Notes under the pieces: generated by a model | The model's input: the letters and a program-made list of their open reading frames with translations, nothing else | Told to the model about the DNA's origin: nothing | Databases searched by the model: none | Made by a program: the position numbers and the translations under genes | In this document: piece by piece, positions 1 to 46,397 of the stretch | How the letters are laid out: each line of letters begins with the position of its first letter | Position numbering within the stretch: the first letter of the stretch is position 1 | Assembly: GCA_041576165.1 (NCBI GenBank) | Contig: JBFGLM010000038.1 | Coordinates: 1 to 46,397, forward strand | Direction: 5' to 3' | DNA: 46,397 nucleotides | DNA from: Acidimicrobiia bacterium | GTDB lineage: Bacteria; Actinomycetota; Acidimicrobiia; Spongiisociales; Spongiisociaceae

Positions 1-926
1 ACGCCGTCGTACTTCTTGCGGACCGCTCCGCCCAACTCATCGATAGGGGCCACCACGGCCACCTCTTCGACGATGTCGTCGGTGATTACGTCTGCCATGG
101 CCGCCCACTCTCCCCGCTTGCTCATGGCGTTGAGCTGCTCGTGTACGTCCCAGCCGTGGGTATCGAGGACGAGTTCATACGCCGGGGTGGAGGCGTAGAA
201 AGCGATCTGCTGTTTCACCGCCGCCCGCATCGCGGCCATCTCCTGCTCGGTGCGCCCGGTTACGACAAACACTCCGGACACCATCTCGACGTCGTCCAGG
301 GCCCGGTTCGCCCGGTCGGCGCCCTCCTGCATCGCGGGGATCGTCACCTCCTGCAGGTACTTGAGCGTATGAAAGGGATGGACGTGGTAGCCGTCGCACA
401 CCTCGCCGGCCAGCTGGGCCATGTACGGTCCGACGCCGGCGATGTAGACAGGCACTGATCCCCATTCGGTCGGTCCGGGGTTGAAGAATGGCGTCATGAG
501 GGTCAATTGGTAGAACTCGCCCTGGAAACGAAGCGGCTCCCCGTTCTGCCATGTGTTCCAAATCGCCTGAAGGGCCGCGATGTACTCACGCATCCGCGGA
601 CCGGGGCTGGACCATTCCATCGAGAACCGGCGGGTTATGTGCGGCTTGATCTGCGAGCCCAGTCCCAGCAGAAATCTACCGCCGGTCTGCACCGACAGGT
701 CCCACGCCGTCATTGCGGTCACCATCGGCGAGCGAGCAAAGGCCACCGCGATGCCGGTCAGGAACTCCATGCCGGGCGCGGCTGCCGCGGCCGCCGCGAT
801 GGGCAGGAACGGTTCGTGGCCGGTGTCGGCGGTGACAAAGCCATCGAATCCGACCCGCTGGGCCCAACCGGCTGCGGCTGGGGCTTCCCCCGGCCAGGTG
901 GGGGCGAATGTGTAGTCAACCTTCAA
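1..926 (-). CDS. F420-dependent LLM class oxidoreductase (TIGR03617-like), partial, runs off the left edge
   Basis: Not in the ORF track because there is no stop in the window. Manual translation from TTG at 926 (GGAGG at 939-935) gives MKVDYTF...DTGHEPFLP...TGIAVAFARSPM...GGRFLLGLGSQIKPHITRRFSMEW...LTLMTPFFNPGP...QIAFYASTPAY, typical of this family. Confidence 0.88.
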   Translation of the reverse strand, partial: MKVDYTFAPTWPGEAPAAAGWAQRVGFDGFVTADTGHEPFLPIAAAAAAAPGMEFLTGIAVAFARSPMVTAMTAWDLSVQTGGRFLLGLGSQIKPHITRRFSMEWSSPGPRMREYIAALQAIWNTWQNGEPLRFQGEFYQLTLMTPFFNPGPTEWGSVPVYIAGVGPYMAQLAGEVCDGYHVHPFHTLKYLQEVTIPAMQEGADRANRALDDVEMVSGVFVVTGRTEQEMAAMRAAVKQQIAFYASTPAYELVLDTHGWDVHEQLNAMSKRGEWAAMADVITDDIVEEVAVVAPIDELGGAVRKKYDG

Positions 927-1084
927 ATCTCACTCCTCCGGTGGCTGACCGATCGTACTGTCCTGCCCGGGTGGGATGTCCAGCAGTCCGGGTGGCGGGC
1001 CGGGTGGGGCTTCTTCTAATGTGATGCGTTCGACCGGGCCCGTGCTTGGGTGCCAGTCGGCTGTTGCCTACGGGCGGAGTGAAG

Positions 1085-1798
1085 ATGCGCTTCCTCAGGT
1101 GGGGAGCCTTCGTTACTTGGTTGATCGTGACCGGACTGGCGGTCGCGGGCTTCGCGGCGTTCTCGCCCGGGCCGGCGGTACCCGACTCCACTCCCTCCGT
1201 CAGCTCGATAACCCTGGCAGACGGCCGGGGGGCGGCCGCCGGCCGGGTCCTCGCGCTTGCGTTCGCGGTCGCAGCGCGCGACGCCGGTCAGCCGGTGGAT
1301 ACTGCGCTCCGATCTGCGACGGCCCCGACGCGGCCCGCTTTGTTGGATCCGTCAGCAGACAGCAGACCAGAGACGACTACCACGACCGCCGCCCCGACCA
1401 CCACCCGCGCTGTCGCACCGAGCACCGAATCGGCCGGCACCACCATCGAGACCGAGCCGACGGTCCCGGTCGGCCGCTATCAATGGCCGAACGGCTCCCG
1501 GTGCCAGGCCTCCTGGTACGGCCCGGGCCTCGAGGGTCGCCCCACCGCCTCGGGCGAGCCGTTCGATCCGACCGAGATGACCGCTGCCATGCACGATGTG
1601 CCGCTCGGCACTCTGGTGATCGTTCGCAGCGTCGCAACCGGTGAAACGGTCACGGTACGCGTGAACGATCGAGGACCATACATCTGGGATGATGGCTGGG
1701 CACGCCACCCCACTCGCTGCATCGACCTGTCGGAAGCGGCGATGCGGCGCCTCGGAGGACTCGGCGAGGGTGTGATGGACGTTACGATCAAGTATTGA
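1085..1798 (+). CDS. rlpA: RlpA-family septal ring lytic transglycosylase with N-terminal signal/TM and Thr-rich linker
   Basis: ASWYGPG...TASGEPFD...TAAM...LGT...VRVNDRGPY...IDLSEAA double-psi beta-barrel motifs; hydrophobic N-terminus from ATG at 1085. Confidence 0.85.
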   Translation: MRFLRWGAFVTWLIVTGLAVAGFAAFSPGPAVPDSTPSVSSITLADGRGAAAGRVLALAFAVAARDAGQPVDTALRSATAPTRPALLDPSADSRPETTTTTAAPTTTRAVAPSTESAGTTIETEPTVPVGRYQWPNGSRCQASWYGPGLEGRPTASGEPFDPTEMTAAMHDVPLGTLVIVRSVATGETVTVRVNDRGPYIWDDGWARHPTRCIDLSEAAMRRLGGLGEGVMDVTIKY

Positions 1799-2148
1799 TG
1801 AAGAAACTAGCTGGGTTCCTCGGATTGATTGGCGGCATCTGCGCGGCCGTGTGGCTGATGCGCGACCGGCTCATATCCCTGACGGCACCCCGGGAACCGG
1901 AACCACCACAGTTCCGGCCCATGCCAAACCAGGAGCGGGTTTTCGCCCCCGCACCCACCCCGGATGGGGACGATCTGAAGCAGATCAAAGGTATAGGGCC
2001 GGTGTATGAGCAGGCGTTGCGCGCCTACGGAGTCCGGTCATTCGCCGAGCTGAGCCAGGTCGATCCGTCGGACCTGGCCGACCAGCTCGGGATCTCGGAG
2101 AGCCGCATCGCGGGATGGGCGGAGCAAGCGGCCGATTTCACAAGCTGA
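1798..2148 (+). CDS. Membrane-anchored helix-hairpin-helix domain protein
   Basis: TGATG overlap with the rlpA stop; N-terminal TM helix; DDLKQIKGIGPVYEQAL HhH motif. Confidence 0.75.
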   Translation: MKKLAGFLGLIGGICAAVWLMRDRLISLTAPREPEPPQFRPMPNQERVFAPAPTPDGDDLKQIKGIGPVYEQALRAYGVRSFAELSQVDPSDLADQLGISESRIAGWAEQAADFTS

Positions 2149-2171
2149 CGCCGGGCGCGCCCCACCCCCCC

Positions 2172-2207
2172 AAAAAAAAGGCGGCGCCCGCCCGAGCGGG
2201 GCTCGTC
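2172..2207 (-). terminator. Possible intrinsic terminator between convergent genes (imperfect stem)
   Basis: Minus strand has a CCCGC-TCGG-GCGGG stem-loop with mismatched outer arms, followed by a T8 run. The neighbouring homopolymers may be base-calling noise. Confidence 0.35.
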
Positions 2208-2222
2208 GTGTTTGGTTGAATC

Positions 2223-3188
2223 TCAACTCAACGCGGCGAACCCGCCACCGGTGTGCCAGAACACGACATGGTCGGTCTGCGTGAAGCGACCTGCCCGGAT
2301 CTCCTCGTGCAGCGCGAACAGCGCCTTGCCGGTGTAGGTCGGGTCGAACAGGAGACCGCTCCTGGCGGTGGCATCATGCTCGATGCCGGTCTGACGCGGC
2401 TCGATGATCCCGTAGCCACCGGCGACGTACCGTTCGAGATATTCGAGCGGCGGCTGTGGCATGGATCCGCCATATCGAGCGGTGGCGGCCAGCCATATCG
2501 CCTCGACGTGCGACCGCAGCTCGTCGACCGGATCCCCTATGGAAACCGCGACCAGCGGCGTGTCCCCCCGAACCCGATCCGATGCCCACCCCAGTCCGGC
2601 GGTCGTGCCGGCGGAGGAAGATGCATGCCACACCGCCGCCACCTGACCCGGGATACGGGTGATCTGATCGTGAAGCTCGAGGTACCCCACGACCATCCCC
2701 CACATTCCCAGCTCATCCGAAGCACCTTCCGGGATCACCCAGGCTCCCCGGCCGGCGTCACGATGCTCGCGGGCGATCTCACCCATGATCTCGTCCCGCC
2801 GTGTGTACTCCGCCGGCGTGATGTACTCGATGGCAGCACCGGCCAGCCGTTGGAGCCGGTGATTGCCGGTGACGGTCGGCGGCGGCTCGCCATCAGCGGT
2901 ACGGAGGACCAGCACGCATTCGAGCCCGAGCCGCGCCGCGGCCAGGGCAGTGGCTCGGCAGTGATTCGACTGTACCGCCCCGGTGGTGATGATCACCTCG
3001 GCGCCGGCGTCGATGGCGGCTGCCAGATGGAACTCCAGTTTCCGGACTTTGTTGCCCGAGAGCTCAAAGCCGGTGAGGTCGTCACGTTTCACCCAGATAT
3101 GCGGGCCCTCCCAGGCAGCGCTCAGATGGGGCAGCGGCTCGAGCGGAGTGGGGGTCAGCGCTAGCGAAATCCGCCGTGGGAGCTTCAT
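2223..3188 (-). CDS. D-cysteine desulfhydrase / ACC deaminase family PLP enzyme
   Basis: WVKRDDLTG...SGNKVRKLEF, TGAVQSNHCR, DPTYTGKA and FWHTGG motifs. Start MKLPRR has TACGCT 7 nt upstream. Confidence 0.9.
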   Translation of the reverse strand: MKLPRRISLALTPTPLEPLPHLSAAWEGPHIWVKRDDLTGFELSGNKVRKLEFHLAAAIDAGAEVIITTGAVQSNHCRATALAAARLGLECVLVLRTADGEPPPTVTGNHRLQRLAGAAIEYITPAEYTRRDEIMGEIAREHRDAGRGAWVIPEGASDELGMWGMVVGYLELHDQITRIPGQVAAVWHASSSAGTTAGLGWASDRVRGDTPLVAVSIGDPVDELRSHVEAIWLAATARYGGSMPQPPLEYLERYVAGGYGIIEPRQTGIEHDATARSGLLFDPTYTGKALFALHEEIRAGRFTQTDHVVFWHTGGGFAALS

Positions 3189-3311
3189 CCGACGGAGCGT
3201 AGCCGTGATGGCACCACGACCTGCGGCGGCGGCGACTGCGCAGGGTCCTTGGTTTTTCGCGCGGAGTGCGGTTGGCTGGGCACACGCGAAGATCGTGGGA
3301 GGCTCGGGCCG

Positions 3312-4622
3312 GTGCATCGTACGTACGTCCTCGACACATGTGTCCTGCTAGCCGATCCGCACGCCCCACTGAAGTTCGACGAGCACGACGTGGTAGTACC
3401 GCTGGTGGTCGTCGAAGAGCTCGACCGCAAGAAATCGCGGTTCGACGAAGTAGGCGCCAACGCTCGCGCCGCCATCCGGCTGCTCGAGGAGCTGGGGGCA
3501 TCCCGGGACGGCGGCCTGCGCTCCCCGGTCGCGATCAACGGTCGCGGGACCCTCCGGATCGAGATCAATCAGATCGACTCGCCCCGGCTACCCGCCGTGT
3601 TCGATGCCGCCCGTGCGGACCACCGCATCCTGGCCTGCTGCCTCAACCTAGACGATCGCAATCAGCCGGCAGTGCTGGTGACGAAAGATGCGGCTCTGCG
3701 AATCAAAGGCGCCCAGCTCGATGTCGAGGTGCAGGACTATCGGGCGGACACCGTCCAGGTCGAGGAGCTGTACTCGGGCGTCGCCGAGCTGACGGCAACC
3801 ACCGAAACGATCAATACCCTGTTCGGCGAGAACAAGGCCGTGTTGGCGGGCGCCGCGGTCGGCGTCAACCAGTTCGTAGTACTCAAGAACGGCAGTTCCC
3901 AGTCCGGACTCGGACGGGTGGTAGGGCTCAGTCCCGAACCGGTGGTGGAGCGGGTCAGCGCCGGCCGGCGAGTCTTCGGCGCCGAGCCCAAGAACCTACG
4001 CCAGGCGTTCGCGCTCGAACTCCTGATGGATCCGGCCGTGCAGGCGGTTTCGATCATGGGTATGGCCGGCTCCGGCAAGACCTTCCTCGCACTGGCCTCT
4101 GCCCTCGAGCAGGTCCTCGAGCAAGACCGTTACCGACGGGTGTCGGTATATCGCCCGCTCGTGGCGGTCGGTCGCCAGGAAGTCGGATACCTTCCGGGCG
4201 ACCTCGAAGACAAGCTGGCTCCGTGGATGGCCGCCGTGTACGACAACCTGTACGCCTTGTTCGCCGACGCAGGTCCGGAAGCGGCCCGTGATGCGGTCGA
4301 GGAACTGTTCGAGCGCCATGTCATCGAGACGGCCGCGGTCACGTACCTCCGGGGCCGCTCCATCACCGATGAGATAGTCATCATCGACGAAGCCCAGAAT
4401 CTCGAGCTTTCGACGCTCAAAGTGATCATGACCCGTATGGGGCGAGGATCCAAGGTCGTCTTGTGCGGCGACCTGTCCCAGGTGGACAACCCATACATCT
4501 CGCCGTTCGGGGGCGTAGCTGCGCTGATAGAGAAACTCAAGGGCGAGCAGATGTTCGGACACATCACGCTCGAACGGTCGGTCCGCAGCCCGCTGGCAGA
4601 GATGGCGGCCACCGTCCTCTGA
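3312..4622 (+). CDS. PIN-PhoH fusion protein (PhoH2/YlaK-like)
   Basis: PIN domain YVLDTCVL...VVEELD...DHRIL...LVTKDAALRIK; Walker A GMAGSGKT; GYLPG, YLRGRS, DEAQN and GDLSQVD PhoH motifs. Confidence 0.92.
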   Translation: MHRTYVLDTCVLLADPHAPLKFDEHDVVVPLVVVEELDRKKSRFDEVGANARAAIRLLEELGASRDGGLRSPVAINGRGTLRIEINQIDSPRLPAVFDAARADHRILACCLNLDDRNQPAVLVTKDAALRIKGAQLDVEVQDYRADTVQVEELYSGVAELTATTETINTLFGENKAVLAGAAVGVNQFVVLKNGSSQSGLGRVVGLSPEPVVERVSAGRRVFGAEPKNLRQAFALELLMDPAVQAVSIMGMAGSGKTFLALASALEQVLEQDRYRRVSVYRPLVAVGRQEVGYLPGDLEDKLAPWMAAVYDNLYALFADAGPEAARDAVEELFERHVIETAAVTYLRGRSITDEIVIIDEAQNLELSTLKVIMTRMGRGSKVVLCGDLSQVDNPYISPFGGVAALIEKLKGEQMFGHITLERSVRSPLAEMAATVL

Positions 4623-4679
4623 TCGAACGAAACCGTTTGGAGCGTTACAAGTAACCCTTCAGCGAGTCATACTGTCCGG

Positions 4680-5705
4680 ATGCTGTACATGGCGGCGCCG
4701 GAAGACCTGGCCGCTGCGGTGCCGGGGGAACCCAGATACCGCGCGGATCAGCTGCGCGGGTGGCTCTACGACCATCCGACGCTGGACGTCGAGGCCTGGA
4801 GCAACGTGCCCGCGACTCTGCGAGAAGCGCTGCGGGACAAAGTCTGGCCGTTCGACCTGGAGCTCGAACAGCAGGGCGACAAGGGCCTAACCCGCAAATG
4901 GCTGTTTCGGACGCCGGACGGCATCTCCATCGAATCGGTACTCATGGCCTACCCGGACCGCATCACGCTGTGCGTGTCGTCTCAGGCAGGGTGCGCCATG
5001 GCCTGCTCGTTCTGCGCCACCGGCCAGTTCGGCTTCGACCGCCACCTGGAAGCCGGCGAGATCGTCGCTCAGGTCGCATTCGCCAAGGCGGTCGTGGCTT
5101 CGGGAGCATTCCCCGAAGGGCCTACGCGGCTGGGCAATGTCGTATTCATGGGGATGGGCGAGCCTCTTGCCAACTATGCCCGCGTGAGAGAGTCGCTTCG
5201 CCGCATGATCGAGATCATGGACATGTCGGCGCGCCACATCACAGTCTCGACCGTCGGCGTGGTGCCCGGCATGCGGCGGCTGGCAGACGAGCCGTGGCAG
5301 GTCGGCCTCGCTGTCAGTCTGCACGCCGCCGACGACGACCTGCGCTCCCGCCTGGTACCGCTCAACGACCGCTACCCACTCGCCGAGATAGAAGCCGCCG
5401 CCGCCCACTACTTCGCGTCCAAAGGCCGTCGGGTCTCCATCGAATGGACGCTGATCGACGGTGTCAACGATGACGCCGAACAGGCCAAGAAACTGGCCGC
5501 GATCGCCAACCGGCTGCACGCGCATATCAATCTGATCGCGCTCAACCCGACGCCGCTGTCGTCGGACAAACCATCACGCCAGCGCACGATCAAGCGCTTC
5601 GTGGCAACGCTCGAAGCCGAAGGCGCCAATGCGACGCTGCGCGATACTCGGGGACAGGACATCGACGCCGCATGCGGGCAGCTGCGCGTTCGGGCCGGCA
5701 GCTGA
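4680..5705 (+). CDS. rlmN: 23S rRNA (adenine(2503)-C2)-methyltransferase, radical SAM
   Basis: CVSSQAGCAMACSFCATG (CxxxCxxC), FMGMGEPLAN, SLHA and DIDAACGQL motifs. Confidence 0.93.
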   Translation: MLYMAAPEDLAAAVPGEPRYRADQLRGWLYDHPTLDVEAWSNVPATLREALRDKVWPFDLELEQQGDKGLTRKWLFRTPDGISIESVLMAYPDRITLCVSSQAGCAMACSFCATGQFGFDRHLEAGEIVAQVAFAKAVVASGAFPEGPTRLGNVVFMGMGEPLANYARVRESLRRMIEIMDMSARHITVSTVGVVPGMRRLADEPWQVGLAVSLHAADDDLRSRLVPLNDRYPLAEIEAAAAHYFASKGRRVSIEWTLIDGVNDDAEQAKKLAAIANRLHAHINLIALNPTPLSSDKPSRQRTIKRFVATLEAEGANATLRDTRGQDIDAACGQLRVRAGS

Positions 5706-6640
5706 TGCCGGACCGCAGCCGGGCACTCCTCGCGTTGTGGCGGACCCGGCTGGCGTTGCTCTGCCTCGTCACCGCTGCGTGCACCACCCCGACGGGCGAC
5801 GCCGCACCGGGCGACGAGACGGAGTCCCTCGCCGGCCCCGAACCGGCAGCCGCCGCTCCGGCGCCAACCCAGCCGCAGGCCGCAGCCCCGGCTCCCACCT
5901 CGACGCAGGCGGCGACGACATCGACGACGATCTCGCGTCACGCTCGCCCAGATTGGCTTGGGACCCGGATATTGCCGCTCCGCGACGACGAGTTCGGAGA
6001 GGTGCAACCGACACCGTTGGAGCTGCAAGATCGACAGTTCGTCACGCTCGATCTGCTCCCCCCTCCCGCGTCCGCTGAGTACAACGCGACCATCTCGCCG
6101 GTCCCGGCGGACGTACTGGCACGCTCCAGCTGGAAGGCTGAATGCCCCGTCACCGTCGACGATCTCGCGTACATCACTATGACCCATTGGGGGTTCGACG
6201 GGCGGCCCCATACAGGCGAAATGATCGTGCACGCCTCGGTGGCCGAGGACATAGCCTGGGTGTTCGGCCAGTTGTTCGAGGCCGGGTTCCCGATCGAGCA
6301 GATGCGCGTGATCGACGAATATGAAATCGACCTGCCCCCGACCGGCGATTGGAATGACACCACTTCGTTCGTCTGCCGCGACGCCGTCGGCTCCGGGTCG
6401 TGGTCGCAGCACGCATTTGGCCTGGCTGTTGACGTCAACCCGTTCCACAACCCGTATTTGAAAGGCGACCTCGTCCTGCCCGAGCTCGCCTCTCATTACC
6501 TCGATCGAGATCTCGGCCAGACGGGGATGATCAGTGACGGCGACGTCGTTTACCAGGCGTTCGCGGAGATCGGCTGGGCGTGGGGGGGCAACTGGAACAG
6601 TCTCAAAGACTGGATGCATTTCAGCCAGAACGGTCGCTGA
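5705..6640 (+). CDS. M15-family metallopeptidase lipoprotein (peptidoglycan peptidase)
   Basis: TGATG coupling to rlmN; lipobox VTAAC; Ala/Thr/Pro linker; SQHAFGLAVDVNP (SxHxxGxAxD) and WGGNW...DWMHF zinc motifs. Confidence 0.85.
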   Translation: MPDRSRALLALWRTRLALLCLVTAACTTPTGDAAPGDETESLAGPEPAAAAPAPTQPQAAAPAPTSTQAATTSTTISRHARPDWLGTRILPLRDDEFGEVQPTPLELQDRQFVTLDLLPPPASAEYNATISPVPADVLARSSWKAECPVTVDDLAYITMTHWGFDGRPHTGEMIVHASVAEDIAWVFGQLFEAGFPIEQMRVIDEYEIDLPPTGDWNDTTSFVCRDAVGSGSWSQHAFGLAVDVNPFHNPYLKGDLVLPELASHYLDRDLGQTGMISDGDVVYQAFAEIGWAWGGNWNSLKDWMHFSQNGR

Positions 6641-6673
6641 CCGCCGTTCCCGCCACGAGCGGCGCGTTCAGTG

Positions 6674-7459
6674 TCAGTAGCCCTTCCACACCGGGTCACG
6701 CTTCTCTGCGAATGCGCGGGCGCCTTCCTTGTTGTCCTCTGAGCGGTACAGCGTCTCGACCGTCTCCCACTGGCTCTTGGTGATCCGGTTGAGCGCATCC
6801 TGGAACTTCATGTCTTCAGATTCTCGCACGATCTCCTTGATCGCCGCGAATACGAGCGGCGGCCCGGCGGCGAGTTCCTCCGCGAGATTGCGTGTCTCGT
6901 CCATCAGGCGGTCCCCGGGGTGGACGCGGTTGATCAGCCCCCACCGGGCAGCCTCCCCGCTGTCCATCCATCTACCGGTCAGCAGCATTTCCATCGCAAT
7001 GTGATACGGAATGCGCTTTGGGAGCTTGATTGACGCTGCATCTGCCACTGTGCCCGAGTTGATCTCGGGGAGCGCGAACGTGGCGTGTTCGGCGGCCAGC
7101 AGGATGTCGGCCGACAACGCGAGCTCGAGCCCGCCGCCACAACATATGCCGTTGATCGCTGCGATGACGGGCTTGTTCAGCCCCCGCAGCTCCTGGAGCC
7201 CGCCGAACCCGCCGACGCCGTAGTCCCCGTCGACCGCGTCGCCGGCGGCGGCGGCCTTGAGGTCCCAGCCGGCACTGAAGAACCTGTCACCCGCACCGGT
7301 CAGCACAACGACCCGCAGCTCGGGGTCGTCACGAAACTCCGTGAAGATATCGCCCATGACCCGGCTCGTCGCCAAGTCGATGGCATTGGCTTTGGGTCGG
7401 TCGAGCGTGACTTCGAGAATCGCTCCGTCCCGCCTTGTCTTGACGGGTTCCTCAGCCAT
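6674..7459 (-). CDS. caiD: Carnitinyl-CoA dehydratase-like crotonase
   Basis: LEVTLDRPKANAID, FFSAGWDLKAAA, GGFGGL and EGARAFAEKRDPVWKG match the CaiD subfamily; GAGGAGG RBS before MAEEPV. Confidence 0.8.
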   Translation of the reverse strand: MAEEPVKTRRDGAILEVTLDRPKANAIDLATSRVMGDIFTEFRDDPELRVVVLTGAGDRFFSAGWDLKAAAAGDAVDGDYGVGGFGGLQELRGLNKPVIAAINGICCGGGLELALSADILLAAEHATFALPEINSGTVADAASIKLPKRIPYHIAMEMLLTGRWMDSGEAARWGLINRVHPGDRLMDETRNLAEELAAGPPLVFAAIKEIVRESEDMKFQDALNRITKSQWETVETLYRSEDNKEGARAFAEKRDPVWKGY

Positions 7460-7614
7460 GTCGCCTCCTCGGGGTTCTCCTCGAGCCGCCGGTCCCGGTG
7501 GTGCGCCGGTGACTCTACGCAGCCCGGGGCGCTTGCCACCACCTCGGCTGGCCCGGCCTCGATCAGTCGCGCGATCGCGTACAGTGATTCCGCCCGCGAA
7601 GGTTCGGAGGATCG

Positions 7615-8649
7615 ATGTCAACCCAGTCCGCGCCACCGCCCGCACCGACCGCCCCATTCGGGACCGTCTTCGGTAGCACGATGGCGGTAGTGCGCTGGAA
7701 CGAGGGCGTGTGGAGCGAACCCAGCCTGGGGCCGGTGGAGCCCTTCCCGATGCACCCGGCGACCCATGTTCTGCATTACGGCAGCGCCTGCTTCGAAGGC
7801 CTGAAAGCCCATCGCGGCAACGACGGGGTCGTGCGTATCTTCCGGCTCGACGCTCACGTCCGGCGCATGCGGAAGTCGGCCGAGGTTCTGATGCTGCCGC
7901 TTCCACCCGAAGATCTCGTCAGCGGGATGATCATCGACGCAGTCCGCGCCAATCTCGACCAGGTGCCGGCCGCCCCGGGTTCGCTTTACATCCGGCCCAC
8001 CTTGGTCGGTACCGTCCCCAACATCGGGGCCGCCGCGGTGCCGTCGAACGAGGCCCTCCTCTACATCCTGACCAGCCCAGTGGGCGACTACTTCACGGGT
8101 GGGATACGGCCGCTCAAGCTGGCAATCGAGACCGAAACCCCCCGCACGACGCCCCAATTCGGGCAAGTCAAATCTGGCGCGAACTACGTGATGGCGCTGG
8201 GACCGACCATGAAGGCCAAACAAGAGCTGGGGATCGACCAGGTGCTGTTTGCTCCGGGCGGGCGAATCCAGGAAACGGGGGCGGCGAACTTCCTGATGAT
8301 CGACCCGGAGAGAATCGTGACCCCTGCCCTGAGCGAGGCGTTCCTGCATGGTGTGACCCGCGACTCGGTGCTGACCTTGGCCCGTGACCTGGGTTACGAG
8401 ACCGACGAGCGCGAGCTGCTGACCGTCGATGATCTGTTGGAATGGGCCAGGCGGGAGGAAGCCGAAGCCGCTCTGTCCGGCACGGCGGCCGTGCTGGCCG
8501 CAGTCGGCAGCCTGGTGCTCGATGGGGAGGAGATCCCGGTCGGAGCCGGAGGCGTCGGATCACACACGCTCGAGATACGCGAGGCCCTCACCGAGGTGCA
8601 CGTCGGCGACAGGGAGGATCGACACGGGTGGCTGACACCTGTGGAGTAG
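7615..8649 (+). CDS. ilvE: Branched-chain amino acid aminotransferase
   Basis: LHYGSACFEGLKA, LYIRP, KSGANY (PLP lysine), ETGAAN, LHGVTRDSV and SGTAAV motifs; GGAGG RBS. Confidence 0.92.
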   Translation: MSTQSAPPPAPTAPFGTVFGSTMAVVRWNEGVWSEPSLGPVEPFPMHPATHVLHYGSACFEGLKAHRGNDGVVRIFRLDAHVRRMRKSAEVLMLPLPPEDLVSGMIIDAVRANLDQVPAAPGSLYIRPTLVGTVPNIGAAAVPSNEALLYILTSPVGDYFTGGIRPLKLAIETETPRTTPQFGQVKSGANYVMALGPTMKAKQELGIDQVLFAPGGRIQETGAANFLMIDPERIVTPALSEAFLHGVTRDSVLTLARDLGYETDERELLTVDDLLEWARREEAEAALSGTAAVLAAVGSLVLDGEEIPVGAGGVGSHTLEIREALTEVHVGDREDRHGWLTPVE

Positions 8650-8684
8650 AACGCTGCATCCTGATGTGGCGGCACGGCCGGGAC

Positions 8685-8723
8685 AAAATGAACGGCGGCC
8701 CTTCCGGGCCGCCGTTCCACTTT
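8685..8723. terminator. Intrinsic terminator, probably bidirectional, between ilvE and groEL
   Basis: Perfect 12-bp stem GAACGGCGGCCC-TTCC-GGGCCGCCGTTC (8690-8717), with AAAA on the left (a U-run for groEL) and TTT on the right. Confidence 0.8.
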
Positions 8724-8740
8724 CGTTCAGACCGGACCTA

Positions 8741-10375
<1,635 letters not shown>

Positions 10376-10406
10376 TCATTCCTTTCCAGATGCTTCAGGT
10401 TCTCGC

Positions 10407-10700
10407 TCAGCCGACGACGGCGAGCAGGTCGCGGGACGACAGAATCAAATACTCCTCGCCCTCGTACTTCAGCTCGGTGCCGGCATACTTGGAGTAGACG
10501 ACGACATCGCCCTCGCCCACATCCAGCGGCACCCGCTCGTCACCGTCCTCCTTCCAGTCCCCTGGACCTACGGCCAGGACGGTGCCCAGCTGCGGCTTCT
10601 CCTTGGCGGTGTCCGGGATCACGAGACCGGACGCCGTCCGCTGCTCGTCTTCCTCGTTCGGCTGCACGATGACGCGGTCGCCGAGCGGCTTCAGCTTCAT
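10407..10700 (-). CDS. groES: Co-chaperonin GroES (Cpn10)
   Basis: [10 protein letters not shown]...[16 protein letters not shown]...YSKYAGTE; AAGGAGG RBS. Confidence 0.99.
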
Positions 10701-10755
10701 CCGATTACCCTCCTTGGGCTGTCTCTCATAGGCCCGCCAGTGGGCCGTAACACTC

Positions 10756-10782
10756 TTGGCAGTCTCACTGATTGACTGCCAA
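10756..10782. promoter_or_regulatory. CIRCE operator 1 (HrcA site) upstream of groES
   Basis: Perfect inverted repeat TTGGCAGTC-N9-GACTGCCAA, compared with consensus TTAGCACTC-N9-GAGTGCTAA. Confidence 0.88.
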
Positions 10783-10793
10783 CCGACGAAACA

Positions 10794-10820
10794 GTAGCAC
10801 TCTTACCCGACGACTGCCAA
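10794..10820. promoter_or_regulatory. CIRCE operator 2 (HrcA site) upstream of groES
   Basis: GTAGCACTC-N9-GACTGCCAA with the same 9-9-9 geometry, 11 bp from the first copy. Confidence 0.85.
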
Positions 10821-10975
10821 GCCCGTTTCTGCGCGCAGTCGACTCAGATTTTGGTTGCATGACATGTCTGATCCTGGGCGGGATCTTCGAGGCTGGGTCG
10901 AGGCCGACGTCCCGCTAGTGAGAACCGAGGACTGGGCACGCCCGTACTATGGGTGAAGACGAGGAGGATCCTGCC

Positions 10976-11608
10976 ATGCTCCGAGCTGTATCCCTGCTGA
11001 ACCTGGTCGGGTTGATCCTGTTGACTGCTCCCGCAGCCGGTGCGGTCGAAGGCGAGACATTCGCCATCACCCGGGTCGATTTCGAAGCACGGACGATCGA
11101 AATCACGAACCACGGCGAGGCGGAGGTCGATCCGAATGGGTTGACTATCTGCAACTTCCCGAACTACCAGTCGATCCGCGAAGCTGCGCTGCTCGCACCG
11201 GGCGAATCGATGACAGTGGACCTGCGGGCGCTGGGCATTCCCATCGACGCCGCCGGCGGAGAACTGGGCCTGTACCTCGAGCCGATGTTCGACGACTCTG
11301 AAGCGATCGTTGCCTACATCGAGTGGGGCACCCCGGACCACCAGCGGTCACCGGTGGCTCAAGCGGCCACGGTGGGCGGCGTGACCGTTTGGGATGGAGA
11401 TCCGGCCGACGGTGGTGCCAGCGCACTGGAGGCGTCGGCCGATTTCCCGACCAGCGGTGGCGACTGGACGGCAGTCGCAGCCGAAACGGCCGCGGGGGAC
11501 AACGTGCTCCCGGTGACGGGGATGGAGCCCGTGCGGTGGTTGGCGGTTGCGGTAGCTCTCATCGGGGCAGGAGCCGGCTTGCGCGCGAGCCGGCGCCGGA
11601 GGGCGTGA
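10976..11608 (+). CDS. Secreted protein with a lamin-tail-like beta domain and a C-terminal LPXTG sortase signal
   Basis: GAGGAGG RBS; Sec-type signal peptide; IEITN...VD..G..IC...LAPGES pattern; ends LPVTG, hydrophobic helix, RRRRA. Confidence 0.75.
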   Translation: MLRAVSLLNLVGLILLTAPAAGAVEGETFAITRVDFEARTIEITNHGEAEVDPNGLTICNFPNYQSIREAALLAPGESMTVDLRALGIPIDAAGGELGLYLEPMFDDSEAIVAYIEWGTPDHQRSPVAQAATVGGVTVWDGDPADGGASALEASADFPTSGGDWTAVAAETAAGDNVLPVTGMEPVRWLAVAVALIGAGAGLRASRRRRA

Positions 11609-11629
11609 TCCGCCCGCGTCTGCAAGGCG

Positions 11630-12136
11630 CTACTCGGAGGCGACCCACGCCTCGGGACTACTCGAGACGAGCGTGCGCACAATGCCTGGTCCTGCCACCT
11701 CGACGGTTCGGCCGGAGGGCCATATCCCGGCCTGCACGGCAACCGGGGTTCTGTCAGCCCCTGCGCCCCATGCCACATAGTCCACGATCGCATCCGGTGC
11801 CGCGAACTCAGCCGACCGGAACAAGCCCACCTCGCCCCCAAGCTCGCTGAGTCCGCCCAGCGTACCCGCCATGATGCGCACCGACTCGCCCGGCTCGAGG
11901 TCGCCGGCAAGCTCGAGATACGCGGGGCTGTTGCACAACCAGAATCCGGCCAGGTCCACGGCCGTGTCGCGGGTATTGGTGAGCACGAGGTACTCGCCGA
12001 ACCTCACCTCCGTGACCACCACATGGCCTTCGGGGGCGATGGGTAGGACCGGCGCGGAATCGTCGGATCCGCAGCCGGCGGCGAAGGCGGCCATCGCCAG
12101 CAACGCCCATATCCGGACGACATGCCAGACCCTCAT
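11630..12136 (-). CDS. Lipoprotein with a lamin-tail-like domain, paralogous to 10976-11608
   Basis: Lipobox FAAGC; LVLTN...VDLAGFWLCNSPAY...LEPGES...GGEVGLF...DAIVDYVAWG. Confidence 0.75.
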   Translation of the reverse strand: MRVWHVVRIWALLAMAAFAAGCGSDDSAPVLPIAPEGHVVVTEVRFGEYLVLTNTRDTAVDLAGFWLCNSPAYLELAGDLEPGESVRIMAGTLGGLSELGGEVGLFRSAEFAAPDAIVDYVAWGAGADRTPVAVQAGIWPSGRTVEVAGPGIVRTLVSSSPEAWVASE

Positions 12137-12378
12137 CTCGACGCCGGCCCGACCGGGCACACCGAACCCACCCCTGCGGCTCGGGGTCCGGAGGATTCAC
12201 TGAGTACCGGTGAGCGTCCAGGTTTGCGGTCCATGACAACGACTCTCATCCATAGGGCGGGCAGGGCCGGGGCGCCCGGTGTTGGCGCGACCGCACGCTA
12301 CACCCGACCGCGGAGTTCGCGGCGGACGTGGATGGGGTCGGGTCGAGGAACGCTCGAGAGGTCCCGATCTAGCGCCGG

Positions 12379-14748
12379 TCAGTCGGAAGAAGGGTCCCAG
12401 CGAATGGTGCCCCCGATCGAGATCGGATCGTTGATCCAGTCGGCGTAGGGGAAGTCTTGGGTGACGCGGGCTTCATACTCACGGAGGTCGTCGTAGCTGG
12501 GTAGCTGAAGCCGGCCATCGACAAACCATTCGGACGGCAGCTCGAGCAACCCGGCTTCGTGCAGCTTGATCAATGTGTACAGCTCGGCTGCATCAACAAA
12601 CCGGTTCTCCAACGCATACCCGGCAGCCAGAACCCCTTCGACGTTGTCGGTCGGCAGAACATTGTCGAGGACGGCCGGCAACAGCAGACTGGTTGCGCCT
12701 GCGGCGCCGACCTCGGCGAGAATCGCCAGAGCCAGTGCCTCCGGTCCGGCGACCAGCAGAACTCCGGCGAGCGCCACATCCGCCGCCAAGCTGAGAATCG
12801 TGTTGACGAGATCATTGATCCGGTCGCGCGCTTCGGCCGACGCCAGCTCCGTGTCGAGGTAGATCTGGGACAGCTCGTCCGCCAGGAGTCCAAACTGACG
12901 AGACACGCCGGCCAGGCTCTCACTGTCGTTGGGATCGAAGTGCTGATCGATCTCAGCGAGCAGCAAGAACTCGAGCGAGGCAAAGACGAGCTGCGCAGCG
13001 TCCGGGTCCGCCAACACTTCGGCCAGGAACACCGCGGTAGCCTCGGAACGGTCGGCGATCACCGGAGCCAGCTCGGTCTGTTCCAGGTCTCGGGCGAGGC
13101 GGGGGTCCAGGAACGACGTCAGGTGGGGCGAGATCATGGCCGCGGCCCCGATCAGGACGCCCGGGTCGGCGCCCCGGTCGGCGATGGCGCCCATCACTTC
13201 AGCCATCAACTCGGCCGATCGAACGTCGAAGCGGGTGCCCAGCAAGGCCAGGATTGATCCGGCGGCTCCGCCCCCGTCGCCATAGAGGGTCTCCGGTCGC
13301 ACGAACACCTCGAGCAAGCCGACGGCCTCCAGCGCCGCCAGGAACGCAGCCGCCGATTCCGAACCATCGAGCGAGATCTGGCTCGCCAGCACGACCCGTG
13401 CATCGTATGAGGTCTCGGCTCCGCCGGGCCCGTAGATCACCTCCGTGGTCCACGGCATATAGACGTTGCCACCGGAGACTGCTACCAGCGCCACCGCTGC
13501 CTCGCGCAAGAACTCCGGCTCGTAGTTCGCTCCGACGAACCATGTGGCCGCATTCGGCTCGCTGAATTCACCGATCACCTCGGCACCGCGAACGGCCAGG
13601 GACTCGCTATAGCTGGCCATGGCCAGGGTTTGGGCGAACGGGGCCATCGCCTCAATGGTCCCGTAAGAGTCGCGATACGCCAGCCAGGGAAGCACGGGCA
13701 GCATCTCGCCTGGCAGCGTGTTGTAGAACGCAACGGCTTTTCGGCTCGTGTTGACGCGCTGGTTCAGCACGGTCCCAATCTCCTGCAGCGCCCCGGCCTC
13801 ACCGAAACGGTCCATCAGATTCTGCGCCAGGAACTCGCCCACCATGTGGTCCTGGTTGGACGCGTCAACCAACACCAGGTCGTCGAGATACCCGGTCGCC
13901 GCGCCCAGTGTCAACGCCAAGTCCGCCCTACCGGCGAGCCGGTCTTCGATCTGGTCGACTACCTCATCGAGATGCCGGACCTCCTCCCACGCGGCTCGCT
14001 CCGCCTCCAGGTCACCTTCGAGCAATGCGACATTCGCCCGGTCCCACGCCGCCCACATTGCTTGCTCGATCGTGTCCCTGTCGACAAGCAGTCGATCCCG
14101 CTCGGCGTGGGCGGCAACGTATGCATCGGGGAACAGAAGGGGATCGAGGCCGGCCTCCTCGGGCGATATCCCCTCCATCATGGCGCGGGCGGCTGCCATG
14201 AAACCTCCGGGGTCCAGGCCCAGCGCCAGGGCCTGGTCGACAATCCCTTCCCGGATCGCCTCGCGCACGATTTCGAGCGACAGCACGCTACGGAGACCGT
14301 CATACTGCCCAATCAGGCGACGCATACGGGCGATGCGGGCTTTGCGCAGTTGGCGCTGGAGCTCGGCGATCGCCTGGCGCGTGCCGGTGAAGCCGGGCAC
14401 TGACGCCAGCGCGGCGAGTTGGGACTCGAGTTCCTCGATCAGCCGGTCGCCGCCGGTGTTCAACGCAGGTCCGGCGTCCCATGCGGACAACCCACGGGAG
14501 ATCCCACCCCAACGGGCACTCAGCAGGTCAACGGCAATCCCGTGCCGGGCCCGATGATCGCGGGCCAGCGCGGCCGCCCGCTCGGCTACTGCTGCCAGTT
14601 CGCGGTCAACCGCCGCGCGCTCCGCCCACCGCTCGATCGATGCGAGCGCCGCCAGCGCCTGGCCCCGGATCTCCTCCACGGCCCGCCCCCACGCCGCCGC
14701 ACGGTCGGCATACGCCGCCAGCTGCGTTTCGTCGACCCACGCTACCAT
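12379..14748 (-). CDS. Large hypothetical, mostly helical protein (about 789 aa)
   Basis: Long ORF with realistic acidic/Ala/Leu composition, a coiled-coil-like N-terminus and a long hydrophobic segment near the C-terminus. Start is uncertain (14748 or 14781). Confidence 0.75.
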   Translation of the reverse strand: MVAWVDETQLAAYADRAAAWGRAVEEIRGQALAALASIERWAERAAVDRELAAVAERAAALARDHRARHGIAVDLLSARWGGISRGLSAWDAGPALNTGGDRLIEELESQLAALASVPGFTGTRQAIAELQRQLRKARIARMRRLIGQYDGLRSVLSLEIVREAIREGIVDQALALGLDPGGFMAAARAMMEGISPEEAGLDPLLFPDAYVAAHAERDRLLVDRDTIEQAMWAAWDRANVALLEGDLEAERAAWEEVRHLDEVVDQIEDRLAGRADLALTLGAATGYLDDLVLVDASNQDHMVGEFLAQNLMDRFGEAGALQEIGTVLNQRVNTSRKAVAFYNTLPGEMLPVLPWLAYRDSYGTIEAMAPFAQTLAMASYSESLAVRGAEVIGEFSEPNAATWFVGANYEPEFLREAAVALVAVSGGNVYMPWTTEVIYGPGGAETSYDARVVLASQISLDGSESAAAFLAALEAVGLLEVFVRPETLYGDGGGAAGSILALLGTRFDVRSAELMAEVMGAIADRGADPGVLIGAAAMISPHLTSFLDPRLARDLEQTELAPVIADRSEATAVFLAEVLADPDAAQLVFASLEFLLLAEIDQHFDPNDSESLAGVSRQFGLLADELSQIYLDTELASAEARDRINDLVNTILSLAADVALAGVLLVAGPEALALAILAEVGAAGATSLLLPAVLDNVLPTDNVEGVLAAGYALENRFVDAAELYTLIKLHEAGLLELPSEWFVDGRLQLPSYDDLREYEARVTQDFPYADWINDPISIGGTIRWDPSSD

Positions 14749-14870
14749 AGACGGAGATTGTATATTGTTATCTATTATCAAACAACTCTATCTAGCGTCG
14801 ATGGACACGACCCCGGCGACTACGCGCTGCACCGGATTCTGTGACCCGCGAGGGCGGTACTCTCGTGGTA

Positions 14871-16073
14871 ATGGCCGATCATCAGACAATCCTCGTTCGG
14901 ATCACCGGACCCGACCATCCCGGCATCACCGCCGCATTGATGTCCCTGCTCCATACCTCAGGTGCGGAGATGCTCGACGTCGAGCAGATTTCGCTGCAGG
15001 GTCACCTCAACCTCGGAGTGGTCGTGGCCGTCCCGGAGGGCCGGGATCTGCTGAAAGAACTGTTGTTGTTTGGCTGGGATGAGCACCTGATCGTCGGCTT
15101 TGAAGTCGTCGATGCCACCCCCGACGAACGGAAGCCTGGGTATGTCGTGACTGTGTTGGGTCGAGAGATCGGTCCTCGTCACTTCGGCGGCGTTGCGGCA
15201 GCCATTGCAGAGGCCGGTGGAAACATCGATCGGATCATCCGCTTGTCGACCTACCCGGTCGTCAGTTACGAGCTGCTGGTCACCGGCGGTGATGTTGATG
15301 CGATGCGGGAGTCGCTCGTCCGGCTTTCCAACGGCCGCGACATGGACATCGCCCTTCAGCGCCAAGGGCTCGGACGGCGGGCGACGCGGCTCGTGGTGCT
15401 CGACATGGACTCGACCTTGATCCAAAACGAAGTGGTTGATCTGCTCGCCGACGAGGCGGGAGTCGGCGAGGAGGTCGCCGCCGTCACCGCCCGGGCCATG
15501 GCGGGTGAGCTCGACTTCGCTGACTCTTTGCGGGAACGCGTCCGGCTGCTGGCCGGCCTCGACGAGCTTGCCGTGCGGCGGGCCCGCGAACGCCTCCACG
15601 TGACGCCCGGCGCCCGAACCTTCATCCGGACGCTCAAACGCCTCGGCTACAAGACGGCCGTGGTCAGCGGCGGATTCACGTCACTGGTGGAGCCGCTGGC
15701 GCGCGACTTGGGGATCGACCACGTGTTTGCCAACACGCTGGAGATGCGCGACGGGATCCTGACCGGTGAGCTGGTTGATCGCTTGATCGACCGGGCGAGC
15801 AAGGCCGACGTTCTGCGGTTTGTGGCCGACATCGAGGGAATCCCGATCGAACAGACCGTGGCGGTGGGCGACGGCGCCAACGACCTGGACATGCTGGCCG
15901 CAGCGGGACTTGGGATCGCCTTCAATGCCAAACAGGTGGCGAAGGACGCCGCCGACACCACGCTGTCGGTGCCGTATCTGGACGCAGTACTGTTCATCCT
16001 CGGCATCACCCGCGACGAGATCGAAGCCGCCGACCTCGGCGACGGAGTGATCCCGCGCCGACCGGAGATATGA
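14871..16073 (+). CDS. serB: Phosphoserine phosphatase with two ACT domains
   Basis: ITGPDHPGI ACT start; HAD motifs DMDSTL, VSGGF and AVGDGANDLDM; GIAFNAK. Confidence 0.95.
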   Translation: MADHQTILVRITGPDHPGITAALMSLLHTSGAEMLDVEQISLQGHLNLGVVVAVPEGRDLLKELLLFGWDEHLIVGFEVVDATPDERKPGYVVTVLGREIGPRHFGGVAAAIAEAGGNIDRIIRLSTYPVVSYELLVTGGDVDAMRESLVRLSNGRDMDIALQRQGLGRRATRLVVLDMDSTLIQNEVVDLLADEAGVGEEVAAVTARAMAGELDFADSLRERVRLLAGLDELAVRRARERLHVTPGARTFIRTLKRLGYKTAVVSGGFTSLVEPLARDLGIDHVFANTLEMRDGILTGELVDRLIDRASKADVLRFVADIEGIPIEQTVAVGDGANDLDMLAAAGLGIAFNAKQVAKDAADTTLSVPYLDAVLFILGITRDEIEAADLGDGVIPRRPEI

Positions 16074-16335
16074 CCGAGGCGAACCTTAGGCCGGAGGGTG
16101 CCCTCAGAGGCCTCTACAGCCGAAAGTTCGCTACCGGCATCGGGGCCCGGTGACCGGTCGGCTACGAGGGCCGCAGCGGGTATGCCCGGGCCTCACGGGT
16201 CCGTGGATTGGCCACGATCTGTCGAATTCGCCCCAGCGCGCGCCGCGGGCAAACTCCACGCCACGGATGTGGCAGTGCGAGCACCGCCGGGCGGATGGTC
16301 CCCCTGCCCATCCGCCGACCTCTAAGGTGCAGCCG

Positions 16336-16770
16336 ATGGCACGCACATTCACCGTGACGTTCGACGCCCACGATCCGCAGGGGCTGGCGGGGTTTTGGGC
16401 ACAGGCGCTCGACTACGTGCTGCAACCGCCGCCGCCCGGCTTCGACACGTGGAATGCGTTCGCCGACCAAATGGGGATTCCCGATGAGGACCGTGACCGC
16501 CTGGCCGCGGTGGTGGATCCCGACGGCTCGGGTCCGCGGCTGCTGTTCGTGAAGGTGCCAGAAGGAAAGACCGCCAAGAACCGCGTCCACCTCGACGTTC
16601 ACTCCGGGTCGAGCCCGGGCATGGACCGTGACCAGCATCTGGCGCTCGTGAAGGAGCACGTCGACCGCTTGGTGAGAGCCGGCGCCACCGAGCTCGAGTC
16701 CCACGAGGAGTGGGGGGCGCGCTGGACCGTGATGCGGGACCCGGAGGGCAACGAGTTCTGCGTCGTCTGA
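16336..16770 (+). CDS. VOC/glyoxalase family protein
   Basis: VTFDAHDP..LAGFWAQAL, GPRLLFVKVPEGKTAKNRVHLDV and WTVMRDPEGNEFCV motifs. Confidence 0.9.
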   Translation: MARTFTVTFDAHDPQGLAGFWAQALDYVLQPPPPGFDTWNAFADQMGIPDEDRDRLAAVVDPDGSGPRLLFVKVPEGKTAKNRVHLDVHSGSSPGMDRDQHLALVKEHVDRLVRAGATELESHEEWGARWTVMRDPEGNEFCVV

Positions 16771-16786
16771 TCCGCCCCCCGGCGTA

Positions 16787-17026
16787 TCAGATCGGCGCTT
16801 CGTAGTCCTCTTCAACGATGTGGCGGCCGTCGGCGCTGATGTACCGATCCCGCCGGGACCGCATCTGTGGGACCGAATCCTGCACGACGGCCACGATCAG
16901 GCCGACGATGCCGACTATGAGCAGAATGATGCCCACCACGTCGATGTCGATGCCCTCCACGTTGGCGGTGATCGCGAATGCGAGGATGGCCCCGATCGCG
17001 ATGAGCATGAGGCTCAGGATTTTCAT
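16787..17026 (-). CDS. Small two-TM membrane protein (DUF6458-like)
   Basis: GGGAGG RBS; SLMLIAIGAILAFAI...GIDIDVVGIILLIVG pattern of the actinobacterial family. Confidence 0.75.
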   Translation of the reverse strand: MKILSLMLIAIGAILAFAITANVEGIDIDVVGIILLIVGIVGLIVAVVQDSVPQMRSRRDRYISADGRHIVEEDYEAPI

Positions 17027-17211
17027 GGATCGACCTCCCTTTTTCTGGCAGCCGGCCCCCAGCGTGAACCCGACCGCACAACAGGATACAGCCGGGGACC
17101 GTTCAGCGCACCGGCCGCCGCCAGTCATGCGCCACGGCTCGTTATCGGACCGGGACGGACGCACTGCTGCGCCTCCCGGCCGGCGACTCGTGAACGTCCG
17201 AGCGAACATGG

Positions 17212-17676
17212 TCAAGCGAGGTCGTATGCCGTGCGCTCGACGACGGTCCGGATGGCAAAGTTCGATCGCAGCCGAGTGACGCCCGGCAGTAGTGCGATCT
17301 GGGACCGATGCAGACGCTCGTAATCGGCCACGTCGGCGCACACGACGAGAATCAGGTAGTCGGCGGCCCCGGCCATGAGGTAACAGCTCATCACCTCGGG
17401 AATCTGCACCACCGCCGCTTCGAAGGCATCGAGTACCTCCTCCCGCTGGCTGGACAGCGAGATCTCGACCAGGACCGAGGTCGGCAGGCCGATTTCCGCC
17501 TTGTCCAGCAGCGCCACGTAGCGATCGATCACACCGGCGGCCTCCAGCCGGCGGACCCGCCGGTGCGCCGCCGACGGCGAGAGATGCACGAGTCGAGCGA
17601 GCTCGACGTTCGTCATGCGCCCGTTGCGCTGGAGTCCCCCGAGGATTGCCCGGTCTGTCCTATCGAGTTCGGTCAT
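17212..17676 (-). CDS. Lrp/AsnC family transcriptional regulator (AldR-like)
   Basis: LDRTDRAIL..LQRNGRMTNVELA..VHLSPS...RVRRLE..GVI HTH; C-terminal RAM domain; divergent from ald. Confidence 0.92.
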   Translation of the reverse strand: MTELDRTDRAILGGLQRNGRMTNVELARLVHLSPSAAHRRVRRLEAAGVIDRYVALLDKAEIGLPTSVLVEISLSSQREEVLDAFEAAVVQIPEVMSCYLMAGAADYLILVVCADVADYERLHRSQIALLPGVTRLRSNFAIRTVVERTAYDLA

Positions 17677-17817
17677 CGCACTAATCTTGCACGAAATTGA
17701 TGTTCTTCGCAGGATCAGTGCGCATCCTGCCGACACAACGCCTCAATCGGCAACAACTTCTCACCGGCCGCCGCGTACAGTCAAGTCAATGACGTGAGCG
17801 GGCCAAGGAGGTGTCGG

Positions 17818-18939
17818 GTGATCGTCGGTACTCCGACCGAGATCAAGGATTCCGAACGCCGGGTCGGGCTGACCGCGATCGGCGTGCGGGAATTGTCTCG
17901 GGCCGGCCATACCGTCCTGATCCAGAGCGGCGCCGGCGCCGGCGCCGGGATACCCGACGAGGATTACGAGGCTGCGGGCGCCAAGATCGTGGCCGGGGCC
18001 ACCGACCTCTTCGCCGAAGCCGAGATGATCGTCAAGGTCAAAGAGCCCCAGGCGGTGGAGCGAGCGCTGCTCCGCCCCGGCCAGTTGCTGTTCGCCTACC
18101 TCCACCTGGCTCCGGACGCCGAGCAAACTCGGGATCTGGTCGCCAGCGGCGCCACCGCAGTCGCCTATGAGACGGTGACGTCGGACCGGGGAGGCCTCCC
18201 GCTGCTGGCACCGATGTCCAAGGTGGCCGGTCGCATGTCGGTCCAGGCTGCGGCCTGGTCGCTCGAAGCGACCCACGGCGGGTCCGGGATGTTGCTCGGT
18301 GGCGTACCGGGTGTTGCTCCCGCCAAGGTGGTCGTCATCGGCGGCGGCGTAGTGGGTGAGAACGCAACGCAGATTGCGGTCGGCATGGGGGCCGATGTCA
18401 CGGTGCTGGATCGAGATCTCGACGTGCTGGAGCGGCTGTCGCAACGGTTTGGGACGACGATCCGGACCATCTACTCCACTACCGCCACCCTGGAGGAGTA
18501 TGTGCTCGACGCCGACGTGGTGATCGGGGCCGTCCTGGTGCGGGGGGCGCGGGCCCCGAGGTTGGTGACGGCCCAGATGGTCAGGGAGATGCGGCCTGGG
18601 TCGGTACTGGTCGATGTGGCGATCGACCAGGGTGGTGCCTTCGAGACATCGCATCCGACCACCCACAGTGACCCCGTTTACATCATGGATGACGTCGTTC
18701 ACTATGCCGTGGCCAACATTCCCGGGGCGGTTCCGAGGACCGCAACCTATGCGCTGACCAACGCCACCCTGCCGTATGTCCTCGGGCTGGCCGGGGGCGG
18801 CCTGGAGGCGGTGCGCGCGAACCTGCACTTGCAGAACGGGCTCAACGTTCACGCCGGACATGTGACCGAGCCTCACGTGGCCGACAGCCTGGGGTACGAA
18901 TACGTCGAGCCGGCGATCGCGCTCGGTCGAGAAAGCTGA
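17818..18939 (+). CDS. ald: Alanine dehydrogenase
   Basis: AAGGAGG RBS; [45 protein letters not shown] and [14 protein letters not shown] motifs. Confidence 0.96.
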
Positions 18940-18998
18940 TGGCGCGTCGTTGAGCTGCGCGCCGGCGACGGCGGCACCCACGCGGGGCGCGCCGCCAG

Positions 18999-20021
18999 TC
19001 AGGACCGGTCGGGCGCGCCGAGCTTCAGGTTGACATCGACCTGGGCCGACCAGTCCGAGTAGACACCCTGCTCGAGCCAGTGGGCGCCGGCAGCGCCGAT
19101 CATGGCTCCGTTGTCCGTGCACAGCGGCGGGGACGGGAGATGCAACGCAATGCCCCGCCGATCGGCTTCCTCCTGCAGCCGCCGCCGCAGCCTGCGGTTG
19201 GCCAGCACCCCGCCCCCGCCCCCGAGCCGCTCCACGCCATGGTCCCCAACGGCGTTCATCGTCTTGTCGACGATCACGTCGACAATCGCCTCCTGCACGG
19301 AAGCCGCGACGTCGGCCAGTGGCGGCAACTCGTTGGCCGCTTGCTGTTTGCGGATGTAGGTCACCACCGAAGTCTTGAGACCCGAGAACGACAGGTCGTA
19401 GCGGCGGTCGGGTAGGGCGCGGGGAAATTCGACTGTCCCGGGATCCCCGTCGTCCGAAGCACGATCGATCGCCGGCCCGCCCGGGTAACCCAGTCCCATG
19501 AATCTGGCGAGTTTGTCGAACGCCTCGCCGGCCGCGTCGTCGATGGTCTGGCCGAGGATCTCATAATCACCCCAGCCCCGCATGAGCACTATCTGGCTGT
19601 GGCCGCCCGAGGCCAGAACCACCACCGCCGGCGGCTCGAAATCTGGATGCTCGAGGACCGGCGCGAAGAGATGGCCTTCCATGTGATCCACTGCTACGAA
19701 CGGCAGCTGGCGGGCCCACGCCATCGCTTTGGCGTAGGAAAAACCGACCAACAACGCCCCGATCAGTCCGGGGCCCTGGGTGGCCGCCACCCCGTCGAGC
19801 TCATCAGGATGGACGCCCGCCTCGGCCAGCGCCTTGTGGGTGAGCGACCTGATCGACTCGACGTGGGCCCGGGCGGCAACCTCGGGCACCACTCCGCCGA
19901 ATCGCGCGTGCAGACCGACCTGGGAAGACAGCACGTTCGACAACACGTCGTTTCCTCGCACCACCGCCACCGCGGTCTCGTCGCAGGAAGTCTCGAACGC
20001 CAGCACCGTCGGCCCGCTCAT
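18999..20021 (-). CDS. tsaD: tRNA N6-threonylcarbamoyltransferase
   Basis: [45 protein letters not shown] and CTDNGAMI motifs. Confidence 0.97.
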
Positions 20022-20503
20022 CCCAACGTCTCCTTGATCTCACGCAACCGCTCGCCGTAGTCCGCGCTGGCGATGTCGTGGGCCCACATGACCAGCGCAT
20101 CCTCATCGAGGTAGTAGTCCTTGCGCACCCCAACCGGCGCCAATCCGAACCGGCGGTAGAGGGCCTGTGCCGCCGCGTTCGACGCCCGCACCTCCAGGGT
20201 GAGATTGTGAGCCCCCGCCCCGAGTCCGGCCTCGATCAACCGGAACAACAGGCGGGTGCCGACCGTACGGCCGCGCGAGTCCGGGTCGACTACCAGCGTC
20301 GTGACATGTGCGTCATCCCCCACCACCATCAGCCCGGCATACCCGATGATCCAGTCACCGGAAGTGGCGACGAGGTAGGTCCTGCCCGGCGCCGACAGCT
20401 CTTCCTCGAAAACCGGACGGGACCAGGGTTGCGGATACGTGCGCTGTTCCAGCTCGCACACCTGGTCGAGGTCTGGAACCGCCATCGGGCGGTACGCGGT
20501 CAC
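20018..20503 (-). CDS. rimI: Ribosomal-protein-alanine N-acetyltransferase
   Basis: GNAT with [18 protein letters not shown]....GVRKDYY..EDALVM. GTGA and ATGA overlaps with tsaB and tsaD; alternative start at 20524. Confidence 0.92.
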
Positions 20504-21219
20504 GCCGACGCTGACCCGTGCCACGGTCCCTCCTCGCTGAGATGCTTCGAGCTGAGCGTCACGTCGGGCTCTCGCATGTACATTGGCCGCACGTCGTCGG
20601 GGTGCGGAAAGTCATCCCGGACGATGCGCGGATGGGCCACGTCCACCAGTGCGCTGGCCGAGGGATGTTGGGGGCGGCCGGTCTTGACGCGGTGCAAACC
20701 GCGCAGGGCCGTGTCGCCGAGGCACTGCCAGTCGCCCACCACCAGGGCGTCGTCGGGGTCTGAGTCCAATACGGCGTTGAACCCTTCCGAGCTCAGCAAC
20801 TCGGGCTGGGTGTCCATGACGACCCCGCCCGGCACCGGACGGTAGGCGGCGACCGCCACTTCGCCCCGCCGCACGTCAACCACCGACCAGATGTGCCGCC
20901 GGCCGGTGGCCGCCCGCAGGGCAAGGGCGTTCAGGGAGGTAGCCGGCATGACCGGCACGCCGAGGGTGGCGGCCAGGCCCTGGGCGGTGGCCAACCCGAC
21001 CCGGATCCCCGTGTACATCCCCGGCCCGACGTCCACCACGATGGCGTCGATGTCTCGGGGCGTCCAACCCGCCTGGTCGAAGCAGAAGTCCATGGCTGAG
21101 ACGAGAAATGCGCCGTGGCCCGTACGATCGACCCGGCGCGCAGAGGCTACGACCTGACGATCCTCGACCAGCGCGATGGAGGACGAAGGGGTCGCGGTTT
21201 CGATACCGAGGATCTTCAC
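20500..21219 (-). CDS. tsaB: t6A biosynthesis protein TsaB
   Basis: ILGIETAT, VGPGMYTGIRVG, DVRRGEV and PMYMREPD motifs; position in the tsa operon. Confidence 0.93.
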   Translation of the reverse strand: MKILGIETATPSSSIALVEDRQVVASARRVDRTGHGAFLVSAMDFCFDQAGWTPRDIDAIVVDVGPGMYTGIRVGLATAQGLAATLGVPVMPATSLNALALRAATGRRHIWSVVDVRRGEVAVAAYRPVPGGVVMDTQPELLSSEGFNAVLDSDPDDALVVGDWQCLGDTALRGLHRVKTGRPQHPSASALVDVAHPRIVRDDFPHPDDVRPMYMREPDVTLSSKHLSEEGPWHGSASA

Positions 21220-21674
21220 GACTGCAGCTCCCGTAATGGCCGATGCTGCCACGAACCCTGCGGCTCAAACCAGATAGATCGTTCGCCGTCTTCGCCCACG
21301 ATCATCCGAATACGCAAATGGTCGTCCGGCACGAGCCCGGCGATGGCATCGCCCCATTCGATCGCCAGGATCGCGTCGCGGCTCGAGGTCAGCAGGTCGA
21401 GGTCCTCGAACTCGCCCGTGGACCCAAGCCGGTACGCGTCGGCATGCACCAGCGGGACGAAGCCGCTGTCATACCGCTTGACCAATACGAACGTCGGGCT
21501 CGTGATGGTGTCCTCGATGCCCAAGCCCTCGGCGATGCCGCTCACGAGCGCCGTCTTGCCTGCTCCGAGCTCACCGATCAGCAGGACGACGTCGCCCGGT
21601 CGCAGCATGGCCGCCAGTTGGCGTCCTGCCTGGTACGTGTCGGCGACAGAGCGTGAGGCGAATGTGATCATCAT
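21216..21674 (-). CDS. tsaE: t6A biosynthesis ATPase TsaE
   Basis: GELGAGKT, ITSPTFVL, HADAYRL and IEWG motifs. Confidence 0.95.
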   Translation of the reverse strand: MMITFASRSVADTYQAGRQLAAMLRPGDVVLLIGELGAGKTALVSGIAEGLGIEDTITSPTFVLVKRYDSGFVPLVHADAYRLGSTGEFEDLDLLTSSRDAILAIEWGDAIAGLVPDDHLRIRMIVGEDGERSIWFEPQGSWQHRPLRELQS

Positions 21675-21994
21675 GCGGATGACTCGAGGGTCCGCGTCGA
21701 GTCAGGGCGCGAACACACCAGTCCTAGGCACCAGGTCATTACCGAATATTGCAAGCCGTTCCTCCGGCCGCTCTGCCAGGCTTTCCGCGACGTCATCGCG
21801 TCGCAAGCGAGCCCAATCGCATTGCGCCGAACGTCGAGGCACCATCTTATCCGCACCAAATGCGCTCGGGCCGCATGCCCGGTCGGATCCGTCCAACTGA
21901 CCAGATCTCCCGGCTCGGCTCGTCCCAGCATCTCCCTCCAGGGCCGTCGCACGAGTGCCGATAACTGATCGGTCCGACAAGGAGACTCATCGAC

Positions 21995-22816
21995 ATGCGC
22001 CGCACACTGCCCGTGCTGCTGGCACTCGCGCTGCTCTCAGCTGCCTGCCAGGTCCGGTTCGATACCGCCATCACCGTCAACGACGATGAGTCCGGCACGT
22101 TTGCAATCGAGATCGGCCTCGACGAGGAGTTTCGTCAGCTGGCCGCCGAGCAGGGAGGGGGCCAGCTCGACCTGATGGAAGGCGCTGAGGTGCCGCCAGG
22201 CTGGATCGTCGAGGAGTTCGTGGACGGAGAGTTCGAAGGTTCACGGATCGCCGTCGAGTTCAGTAATTTCGCCGACCTCGAAGCGAAGCTGGTGGGGCTC
22301 TCCGAAAGCTCGGCGACCGGAGGTGGAGCGCCCAATGATCTCGTTGAGTCGCTCGATCTGACCCGCAACGGCAACCGGTTCGACTTCCGGGCCGATTTGA
22401 CGGGGATGGATGAGAGTTTCTCCGACATGGCCGGCGGCGACGCCGCCTTCGAGGGGCTCGACCCAGCGCAGTTCCTCGAGTCGCTGTTCCAGGTACGTTT
22501 CCTCGTCACCCTGCCCGGGACCATCGGGGAGCACAACGCTGACCGGGTGGAGGGCAACACACTCATCTGGCGGGTACCGCTCGACGCCCAAGACAGAACG
22601 CTGCGCGCCTCGTCAAGCCTGACGGGATCCGGGCTGGCCGAAATGCTGCCGCTCATCCTGGCCGCAGCTGTGGTTCTGTTGGTCGCCGGAGGCGGGTTCA
22701 TGATCTACCGCCGGCGGGCCGGAGCCGCCTCCTTCCCCGCGCCGGTGCTGGCCGCGTCGCGAGACGCGCAGCCGGTGGATCCGGGTCCTGTCGAGGGCGA
22801 TCCCTTCGCTGGCTGA
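21995..22816 (+). CDS. LppM/DUF3153-like lipoprotein with C-terminal TM helix
   Basis: AAGGAG RBS; lipobox LSAAC; ITVNDDESG and VTLPGTIGEHNAD..EGNTLIW; C-terminal TM followed by RRR. Confidence 0.75.
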   Translation: MRRTLPVLLALALLSAACQVRFDTAITVNDDESGTFAIEIGLDEEFRQLAAEQGGGQLDLMEGAEVPPGWIVEEFVDGEFEGSRIAVEFSNFADLEAKLVGLSESSATGGGAPNDLVESLDLTRNGNRFDFRADLTGMDESFSDMAGGDAAFEGLDPAQFLESLFQVRFLVTLPGTIGEHNADRVEGNTLIWRVPLDAQDRTLRASSSLTGSGLAEMLPLILAAAVVLLVAGGGFMIYRRRAGAASFPAPVLAASRDAQPVDPGPVEGDPFAG

Positions 22817-23650
22817 TCACGATTCCAGCTCGTCGAGCAACACCTGAGCGAGCTGATCGGATGATCCGGGTCGCACCGCGCCCACAATCTGGCGCCTGGT
22901 GATCTCCCGCCCGCGGCGCCAGGCGGCTTGTTCGGCCCCACCGACCGCGGCCGGAAGCACCGTCCAGCCGGCCATCAGCACCGCGAGCTGGCGGAGCACA
23001 GCGGGGTTGCCGCTCTCCCCCACGATCGAGGGGCTGATGCCCCGCCCAGCCAGGGCCCGATCGATCAGCGCTCGGGTGTGGGAGCCCGCCGGGTACAGCA
23101 GCCATGGATCAGCCGCGGTGGGCGTGGTCGATGGTCCATAGACATGGAATGGCTCTGAGCCGAGGGCTCGAGTGTCGAAGCCGACGGCCGGGGCGACGAC
23201 GATGGCCACGTCTGCCTCGAACGCTCGCAGCAACGCGAGGCATGCCCCGGAACCGGCCACGGTGATACGCAGGCGCACCCCGTCGTGGCGCCGGCGAAAC
23301 CGCTCCATTCGCCCGGCGAACAGATAGAGGGCGGCGGCATCGATCATCGCAATCCGGAGGGTGCCGCCGCTGCCCTCCGACCGAGCGCGCAGCCGGTCCG
23401 TTATCTGCGCCGTTTCCCCGAGGACCTGGTTGGCGTACGCAGCCAGCATCCGGCCGGACTCGGTCAGGCGACGCCGTCGGCCGTCCGGTTCGAACAAGAC
23501 GGTGCCGGCGAGATCCTCCAGACGCGCCAAGCCCTGGGACAGCGCGCTCTGGGAGACGCCGACCTGCTCGGCCGCGTCGGAGAAAGAGGCACCGGCGGCG
23601 ACCGCCCGCAGATACCGCAGATGACGGAGGGACAGCGATTCCAGATCCAT
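22817..23650 (-). CDS. LysR family transcriptional regulator
   Basis: LRHLRYL.AVA...SFSDAAEQVGVSQSALSQGLARLE...G..LF HTH, then GTLRI and a substrate-binding domain. Confidence 0.92.
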   Translation of the reverse strand: MDLESLSLRHLRYLRAVAAGASFSDAAEQVGVSQSALSQGLARLEDLAGTVLFEPDGRRRRLTESGRMLAAYANQVLGETAQITDRLRARSEGSGGTLRIAMIDAAALYLFAGRMERFRRRHDGVRLRITVAGSGACLALLRAFEADVAIVVAPAVGFDTRALGSEPFHVYGPSTTPTAADPWLLYPAGSHTRALIDRALAGRGISPSIVGESGNPAVLRQLAVLMAGWTVLPAAVGGAEQAAWRRGREITRRQIVGAVRPGSSDQLAQVLLDELES

Positions 23651-23663
23651 AAGTAAATCTAAT
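23649..23663. promoter_or_regulatory. Putative LysR recognition box (T-N11-A)
   Basis: ATAAG-TAAAT-CTAAT imperfect dyad overlapping the lysR start codon, in an AT-rich divergent promoter. Confidence 0.5.
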
Positions 23664-23741
23664 CATATCTATTCAAACAATTCGCTTGTACAAACATAGG
23701 ACCGGCGCGACGCTGCCCTCACCGAACCGTCAGGAGCGAAA

Positions 23742-24998
23742 GTGCCCAAACTTCGAGTTCTCGTCCCTGGTCTTGGCGCAGTTGCCTCCACCCTCATTGC
23801 CGGGGTGGCATTGGGTAGAAGGGGCCTGGCCGCCCCGTTCGGGGCACTGAGTGAATTCGCCGAGATTGATGGGATCCCTCTGGCCCGGCGGACCGCCAGG
23901 CTGGACGACATCGCGTTCGCAGCGTGGGATCCTTCTGGGCTCGACGGGCTGGCCGCTGCGCACAAAGCCGGAGTGCTCTCGGCTGAACACATCGCCGCAG
24001 CCGCCGATGAACTCGCCGCCGTCCAGCCCATGACCGCCGTCTTCGATCCCCGCTGGGCACGCCGGCTAGGCGACCAGCCACATGTCAAGTCCGGCACCTG
24101 GATGGAACAGGCCGATGAACTGGTCGAGGAGATTCGAAGGTTCCAGTCGGCCGGCGAGCGGGTGGTGATGATCTGGTGCGGCTCAACCGAGGCCCATCGC
24201 GGACCCGGGTGGTGCCATCAGACCGTAGAGGACTTTGAGCGAGCCCTGAAGGACCATCATCCCGACATCGCCCCGAGCCAGGTCTACGCCTACGCGGCGG
24301 TCAAGGCCGGCGTCCCCTACGCCAACGGCGCCCCCAATGTCTCGGCCGAGGTCCCGGCGCTCATCGAGCTGGCCCACCGCACCGGGGTCGCGCTCGCCGG
24401 CAAGGATTTCAAAACGGGCCAGACCCTGCTGAAGACCATCCTTGCCCCCGGCCTGTACGCCCGACGGCTCGGTATCCGGGGATGGTTCTCCACCAACATT
24501 CTCGGCAACCAGGACGGTTTGGTGCTCGACGAACCGGAGAATTTCCGGGCCAAGGAGATCACCAAACTAGGGGTACTCGAGGACATGCTCCGGCCCAACG
24601 AAAACCCGGAGCTCTACGGCGATCTGGACCATCAGGTCACGATCAACTACTACCGCCCGCGGGGCGATCAGAAGGAGGGTTGGGACAACATCGACATCTT
24701 CGGCTGGCTCGGCTACGACATGCAGATCAAGGTTGATTTCCTGTGCCGGGACAGCATCCTGGCCGCCCCGGTGGTGCTGGATCTGGCCCGGTTCCTCGAT
24801 CTCGCCCAGCGGGCCGGGCGGAGCGGCCCCCAAGCGTGGCTGGGTTTCTACTTCAAGTCCCCCATGCCGGAGGTGGACGGCCGGGTGGAACACAACCTCT
24901 TCGCTCAGGAACGAGCCCTGTATACGGCACTCGCCGAACTGATCGAGGGGCCGTCGCCCGCGGCGGCGCCGGCCGAGTCCGGCCATCCGGAGCGCTGA
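23742..24998 (+). CDS. ino1: Inositol-3-phosphate (myo-inositol-1-phosphate) synthase
   Basis: GLGAVASTL Rossmann motif; CGSTE, NGAPN, GKDFKTGQT, WFSTNILGNQDG, YYRPRGDQKEGWD and CRDSILAAPVVLDL motifs. Confidence 0.92.
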   Translation: MPKLRVLVPGLGAVASTLIAGVALGRRGLAAPFGALSEFAEIDGIPLARRTARLDDIAFAAWDPSGLDGLAAAHKAGVLSAEHIAAAADELAAVQPMTAVFDPRWARRLGDQPHVKSGTWMEQADELVEEIRRFQSAGERVVMIWCGSTEAHRGPGWCHQTVEDFERALKDHHPDIAPSQVYAYAAVKAGVPYANGAPNVSAEVPALIELAHRTGVALAGKDFKTGQTLLKTILAPGLYARRLGIRGWFSTNILGNQDGLVLDEPENFRAKEITKLGVLEDMLRPNENPELYGDLDHQVTINYYRPRGDQKEGWDNIDIFGWLGYDMQIKVDFLCRDSILAAPVVLDLARFLDLAQRAGRSGPQAWLGFYFKSPMPEVDGRVEHNLFAQERALYTALAELIEGPSPAAAPAESGHPER

Positions 24999-25096
24999 TC
25001 ATCAGAACCCGACGACTTTCGACCAGTCGCCCGGCGGAGTCGGCCTGGCAGCCCGGGTGGTGAGGCACGGCCCGATCTCACAGTACCCTGCAACGG

Positions 25097-26245
25097 ATGA
25101 TGCATGATCCGGTGATTGCCGACGCCGATGTCCTGCGTCCGACGAAGGTGACCGTCGACCTCGACCGTATCACCGGCAACTATCGAGCCATTGCCGCCCA
25201 CGTGGCGCCGGCCGCCGTGATGCCGATCCTCAAAGCCAACGCCTACGGCCACGGCTTGTTGCCGATTGCCGACCACTTGCAGGCGATCGGAGCCTCCCAG
25301 GTGGGTGTGGCGTACCTGGAGGAAGCGCTCTTGTTGCGCCGGCACGGTATCGAGATGGACCTGATCGTCTTGGGCGGTCTGGCCGGAAACCAGATCCCGC
25401 ATTTCATCGAAGCCAACGTCGTCATCACGGCGTCGTCCATCGACAAGCTGCGCCAGATCGACAGGGTGGCCGGGGCCATGGGCCGGCGAGCACGCGTCCA
25501 CATAAAGATCGATACAGGCATGGGCCGGATCGGCACGCAGTACTACTCGGCCTCCCACTTGTTCGAGGTCTGCACCCAGGTTGAATACACCGACATCGAG
25601 GCGGTCTATTCACACTTCGCGTGCGCCGACGAAGAAGATCTCACCTCAGCGCGGCGTCAGATCGAGCGATTCAACGAGGCGCTGGAGTTCTTTCCCAACC
25701 GGGGCCTGCCGATGCCGGCGCGCCACATGTCCAACTCAGGGGCGATTCTGAACCTCCCCGAGGCGAACTACGAGACGGTGCGCCCGGGCATCATGCTGTA
25801 CGGCGTGTATCCGTCCGAGGTGGTTCCGCACACCGTCAAGGTCGAGCCGGCGCTCCAGTGGACCTCCCAAGTCGTCTATTTCAAGGTGCTCAAGCCCGGC
25901 CACGCGGTGTCCTATGGGTCGACGTGGACCGCCCCCGAGGAGACGCGCATCGTGACGGTGCCGGTGGGCTACGGGGATGGTTATTTCCGGCTTCTGTCCA
26001 ATCGCGGCGAGGTGTCGATCCACGGCCGGCGCTATCCCATCCGGGGTCGGGTGTGCATGGACCAATTCATGGTCGATATCGGGTGGGACTCGGCGTTCAA
26101 CGGGAACGAGGTCGTTCTGATCGGAGGCGAAGGGGCAGGAGCCGTCACGGTCGAGGACGTCGCCCGCTGGGCCGAGACGATTCCCTACGAAATACTCACC
26201 AATATCAACACGCGGGTGCCCCGGGTGTACTCGGGAGGAATCTGA
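25097..26245 (+). CDS. alr: Alanine racemase
   Basis: LKANAYGHG (PLP lysine), HIKIDTGMGRIG, SHFACAD, VRPGIMLYG, VSYG, GYGDG, GRVCMD and TIPYE motifs. Confidence 0.96.
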   Translation: MMHDPVIADADVLRPTKVTVDLDRITGNYRAIAAHVAPAAVMPILKANAYGHGLLPIADHLQAIGASQVGVAYLEEALLLRRHGIEMDLIVLGGLAGNQIPHFIEANVVITASSIDKLRQIDRVAGAMGRRARVHIKIDTGMGRIGTQYYSASHLFEVCTQVEYTDIEAVYSHFACADEEDLTSARRQIERFNEALEFFPNRGLPMPARHMSNSGAILNLPEANYETVRPGIMLYGVYPSEVVPHTVKVEPALQWTSQVVYFKVLKPGHAVSYGSTWTAPEETRIVTVPVGYGDGYFRLLSNRGEVSIHGRRYPIRGRVCMDQFMVDIGWDSAFNGNEVVLIGGEGAGAVTVEDVARWAETIPYEILTNINTRVPRVYSGGI

Positions 26246-26258
26246 CTCCTCTGGAGGG

Positions 26259-27131
26259 TCACGTCCCGACGCGACGCGGTCCGTGCACAGCGATCGCACT
26301 CTTCAGTTCGTGACCAACCATATCCCGCAGCCGGCCGCCGAGATCCAGCAGAGCTCGCAAATCGACGTCGGTTGTGAGGCCGGCATCGTCCAGCATGTGC
26401 ACCAGGTCCTCGGTCGCCAGATTGTCGCCGGCACCTTCCGCGAACGGCGACCCACCGAGGCCGCCGAGCGCGGCATCGAACTTGCGGACGCCCTGGCGGA
26501 TTGCCTCCCACGCGTTGGCGAGAGCGGTCCCCCGGGTGTCGTGGAGGTGTAATCCCACCTCGGTTCCCACCTCATCCAGGATCCGAGCCACCCGGCCCGG
26601 CGTGGCCATGCCGGTGGTGTCGGCCAGCGTGAAGCGGGACACGCCCAGATCGCGGGCCTGGACCATCAGCTTGGGGGTGGTTCTGGTCGGTTCATCACCG
26701 GTGTAGGGAGACCCGAAGACACACGACAGAATGAGGTCGACCGGCAGGCTCCCGGCCTCGGCCACGATCTGTCCCACCTCTTTCATCGACGCATCGATGG
26801 TGCGCCGGACGTTCTTCTCGTTGTACACCGGACAGGCCGAGACGGTGATTGTGAGCGCGTCCATCCCTGCCTCCAACGCAAGTTCCGCCCCGCGGGTATT
26901 GGGCACCAGACCCCAGTAGGTCACGTCCGGAAGGCGGTTCACGGCCGCCATCACCCCGGCCGGATCCGCCATGGCCGGGACCGCATTGGGTGACACGAAC
27001 GACACCGCTTCGATGTCGCGCAGACCGGCACCGGCCAGGCCGTCGATCAGCCCGGCTCGGGCGGTGATCGGCAGCGGCGATTCGACCTGCAGGCCGTCGC
27101 GGGGTCCAACTTCCCGGATGCGTACGCTCAC
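26259..27131 (-). CDS. Hydroxymethylglutaryl-CoA lyase family protein
   Basis: EVGPRDGLQ, SFVSPNAVPAMAD, LADTTG, LHLHDTRG and GGLGGSPFA..AGDNLATEDL motifs. Confidence 0.9.
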   Translation of the reverse strand: MSVRIREVGPRDGLQVESPLPITARAGLIDGLAGAGLRDIEAVSFVSPNAVPAMADPAGVMAAVNRLPDVTYWGLVPNTRGAELALEAGMDALTITVSACPVYNEKNVRRTIDASMKEVGQIVAEAGSLPVDLILSCVFGSPYTGDEPTRTTPKLMVQARDLGVSRFTLADTTGMATPGRVARILDEVGTEVGLHLHDTRGTALANAWEAIRQGVRKFDAALGGLGGSPFAEGAGDNLATEDLVHMLDDAGLTTDVDLRALLDLGGRLRDMVGHELKSAIAVHGPRRVGT

Positions 27132-27202
27132 CGCGCCAGGCTAGACCCACCCGGCGGGCGGCCGTCCATAATGGGCAGCGCCGAGGTGAGGAGCGCTGAT
27201 TC

Positions 27203-28528
27203 ATGGCGGTGGGACCCATTGATGATCCCGCGCTGCGTTCGCAGATTGCGGCCGGGCCGATATACAACCTCTTCGAGCATCGGGCGACCCTGCAGGCGTA
27301 CCTCGACGCCGAAGCGGCCCTTGCCCGGGCCCAGGCCCAGGAAGGGCTCATCCCGGTGGCTGCCGCTGAGGCCATCACCCGGGCGGCGCGGGTCGAGAAT
27401 CTGGATCTCGACCGATATGCAGCCGACGTGTCCCGCCTGCACTATCCGATCGCACCCCTGGTCGATCAACTGGTGGAGATCGTGCCGGACGGCCTCGGCG
27501 AGTGGGCGCACTGGGGGGCCACAACGCAGGACATCGTCGATACGGGCCGGGTACTGCAGATGAAGGCTGCGTTCGACGTGATCGACGGAAGGCTCCGAGA
27601 CCTCGGCGTCCGCCTCAAAGAACTGGCGGACCGGTATCGGGCTACGCCCATGGCGGGACGGAGCATGCTGCAGCACGCGGTCCCGATCCCGTTTGGATAC
27701 AAAGCCGCCGTGTGGGCGTCGATGCTCGACCGGCAGCTCGACCGGCTGCCGTCCCTACGGTCTGAGATCTTGGTGGCTCAGCTGGGCGGAGCGGCCGGCA
27801 CGCTCGCGGCCATGGGCGACGCCGGCACGCAAGTTCGAGCGGCGTTCGCCCACGAACTCGGTCTGGGAGACCCGGGGATCACGTGGCACACGGCCCGGGA
27901 TCGGGTGGCCGAGACCGTTCACTACCTCGCTCTGGTCTGCGCCTGCTTGGGCAAGATCGGCCTCGATGTCGTACTGCTTGCACAGACAGACGTAGGTGAG
28001 ATGTTCGAGAGCGGATCCGGCGGCTCATCGACGATGCCACACAAACGCAACCCCGTCCGCAGCCAGGTGTTGCTGGTGGCAGCCCGGGTGACACGCCAAC
28101 TGGCCGGCGCGGCGCTGGAGTCCGTGGTGGCCGATCACGAGCGGGGAACTGGCGCGTGGATGACGGAGTGGTGGTCTGCGACCGAGGCGTTCGTCATCTG
28201 CGGTGGGGCGCTGGAGCATTCTGTAGAACTCGTAGCCGGGCTCACCATCGATCCCGAACGCATGGCCGCCAACCTCGAGGCCACGGGCGGCCTGCTGATG
28301 TCCGAAGCAGTCATGATGGCGTTGGCCCCAAAGATTGGCCGCCACGCCGCTCACCGTTTGCTGGACTCCGTGATCCAGTCAGCCGCTGGATCGGATTTCC
28401 GGACTGCGTTGCGGGCGACGCCCGAAATCGGCGAGCACATCGATCTGGACGAGCTGGATCGTGCGCTCGATCCGGCCGCCTACCTAGGGGTCACCGGAGA
28501 CATGATTGGGTTTGTGCTCGATTCGTGA
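27203..28528 (+). CDS. Fumarase/aspartase superfamily lyase (3-carboxy-cis,cis-muconate cycloisomerase or adenylosuccinate lyase-like)
   Basis: EAALARAQA, HWGATTQDIVDT, QLGGAAGTLA, WHTARD and GSSTMPHKRNP motifs; PcaB-like pattern. Confidence 0.85.
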   Translation: MAVGPIDDPALRSQIAAGPIYNLFEHRATLQAYLDAEAALARAQAQEGLIPVAAAEAITRAARVENLDLDRYAADVSRLHYPIAPLVDQLVEIVPDGLGEWAHWGATTQDIVDTGRVLQMKAAFDVIDGRLRDLGVRLKELADRYRATPMAGRSMLQHAVPIPFGYKAAVWASMLDRQLDRLPSLRSEILVAQLGGAAGTLAAMGDAGTQVRAAFAHELGLGDPGITWHTARDRVAETVHYLALVCACLGKIGLDVVLLAQTDVGEMFESGSGGSSTMPHKRNPVRSQVLLVAARVTRQLAGAALESVVADHERGTGAWMTEWWSATEAFVICGGALEHSVELVAGLTIDPERMAANLEATGGLLMSEAVMMALAPKIGRHAAHRLLDSVIQSAAGSDFRTALRATPEIGEHIDLDELDRALDPAAYLGVTGDMIGFVLDS

Positions 28529-28612
28529 GACCGCAGTGCCGCCCGGCACGCCGGCGCCCCCGGCGGAGGACGGAGAGAGGCCAGGGGCGCGACGCGGAAG
28601 GACGGTCGATGC

Positions 28613-28911
28613 TCACGCAGTCGCCGCGGCCACTCCCGAGCCGTTCGCCGAATTGCGACGGCCCACTCCATTGCCCCAGCCGACGATGATCAGCACCACA
28701 CCGACCGCGGCGGCGGCCAGACCCGACAGGGCGAGCAGCGCACCCGCTACGCGAAGCGGTGCCGGGGCGACACTGGCGGACAGGGTGGCGTCGAACCCGG
28801 CCGTGCCGTCGGCGTTCACGACGATGACCGCTCGGTCGCCCGGTGGAGCTTCCAATCAACGGATGTTCCCTCGGCGGCGGCGACCCAGACTCCGCTTCGG
28901 GAGCTGGACAC
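28613..28911 (-). pseudogene. Frameshifted 3' remnant of an actinobacterial membrane protein gene
   Basis: Frame A reads ...SGVWVAAAEGTSVDW and joins frame B EAPPGDRAVIVVNADGTAGFD...TM helix by sharing G28852. There is no room for a 5' part before the nnr stop. Confidence 0.45.
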
Positions 28912-28927
28912 CTGAGACTGAGCCGTG

Positions 28928-30331
28928 TCAGCGGCGGACAACTTCCGCCACTGTTTCGGCGAGCACGTCGGCGGTGACAACTCGGGTTTGGGCAAGATGG
29001 GCCCCGGCTCTGCCGTGCCAGTACGCGCCGGATCTGGCCGCGGTTGCGCCGTCGAGGCCTCCCGCCCAGAGTGCGGCGATCAGGCCGGCGAGCACATCCC
29101 CGGTTCCGATTGTCGCCAGTTCGGGCCCGCCGCTCGTCACCACCCAGCGCCGGTCCCCCAGCACGAAGGTGGGATTGCCTTTCAGCAGCACTGTGGCCCC
29201 AGTGGCGCCCGCCAGCCCGGCGGCGGCAAGGTAGGAGGCCTCTTCTCCCGTCAACCGCTCGAACTCCCCCGAGTGGGGCGTCAGCACACTTGGACCGCGC
29301 CGTTTGGCTATCGGGCCGGGATCGGCCAGCGCGTTGAGCCCGTCGGCGTCGAGAACTACCGGCCCGTCCCAGCGGTCCAGCAGTTCCGGCACCAGAGAGC
29401 CGGTCTGGCTGCCGAGGCCGGGGCCGATCACGAGCGCGTCAAAGCGCGCGGCCGTGTCCAACACCGCCGAAGCGTCGGCCCCGGTCAGATGCGTGCCGGA
29501 GCCGATGGCCCGGCTCATGATTTCGGGTGAGCGAATTCGCTCTTCGGCCGAAGGCGGCGCGGCGATCATGACCGCGCCCGCCCCGGCGCAGAGCGCCGCC
29601 CGGGCAGCCAGCACGGCAGCACCGTCTATCCCGCTAGAGCCGCCCACGACCAGCACCGACCCTGACGACCACTTGTGTGCCTGGCGGCTCCTGGCGACGA
29701 GAGGAGCGTCTTCTTCCTCGGTCAACCACAGCTCCGGCTCGACGTCCGGCAGACCGATGTCAACCACCGTCACCGGACCACTCAGATCGGGGCCGTCGCC
29801 GATGAGGTGGCCGACCCGCAGACCGTGAAAGGTGACCGTCTGCGATGCGACGAGGGTGCCCGCAACTGCCTGACCGGTCGTCGCCGAGAGGCCGGAGGGC
29901 ACGTCGACGGCGACCACCGGGCCACTGAAAGCGGTCCACGGACCGAGCTCCGGTAGATCGCCTCGAAAACCTCCGCCGAACAAGGCGTCGACCACATAGT
30001 CGGCCGGACGAGGCTCGTCCCACGCGGTCACCGTGGCTCCGGCACGAGCCGCAACCTTCCCGGCCCAGATCGCCGGGTCGCGGCGCGGCGGGGCGAGGGC
30101 GTGGACCGTCACCGCTGCACCCCGGCGTTGTAGATACGCCGCGGCGATGTATCCGTCGCCGCCGTTATTGCCCGGTCCCGCTAGAACCGAGACCCGCGAC
30201 CCGTATCCAGCCCCCATCCCCAGCACGGCGTGGGCGACGGCACATCCTGCGCGATCCATGAGAGTCGTGATTGGCGCGTTGGCAGCCGCGTCTTGCGCGG
30301 CGGATTGTTCGGCGGTCAGAACCGGGCGCAT
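28928..30331 (-). CDS. nnr: Bifunctional NAD(P)H-hydrate epimerase/dehydratase
   Basis: GPGNNGGDG, VDALFG, VDVPSG (YjeF_N); HKW..G, GPGLG, VLDADGL, LTPHSGEF and LATIGTGDVLAG motifs. Confidence 0.95.
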   Translation of the reverse strand: MRPVLTAEQSAAQDAAANAPITTLMDRAGCAVAHAVLGMGAGYGSRVSVLAGPGNNGGDGYIAAAYLQRRGAAVTVHALAPPRRDPAIWAGKVAARAGATVTAWDEPRPADYVVDALFGGGFRGDLPELGPWTAFSGPVVAVDVPSGLSATTGQAVAGTLVASQTVTFHGLRVGHLIGDGPDLSGPVTVVDIGLPDVEPELWLTEEEDAPLVARSRQAHKWSSGSVLVVGGSSGIDGAAVLAARAALCAGAGAVMIAAPPSAEERIRSPEIMSRAIGSGTHLTGADASAVLDTAARFDALVIGPGLGSQTGSLVPELLDRWDGPVVLDADGLNALADPGPIAKRRGPSVLTPHSGEFERLTGEEASYLAAAGLAGATGATVLLKGNPTFVLGDRRWVVTSGGPELATIGTGDVLAGLIAALWAGGLDGATAARSGAYWHGRAGAHLAQTRVVTADVLAETVAEVVRR

Positions 30332-30444
30332 CGACGCAGTCTGGCAGACACCCCAGCCGCGCGACCCTCAGGTAGCTCGGCGTGGACGCCGATACGTTCC
30401 TATCCACGCAACCGACGGTCCCGTGCGGGCCCCAGAGGTGACCA

Positions 30445-32058
30445 ATGACCTTCCAAGACCCAATTATCGGGGCCGAGGCTGCGACCACTGGGCGAGCTGC
30501 GCCGCCGAAATCCCGGCGGATGCTGGCTATCACGCTCGGCTTGGTCGGCGCAGTGATAGTGATTGGCGGAGTGTTCGCATGGCGCTACGTCACTGGTTTC
30601 GGCTCGGCCACTGAGGCCGCCGGCGCCGTCCCGTCGGACGCCGACTTCTACGTCAACATCGACTTGGCCACCTTCCTCGACACCGATCGTCTAGATCAAA
30701 TCGGGCGCACGTTCCCGGAAGCTTTCGCCGATTTCAACACGACAGACGATGTGGTGGGCGAGCTCGACGCCCAGCTCCACAGCGAACTGGGCGTGACCTT
30801 CACGGACGACGTTCTCCCGTGGTTGGGGCGGTCGATTGGCGTTGCTGGATGGGACCTGGATCTCTATAGCGGAGCCCCCGAAAACATCCTCCTTGCGATC
30901 AAAGTCCGGGATGGGGATGCCGCCGATCGCTTCGTGGAACGCCTTGCCGGGGTCGGCCAGGGCGGAACGATCGGATACCACCAGGACGTCGCGCTTTGGG
31001 AGTTCCTGCTGGACGGCGAAACGACCTTTGCCGCCCGTGTGGAGGATGTGCTCTTGATGTCGCCGTCATCGGAAGCCGTCGACGTGGGCATCGATGCCAA
31101 GCTGGGCATGACCGAGTCCTTGGAGCAAAACCCGCACTATCTCGAAGCGCTCTCGATGCTTCCTAGTGGGCCCGGAAGCGTCATGGCCTACTTCAGTGGC
31201 GGCCTGTGGGATGACATGCTCGACCCTGCTGGTGCCTACGTGGGGGTGGGCCGGCCGTTCAGAGAGTTCGGCAGCATCACCTCAGCGATTGCCGCCATGA
31301 CGGTAGCCGATGAGGGGGTGCGTATCGACGGCGCATCGGTCATGGACTCGGAAATGGCCGCCGCCTACGCAAATGACCGGGTGAGTGAAGCTGTTGCGCT
31401 AGTGCCGGCCGACGCCCTCTTCTACCTGGCTGCCGACTACGGCCCTGTGATGGACGCGTACGCCGAGATGTTCAACGATCCGGCCTTCTCCGGCGGTGAT
31501 TGGGAGAGTGAGCTGGGGTTCGATCCAGTGACCGACGGCATCGAGCTTCTCGACGGACGGTTCACGATCTACGGGCGCCCGGGCCTCGACCCGGCCGAGG
31601 TCGCCGCCATCGATCTCGGCCTCGGGGCGACAATGGGTTTGACGGATCCGGCGCGCATGAACACCACGCTCGACAGAATCGACGAACTCATGCGCGAGTC
31701 GGGCGGCCCGGTCGCAACCCGGGACGGAGACATGCGCCGCGTCGACCTGGGGCTGGGCGAGGCCGGGTTTGTATACGGGGTGACTGGGAATGAGCTCACG
31801 GTCGCGTACAACACGGACCCGGCGGCCGACCGGATCGGGCCGCGGGTGTCAGACAACCCCCAATACCAGCGCTTGGCGGACGCTCTCGGCGGTGAACTCA
31901 CGTTGTACGTGGACGTGCCGGCCCTCTTCACCCGTTACCGGGCAGACGGCGAAGGGGCAGAAGCATTACGCCCGATCGGCCAGATCGGCGCCACCTGGAA
32001 CGCAGAAGGTGATGTCGCAACAGGGTCGCTGATCGTCTGGGTCGACTGGGCCGAGTGA
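30445..32058 (+). CDS. Membrane-anchored DUF3352-like protein
   Basis: N-terminal TM, then VPSDADFY and F.DDVLPWLG.SIGVA, with a second VPADALFY repeat; acidic extracellular body. Confidence 0.7.
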   Translation: MTFQDPIIGAEAATTGRAAPPKSRRMLAITLGLVGAVIVIGGVFAWRYVTGFGSATEAAGAVPSDADFYVNIDLATFLDTDRLDQIGRTFPEAFADFNTTDDVVGELDAQLHSELGVTFTDDVLPWLGRSIGVAGWDLDLYSGAPENILLAIKVRDGDAADRFVERLAGVGQGGTIGYHQDVALWEFLLDGETTFAARVEDVLLMSPSSEAVDVGIDAKLGMTESLEQNPHYLEALSMLPSGPGSVMAYFSGGLWDDMLDPAGAYVGVGRPFREFGSITSAIAAMTVADEGVRIDGASVMDSEMAAAYANDRVSEAVALVPADALFYLAADYGPVMDAYAEMFNDPAFSGGDWESELGFDPVTDGIELLDGRFTIYGRPGLDPAEVAAIDLGLGATMGLTDPARMNTTLDRIDELMRESGGPVATRDGDMRRVDLGLGEAGFVYGVTGNELTVAYNTDPAADRIGPRVSDNPQYQRLADALGGELTLYVDVPALFTRYRADGEGAEALRPIGQIGATWNAEGDVATGSLIVWVDWAE

Positions 32059-32080
32059 GCCGCACCAAACCCCCACGACG

Positions 32081-33157
32081 TCAGACGTCGAAGGCGACAG
32101 CTTCGGCGTGCACGTCACCCTGATTGACGTACAGCACGGTCAACGCATGGCGGCCGGTGCCGAGCGGAGACTCGGGTGCGGCGGTGGCGCGAGCGCTGCC
32201 GCCGCCCGACGCCTCCATGGCCGGATCCAGCCGGACAGTGTCGTCGACGAACAGCTGAACGGTTGACCCATCCGGGACGATGACCTCGAACGTGCCGTCG
32301 GCCGGAAAAACGGCGGGCGGATCCGAAAACGGCGGCGCCACAAACTCCACCAGGTCGCCTCGCTCAAACGGACGAACCAGGTACGGACCGGACCCGCTTC
32401 CCGACACTGGGATCGCGGCCGCCGAATCAACCGTGTTGCCCTCCTGAGTTACCTGTCCCTCGAAAGTGACCACCCACAGGTCGGCCACCCCAACGAGCCG
32501 TACCTCGTTGGCATACACCGTGCGCGGGCTGGCGGTTGCCCAGGCACCAAAACCTTCCGAAAGCTCGGTGAAGATGCCTTCGAAGGCGGCAAATCCACCT
32601 AGGGCATCCTGTGAGGAGGGTGCCACCAAGGCCCACGCGGTGTCCACATCGCCCGTGCTGATCGAGTTGATCCATTGCAGCGCCGCTTCGCGGGCCGACG
32701 TCGCCACGACGACGCGTCCGGTGCTCGTGGTCGTCGCCTCCGTCGTCGTGGTGGTCGTCTCCTCGGTGGTCGTCGTCGTCTCGGCCTCGGTCGTGGTCGT
32801 CGTTTCCTCGGGGCTGGAAGTCGTGGTCTCGGCCTCGGTTGTTGTTGTGGTCTCCTCTGTTGTAGTGGTGCTCAGATCGGTCGCCGCCGGCTCGTCGTCG
32901 CCTCGAGTCAGGAAAAACACGAACAGGACGATCAGGATTGCCAGCGCGCCCAGGATGCCCGCCAGCAGCCAGACGGTGGCGGGCGAAGGCCCTTCCGGCG
33001 GAGGGGGCGGCGTTGCAGCCGGACGGGCGTCGAGTGGCGGCGGGAAGACGTCGCCGGCCGGGGGTACATCAGGCACATCGCCGGGCGCCGGCGGAACAGA
33101 TCCGGCATCGAATGGATCTGACGGGTCCTGGGGACCGCTCCCTGGCGTTTCGGTCAT
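32081..33157 (-). CDS. Hypothetical single-pass membrane protein with Pro-rich N-terminus and Thr/Glu-rich stalk
   Basis: AAGGGAG RBS before MTETPG; PPPPP tract, TM helix, repeated T4-6E stalk and globular C-terminal domains. Confidence 0.75.
   Translation of the reverse strand: MTETPGSGPQDPSDPFDAGSVPPAPGDVPDVPPAGDVFPPPLDARPAATPPPPPEGPSPATVWLLAGILGALAILIVLFVFFLTRGDDEPAATDLSTTTTEETTTTTEAETTTSSPEETTTTTEAETTTTTEETTTTTTEATTTSTGRVVVATSAREAALQWINSISTGDVDTAWALVAPSSQDALGGFAAFEGIFTELSEGFGAWATASPRTVYANEVRLVGVADLWVVTFEGQVTQEGNTVDSAAAIPVSGSGSGPYLVRPFERGDLVEFVAPPFSDPPAVFPADGTFEVIVPDGSTVQLFVDDTVRLDPAMEASGGGSARATAAPESPLGTGRHALTVLYVNQGDVHAEAVAFDV
32723..32872 (-). repeat. Low-complexity coding repeat encoding TTTTE(A)E units
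   Basis: Degenerate ACC/ACG/ACA codon runs with repeated GAGGCCGAGAC units. Confidence 0.7.
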
Positions 33158-33346
33158 CGTCGATGCTCCCTTCGAATCATCCGAATGTCTAGCGCATTTG
33201 CCGCACAAAACGGTTCCCCGCCGGCCTCCCCAGTGCTCCGAGCGCAGGCACCACTGGACGGGCCTTCTGGGCCGGCGCACTCTGATCGAGCTGGAGCCAC
33301 CGCAACGGATCCACTGCGTTCCCTCGCGGCCTAGCCTTCCGGAAGC

Positions 33347-34339
33347 GTGGGCAAGACACCAGGTCCGGACGTCACGAACAAGGCCGGTCCCGCCGGCGAA
33401 CGGCGGACATTTACGGCGAGGTTCAACCGCGCGGTGATTCTGGTGGGGTTCGTGATCTACGCGGTTGCGCTGGTATTCGCGGCCCGGCGCTGGGACTTCC
33501 CCAGATTCGATTGGCGGGCAGCCGGCTTCTTGGCGGTCGCCCTCGCCGGCGAGTTCGGGGCCAAGGCGCTGTTCGCGCTCCTCTTCGCCGACGCGCTCAA
33601 ACGTCAAGGCCAGCCGGTCGGCTTCGCCGGGTCGTTTCGGGCTGCCCTCGTAGGAACAGCCGCCGCTCGCCTGCTCCCGGCAGGGGGTGCGCTCACTCCC
33701 ACTGCGATGGCATGGGCGGTGCGATCGGAGAAGGACCAGACGGCCGGCGCCGCATTGCGCACCTCCATCATGAGTTATGGCGGCCTGCTGCTCCTCACGG
33801 GCATGGCGCTGGGATGGGTTTTGACCACCGGCCGGCACCCGCTCCTTTTCACCGGCGCGGTGATTGCCAGCCTCATCCTGATCTCGGCCGGCGCCGTGAT
33901 TCTCGTCGCCAGCCGGTGGCTGCCACGGGTGGTAGCAATACTCCCGGAGCGGCTGCAGCGCCACTTCGGGCCGACGGCCGGCGGGGGCTACATCACCCTG
34001 CGCGAAGCAATTCTCATCCTGCTGCGGGTCGCCGCCGAGGCCACTGTGTTGTGGGCGGCGCTCACCGCATTCGGGATCCAGCTCTCACCCAGCCAGGCCA
34101 TGGTGGCGTTTGGGGTGTCGACGGTTGTCGGGGGAATCCCCACCACCCCGGGCGGGATCGGCCTGGTCGAGGGCGGGCTGGTGGGTGTTCTGGCCGGGTT
34201 CGGATTCTCCGCCGGGACGGTGGTAGCGCCGATCCTCATCTACCGCGTCATCGACTACTGGATCGCAGGCGCCGCCGGCATCGTTGCCGCCAGCCGCGTA
34301 ACGGGCTTGCGACCGCCGAGAGCGGCGAGCCCGCGGTAA
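33347..34339 (+). CDS. Lysylphosphatidylglycerol synthase TM domain / YbhN-like flippase
   Basis: Multi-TM protein with LLPAGG, PTTPGGIGLVEGGL and LIYRVIDYW motifs. Confidence 0.8.
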   Translation: MGKTPGPDVTNKAGPAGERRTFTARFNRAVILVGFVIYAVALVFAARRWDFPRFDWRAAGFLAVALAGEFGAKALFALLFADALKRQGQPVGFAGSFRAALVGTAAARLLPAGGALTPTAMAWAVRSEKDQTAGAALRTSIMSYGGLLLLTGMALGWVLTTGRHPLLFTGAVIASLILISAGAVILVASRWLPRVVAILPERLQRHFGPTAGGGYITLREAILILLRVAAEATVLWAALTAFGIQLSPSQAMVAFGVSTVVGGIPTTPGGIGLVEGGLVGVLAGFGFSAGTVVAPILIYRVIDYWIAGAAGIVAASRVTGLRPPRAASPR

Positions 34340-34405
34340 CCGCAGACCGCTCGACGCTGCCGCCCGACCGCTCCGCGGTTGCGGTTGACGCGCCATACTC
34401 GTCAC

Positions 34406-37400
34406 ATGACGACTCAGGAATTCCGGTTAGAAGACCGACTATCCGCTGAGGGCGGCACGGTTGCGCTGAGTGGAACGCAGGCGCTGCTGCGGATCCTCGT
34501 CGATCAGCACCGCGCCGACCGGGCCGACGGCTACAACACGGCCGCGCTCCTCACCGGCTATCGGGGCTCCCCGCTGGGCGGGGTGGACATCGCCTATCAG
34601 CAGCACGAAGAGCTGCTGCAGGCCCACGGGGTCGTCTTCATGAACAGCGTCAATGAGGATCTCGCCGCCACATCGGTTTGGGGCAGCCAGATGGCGACGC
34701 TCATGGACGATCCCGCCTACGACGGCGTGCTTGGTATGTGGTACGGCAAAGCTCCCGGTGTGGATCGATCAGGCGACGCGCTCCGCCACGCCAATTATGC
34801 CGGCGTGGATCCACGCGGCGGGGCGCTGTGTGTGGTCGGAGACGATCCCGCCTGCAAATCGTCCACCCTTCCATCGGCATCTGAGTGGGCGCTATCTGAC
34901 TTGGGCATGCCGGTGCTCTACCCGGGCTCGGTGCAAGAGATTCTCGACCTCGGGCGGGTGGGCTACGCCATGTCGCGATTCAGCGGATTGTGGGTGGGCC
35001 TCAAGATCCACACCGACGTCGCCGACGCCTACGCGACCGTCACGGTCGGAGCCGATCGGACGCCGACCTCTGAGCCTGAGTTCATCGTCGAAGATGGTCC
35101 ATGGAAGCCTGAGCGAGAACGGCGGCTCATCGCCCCGTGGTCGCTGGCCCGGGAAGAGGAGCTGTACGAGACCCGAACGGAAGCAGCCGTCCGTTTCGCC
35201 CGCCACAACCAGATCGACCGGGTCGAGGTTGTCCCCGACGCAAGGTTCGGGATCGTGGCGGCAGGAAAACCGTATTACGACGTGCTGGAGGCTCTAGCCG
35301 ACCTGGGAATACGTGATCCGGCGGCTGCCGGCATCCGCACGTTGAAGCCCGCCATGATCTCGCCCCTCGACCCGGTGGTTGCGCGTGAATTCGCGACGGG
35401 CCTCGAGGAGGTCGTCGTCGTCGAGGAAAAGCGCGGATTCCTGGAAACCCAGATGCGTGACGCTCTGTATTCGCTGTCGGACCGGCCGCGGGTGCTCGGC
35501 AAGCGGGACGACGAAAACCGGCCGCTCATCCCCATCCACGGAGCGCTGGAGGCATCGATCGTTCGGCCGGCGCTGCGGGCCCGGCTGGAGCGGCGGTTGC
35601 CGCCGGATATCCTGGCCGGGGAGCGGACCAGGATCGACGTACCGGTCGTGTCCGCCGACGTGAAACTCCCGAGCCGGACCCCATTCTTCTGTAGCGGTTG
35701 TCCGCACAATCGCTCGACCGTCCTCCCCGCCGGGTCGTCCGCCGGTGGCGGGATCGGCTGCCACGGCATGGTGATGCTGATTCCATCCCGCCCGACCCAC
35801 GACATAACCCATATGGGTGGCGAGGGCGCACAGTGGGTTGGCTCGGCCCCTTTCGTGGGCACGCCGCACCGGTTCCAGAACCTCGGCGACGGCACATTCT
35901 TTCATTCCGGGTCGCTGGCGATCCGTCAGGCCATCGCCGCAGGCACCAACATCACCTACAAGATCCTGTACAACGGCGTCGTGGCGATGACCGGAGGCCA
36001 GGATGCAGCCGGCGAAGTTCCGGTGCCCGAACTCACCCGGATCCTCGAAGCCGAGGGAGTCAGCCGCACGATCGTGGTAGCCGACGACCCGGCCAAGTAT
36101 CCGCACCGGGGTGAGTTCGCTCCCAACGCCAAAGTGTGGCACCGCGACCGGCTGGAGGAAGCCCAGCTCGAGCTTCGGGACGTGCCCGGGGTGACGGTGC
36201 TCGTCTACGACCAGGCGTGCGCCGCGAACTTGCGTCGCGAGCGCAAACGGGGCCGAGCTACAACACCCGCATTTCGGGCGTTCATCAACGAGGCCGTGTG
36301 CGAAGGATGCGGGCACTGTGGGGAGATCTCGAACTGCCTCTCTGTGCATCCGGTGGACACGCCGTTCGGGCGCAAGACTCAGATCCATCAGGAATCATGC
36401 AACTTCGACTTCACCTGCATCGACGGCAATTGCCCGGCCTTCGTCAAGGTCGTGCCGGGCAAGCGAGCCACACGCCCGACGATCGATCGCCCGAGAATCC
36501 GCATCAGGCTGGACGAGCCCGACCACCGACTGGCCGAGGCCAACCTGCTCTTGGTGGGCATCGGCGGCACCGGGGTCGTCACTGCCAATCAGATCCTGGC
36601 CACCGCCGCGCTCCTCGAGGGGAAGAACGCCTCCTCACTGGATCAGACCGGACTCTCCCAGAAAGGCGGACCGGTGGTGTCGAATCTGAAGATCTCCCAA
36701 CACCCCACGAACGAGTCGAACCGGGTGGGTGTGGGCGCCGCCGACGGCTACCTGGCTTTTGACCTCGTGACAGCGGCAAGCGCCAAGAACTTGGCCCGGG
36801 CGCATCCCGACCGCACCGTAGCGGTCGTCTCGACCAGCCGGGTGCCCACCGGGGCCATGGTCACCGACGTGGCTGCTTCATTCCCGGCTGTGGACGCGTT
36901 CCGATCAGCGATCGAGCCGGTCACTCGGCCGGAAAGCCGCTGGTTCGACGCCGAACGAATCGCCCGGCGGCTCTTCCAAAACCAGGCTGCGGCCAACGTG
37001 ATGGTGATCGGCGCTGCCTACCAACTCGGGTTGATCCCGGTGGCTGCCGGAGCCATTGAGCGGGCGATCGAACTCAACGGGGTCGCAGTAGACATGAACC
37101 ACGAGGCATTCCGAATCGGCAGGCTCGTGGTGGCGGACCCCAACGCAGTCGAACACATGGTCGCCAGCGAGCCTGAACCGTTGCGGGGATTCGACTCGGA
37201 GGAAGTGACGCTACCCGCCTGGACGGCGGATGCACCGGAACTCCAAACGGCACTCAGGCGGTGGATCCCCTACCTGACTGCCTACCAGGATGCCGAGTAC
37301 ACCGAGCGCTACCTGACGACAGTCCAACGCGCCCAGGCCGCCGGTGCGGCGTGCGGAGCAGACGAGTTCGCCATCGCGGTCGCCGACGGCCTCGGGAAGC

Positions 37401-37855
37401 TCATGGCGTACAAAGACGAGTACGAGGTGGCTCGGCTTCATCTCGACCAGAAGTTCCACGCCCGTGTCCGGGACCGGTTCGGTCGCGGAGCATCGATCAC
37501 GTATCTGCTGAAGCCACCGACGCTGAGCCGGCTGGGATTGACCGGCAAGATCGGCGTTCCGAGCTGGGCGGCCGGTCCGATGTTCAGGTCGCTCTACGCG
37601 ATGCGCCGGCTGCGGGGCTCGGCGCTCGATCCCTTCGGGCGGACCGCAGAACGGAAGGCCGAGCGGGCGCTGATCACCGAGTACGAGGGGCTGGTATCGG
37701 TTCTGTGTGAGCGCATCGATGGGACAATCGCCGATGAGGTCACGGCGATCGCTGGGTTACCCGACATGGTCAGGGGCTACGACGAGATCAAGCTCGCTTC
37801 CATTGACCGCTACCGAGCAGAAGTGGCGAAGCAGCTCCGGCGGCTGCAGCAATGA
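34406..37855 (+). CDS. Fused indolepyruvate:ferredoxin oxidoreductase family protein
   Basis: SGTQAL, GYRGSPLGG, NEDLAAT, WYGKAPGVDRSGD, FCSGCPHN, GIGCH, NLGDGTFFHSG (TPP), CEGCGHC...C Fe-S motif, GIGGTGV, GLSQKGG and KLMAYKDEYEVARL. Confidence 0.93.
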   Translation: MTTQEFRLEDRLSAEGGTVALSGTQALLRILVDQHRADRADGYNTAALLTGYRGSPLGGVDIAYQQHEELLQAHGVVFMNSVNEDLAATSVWGSQMATLMDDPAYDGVLGMWYGKAPGVDRSGDALRHANYAGVDPRGGALCVVGDDPACKSSTLPSASEWALSDLGMPVLYPGSVQEILDLGRVGYAMSRFSGLWVGLKIHTDVADAYATVTVGADRTPTSEPEFIVEDGPWKPERERRLIAPWSLAREEELYETRTEAAVRFARHNQIDRVEVVPDARFGIVAAGKPYYDVLEALADLGIRDPAAAGIRTLKPAMISPLDPVVAREFATGLEEVVVVEEKRGFLETQMRDALYSLSDRPRVLGKRDDENRPLIPIHGALEASIVRPALRARLERRLPPDILAGERTRIDVPVVSADVKLPSRTPFFCSGCPHNRSTVLPAGSSAGGGIGCHGMVMLIPSRPTHDITHMGGEGAQWVGSAPFVGTPHRFQNLGDGTFFHSGSLAIRQAIAAGTNITYKILYNGVVAMTGGQDAAGEVPVPELTRILEAEGVSRTIVVADDPAKYPHRGEFAPNAKVWHRDRLEEAQLELRDVPGVTVLVYDQACAANLRRERKRGRATTPAFRAFINEAVCEGCGHCGEISNCLSVHPVDTPFGRKTQIHQESCNFDFTCIDGNCPAFVKVVPGKRATRPTIDRPRIRIRLDEPDHRLAEANLLLVGIGGTGVVTANQILATAALLEGKNASSLDQTGLSQKGGPVVSNLKISQHPTNESNRVGVGAADGYLAFDLVTAASAKNLARAHPDRTVAVVSTSRVPTGAMVTDVAASFPAVDAFRSAIEPVTRPESRWFDAERIARRLFQNQAAANVMVIGAAYQLGLIPVAAGAIERAIELNGVAVDMNHEAFRIGRLVVADPNAVEHMVASEPEPLRGFDSEEVTLPAWTADAPELQTALRRWIPYLTAYQDAEYTERYLTTVQRAQAAGAACGADEFAIAVADGLGKLMAYKDEYEVARLHLDQKFHARVRDRFGRGASITYLLKPPTLSRLGLTGKIGVPSWAAGPMFRSLYAMRRLRGSALDPFGRTAERKAERALITEYEGLVSVLCERIDGTIADEVTAIAGLPDMVRGYDEIKLASIDRYRAEVAKQLRRLQQ

Positions 37856-37922
37856 CGGACACGTGGTACGTGTCGTAACCCGGCGTCAACCGGTCTGGGG
37901 ACTGCGGCAGGTGCCGTCTCGA

Positions 37923-38075
37923 TCACGCCAGCACCGGCAGCCCACAGTCGACGCACAGGATCCCTTCCGTCTCCACAATGACGTCTTCGATGTGGGTGCC
38001 GCACGCTGCGCACATGCAGTCGAGTTCCAGTTCGACGGCGCCGAAACGTTCGGTGAGTTCTGTCAGCTCTGGCAT
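37923..38075 (-). CDS. 50-aa putative zinc-ribbon microprotein
   Basis: MPELTELTERFGAVELELDCMCAACGTHIEDVIVETEGILCVDCGLPVLA contains two CxxCG knuckles; TACGGT -10-like hexamer 7 nt before the ATG. Confidence 0.6.
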   Translation of the reverse strand: MPELTELTERFGAVELELDCMCAACGTHIEDVIVETEGILCVDCGLPVLA

Positions 38076-38112
38076 GGGGGTCACCGTACCGTGGAGGTGT
38101 GACAGACCTGTG

Positions 38113-39342
38113 TCAATCGTGGGCTTTGGGCACCACGTGAATTCGGGTGATCCGCCTGCCACTCAGGCCGGTGACGCGGAGTATCGCCGTCTCGACCTCA
38201 ACCTGATCACCGATGCCCGGGATCTGGCCGGCAAGCGCCATGAACAGGCCGGCCGCCGTGTTCCAATCTCCGTCCGGCAATTCGCCCACCAGGTCGATCA
38301 GATCCTCGACCGGAATGTTCCCCGCCACCGACCACCCTTTGGCGGTGCGGCGGATCGGCTCGTCGAGTTCGTCTTCGCTCACATTTCCCAACAGCTGCTC
38401 GGTGATGTCCTCGATCGTCACCAGCCCGGCCGTGCCGCCGTATTCGTCCACAACGATCGCCAGATGCCGCCGTTCGGCCTGCATGGTCGTCAACAGAGAC
38501 AGGATGCCTTTGGACTCCGGCACGACAAGCACATCCCGTACCAGGCGCCGAACCGGGATGTCTGCGCCCCGGTGCCGCACCAGATCCCGCAGACGCACCA
38601 TGCCGACCACATTGTCGATCGAATCGTCGATCACCGGCAGCCGGCGGTGGCCGTGTTCCAGCGCCACGTCCAGGACTTCGGGGACGGTGTCGTCGGCTTC
38701 AACTGCGACGATGTCGGGGCGCGGCACCATGACGTCGTTGGCGCGCCGGTCGCCGAACCGGAAAGCGCGCTCGATGAGCTCTCGATCCTCGGTCGTGATC
38801 TCTCCCTCGGTCGCCGCCTGGTCCGCCAGGTGAAGCAGCTCATCCTCCGTGATGGTGGGTGAAGTTGTGACACCCTTGCCGGGCATCTGCAGGTCGGCGA
38901 CCCACACCAACGCCGCCACGGCCGGGCGGAGGAGTCGTTCCAGTGCGGCGACGGGCAACGCCACGCGCAATGCGACCATGTCTGAATGGCGCACTGCGTA
39001 CGTCTTCGGGATTGCCTCGCCGTAGATGTACAGAATCACCGAGAGCACGACCGAAGCGAGTGTCACCCCCAGGTTCCCGAACCAGCGTTGGGCTAGAACG
39101 CCCGCCAGAGTGGCTGCGGTTATCTGCGCGAACAGCGCCGCCAGGAGGACGGTGTTCAGGACGGCCGGCAGTCGCTCCACCAACGCGACGAGCCGTCGGC
39201 CGCCCCGATGTGTCTCCGCCAGGGTCGCCGCTCGGATTGCGGGAACTCGCAACAGAGCGGTCTCGGCCGCCGACAAGAACACGGACGAGAGCATGGCGAT
39301 GATCAAACCAATGAGGGCCGGAAGGTCCCGCGAAAGATCCAT
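38113..39342 (-). CDS. Hemolysin-family CNNM/CBS/CorC membrane protein (Mg2+/Co2+ transport related)
   Basis: FLSAAETAL, GEAIPKTYA, DVMVPRPDI, HRRLPV and AIVVDEYGGTAGLVTIEDI.E motifs, then a CorC_HlyC tail. Confidence 0.92.
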   Translation of the reverse strand: MDLSRDLPALIGLIIAMLSSVFLSAAETALLRVPAIRAATLAETHRGGRRLVALVERLPAVLNTVLLAALFAQITAATLAGVLAQRWFGNLGVTLASVVLSVILYIYGEAIPKTYAVRHSDMVALRVALPVAALERLLRPAVAALVWVADLQMPGKGVTTSPTITEDELLHLADQAATEGEITTEDRELIERAFRFGDRRANDVMVPRPDIVAVEADDTVPEVLDVALEHGHRRLPVIDDSIDNVVGMVRLRDLVRHRGADIPVRRLVRDVLVVPESKGILSLLTTMQAERRHLAIVVDEYGGTAGLVTIEDITEQLLGNVSEDELDEPIRRTAKGWSVAGNIPVEDLIDLVGELPDGDWNTAAGLFMALAGQIPGIGDQVEVETAILRVTGLSGRRITRIHVVPKAHD

Positions 39343-39420
39343 GAACCCGGAGTCAAGCATCCGTTGGGGCATGACCGGGGCGCGGTCTAAGGTAACTTCC
39401 CCCGCAGCGAGGAAACCCAC

Positions 39421-40038
39421 GTGGACATCAGCTTCTGGATCGATCCCATATGACCGTGGTGCTGGGTGACGGCCAGGTGGGTCGTCGACGAGGTGCAGCC
39501 GGCCCGTGACCTTCACGTCGAGTGGGAACCAATCAGTCTGCTGTTCAAGAACGAGCCCGAGCCGGGCTCGAAGGGGTATCGTCGGTACCTCCGCACCCAC
39601 AAGCTGCTGCGGGTGCTGGAGTCGGTCCGGACAACCGACGGCAACGATGGCGTCTTCCGGCTGTACTGGGAGTACGGACGCCGGATTCATCACGACCAGC
39701 AGCTGTTCGACTTCGAAGTGTCCGACGCCCTTCGGGTTGTCGGACTGGATCCGGCACATGCCGACGCCTACGACGATGAGTCATGGGATGACGAGATCCG
39801 CAAACGGATGGACATCGGCCTGGAACTAGCCGGCGATGGCATCGGCACACCCATCATCGCCTTCGACGACGCGGATGGCGATCGGGTGGGAATCTTCGGC
39901 CCGGTCATCACGAGAGTTCCCAAGACTGATTTGTCACTGCAATTGTGGGATGGCCTGCGGGCAGTGATGACCGTTCCCGGTTTCTGGGAACTCAAACGGA
40001 CCCGCACGGAACGCCCTGACTTCGGACCGCGTCCGTAG
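39421..40038 (+). CDS. Rv2466c/DsbA-like thioredoxin-fold reductase, probable selenoprotein (UxxC, in-frame TGA at 39451-39453)
   Basis: GTG GAC ATC AGC TTC TGG ATC GAT CCC ATA TGA CCG TGG TGC TGG reads VDISFWIDPI-U-PWCW, in frame with ORF 39466-40038 (GIGTPII, FGPVI, PGFWELKRTR). GAGG lies upstream of the GTG and the real stop is TAG. Confidence 0.85.
39468..39486 (+). promoter_or_regulatory. Putative bacterial SECIS element
   Basis: GACGGCC-AGGTG-GGTCGTC forms a 7-bp stem (one G-U pair) starting 15 nt after the TGA, with a G-containing AGGU apical loop starting 22 nt after it. Confidence 0.65.
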
Positions 40039-40118
40039 CGACCTTCTCGCCCTGGCGCCGGCAACGGTGGCGGCGGCGGTTTTTCCCGCACGCATGGCGC
40101 TCCCCCGAGCCGTCTTGG

Positions 40119-41537
40119 TCAGAGCTGATCCCCTAGGTCTGGTCGACGGCGGCCGTATCGAGTTGCTTGCTCGAAGGCGTGGGCGAGACGGAGAACACCC
40201 AAATCGTCGCGCGGGGGGCCGACGATCTGCAGACCGACCGGCAACCCGCCAGGAGTGAATCCACCCGGCACCGATATCGCCGGGCAATTCATAACGGTGA
40301 CATCTGTACATGACCGCATCCAGTCGATGTAGGTGGGCAGGTCGACACCATCGATCTCGGTGACGTAGGGTCGATTGATATCGAAGGGCGCCACCTGAGT
40401 AACCGGACAGGCCAGGAAGTCGTACTGTTCGAAGAAGGCTCGGACCCGCTGGTAGAGCCGGCCGTGAAGCGCCGCCGCCCGGGCGTGATCGGAGAGCGAC
40501 AGCCGGCGGGCCTCCTCGATGTTCCACCGGACGGTGTCCTTCATCTCCTCGCCCCGCGTGTCGTAGAGCGGCCCATAGGTCGTCTCGAAGTTCCAGGCCC
40601 GCCGCACCTGGAAGATCTCGCGGGCTCCCTCCAGGTTCGGAGTGTCCTCGATCACAACTGCGCCCAGCGACTCGAGGACGTCGGGCACGGCGGCGAGGAC
40701 GGTTCGCACAGCCCGCTCGACGGGAAGCCCGCCGAGATCCGGAGACCAGGCAACCCGCAAGCCTCGGGGATCGCTGGCAAGCGGTGGGCCAAAAATCGGC
40801 CCGGGTTGTTCCAGCGCGATCGGGCTACGACGGTCGGGCCCCGCCTGCACAGACAGGAGCAAGGCAGTGTCCTCAACTGTCCGGCCCATGGGTCCTTCGG
40901 TGGAGAGGTGGGTCCAGGCCGCTTCCTTGGGCCACGACGGCACTCGGCCGGGTGAAGGTCGAAAGCCCACGACGTTGCAGAACGCGGCAGGATTGCGCAA
41001 CGAGCCGCCCATGTCCGAGCCGTCGGCCAGCGGCACCATCCCGGTGGCGAGAGCAACAGCCGCCCCGCCGCTGGAACCCCCACAGGTCTTGGAGAGGTCA
41101 TACGGATTGGCGGTGGAGCCGAATACTGCGTTGAAGGTCTGCGAACCGGCGCCGAATTCGGGCACGTTGGTCTTTCCGACGGTGATGGCACCGGCCGCCC
41201 GTTCCCGCTGCACGATCAAGGCATCGGCGGTGGGCACCTGCTCGGAGAAGATCGTCGAGCCCATCGTTGTGCGGATACCTGCCGTAGCGACCAAGTCCTT
41301 GTGGCCGATCGGCAAGCCATGCAGCGGACCAACCTCAGCGCCCGCCGCCAGGGCCTGGTCAGCTGCCGCCGCTTCCTCCATCGCATGGTCGGCGGTGAGC
41401 GTCACGATGGCGTTGACCTTTGGGTTGAGCGCCTCAATCCGCCTCAGATGCGCCGCCATCACCTCTCGAGCTGAGATTTCTGATCGGCGCAGCATCCCGG
41501 CCATCGTTACGGCGTCCCGGAAGACGAGGTCGTCCAT
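40119..41537 (-). CDS. Amidase signature family protein
   Basis: GPLHGLPIGHKDL, GKTNVPEF, GGSSGGAA, GSDMGGSLRNPA and GLPVGLQIVG motifs. Confidence 0.93.
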   Translation of the reverse strand: MDDLVFRDAVTMAGMLRRSEISAREVMAAHLRRIEALNPKVNAIVTLTADHAMEEAAAADQALAAGAEVGPLHGLPIGHKDLVATAGIRTTMGSTIFSEQVPTADALIVQRERAAGAITVGKTNVPEFGAGSQTFNAVFGSTANPYDLSKTCGGSSGGAAVALATGMVPLADGSDMGGSLRNPAAFCNVVGFRPSPGRVPSWPKEAAWTHLSTEGPMGRTVEDTALLLSVQAGPDRRSPIALEQPGPIFGPPLASDPRGLRVAWSPDLGGLPVERAVRTVLAAVPDVLESLGAVVIEDTPNLEGAREIFQVRRAWNFETTYGPLYDTRGEEMKDTVRWNIEEARRLSLSDHARAAALHGRLYQRVRAFFEQYDFLACPVTQVAPFDINRPYVTEIDGVDLPTYIDWMRSCTDVTVMNCPAISVPGGFTPGGLPVGLQIVGPPRDDLGVLRLAHAFEQATRYGRRRPDLGDQL

Positions 41538-41594
41538 GCGCAGACGGTACCCGGAGCCGCCGTCTCGTCGCATCCAGCGTCCCGTCCGACCACA

Positions 41595-42425
41595 ATGCAC
41601 TCGACGACGAGGGAGACGGGCTTGGAACCGCCGGTGCTCGTAGATCGAACGGACAGCGTGCTGGAGATCACGCTGAACCGTCCACACAACCGCAATTCGA
41701 TGACCCCCGAGATGCTGCCCGCCTTCGGCGCCGCGATTCGGGAGGCAGCGGTGGACCCGGATGCCCGGTGCGTGATCATCACCGGGACCGGGGAGAGCTT
41801 CTGTGCCGGTGCCGATTTCAGATCTGACCTGCTCGACGCCGCCCGCAAGCCGCCTCCAGATGCGCAGTACGAGGTCTACGGCGCGTTCCTCGACATCTTG
41901 AAGATCCGGGTACCGGTCATCGCGGCCATGCAGGGGCATGCCGTCGGCGGGGGCCTGGGGTTGGCGATGGTCTGCGATATGAGGGTGGCCAACCGCGAGG
42001 CGAAGTACGGCGCCAATTTCGTCCGATTGGGCCTGTCACCGGGAATGGCGATCAGCTACATGCTGCCCCGGCTGGTCGGAGTGCCACGAGCCTTGGAGCT
42101 CATGCTCACCGGTCGCATCATCACAGGAGAAGAGGCCGCCGCGATTGGCCTGGTGAACCATGCGGTGGAGCCGACAGGGGTCCTCGAGCGCGCGCGGGAA
42201 CTGGCCGCCGAGATCACAACGGCTGCGCCAATCGCCGTGCGGTGGACGAAGGAGCTCACCTATCGGCATCTGGACTGGGATCCACAAGCCGCCGCCAGAT
42301 TGGAAGGCGCTTTCCAGGCATTCGCCGGCCAGACCCGAGACTTCGCCGAGGGGGTCAGTGCGTTGCTGGAAAAGCGCCCGGCGACCTTCAGCGGGGAATG
42401 GACGACGAGCGAACCGGAGCCCTGA
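41595..42425 (+). CDS. Enoyl-CoA hydratase/isomerase family protein
   Basis: ITLNRP...N, FCAGADF, PVIAAMQGHAVGGGLGLA..CD.R and EGVSALLEKRPA.F motifs. Confidence 0.9.
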   Translation: MHSTTRETGLEPPVLVDRTDSVLEITLNRPHNRNSMTPEMLPAFGAAIREAAVDPDARCVIITGTGESFCAGADFRSDLLDAARKPPPDAQYEVYGAFLDILKIRVPVIAAMQGHAVGGGLGLAMVCDMRVANREAKYGANFVRLGLSPGMAISYMLPRLVGVPRALELMLTGRIITGEEAAAIGLVNHAVEPTGVLERARELAAEITTAAPIAVRWTKELTYRHLDWDPQAAARLEGAFQAFAGQTRDFAEGVSALLEKRPATFSGEWTTSEPEP

Positions 42426-42494
42426 ACTCCCGATCTGGTCGGGCAAGCCGGCCCGGCGGGATGTAGCGATGAGGCGTGAGTAACGTCATCGATC

Positions 42495-43700
42495 ATGGGC
42501 CGCCGTCTGCTGATCAGCTGGATCCTGGCCGTCGCCATGATTGCCACGGCGTGCGGCAGCTCGTCCGGAGGTGACCCCGGGCGGGTGCCCGCCACCCTGC
42601 CCGACACGCTTGTACCGGGACAACCGTCGGAGGAGACGCCCACGACTGCCACCACGACGACGGCCACCACGACGACGGCCACCACGACGACGGCCGCGGC
42701 AGGCGACTCTTCCGCTGCGGTGGATGCGCCGGAGGACGCGGCCGCCACGGCGCAGTCGACGTGCGAGCGCTTCGAGGGTTCCCGCTTCGGGGATCGGCAG
42801 GCGGCGTTGACAGCCGGCCGTGATCAGGTGGGCTTCGCGTTGGATGATGCGATGATCACACTGTGCCCGGACGCGTACGAGGAGTTCGAAACCCTCGAGG
42901 ACCTGGCGTTCAACTCAGCAAATGTCAATCAGAACGTGACCCTGGCCGCTTCCTGCGATACCAATGTCAGCGTCGAGCTGGTCAACCACAATGAGTTCAC
43001 CATCGACGCGGGCGTGCTGGTCCAGATCGGATCTGCCGAAGTGGGGGCGGTAGGCGGTTCTACCGTGCTGGCACTTGGAATCGGACCCGGCGAAACCCGC
43101 CAGCTGGAGATCGACCCGCGGGAGGTAGGCACCGACCTCGGGGCCAACTCTTGCGGTGCTCAGTTGACCGCATGGCAGGCTGAGACGGGTCCCACGGCAA
43201 CCATCTTTGGGATTGATGACCCAATTGAAGACCCGGCCGGCCGCCAGCTCCCCCAAACCCGTACGAACGATCCGGCAACGCTCCTCACGGAGCTGATCGA
43301 CTACGAGCTGAGCCTCTTTGGCGATCCGGACGGGGCGGCGATCGAAGAGTTCGAGGATGTTCGATCGCCCAACTTCCTGCGGCTGATTGCCGAATTCGAT
43401 GCGCGCAAGGAGACCGGCGAAAGGGTGGAGTTCCAGGGTGGAGAAATCAGCGGCGTCGAGGTCATCGAGCGTCCCCGCGACGACCTGATGCTCCTCGGGT
43501 GGACCAGTGCGCCCGCCACGATCACGTTCTTCGACGCGGATGGGAGCGAGGTCCGGTCGAGCACGTTCGGCAGCCGCGTCCGGCGTGGCATCTTCCTGCG
43601 CAGCCCGGTCGACGGACGCTGGCGGTGGGTGCATTCCGCCTTCACGGTCATAGAGGAGGGTGGGGAAGCACAACCGGGTGACGACAGCGTGACCGCCTGA
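42495..43700 (+). CDS. Hypothetical lipoprotein with Thr-rich linker
   Basis: Lipobox ATAC; repeated ATTTT linker; acidic body with four additional Cys residues. Confidence 0.72.
   Translation: MGRRLLISWILAVAMIATACGSSSGGDPGRVPATLPDTLVPGQPSEETPTTATTTTATTTTATTTTAAAGDSSAAVDAPEDAAATAQSTCERFEGSRFGDRQAALTAGRDQVGFALDDAMITLCPDAYEEFETLEDLAFNSANVNQNVTLAASCDTNVSVELVNHNEFTIDAGVLVQIGSAEVGAVGGSTVLALGIGPGETRQLEIDPREVGTDLGANSCGAQLTAWQAETGPTATIFGIDDPIEDPAGRQLPQTRTNDPATLLTELIDYELSLFGDPDGAAIEEFEDVRSPNFLRLIAEFDARKETGERVEFQGGEISGVEVIERPRDDLMLLGWTSAPATITFFDADGSEVRSSTFGSRVRRGIFLRSPVDGRWRWVHSAFTVIEEGGEAQPGDDSVTA
42648..42692 (+). repeat. Perfect 15-bp tandem repeat, three copies (GCCACCACGACGACG, encoding ATTTT)
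   Basis: Read directly from the sequence; in frame within the lipoprotein linker. Confidence 0.85.
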
Positions 43701-43825
43701 GGCCCTCAGCATGGATACGGCCTGCGTCGCGCCGAGGCTCGCCGCCGACCCTCAGTGACGATAGGGCCGAGCTCCTGTCCGGGCCTTCTCCTAACCTCAT
43801 AGAAGAAGTCGAGCCGCGAGCCAAC

Positions 43826-44977
43826 ATGATCAACCGAAATGTCCACTCGACCATGTCGTCCCCGATCAGCGAGGCGTATTCGTGGTTGGACTCCGATGCA
43901 GCTTCCCCGACCGACCTGATTGACGTGTCGCAGGCCGTCCCCGGATATCCCCCGGCCCCCGAGCTGACCGCACATCTCCAGACGGTTCTCCTCGACCCCG
44001 CCGTATCGCGCTACGGACCTGTGCTGGGAATGCCCGGCATCCGGTCGGCCTTTGCCGCCGACACCAGCCGGGCGTATCAGGCAGATGTCGCTCCGCACGA
44101 AGTGGCCATCACCGCCGGCTGCAACCAGGCTTTCGCCTTGGCGGCGACCGTGGTCTGTGCTCCGGGGGACGAGCTGATCATTCCGGTGCCCTACTACTTC
44201 AATCACGATATGTGGCTCCGCATCCAGGGGATCCGGCCGCGGTACCTCGGCTGCAGGGAAGGCATGCTGCCCGCCCTCGACGACGCAGCCGAGCTCATCA
44301 GCGATCGGACCCGGGCCCTCCTCCTGGTCACTCCCAACAACCCGACCGGGACGATCTATCCACCGGACCTCATCCACGGGTTCTACGAGCTGGCCCACCG
44401 TCACGGGATCTGGCTGATTCTCGACGAGACCTACCGGGATTTCCGGCCGACGACCGACCCGGCGCACCGGTTGTTCGCCGGTTCGTGGCAGAAGACACTG
44501 ATCCATCTCTACAGCTTCTCGAAGACCTTCTCGATCACGGGCTTCCGGGTGGGGGCGATGGCGGCCGCGGCCGAGTTGCTGGTCGAGGTGGACAAGGTGG
44601 CTGACTGCATGACGATCTGTCCACCGCGTCCTGCCCAGCAGGCAGCGGGCTTCGGCATGGAGCGGCTGGGCCCTTGGGTCGAGGCCAACCGCCGGCTCAT
44701 GAACGGTCGGGTCGAACGATTCAGGTCCGAGATGGCTGGGACCGCCACCGGCTACGAGATCGCGGCAGCCGGTGCCTACTTCGCCTACGTCCGGCACCCC
44801 TTCGGCGGAGAGCCGAGTCGCGACGTCGCCAAGCGGCTGCTCTACCAGCACGGTGTGTTGAGCCTGGCGGGAGAGATGTTCGGACCGGCGCAAGAAAGCT
44901 ACCTACGTTTGGCGTTCGCCAATCTCGATGATGAGCGCATCCCGGAGCTCGTCGCTCGGCTGGCCGCCAGCGCATGA
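43826..44977 (+). CDS. Class I/II PLP-dependent aminotransferase
   Basis: DVSQAVP, ITAGCNQAF, PYYFNHDMW, VTPNNPTG, LDETYRDF, YSFSKTFSITGFRVG and LRLAFAN motifs. Confidence 0.9.
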   Translation: MINRNVHSTMSSPISEAYSWLDSDAASPTDLIDVSQAVPGYPPAPELTAHLQTVLLDPAVSRYGPVLGMPGIRSAFAADTSRAYQADVAPHEVAITAGCNQAFALAATVVCAPGDELIIPVPYYFNHDMWLRIQGIRPRYLGCREGMLPALDDAAELISDRTRALLLVTPNNPTGTIYPPDLIHGFYELAHRHGIWLILDETYRDFRPTTDPAHRLFAGSWQKTLIHLYSFSKTFSITGFRVGAMAAAAELLVEVDKVADCMTICPPRPAQQAAGFGMERLGPWVEANRRLMNGRVERFRSEMAGTATGYEIAAAGAYFAYVRHPFGGEPSRDVAKRLLYQHGVLSLAGEMFGPAQESYLRLAFANLDDERIPELVARLAASA

Positions 44978-45951
44978 GCACTCCGCCGGAGGTCGCCCGG
45001 ATGGCGGAGTCGGCCCGAGAGCGCATCAGACCCCATGTGCGGCGCACGCCGCTCGAAGTCCTCAGCGACCCGGCTGCGAGCGACAAGGTGGTGGGCAAAT
45101 GCGAGAACCTGCAGATCACAGGCTCGTTCAAAGTCCGGGGTGCCGTGGCGGCCATGACCGCCCACGCAGCCGCCGGTATCAGGCACGTGATCGCCGCGTC
45201 CACCGGCAACCACGGCGCGGCCGTCGCATATGCCGGCCATGTGCTCGGGCTGGGCGTTACGGTGTTCAGCCCTGAATCTGCCGACCGCAGCAAGCTGGCG
45301 GCAATCCGGCGGTGGGGCGCCGAGGTCGTTCGGGTACCGGGCGACCCAGTCGAGGCAGAGCTGACCGGACGGCGAGCCGCCACCTCGGACAGTCCCTACG
45401 TGTCTCCCTACAACGACCCGGACGTCATAGCCGGTCAGGGCACGATCGGGTACGAGCTGCTGGAACAGCTCCCCACCATCGACACGCTGGTGACCGCAGT
45501 TGGCGGGGGCGGGCTCATCTCCGGTGTGGCGGCCGTCCTCAAACAAGCCCGTCCAAACGTCAGGGTTGTGGGGGCCTCACCAGTGAATTCGGCGGTGATG
45601 CTTCACTCGGTTGCCCGGGGCGAGATTTTGGATCTGGAATCAGGCCCGACTCTCAGCGACGGGACGGCGGGAGGTGTCGAACCGGGCGCCCGCACATTTG
45701 ACCTGTGCCGCCAGCTGGTCGACGAGTGGGTGACCGTGGATGAGGACGCTATCGAGCGCGAGCTTGCAGCCTTCGTCGGATCGCACCACCAGCTGATCGA
45801 GGGCGCTGCCGCGGTCGCACTGGCTGCAGCCCGTCAGATTGGAGCCTACGAATCCGGCCCGGGCCTCACCGCCGTCATCCTCTGCGGCGCCAACATCGCC
45901 TCCCCCACCCTGGCGGCCGTCCTGGGACGGCAATCTTCCCCTCCCGGCTAG
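44974..45951 (+). CDS. Threonine/serine dehydratase family PLP enzyme
   Basis: KCENLQITGSFKVRGA, ASTGNHG, SPYND..VIAGQGT, VGGGGLISG and CGANI motifs; ATGA overlap with the upstream gene. Confidence 0.9.
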   Translation: MSTPPEVARMAESARERIRPHVRRTPLEVLSDPAASDKVVGKCENLQITGSFKVRGAVAAMTAHAAAGIRHVIAASTGNHGAAVAYAGHVLGLGVTVFSPESADRSKLAAIRRWGAEVVRVPGDPVEAELTGRRAATSDSPYVSPYNDPDVIAGQGTIGYELLEQLPTIDTLVTAVGGGGLISGVAAVLKQARPNVRVVGASPVNSAVMLHSVARGEILDLESGPTLSDGTAGGVEPGARTFDLCRQLVDEWVTVDEDAIERELAAFVGSHHQLIEGAAAVALAAARQIGAYESGPGLTAVILCGANIASPTLAAVLGRQSSPPG

Positions 45952-46036
45952 CGTCCTCGGCCTCGGAGCGGGAGCGCTGGTCCTGGCCGGAGTTGCTCGA
46001 TAGGCTCCCAGCTGACCCAACCTGGGAGATGCTTTC

Positions 46037-46397
46037 GTGCAATTGGACAGCAACGATTTCGCGGACGGAGACTACCTGGCCGCGGCCCACATCCTCTCGG
46101 ACGACTACGGCTTCGGATGTGCCGGCGGCAATCAGTCGCCGCATCTGGCTTGGTCCGGTGCTCCGGAGGGAACGGAGAGCTTCGCACTCACCTGCTACGA
46201 CCCGGATGCGCCTACCGGCTCCGGCTTCTGGCATTGGGTCGTCGTGAACCTACCCGCCGACGTGACAAACCTGCCCAACGGAGCCGGCAGTACCGGCGGT
46301 GTGATGCCTGCGGGCGCGCTGCAAACCCGCACCGACTTCGGCGCGCCCGGGTACGGCGGGCCGTGTCCGCCCGAAGGCGACCATCCACATCGATACA
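46037..46397 (+). CDS. YbhB/YbcL family Raf-kinase-inhibitor-like (PEBP) protein, partial, runs off the right edge
   Basis: Manual translation from GTG at 46037 gives GFGCAGGNQSPHLAWSGAPEGTESFALTCYDPDAPTGSGFWHWVVVN...GYGGPCPPEGDHPHRY. Confidence 0.92.
   Translation, partial: MQLDSNDFADGDYLAAAHILSDDYGFGCAGGNQSPHLAWSGAPEGTESFALTCYDPDAPTGSGFWHWVVVNLPADVTNLPNGAGSTGGVMPAGALQTRTDFGAPGYGGPCPPEGDHPHRY

What the first reader, a model, noticed from the sequence alone, without database searches (positions are those of the whole stretch)
39421..40038. Hidden selenoprotein: Rv2466c-type (mycoredoxin/DsbA-like) reductase with a U-P-W-C active site
Seen: the ORF track starts this gene at 39466, but the frame extends back to GTG at 39421 through a single TGA (39451-39453). 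This gives VDISFWIDPI*PWCWVTARW and a 205-aa protein ending in TAG, with a hairpin right after the TGA. Established: M. tuberculosis Rv2466c, a mycothiol-dependent thioredoxin-fold reductase of similar length, has FWFDPLCPWCW, and selenocysteine typically replaces the N-terminal nucleophilic Cys of CxxC. The TGA sits at exactly that codon and the rest of the gene is intact. Inference: this is a Sec-recoded enzyme that standard gene callers truncate or label as a pseudogene. It implies selenocysteine machinery in an actinobacterial genome and possibly a selenium version of mycothiol-linked redox chemistry. DsbA-like selenoproteins have been reported from metagenomes; I cannot tell whether this subfamily has been described.
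Basis: partly seen in the sequence, partly recalled or inferred. Interest (0 to 1): 0.92.

Follow-up and report, generated by a model that had tools for sequence, protein, structure and literature searches.

The report
Selenocysteine form of Rv2466c-type reductase

Summary
Window 39421-40038 (+) encodes a 205-aa Rv2466c-like (PF22234) thioredoxin-fold protein with one in-frame TGA (39451-39453), at the nucleophilic position of the C-P-W-C motif.

- **Conserved TGA:** it sits in the same column in 45 homologous genes from 43 Acidimicrobiia genomes. Seventeen related genes have TGT/TGC (Cys) there.
- **SECIS candidate:** a 7-bp/5-nt-loop hairpin lies 14 nt after the UGA (39468-39486). It forms fully in 41 of 45 Sec forms and in 1 of 17 Cys forms, and synonymous sites are frozen exactly over it.
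- **Machinery:** the genome has tRNA-Sec, selA, selB and a Sec-containing selD. TGA is its main ordinary stop.
- **Base call:** contigs from another sample and another study show the same TGA.

Error, pseudogene and code reassignment are therefore excluded.

"DsbA-like, UxxC" selenoproteins have been catalogued since 2005, so this is a new member of a known kind. I found no paper linking selenocysteine to the Rv2466c/mycoredoxin-2 cluster. NCBI records list such genes as truncated 189-aa "DsbA".

The mycothiol link is not established. MshD is present and MshA/MshB-like genes score below cut-off, but no MshC was found in any of 29 genomes.

The parts
39409..39413 (+). Shine-Dalgarno-like GAGGA, 7 nt upstream of the GTG start
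   Evidence: Read directly. An SD-like purine motif precedes the start codon that lies 10 codons upstream of the UGA in 32 of 45 Sec forms. Its function is inferred.
39421..40038 (+). Full coding sequence of the selenoprotein: 205 aa, GTG start, TAG stop, one UGA read as Sec
   Evidence: Pfam PF22234 Rv2466c-like: E 2.2e-37, 129.4 bits (cut-off 27), profile positions 1-180 of 180. PF01323 DSBA: 29.9 bits (cut-off 25.6). Solved Rv2466c-family chains match at E 5.9e-33 to 1.4e-31 over residues 4-202.
39451..39453 (+). UGA = selenocysteine codon (residue 11), the nucleophilic position of U-P-W-C
   Evidence: TGA is in the same column in 27 of 30 orthologue loci and in 45 of 62 homologues overall, with TGT/TGC in the other 17. 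It aligns with the first Cys of CPWC in 4zil_A. Contigs of runs X4 and X5 cover it with 0 differences.
39460..39462 (+). TGC = Cys14, the presumed resolving cysteine of U-P-W-C
   Evidence: C14 is invariant in 46 of 46 aligned proteins. Its role follows from Rv2466c Cys22, as described in passages of PMC8280269.
39466..39468 (+). Internal GTG (Val16) that ORF finders and public annotations take as the start, giving a 190-aa product without the active site
   Evidence: One search lists 39466..40038 as 190 aa. P0002, the window's own database entry, is 190 aa with 93% coverage.
39468..39486 (+). Candidate SECIS hairpin GACGGCC-AGGUG-GGUCGUC: 7 bp with a 5-nt loop, 14-nt spacer after the UGA (arms 39468-39474 and 39480-39486, loop 39475-39479)
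   Evidence: All 7 pairs form in 41 of 45 Sec forms and in 1 of 17 Cys forms; mean dG is -9.0 against +3.0 kcal/mol. 97.3% of 294 cells are paired, and 2 pairs have compensatory changes, matched by 1 of 500 shuffles. Third-codon positions at nt 15-36 are at least 95% fixed except loop position 27, and at most 70% fixed from nt 39 on. It is part of the MFE structure in three local folds. SelB binding was not tested.
39847..39852 (+). Thr143-Pro144, conserved G-T-P loop of the thioredoxin fold
   Evidence: G142, T143 and P144 are invariant in 46 of 46 sequences. Calling this the cis-proline loop rests on general knowledge of thioredoxin folds and was not tested here.

Best explanation
Window 39421-40038 is a real selenoprotein gene. 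SelB-GTP carrying Sec-tRNA(Sec) is recruited by a small stem-loop in the mRNA, most likely the 7-bp hairpin at 39468-39486, 14 nt after the codon. UGA 39451-39453 is then read as selenocysteine and not as a stop. The product is a cytoplasmic, DsbA-fold thiol-disulfide reductase of the Rv2466c / 'DsbA-Mrx1' (mycoredoxin-2) cluster, whose active site is U11-P-W-C14 in place of C-P-W-C. By analogy with Rv2466c (Cys19 nucleophile, Cys22 resolving), the selenolate of Sec11 attacks mixed or intramolecular disulfides. Cys14 or an external thiol then resolves the selenenylsulfide. The physiological reductant is unknown. Shown: the conserved UGA/Cys pairing, the Sec-specific conserved hairpin, the complete Sec machinery, family membership, and the base call. 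Inferred: actual Sec insertion, which of two possible folds SelB recognises, the catalytic roles of the residues, and the substrate and electron donor. The same hairpin occurs throughout a clade of 42 Sec and 8 Cys forms. This suggests one gain of Sec in Acidimicrobiia followed by several one-base reversions to Cys.
For: Sequence and family.

Sec machinery in G000:
- tRNA-Sec at 79.9 and 72.9 bits (cut-off 47), also found by ARAGORN with anticodon tca.
- selA at 422.9 and 421.9 bits (cut-off 267.9).
- selB at 302.1 and 286.8 bits (cut-off 242.25).
- selD at 397.3 bits with its own in-frame TGA.

Conservation:
- 33 of 61 related genomes have a match; 27 of the 30 loci fetched (G000's own included) have TGA in the same column and 3 have TGT/TGC.
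- In an even sample of 401 genomes of the class, 32 genomes have an orthologue of at least 52% identity: 23 with TGA and 9 without. The column was checked in the fetched loci.
- In total there are 45 Sec and 17 Cys forms.
- It is the only copy in G000.

RNA signal:
- Codon entropy at residues 12-22 is 0.39 bits (8 columns) against 1.04 elsewhere (122 columns), p = 4.4e-4. The 3 lowest of 123 sliding windows all lie at residues 12-24.
- All 14 Sec forms in named records have 7 of 7 pairs.

TGA as a normal stop:
- It ends 1551 of 2041 long open frames in G000.
- It terminates 11 of the 27 Sec-form orthologue genes themselves.

Base call: runs X4 (another sample) and X5 (another study) cover 39300-39477 and 39300-39480 with 0 differences.

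Motif logic: the DsbA-Mrx1 cluster is defined by C-P-W/F-C with Cys19 as nucleophile (passages of PMC8280269 and PMC6178380). The Sec forms read U-P-W-C or U-P-F-C.
Against: - There is no protein-level evidence (no 75Se labelling, no mass spectrometry) and no RNA data. No RNA run was listed, which says nothing either way.
- Covariation for the hairpin is thin. Both compensatory pairs come from one divergent sequence, L085.
- An alternative fold (nt 2-5 with 30-33, plus 11-14 with 20-23) pairs equally well: 97.6% of cells, 0 compensatory changes. It also separates Sec from Cys forms. It is less stable in 43 of 45 Sec forms and does not explain the frozen nt 34-36.
- A 70-nt fold is not better than shuffles.
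- No Rfam family matched.
- One distant Sec form, L089, forms only 2 of 7 pairs, so its signal must differ.
- Six of 66 Cys forms in named records keep 6 or 7 pairs, so the hairpin is not strictly diagnostic.
- The mycothiol partner assumed from Rv2466c is doubtful here.
Confidence: 0.9

Rival explanations
1. The TGA is a private nonsense mutation, a pseudogene or a sequencing/assembly error.
For: Taken alone, a single in-frame stop 10 codons into a gene in a draft bin (161 contigs, 7.5% contamination) would fit this.
Against: The same TGA is present in 45 homologous genes of 43 genomes at 54-80% protein identity for the main clade. These include single-contig genomes. Contigs of another sample and another study also carry it, with 0 differences. 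Both flanks are under coding constraint, and a start codon lies 10 codons upstream.
Confidence: 0.01
2. The UGA is read through, but by something other than Sec-tRNA: near-cognate Trp/Cys/Arg insertion stimulated by the hairpin, or a genome-wide TGA reassignment.
For: No protein chemistry was done. A downstream hairpin can also stimulate generic read-through (general knowledge).
Against: Reassignment is excluded: TGA ends 1551 of 2041 long open frames in G000 and terminates 11 of 27 of these same genes. The column alternates only with Cys codons (17 of 17 non-TGA forms), which is the Sec/Cys signature at a redox nucleophile. The genome keeps a full Sec machinery. selA is over its cut-off in 57 of 61 related genomes.
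Confidence: 0.04
3. The real product is the 190-aa protein from the internal GTG 39466, as annotated. The conserved upstream 10 codons plus UGA would be a short regulatory upstream ORF.
For: Public gene calls use this start. The hairpin overlaps that start codon and could in principle regulate it.
Against: The truncated product lacks the whole U/C-P-W-C motif and the first beta strand (F-W-x-D-P). Both are invariant in 46 of 46 full-length family members and align with solved Rv2466c-family chains from residue 4. The Cys-form homologues are continuous ORFs through this region. The SD-like motif sits before 39421.
Confidence: 0.03

Closest known systems
Rv2466c of Mycobacterium tuberculosis (mycoredoxin-2; 'DsbA-Mrx1 cluster'; Pfam PF22234; PDB 4nxi, 5xur and relatives 4zil, 4wkw)
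   Same: Same Pfam family, matched over the full profile. E about 6e-33 over residues 4-202 to the solved chains. Same F-W-x-D-P-x-[C/U]-P-W-C-W block and similar length. No signal peptide, because the active site begins at residue 11.
   Different: The nucleophilic Cys (Cys19 of Rv2466c, passages of PMC8280269) is selenocysteine here. The host is an Acidimicrobiia bacterium in which no MshC was found, so mycothiol dependence cannot be carried over. Nitroreductase or prodrug-activating activity is unknown.
Corynebacterium glutamicum NCgl2339 / NCgl2478 (C-P-F-C members of the DsbA-Mrx1 cluster)
   Same: The C-P-W/F-C signature: four Sec forms in one genus read U-P-F-C (L063, L066, L067, L071). 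Reductases rather than oxidases, according to passages of PMC8280269.
   Different: All-cysteine enzymes coupled to MSH/Mtr/NADPH. No Sec form has been described for them.
'DsbA-like protein (form 1)' selenoprotein family: UxxC, PF01323 / COG2761. First reported from the Sargasso Sea metagenome (9 sequences). Listed with the figures 41 and 45 in a 2016 survey table and included in the 2022 and 2026 catalogues.
   Same: UxxC motif. The window's protein passes PF01323 (29.9 bits, cut-off 25.6). By the catalogue's own criteria it would be filed here (passages).
   Different: The catalogues name no PF22234/Rv2466c-type entry and do not mention mycothiol, nitroreductase or Actinomycetota (0 occurrences each). 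I could not fetch the reference sequences (NIP15863.1, AACY01178397), so whether they fall in the same clade is untested.
Sec-containing thioredoxin, glutaredoxin and Prx-like UxxC selenoproteins
   Same: Thioredoxin fold with Sec at the N-terminal, nucleophilic position of the CxxC motif, and Cys-containing homologues in other genomes (table in PMC13188914).
   Different: Different families. This one carries the helical insertion of the DsbA fold, inferred from its full-length match to the solved Rv2466c-family chains.
Bacterial SECIS elements of the E. coli fdhF type
   Same: A stem-loop within the coding sequence a short distance 3' of the UGA, with conserved G and U in the apical loop (loop M-G-K-U-G here). 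[quoted passage not shown] The same genome's selD has a stem-loop at nt 11-29 after its UGA with loop GUCCCGG.
   Different: No sequence similarity to any Rfam model (0 hits at E <= 10). The exact fold is not settled. SelB binding is untested.

Membership tests
Bacterial selenoprotein gene (UGA recoded as Sec) | In-frame UGA conserved in orthologues, with coding conservation on both sides | tested here: met
   TGA is in the same column in 27 of 30 loci and in 45 of 62 homologues. The start codon and the F-W-x-D-P block are conserved upstream.
Bacterial selenoprotein gene (UGA recoded as Sec) | Homologues carry Cys at the same position (Sec/Cys pair) | tested here: met
   17 of 17 non-TGA forms have TGT or TGC. 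All 45 full-length database relatives have Cys. All 6 checked matches outside the class have Cys.
Bacterial selenoprotein gene (UGA recoded as Sec) | SECIS stem-loop shortly downstream of the UGA | tested here: met
   The hairpin at nt 18-36 forms fully in 41 of 45 Sec forms against 1 of 17 Cys forms. Synonymous sites are frozen over it. 2 pairs show compensatory changes, matched by 1 of 500 shuffles. Which of two folds is used is inconclusive.
Bacterial selenoprotein gene (UGA recoded as Sec) | selA, selB, selC and selD present in the genome | tested here: met
   all over the curated cut-offs. The bin is 96.5% complete with 7.5% contamination, but related single-contig genomes hold both selA and the TGA gene.
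Bacterial selenoprotein gene (UGA recoded as Sec) | Selenium is actually incorporated into the protein | not testable with these tools
   Needs 75Se labelling or mass spectrometry.
Rv2466c-like / DsbA-Mrx1 cluster (PF22234) | Match to the family profile above its gathering score | tested here: met
   129.4 bits against a cut-off of 27, profile positions 1-180 of 180. The variants L066, L085 and L089 also pass.
Rv2466c-like / DsbA-Mrx1 cluster (PF22234) | C-P-W/F-C active-site signature | tested here: met
   U-P-W-C in the window and U-P-F-C in four relatives, with U in place of the first Cys. The signature is as stated in passages of PMC8280269.
Rv2466c-like / DsbA-Mrx1 cluster (PF22234) | DsbA-like fold (thioredoxin fold with helical insertion) | tested here: inconclusive
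   Supported by sequence only: E 5.9e-33 to 4zil_A over residues 4-202.
Rv2466c-like / DsbA-Mrx1 cluster (PF22234) | Mycothiol (MSH/Mtr/NADPH) as electron donor | tested here: inconclusive
   MshD is over its cut-off (208.7 against 163.1). MshA-like scores 413.5 against 462.5. MshB/Mca-like score 192.6 and 154 against 224.35. The only CysRS-like gene is true CysRS (TIGR00435, 462.3 against 340), with no paralogue. MshC is over its cut-off in 0 of 29 genomes. Enzymology is not testable here.
'DsbA-like protein form 1' selenoprotein family (catalogue entry) | PF01323 domain with a UxxC motif | tested here: met
   PF01323 at 29.9 bits against a cut-off of 25.6; U-P-W-C.
'DsbA-like protein form 1' selenoprotein family (catalogue entry) | Same clade as the published representatives (NIP15863.1; Sargasso contig AACY01178397) | not tested
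   These sequences could not be fetched with the tools, and figures and supplements were not available.
Classical periplasmic DsbA oxidase | Signal peptide and C-P-H-C motif | tested here: not met
   The active site starts at residue 11 of the protein, which leaves no room for a signal peptide, and the motif is U-P-W-C. The C-P-H-C definition is from passages of PMC8280269.

The most novel reading that the evidence does not exclude
Acidimicrobiia run a selenium-dependent version of the mycoredoxin-2 (Rv2466c) reaction without canonical mycothiol. The sole Rv2466c-type enzyme of these genomes uses a selenolate nucleophile, while the pathway lacks MshC in all 29 genomes searched. The enzyme would then be coupled to a different, possibly undescribed, low-molecular-weight thiol or to thioredoxin. 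The family has also produced a mono-selenol U-P-W-A form with no resolving cysteine (L085). That would be a selenoenzyme restricted to a monothiol-type mechanism.
Probability: 0.3. Interest if true: 0.6.

Novelty: new member of a known kind. Interest (0 to 1): 0.45.

Why it matters
- **Annotation:** it corrects a systematic error. In public protein sets the Sec forms of this enzyme appear as 181-199-aa proteins without their active site: 75 of the best 120 relatives, with NCBI examples. Redox and selenium budgets of Acidimicrobiia, a class common in waters and soils, are therefore under-counted.
- **Biochemistry:** it links selenocysteine to the Rv2466c / DsbA-Mrx1 reductase cluster. That cluster has so far been studied only as cysteine enzymes tied to mycothiol.
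- **Natural experiment:** Sec and Cys orthologues occur within single genera, including a Cys form that still carries the hairpin. They offer a direct comparison of Se against S at a DsbA-fold nucleophile.
- **Open question:** what thiol system these bacteria use, given MshD and MshA/MshB-like genes but no MshC.
- **Method:** the compact, strongly conserved hairpin could seed a lineage-specific SECIS model for finding further selenoproteins in this class.

Tried and rejected
- **Fold of 70 nt after the UGA:** MFE -26.5 against a shuffle mean of -29.3, z = +0.83. A long structure was rejected; only the local hairpin is supported.
- **Rfam scan of 39380-39560 at E <= 10:** 0 matches.
- **Co-occurrence of the Sec form with selA:** uninformative. 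selA is over its cut-off in 57 of 61 relatives, including the three Cys-form genomes G002, G008 and G010.
- **Conserved neighbours or an operon partner:** none. 0 of 29 other orthologue loci share the flanking ORFs within about 1.5 kb. The apparent conservation of the 548-aa minus-strand ORF 38113-39759 (28 loci) is the antisense shadow of this gene. Upstream ORFs 37978-38862 and 38943-39302 have no Pfam match.
- **Promoter and terminator scan of 39150-40250:** 0 promoter-like sites. The 1 terminator-like site is on the minus strand inside the gene, which is within the shuffle expectation of 0.7.
- **RNA evidence:** no RNA holder was listed.
- **Sequencing runs not laid:** X6-X10 hold only small shares of the sampled words. 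X6 was laid and covers only the conserved segment. No habitat claim is made.
- **RNAalifold's alternative fold:** kept as not excluded.
- **Literature on mycothiol in Acidimicrobiales:** only an annotated MSH-dependent formaldehyde dehydrogenase gene (passages of PMC4337565). This is not evidence that the thiol is made.
- **Paper searches.** Only listings and 'find' passages were read, never whole texts.
  - 'Rv2466c' + 'selenocysteine': 0 papers.
  - 'Rv2466c' + 'selenoprotein': 0 papers.
  - 'Acidimicrobi' + 'selenoprotein': 3 papers. The relevant one, the Actinomarina preprint, has 0 mentions of DsbA or Rv2466c.
  - Supplements were closed, and the preprint's supplementary tables may list this family.
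- **Sampling bias in the named-genome scan:** it used the peptide pattern DPICPWCW, which favours Cys forms, so its ratio of 14 Sec to 66 Cys is not a frequency.
- **Unpublished genomes:**
  - G032 and G043 are counted in the selA tally.
  - G032 is counted in the MshC tally, where it is the only genome with two CysRS/MshC-like matches, both below the cut-off.
  - G644 and G795 are counted in the phylum tally.
  - No Sec-form locus and no sequence shown comes from any of them.
Full report
**The observation**

The sequence is as described. GTG is at 39421, the in-frame TGA at 39451-39453 and the TAG stop at 40036-40038. Read-through gives a 205-aa protein beginning VDISFWIDPIUPWCW. A mechanical ORF list starts the frame at the internal GTG 39466, giving 190 aa.

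The read-through protein matches Pfam PF22234 (Rv2466c-like) over the whole profile: E 2.2e-37, 129.4 bits, cut-off 27. It also just passes PF01323 (DSBA) at 29.9 bits against a cut-off of 25.6. No NCBIfam model matches.

Against solved structures the best hits are four Rv2466c-family chains (4zil, 4nxi, 4wkw, 5xur), at E 5.9e-33 to 1.4e-31 over residues 4-202. The TGA aligns with the first Cys of their CPWC motif.

**Is the TGA real and conserved?**

The window is contig C38 of a 5.1-Mb, 161-contig assembly (96.5% complete, 7.5% contamination, 65% G+C).

- Relatives. A six-frame search of 60 related genomes plus the window's own found a match in 33 of 61. In the 30 loci fetched (G000's own among them), 27 have TGA in exactly the same column, after D-P-[ILV] and before P-W-C-W. 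The other 3 have TGT or TGC.
- Class. In an even sample of 401 genomes of the class, 163 have a homologue. Among the 32 genomes with an orthologue of at least 52% identity, 23 carry the TGA and 9 do not. I fetched 38 of these loci and checked the column.
- Totals. There are 45 Sec forms from 43 genomes and 17 Cys forms with the CxxC motif. Six more distant homologues have a C-P-x-[A/T/S] motif.
- Phylum. In an even sample of 401 genomes, TGA at the active site was seen only in members of this class. All 6 checked matches outside it have Cys, and their flagged TGAs are terminators.
- Names. Named records place the carriers in Acidimicrobiia, with titles such as Ilumatobacteraceae, Acidimicrobiaceae and Acidimicrobiales bacterium.
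- Base call. Contigs from a different sample (X4) and a different study (X5) cover 39300-39477 and 39300-39480 with 0 differences.

Sequencing error and private nonsense mutation are excluded.

**Not a changed genetic code**

TGA ends 1551 of 2041 long open frames in this genome. It is the terminator of 11 of the 27 Sec-form orthologue genes themselves. One mRNA must therefore read one UGA as sense and another as stop, which calls for a local signal.

**The local signal**

A 70-nt fold is no better than shuffles, and Rfam has no match. The codon alignment is more telling.

- In 27 Sec orthologues the eleven codons after the UGA have almost no synonymous variation: ACG 27/27, GCC 27/27, GTG 26/27, GTC 25/27 and GTC 26/27. 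Codons before and after this stretch vary freely, and the Cys forms use other codons and even other residues.
- Mean synonymous-codon entropy is 0.39 bits at residues 12-22 (8 columns) against 1.04 elsewhere (122 columns), Mann-Whitney p = 4.4e-4. The three lowest of 123 sliding windows all lie at residues 12-24.
- The frozen bases form GACGGCC-[MGKUG]-GGUCGUC, a 7-bp stem with a 5-nt loop at nt 18-36 counted from the U of UGA (window 39468-39486). The variable bases fall in the loop.
- All 7 pairs form in 41 of 45 Sec forms, 6 pairs in 3, and 2 pairs in 1 (the distant L089). Among 17 Cys forms all 7 form only in L068, and the rest have 1-5. Mean energy is -9.0 against +3.0 kcal/mol.
- The formal count gives 97.3% of 294 cells paired, against 16-66% when the partners are slid. 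Two pairs have changes on both sides, matched by 1 of 500 shuffles. Both compensatory changes come from one divergent sequence (L085), so covariation is thin and the weight rests on the Sec-versus-Cys contrast.
- Third-codon positions are at least 95% fixed from nt 15 to nt 36 except loop position 27, and at most 70% fixed from nt 39 on. The constraint ends exactly at the 3' end of this stem.
- RNAalifold proposed another fold (nt 2-5 with 30-33, and 11-14 with 20-23). It pairs as well (97.6%) but has no compensatory change. It is less stable in 43 of 45 Sec forms and leaves nt 34-36 unexplained. I favour the 18-36 hairpin and keep the other as not excluded.
- In named records all 14 Sec forms have 7 of 7 pairs. 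Of 66 Cys forms, 3 have 7, 3 have 6 and 60 have 5 or fewer.
- Summed contig depth in four metagenome runs peaks only over 39445-39502, for example 539 in X6 against 0-18 in the bins outside 39416-39502. Many community members therefore share this segment almost to the base.

**Machinery**

G000 has:
- two tRNA-Sec genes (79.9 and 72.9 bits, cut-off 47; anticodon tca);
- two selA-selB pairs;
- a selD that itself has an in-frame TGA.

The two selA copies are only 53% identical, and the second set lies on small contigs. It may belong to a contaminant. This does not matter for the finding, because single-contig relatives hold both selA and the TGA gene. selA passes its cut-off in 57 of 61 related genomes, so Sec use is general in this order.

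**Evolution**

I built a tree of 68 homologues with the active-site and hairpin columns left out. The main clade has 50 rows, 42 Sec and 8 Cys, with the Cys forms nested. The Sec label needs 10 changes on this quick tree, against a shuffled mean of 19.5, and 0 of 500 shuffles are as low. Well-supported branches alone force only 2 changes.

All main-clade Sec forms share one hairpin. L068, a Cys form inside a genus whose four other sampled members are Sec, still carries the intact hairpin. I therefore infer one gain of Sec followed by several one-base TGA-to-TGY reversions. The direction of change is an inference.

The Cys-form genomes G002, G008 and G010 keep selA, so those reversions were not forced by loss of the machinery.

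The gene is the only family member in G000. It is also single in nearly all genomes of the family, so there is no cysteine back-up copy.

**Function**

Passages of PMC6178380 and PMC8280269 describe Rv2466c and the C. glutamicum homologues as a 'DsbA-Mrx1' cluster. It is defined by C-P-W/F-C, has no oxidase activity, and reduces S-mycothiolated and intramolecular disulfides with electrons from MSH/Mtr/NADPH. Cys19 is the nucleophile and Cys22 the resolving residue.

The Sec forms read U-P-W-C, or U-P-F-C in four members of one genus. Sec therefore replaces the nucleophile, as in other UxxC selenoproteins. The protein has no room for a signal peptide, so it is cytoplasmic.

The electron donor is open:
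- MshD is over its cut-off.
- MshA-like and two MshB/Mca-like genes are the best family matches but fall below their cut-offs.
- The only CysRS-like gene is true CysRS, with no paralogue.
- MshC is over its cut-off in 0 of 29 genomes searched.

Flanking genes are a POR/DUF6537 oxidoreductase, an amidase and an enoyl-CoA hydratase. None is conserved next to the orthologues.

**What is known**

A 'DsbA-like' UxxC selenoprotein family was reported from the Sargasso Sea metagenome (9 sequences, COG2761; passages of PMC1088965). It is listed for a few genomes in 2006 (PMC1794560), with the figures 41 and 45 in a 2016 survey table (PMC5029168), and in the 2022 and 2026 catalogues as PF01323/UxxC.

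By those criteria the window's protein is a member, so the kind is known. Several things appear not to be in print:
- The searches 'Rv2466c' + 'selenocysteine' and 'Rv2466c' + 'selenoprotein' each return 0 papers.
- The 2026 catalogue has 0 mentions of PF22234, mycothiol or nitroreductase.
- The Actinomarina preprint, which reports Sec machinery in another order of this class, has 0 mentions of DsbA or Rv2466c. Its supplements were not visible.

I could not fetch the catalogue's reference sequences, so identity of clade is untested.

Public records hold the Sec forms truncated. Of the best 120 database relatives, 75 are 181-199 aa with 87-93% coverage. The other 45 are 204-223 aa, and all have Cys. 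That the 75 short ones are Sec forms is inferred from their length and start, not checked on DNA. NCBI names three of them 'disulfide bond formation protein DsbA', 189 aa.

**Verdict**

This is a real selenoprotein gene, correctly spotted. It is a new, widely conserved member of a known kind of selenoprotein, systematically mis-annotated, with an open question about its reductant. Interest is moderate.

Noticed in passing
L085 (G079:C1, second family copy in that genome), active site at L085:916-918 minus strand: A divergent family member reads U-P-W-A: selenocysteine with alanine in place of the resolving cysteine. It has a TGA terminator and a hairpin with 6 of 7 pairs, including two compensatory changes. 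It passes PF22234 at 127 bits. It may be a mono-selenol enzyme.
   Followed up: partly
L089 (G028:C223), TGA at L089:325-327: A distant (about 32% identity) U-P-W-C-Y member of PF22234 (90 bits). It forms only 2 of 7 pairs of the main-clade hairpin, so its SECIS must be different. It sits on a very long branch in the tree.
   Followed up: partly
L068 (G117:C1); L099, L103, L105 (Ilumatobacteraceae records): These Cys forms (C-P-F-C) keep all 7 pairs of the SECIS hairpin. L068 lies in a genus whose four other sampled members are Sec forms. They look like recent Sec-to-Cys conversions with a fossil SECIS.
   Followed up: partly
G000:C1:171385-172317 (minus strand), outside the window: The genome's selenophosphate synthetase gene selD has its own in-frame TGA (...SFSHGAG-U-ACKLGP...). 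A stem-loop follows at nt 11-29 after the UGA with loop GUCCCGG.
   Followed up: partly
G000:C24:55512-58621 and C100:605-3619; tRNA-Sec at C1:33376-33466 and C145:1292-1382: There are two complete selA-selB pairs and two tRNA-Sec genes. The SelA copies are 53% identical and the tRNAs share 75 of 91 bases. The second set is on small contigs (8.9 and 3.2 kb). Either the bin holds a second Sec-using organism (contamination 7.5%) or the system is duplicated.
   Followed up: partly
G000 and 28 related genomes: MshD is over its cut-off and MshA-, MshB- and Mca-like genes are present, but no MshC was found. The only CysRS-like gene is true CysRS, and MshC is over its cut-off in 0 of 29 genomes. The low-molecular-weight thiol of this lineage looks unresolved.
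   Followed up: partly
window 39445-39502: In four metagenome runs the summed contig depth spikes only over the TGA plus hairpin segment, and short 41-44-nt contigs end there. Near-identical copies in many community members appear to break the assemblies at this point.
   Followed up: no
window 38113-39759 (minus strand): A 548-aa open frame antisense to the gene appears 'conserved' in 28 other loci, but only where it overlaps the selenoprotein gene. It is a shadow ORF typical of high-G+C DNA, not a gene.
   Followed up: yes
window 37856-39420: About 1.5 kb upstream of the gene holds only ORFs without a Pfam match (37978-38862 and 38943-39302), and these are not conserved next to the orthologues. 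What this stretch encodes is unexplained.
   Followed up: no
G016:C47:91671-92852 and G006:C41:1511-2698: The CysRS-like matches of two related genomes are reported with one TAG inside the match. I did not look at them.
   Followed up: no
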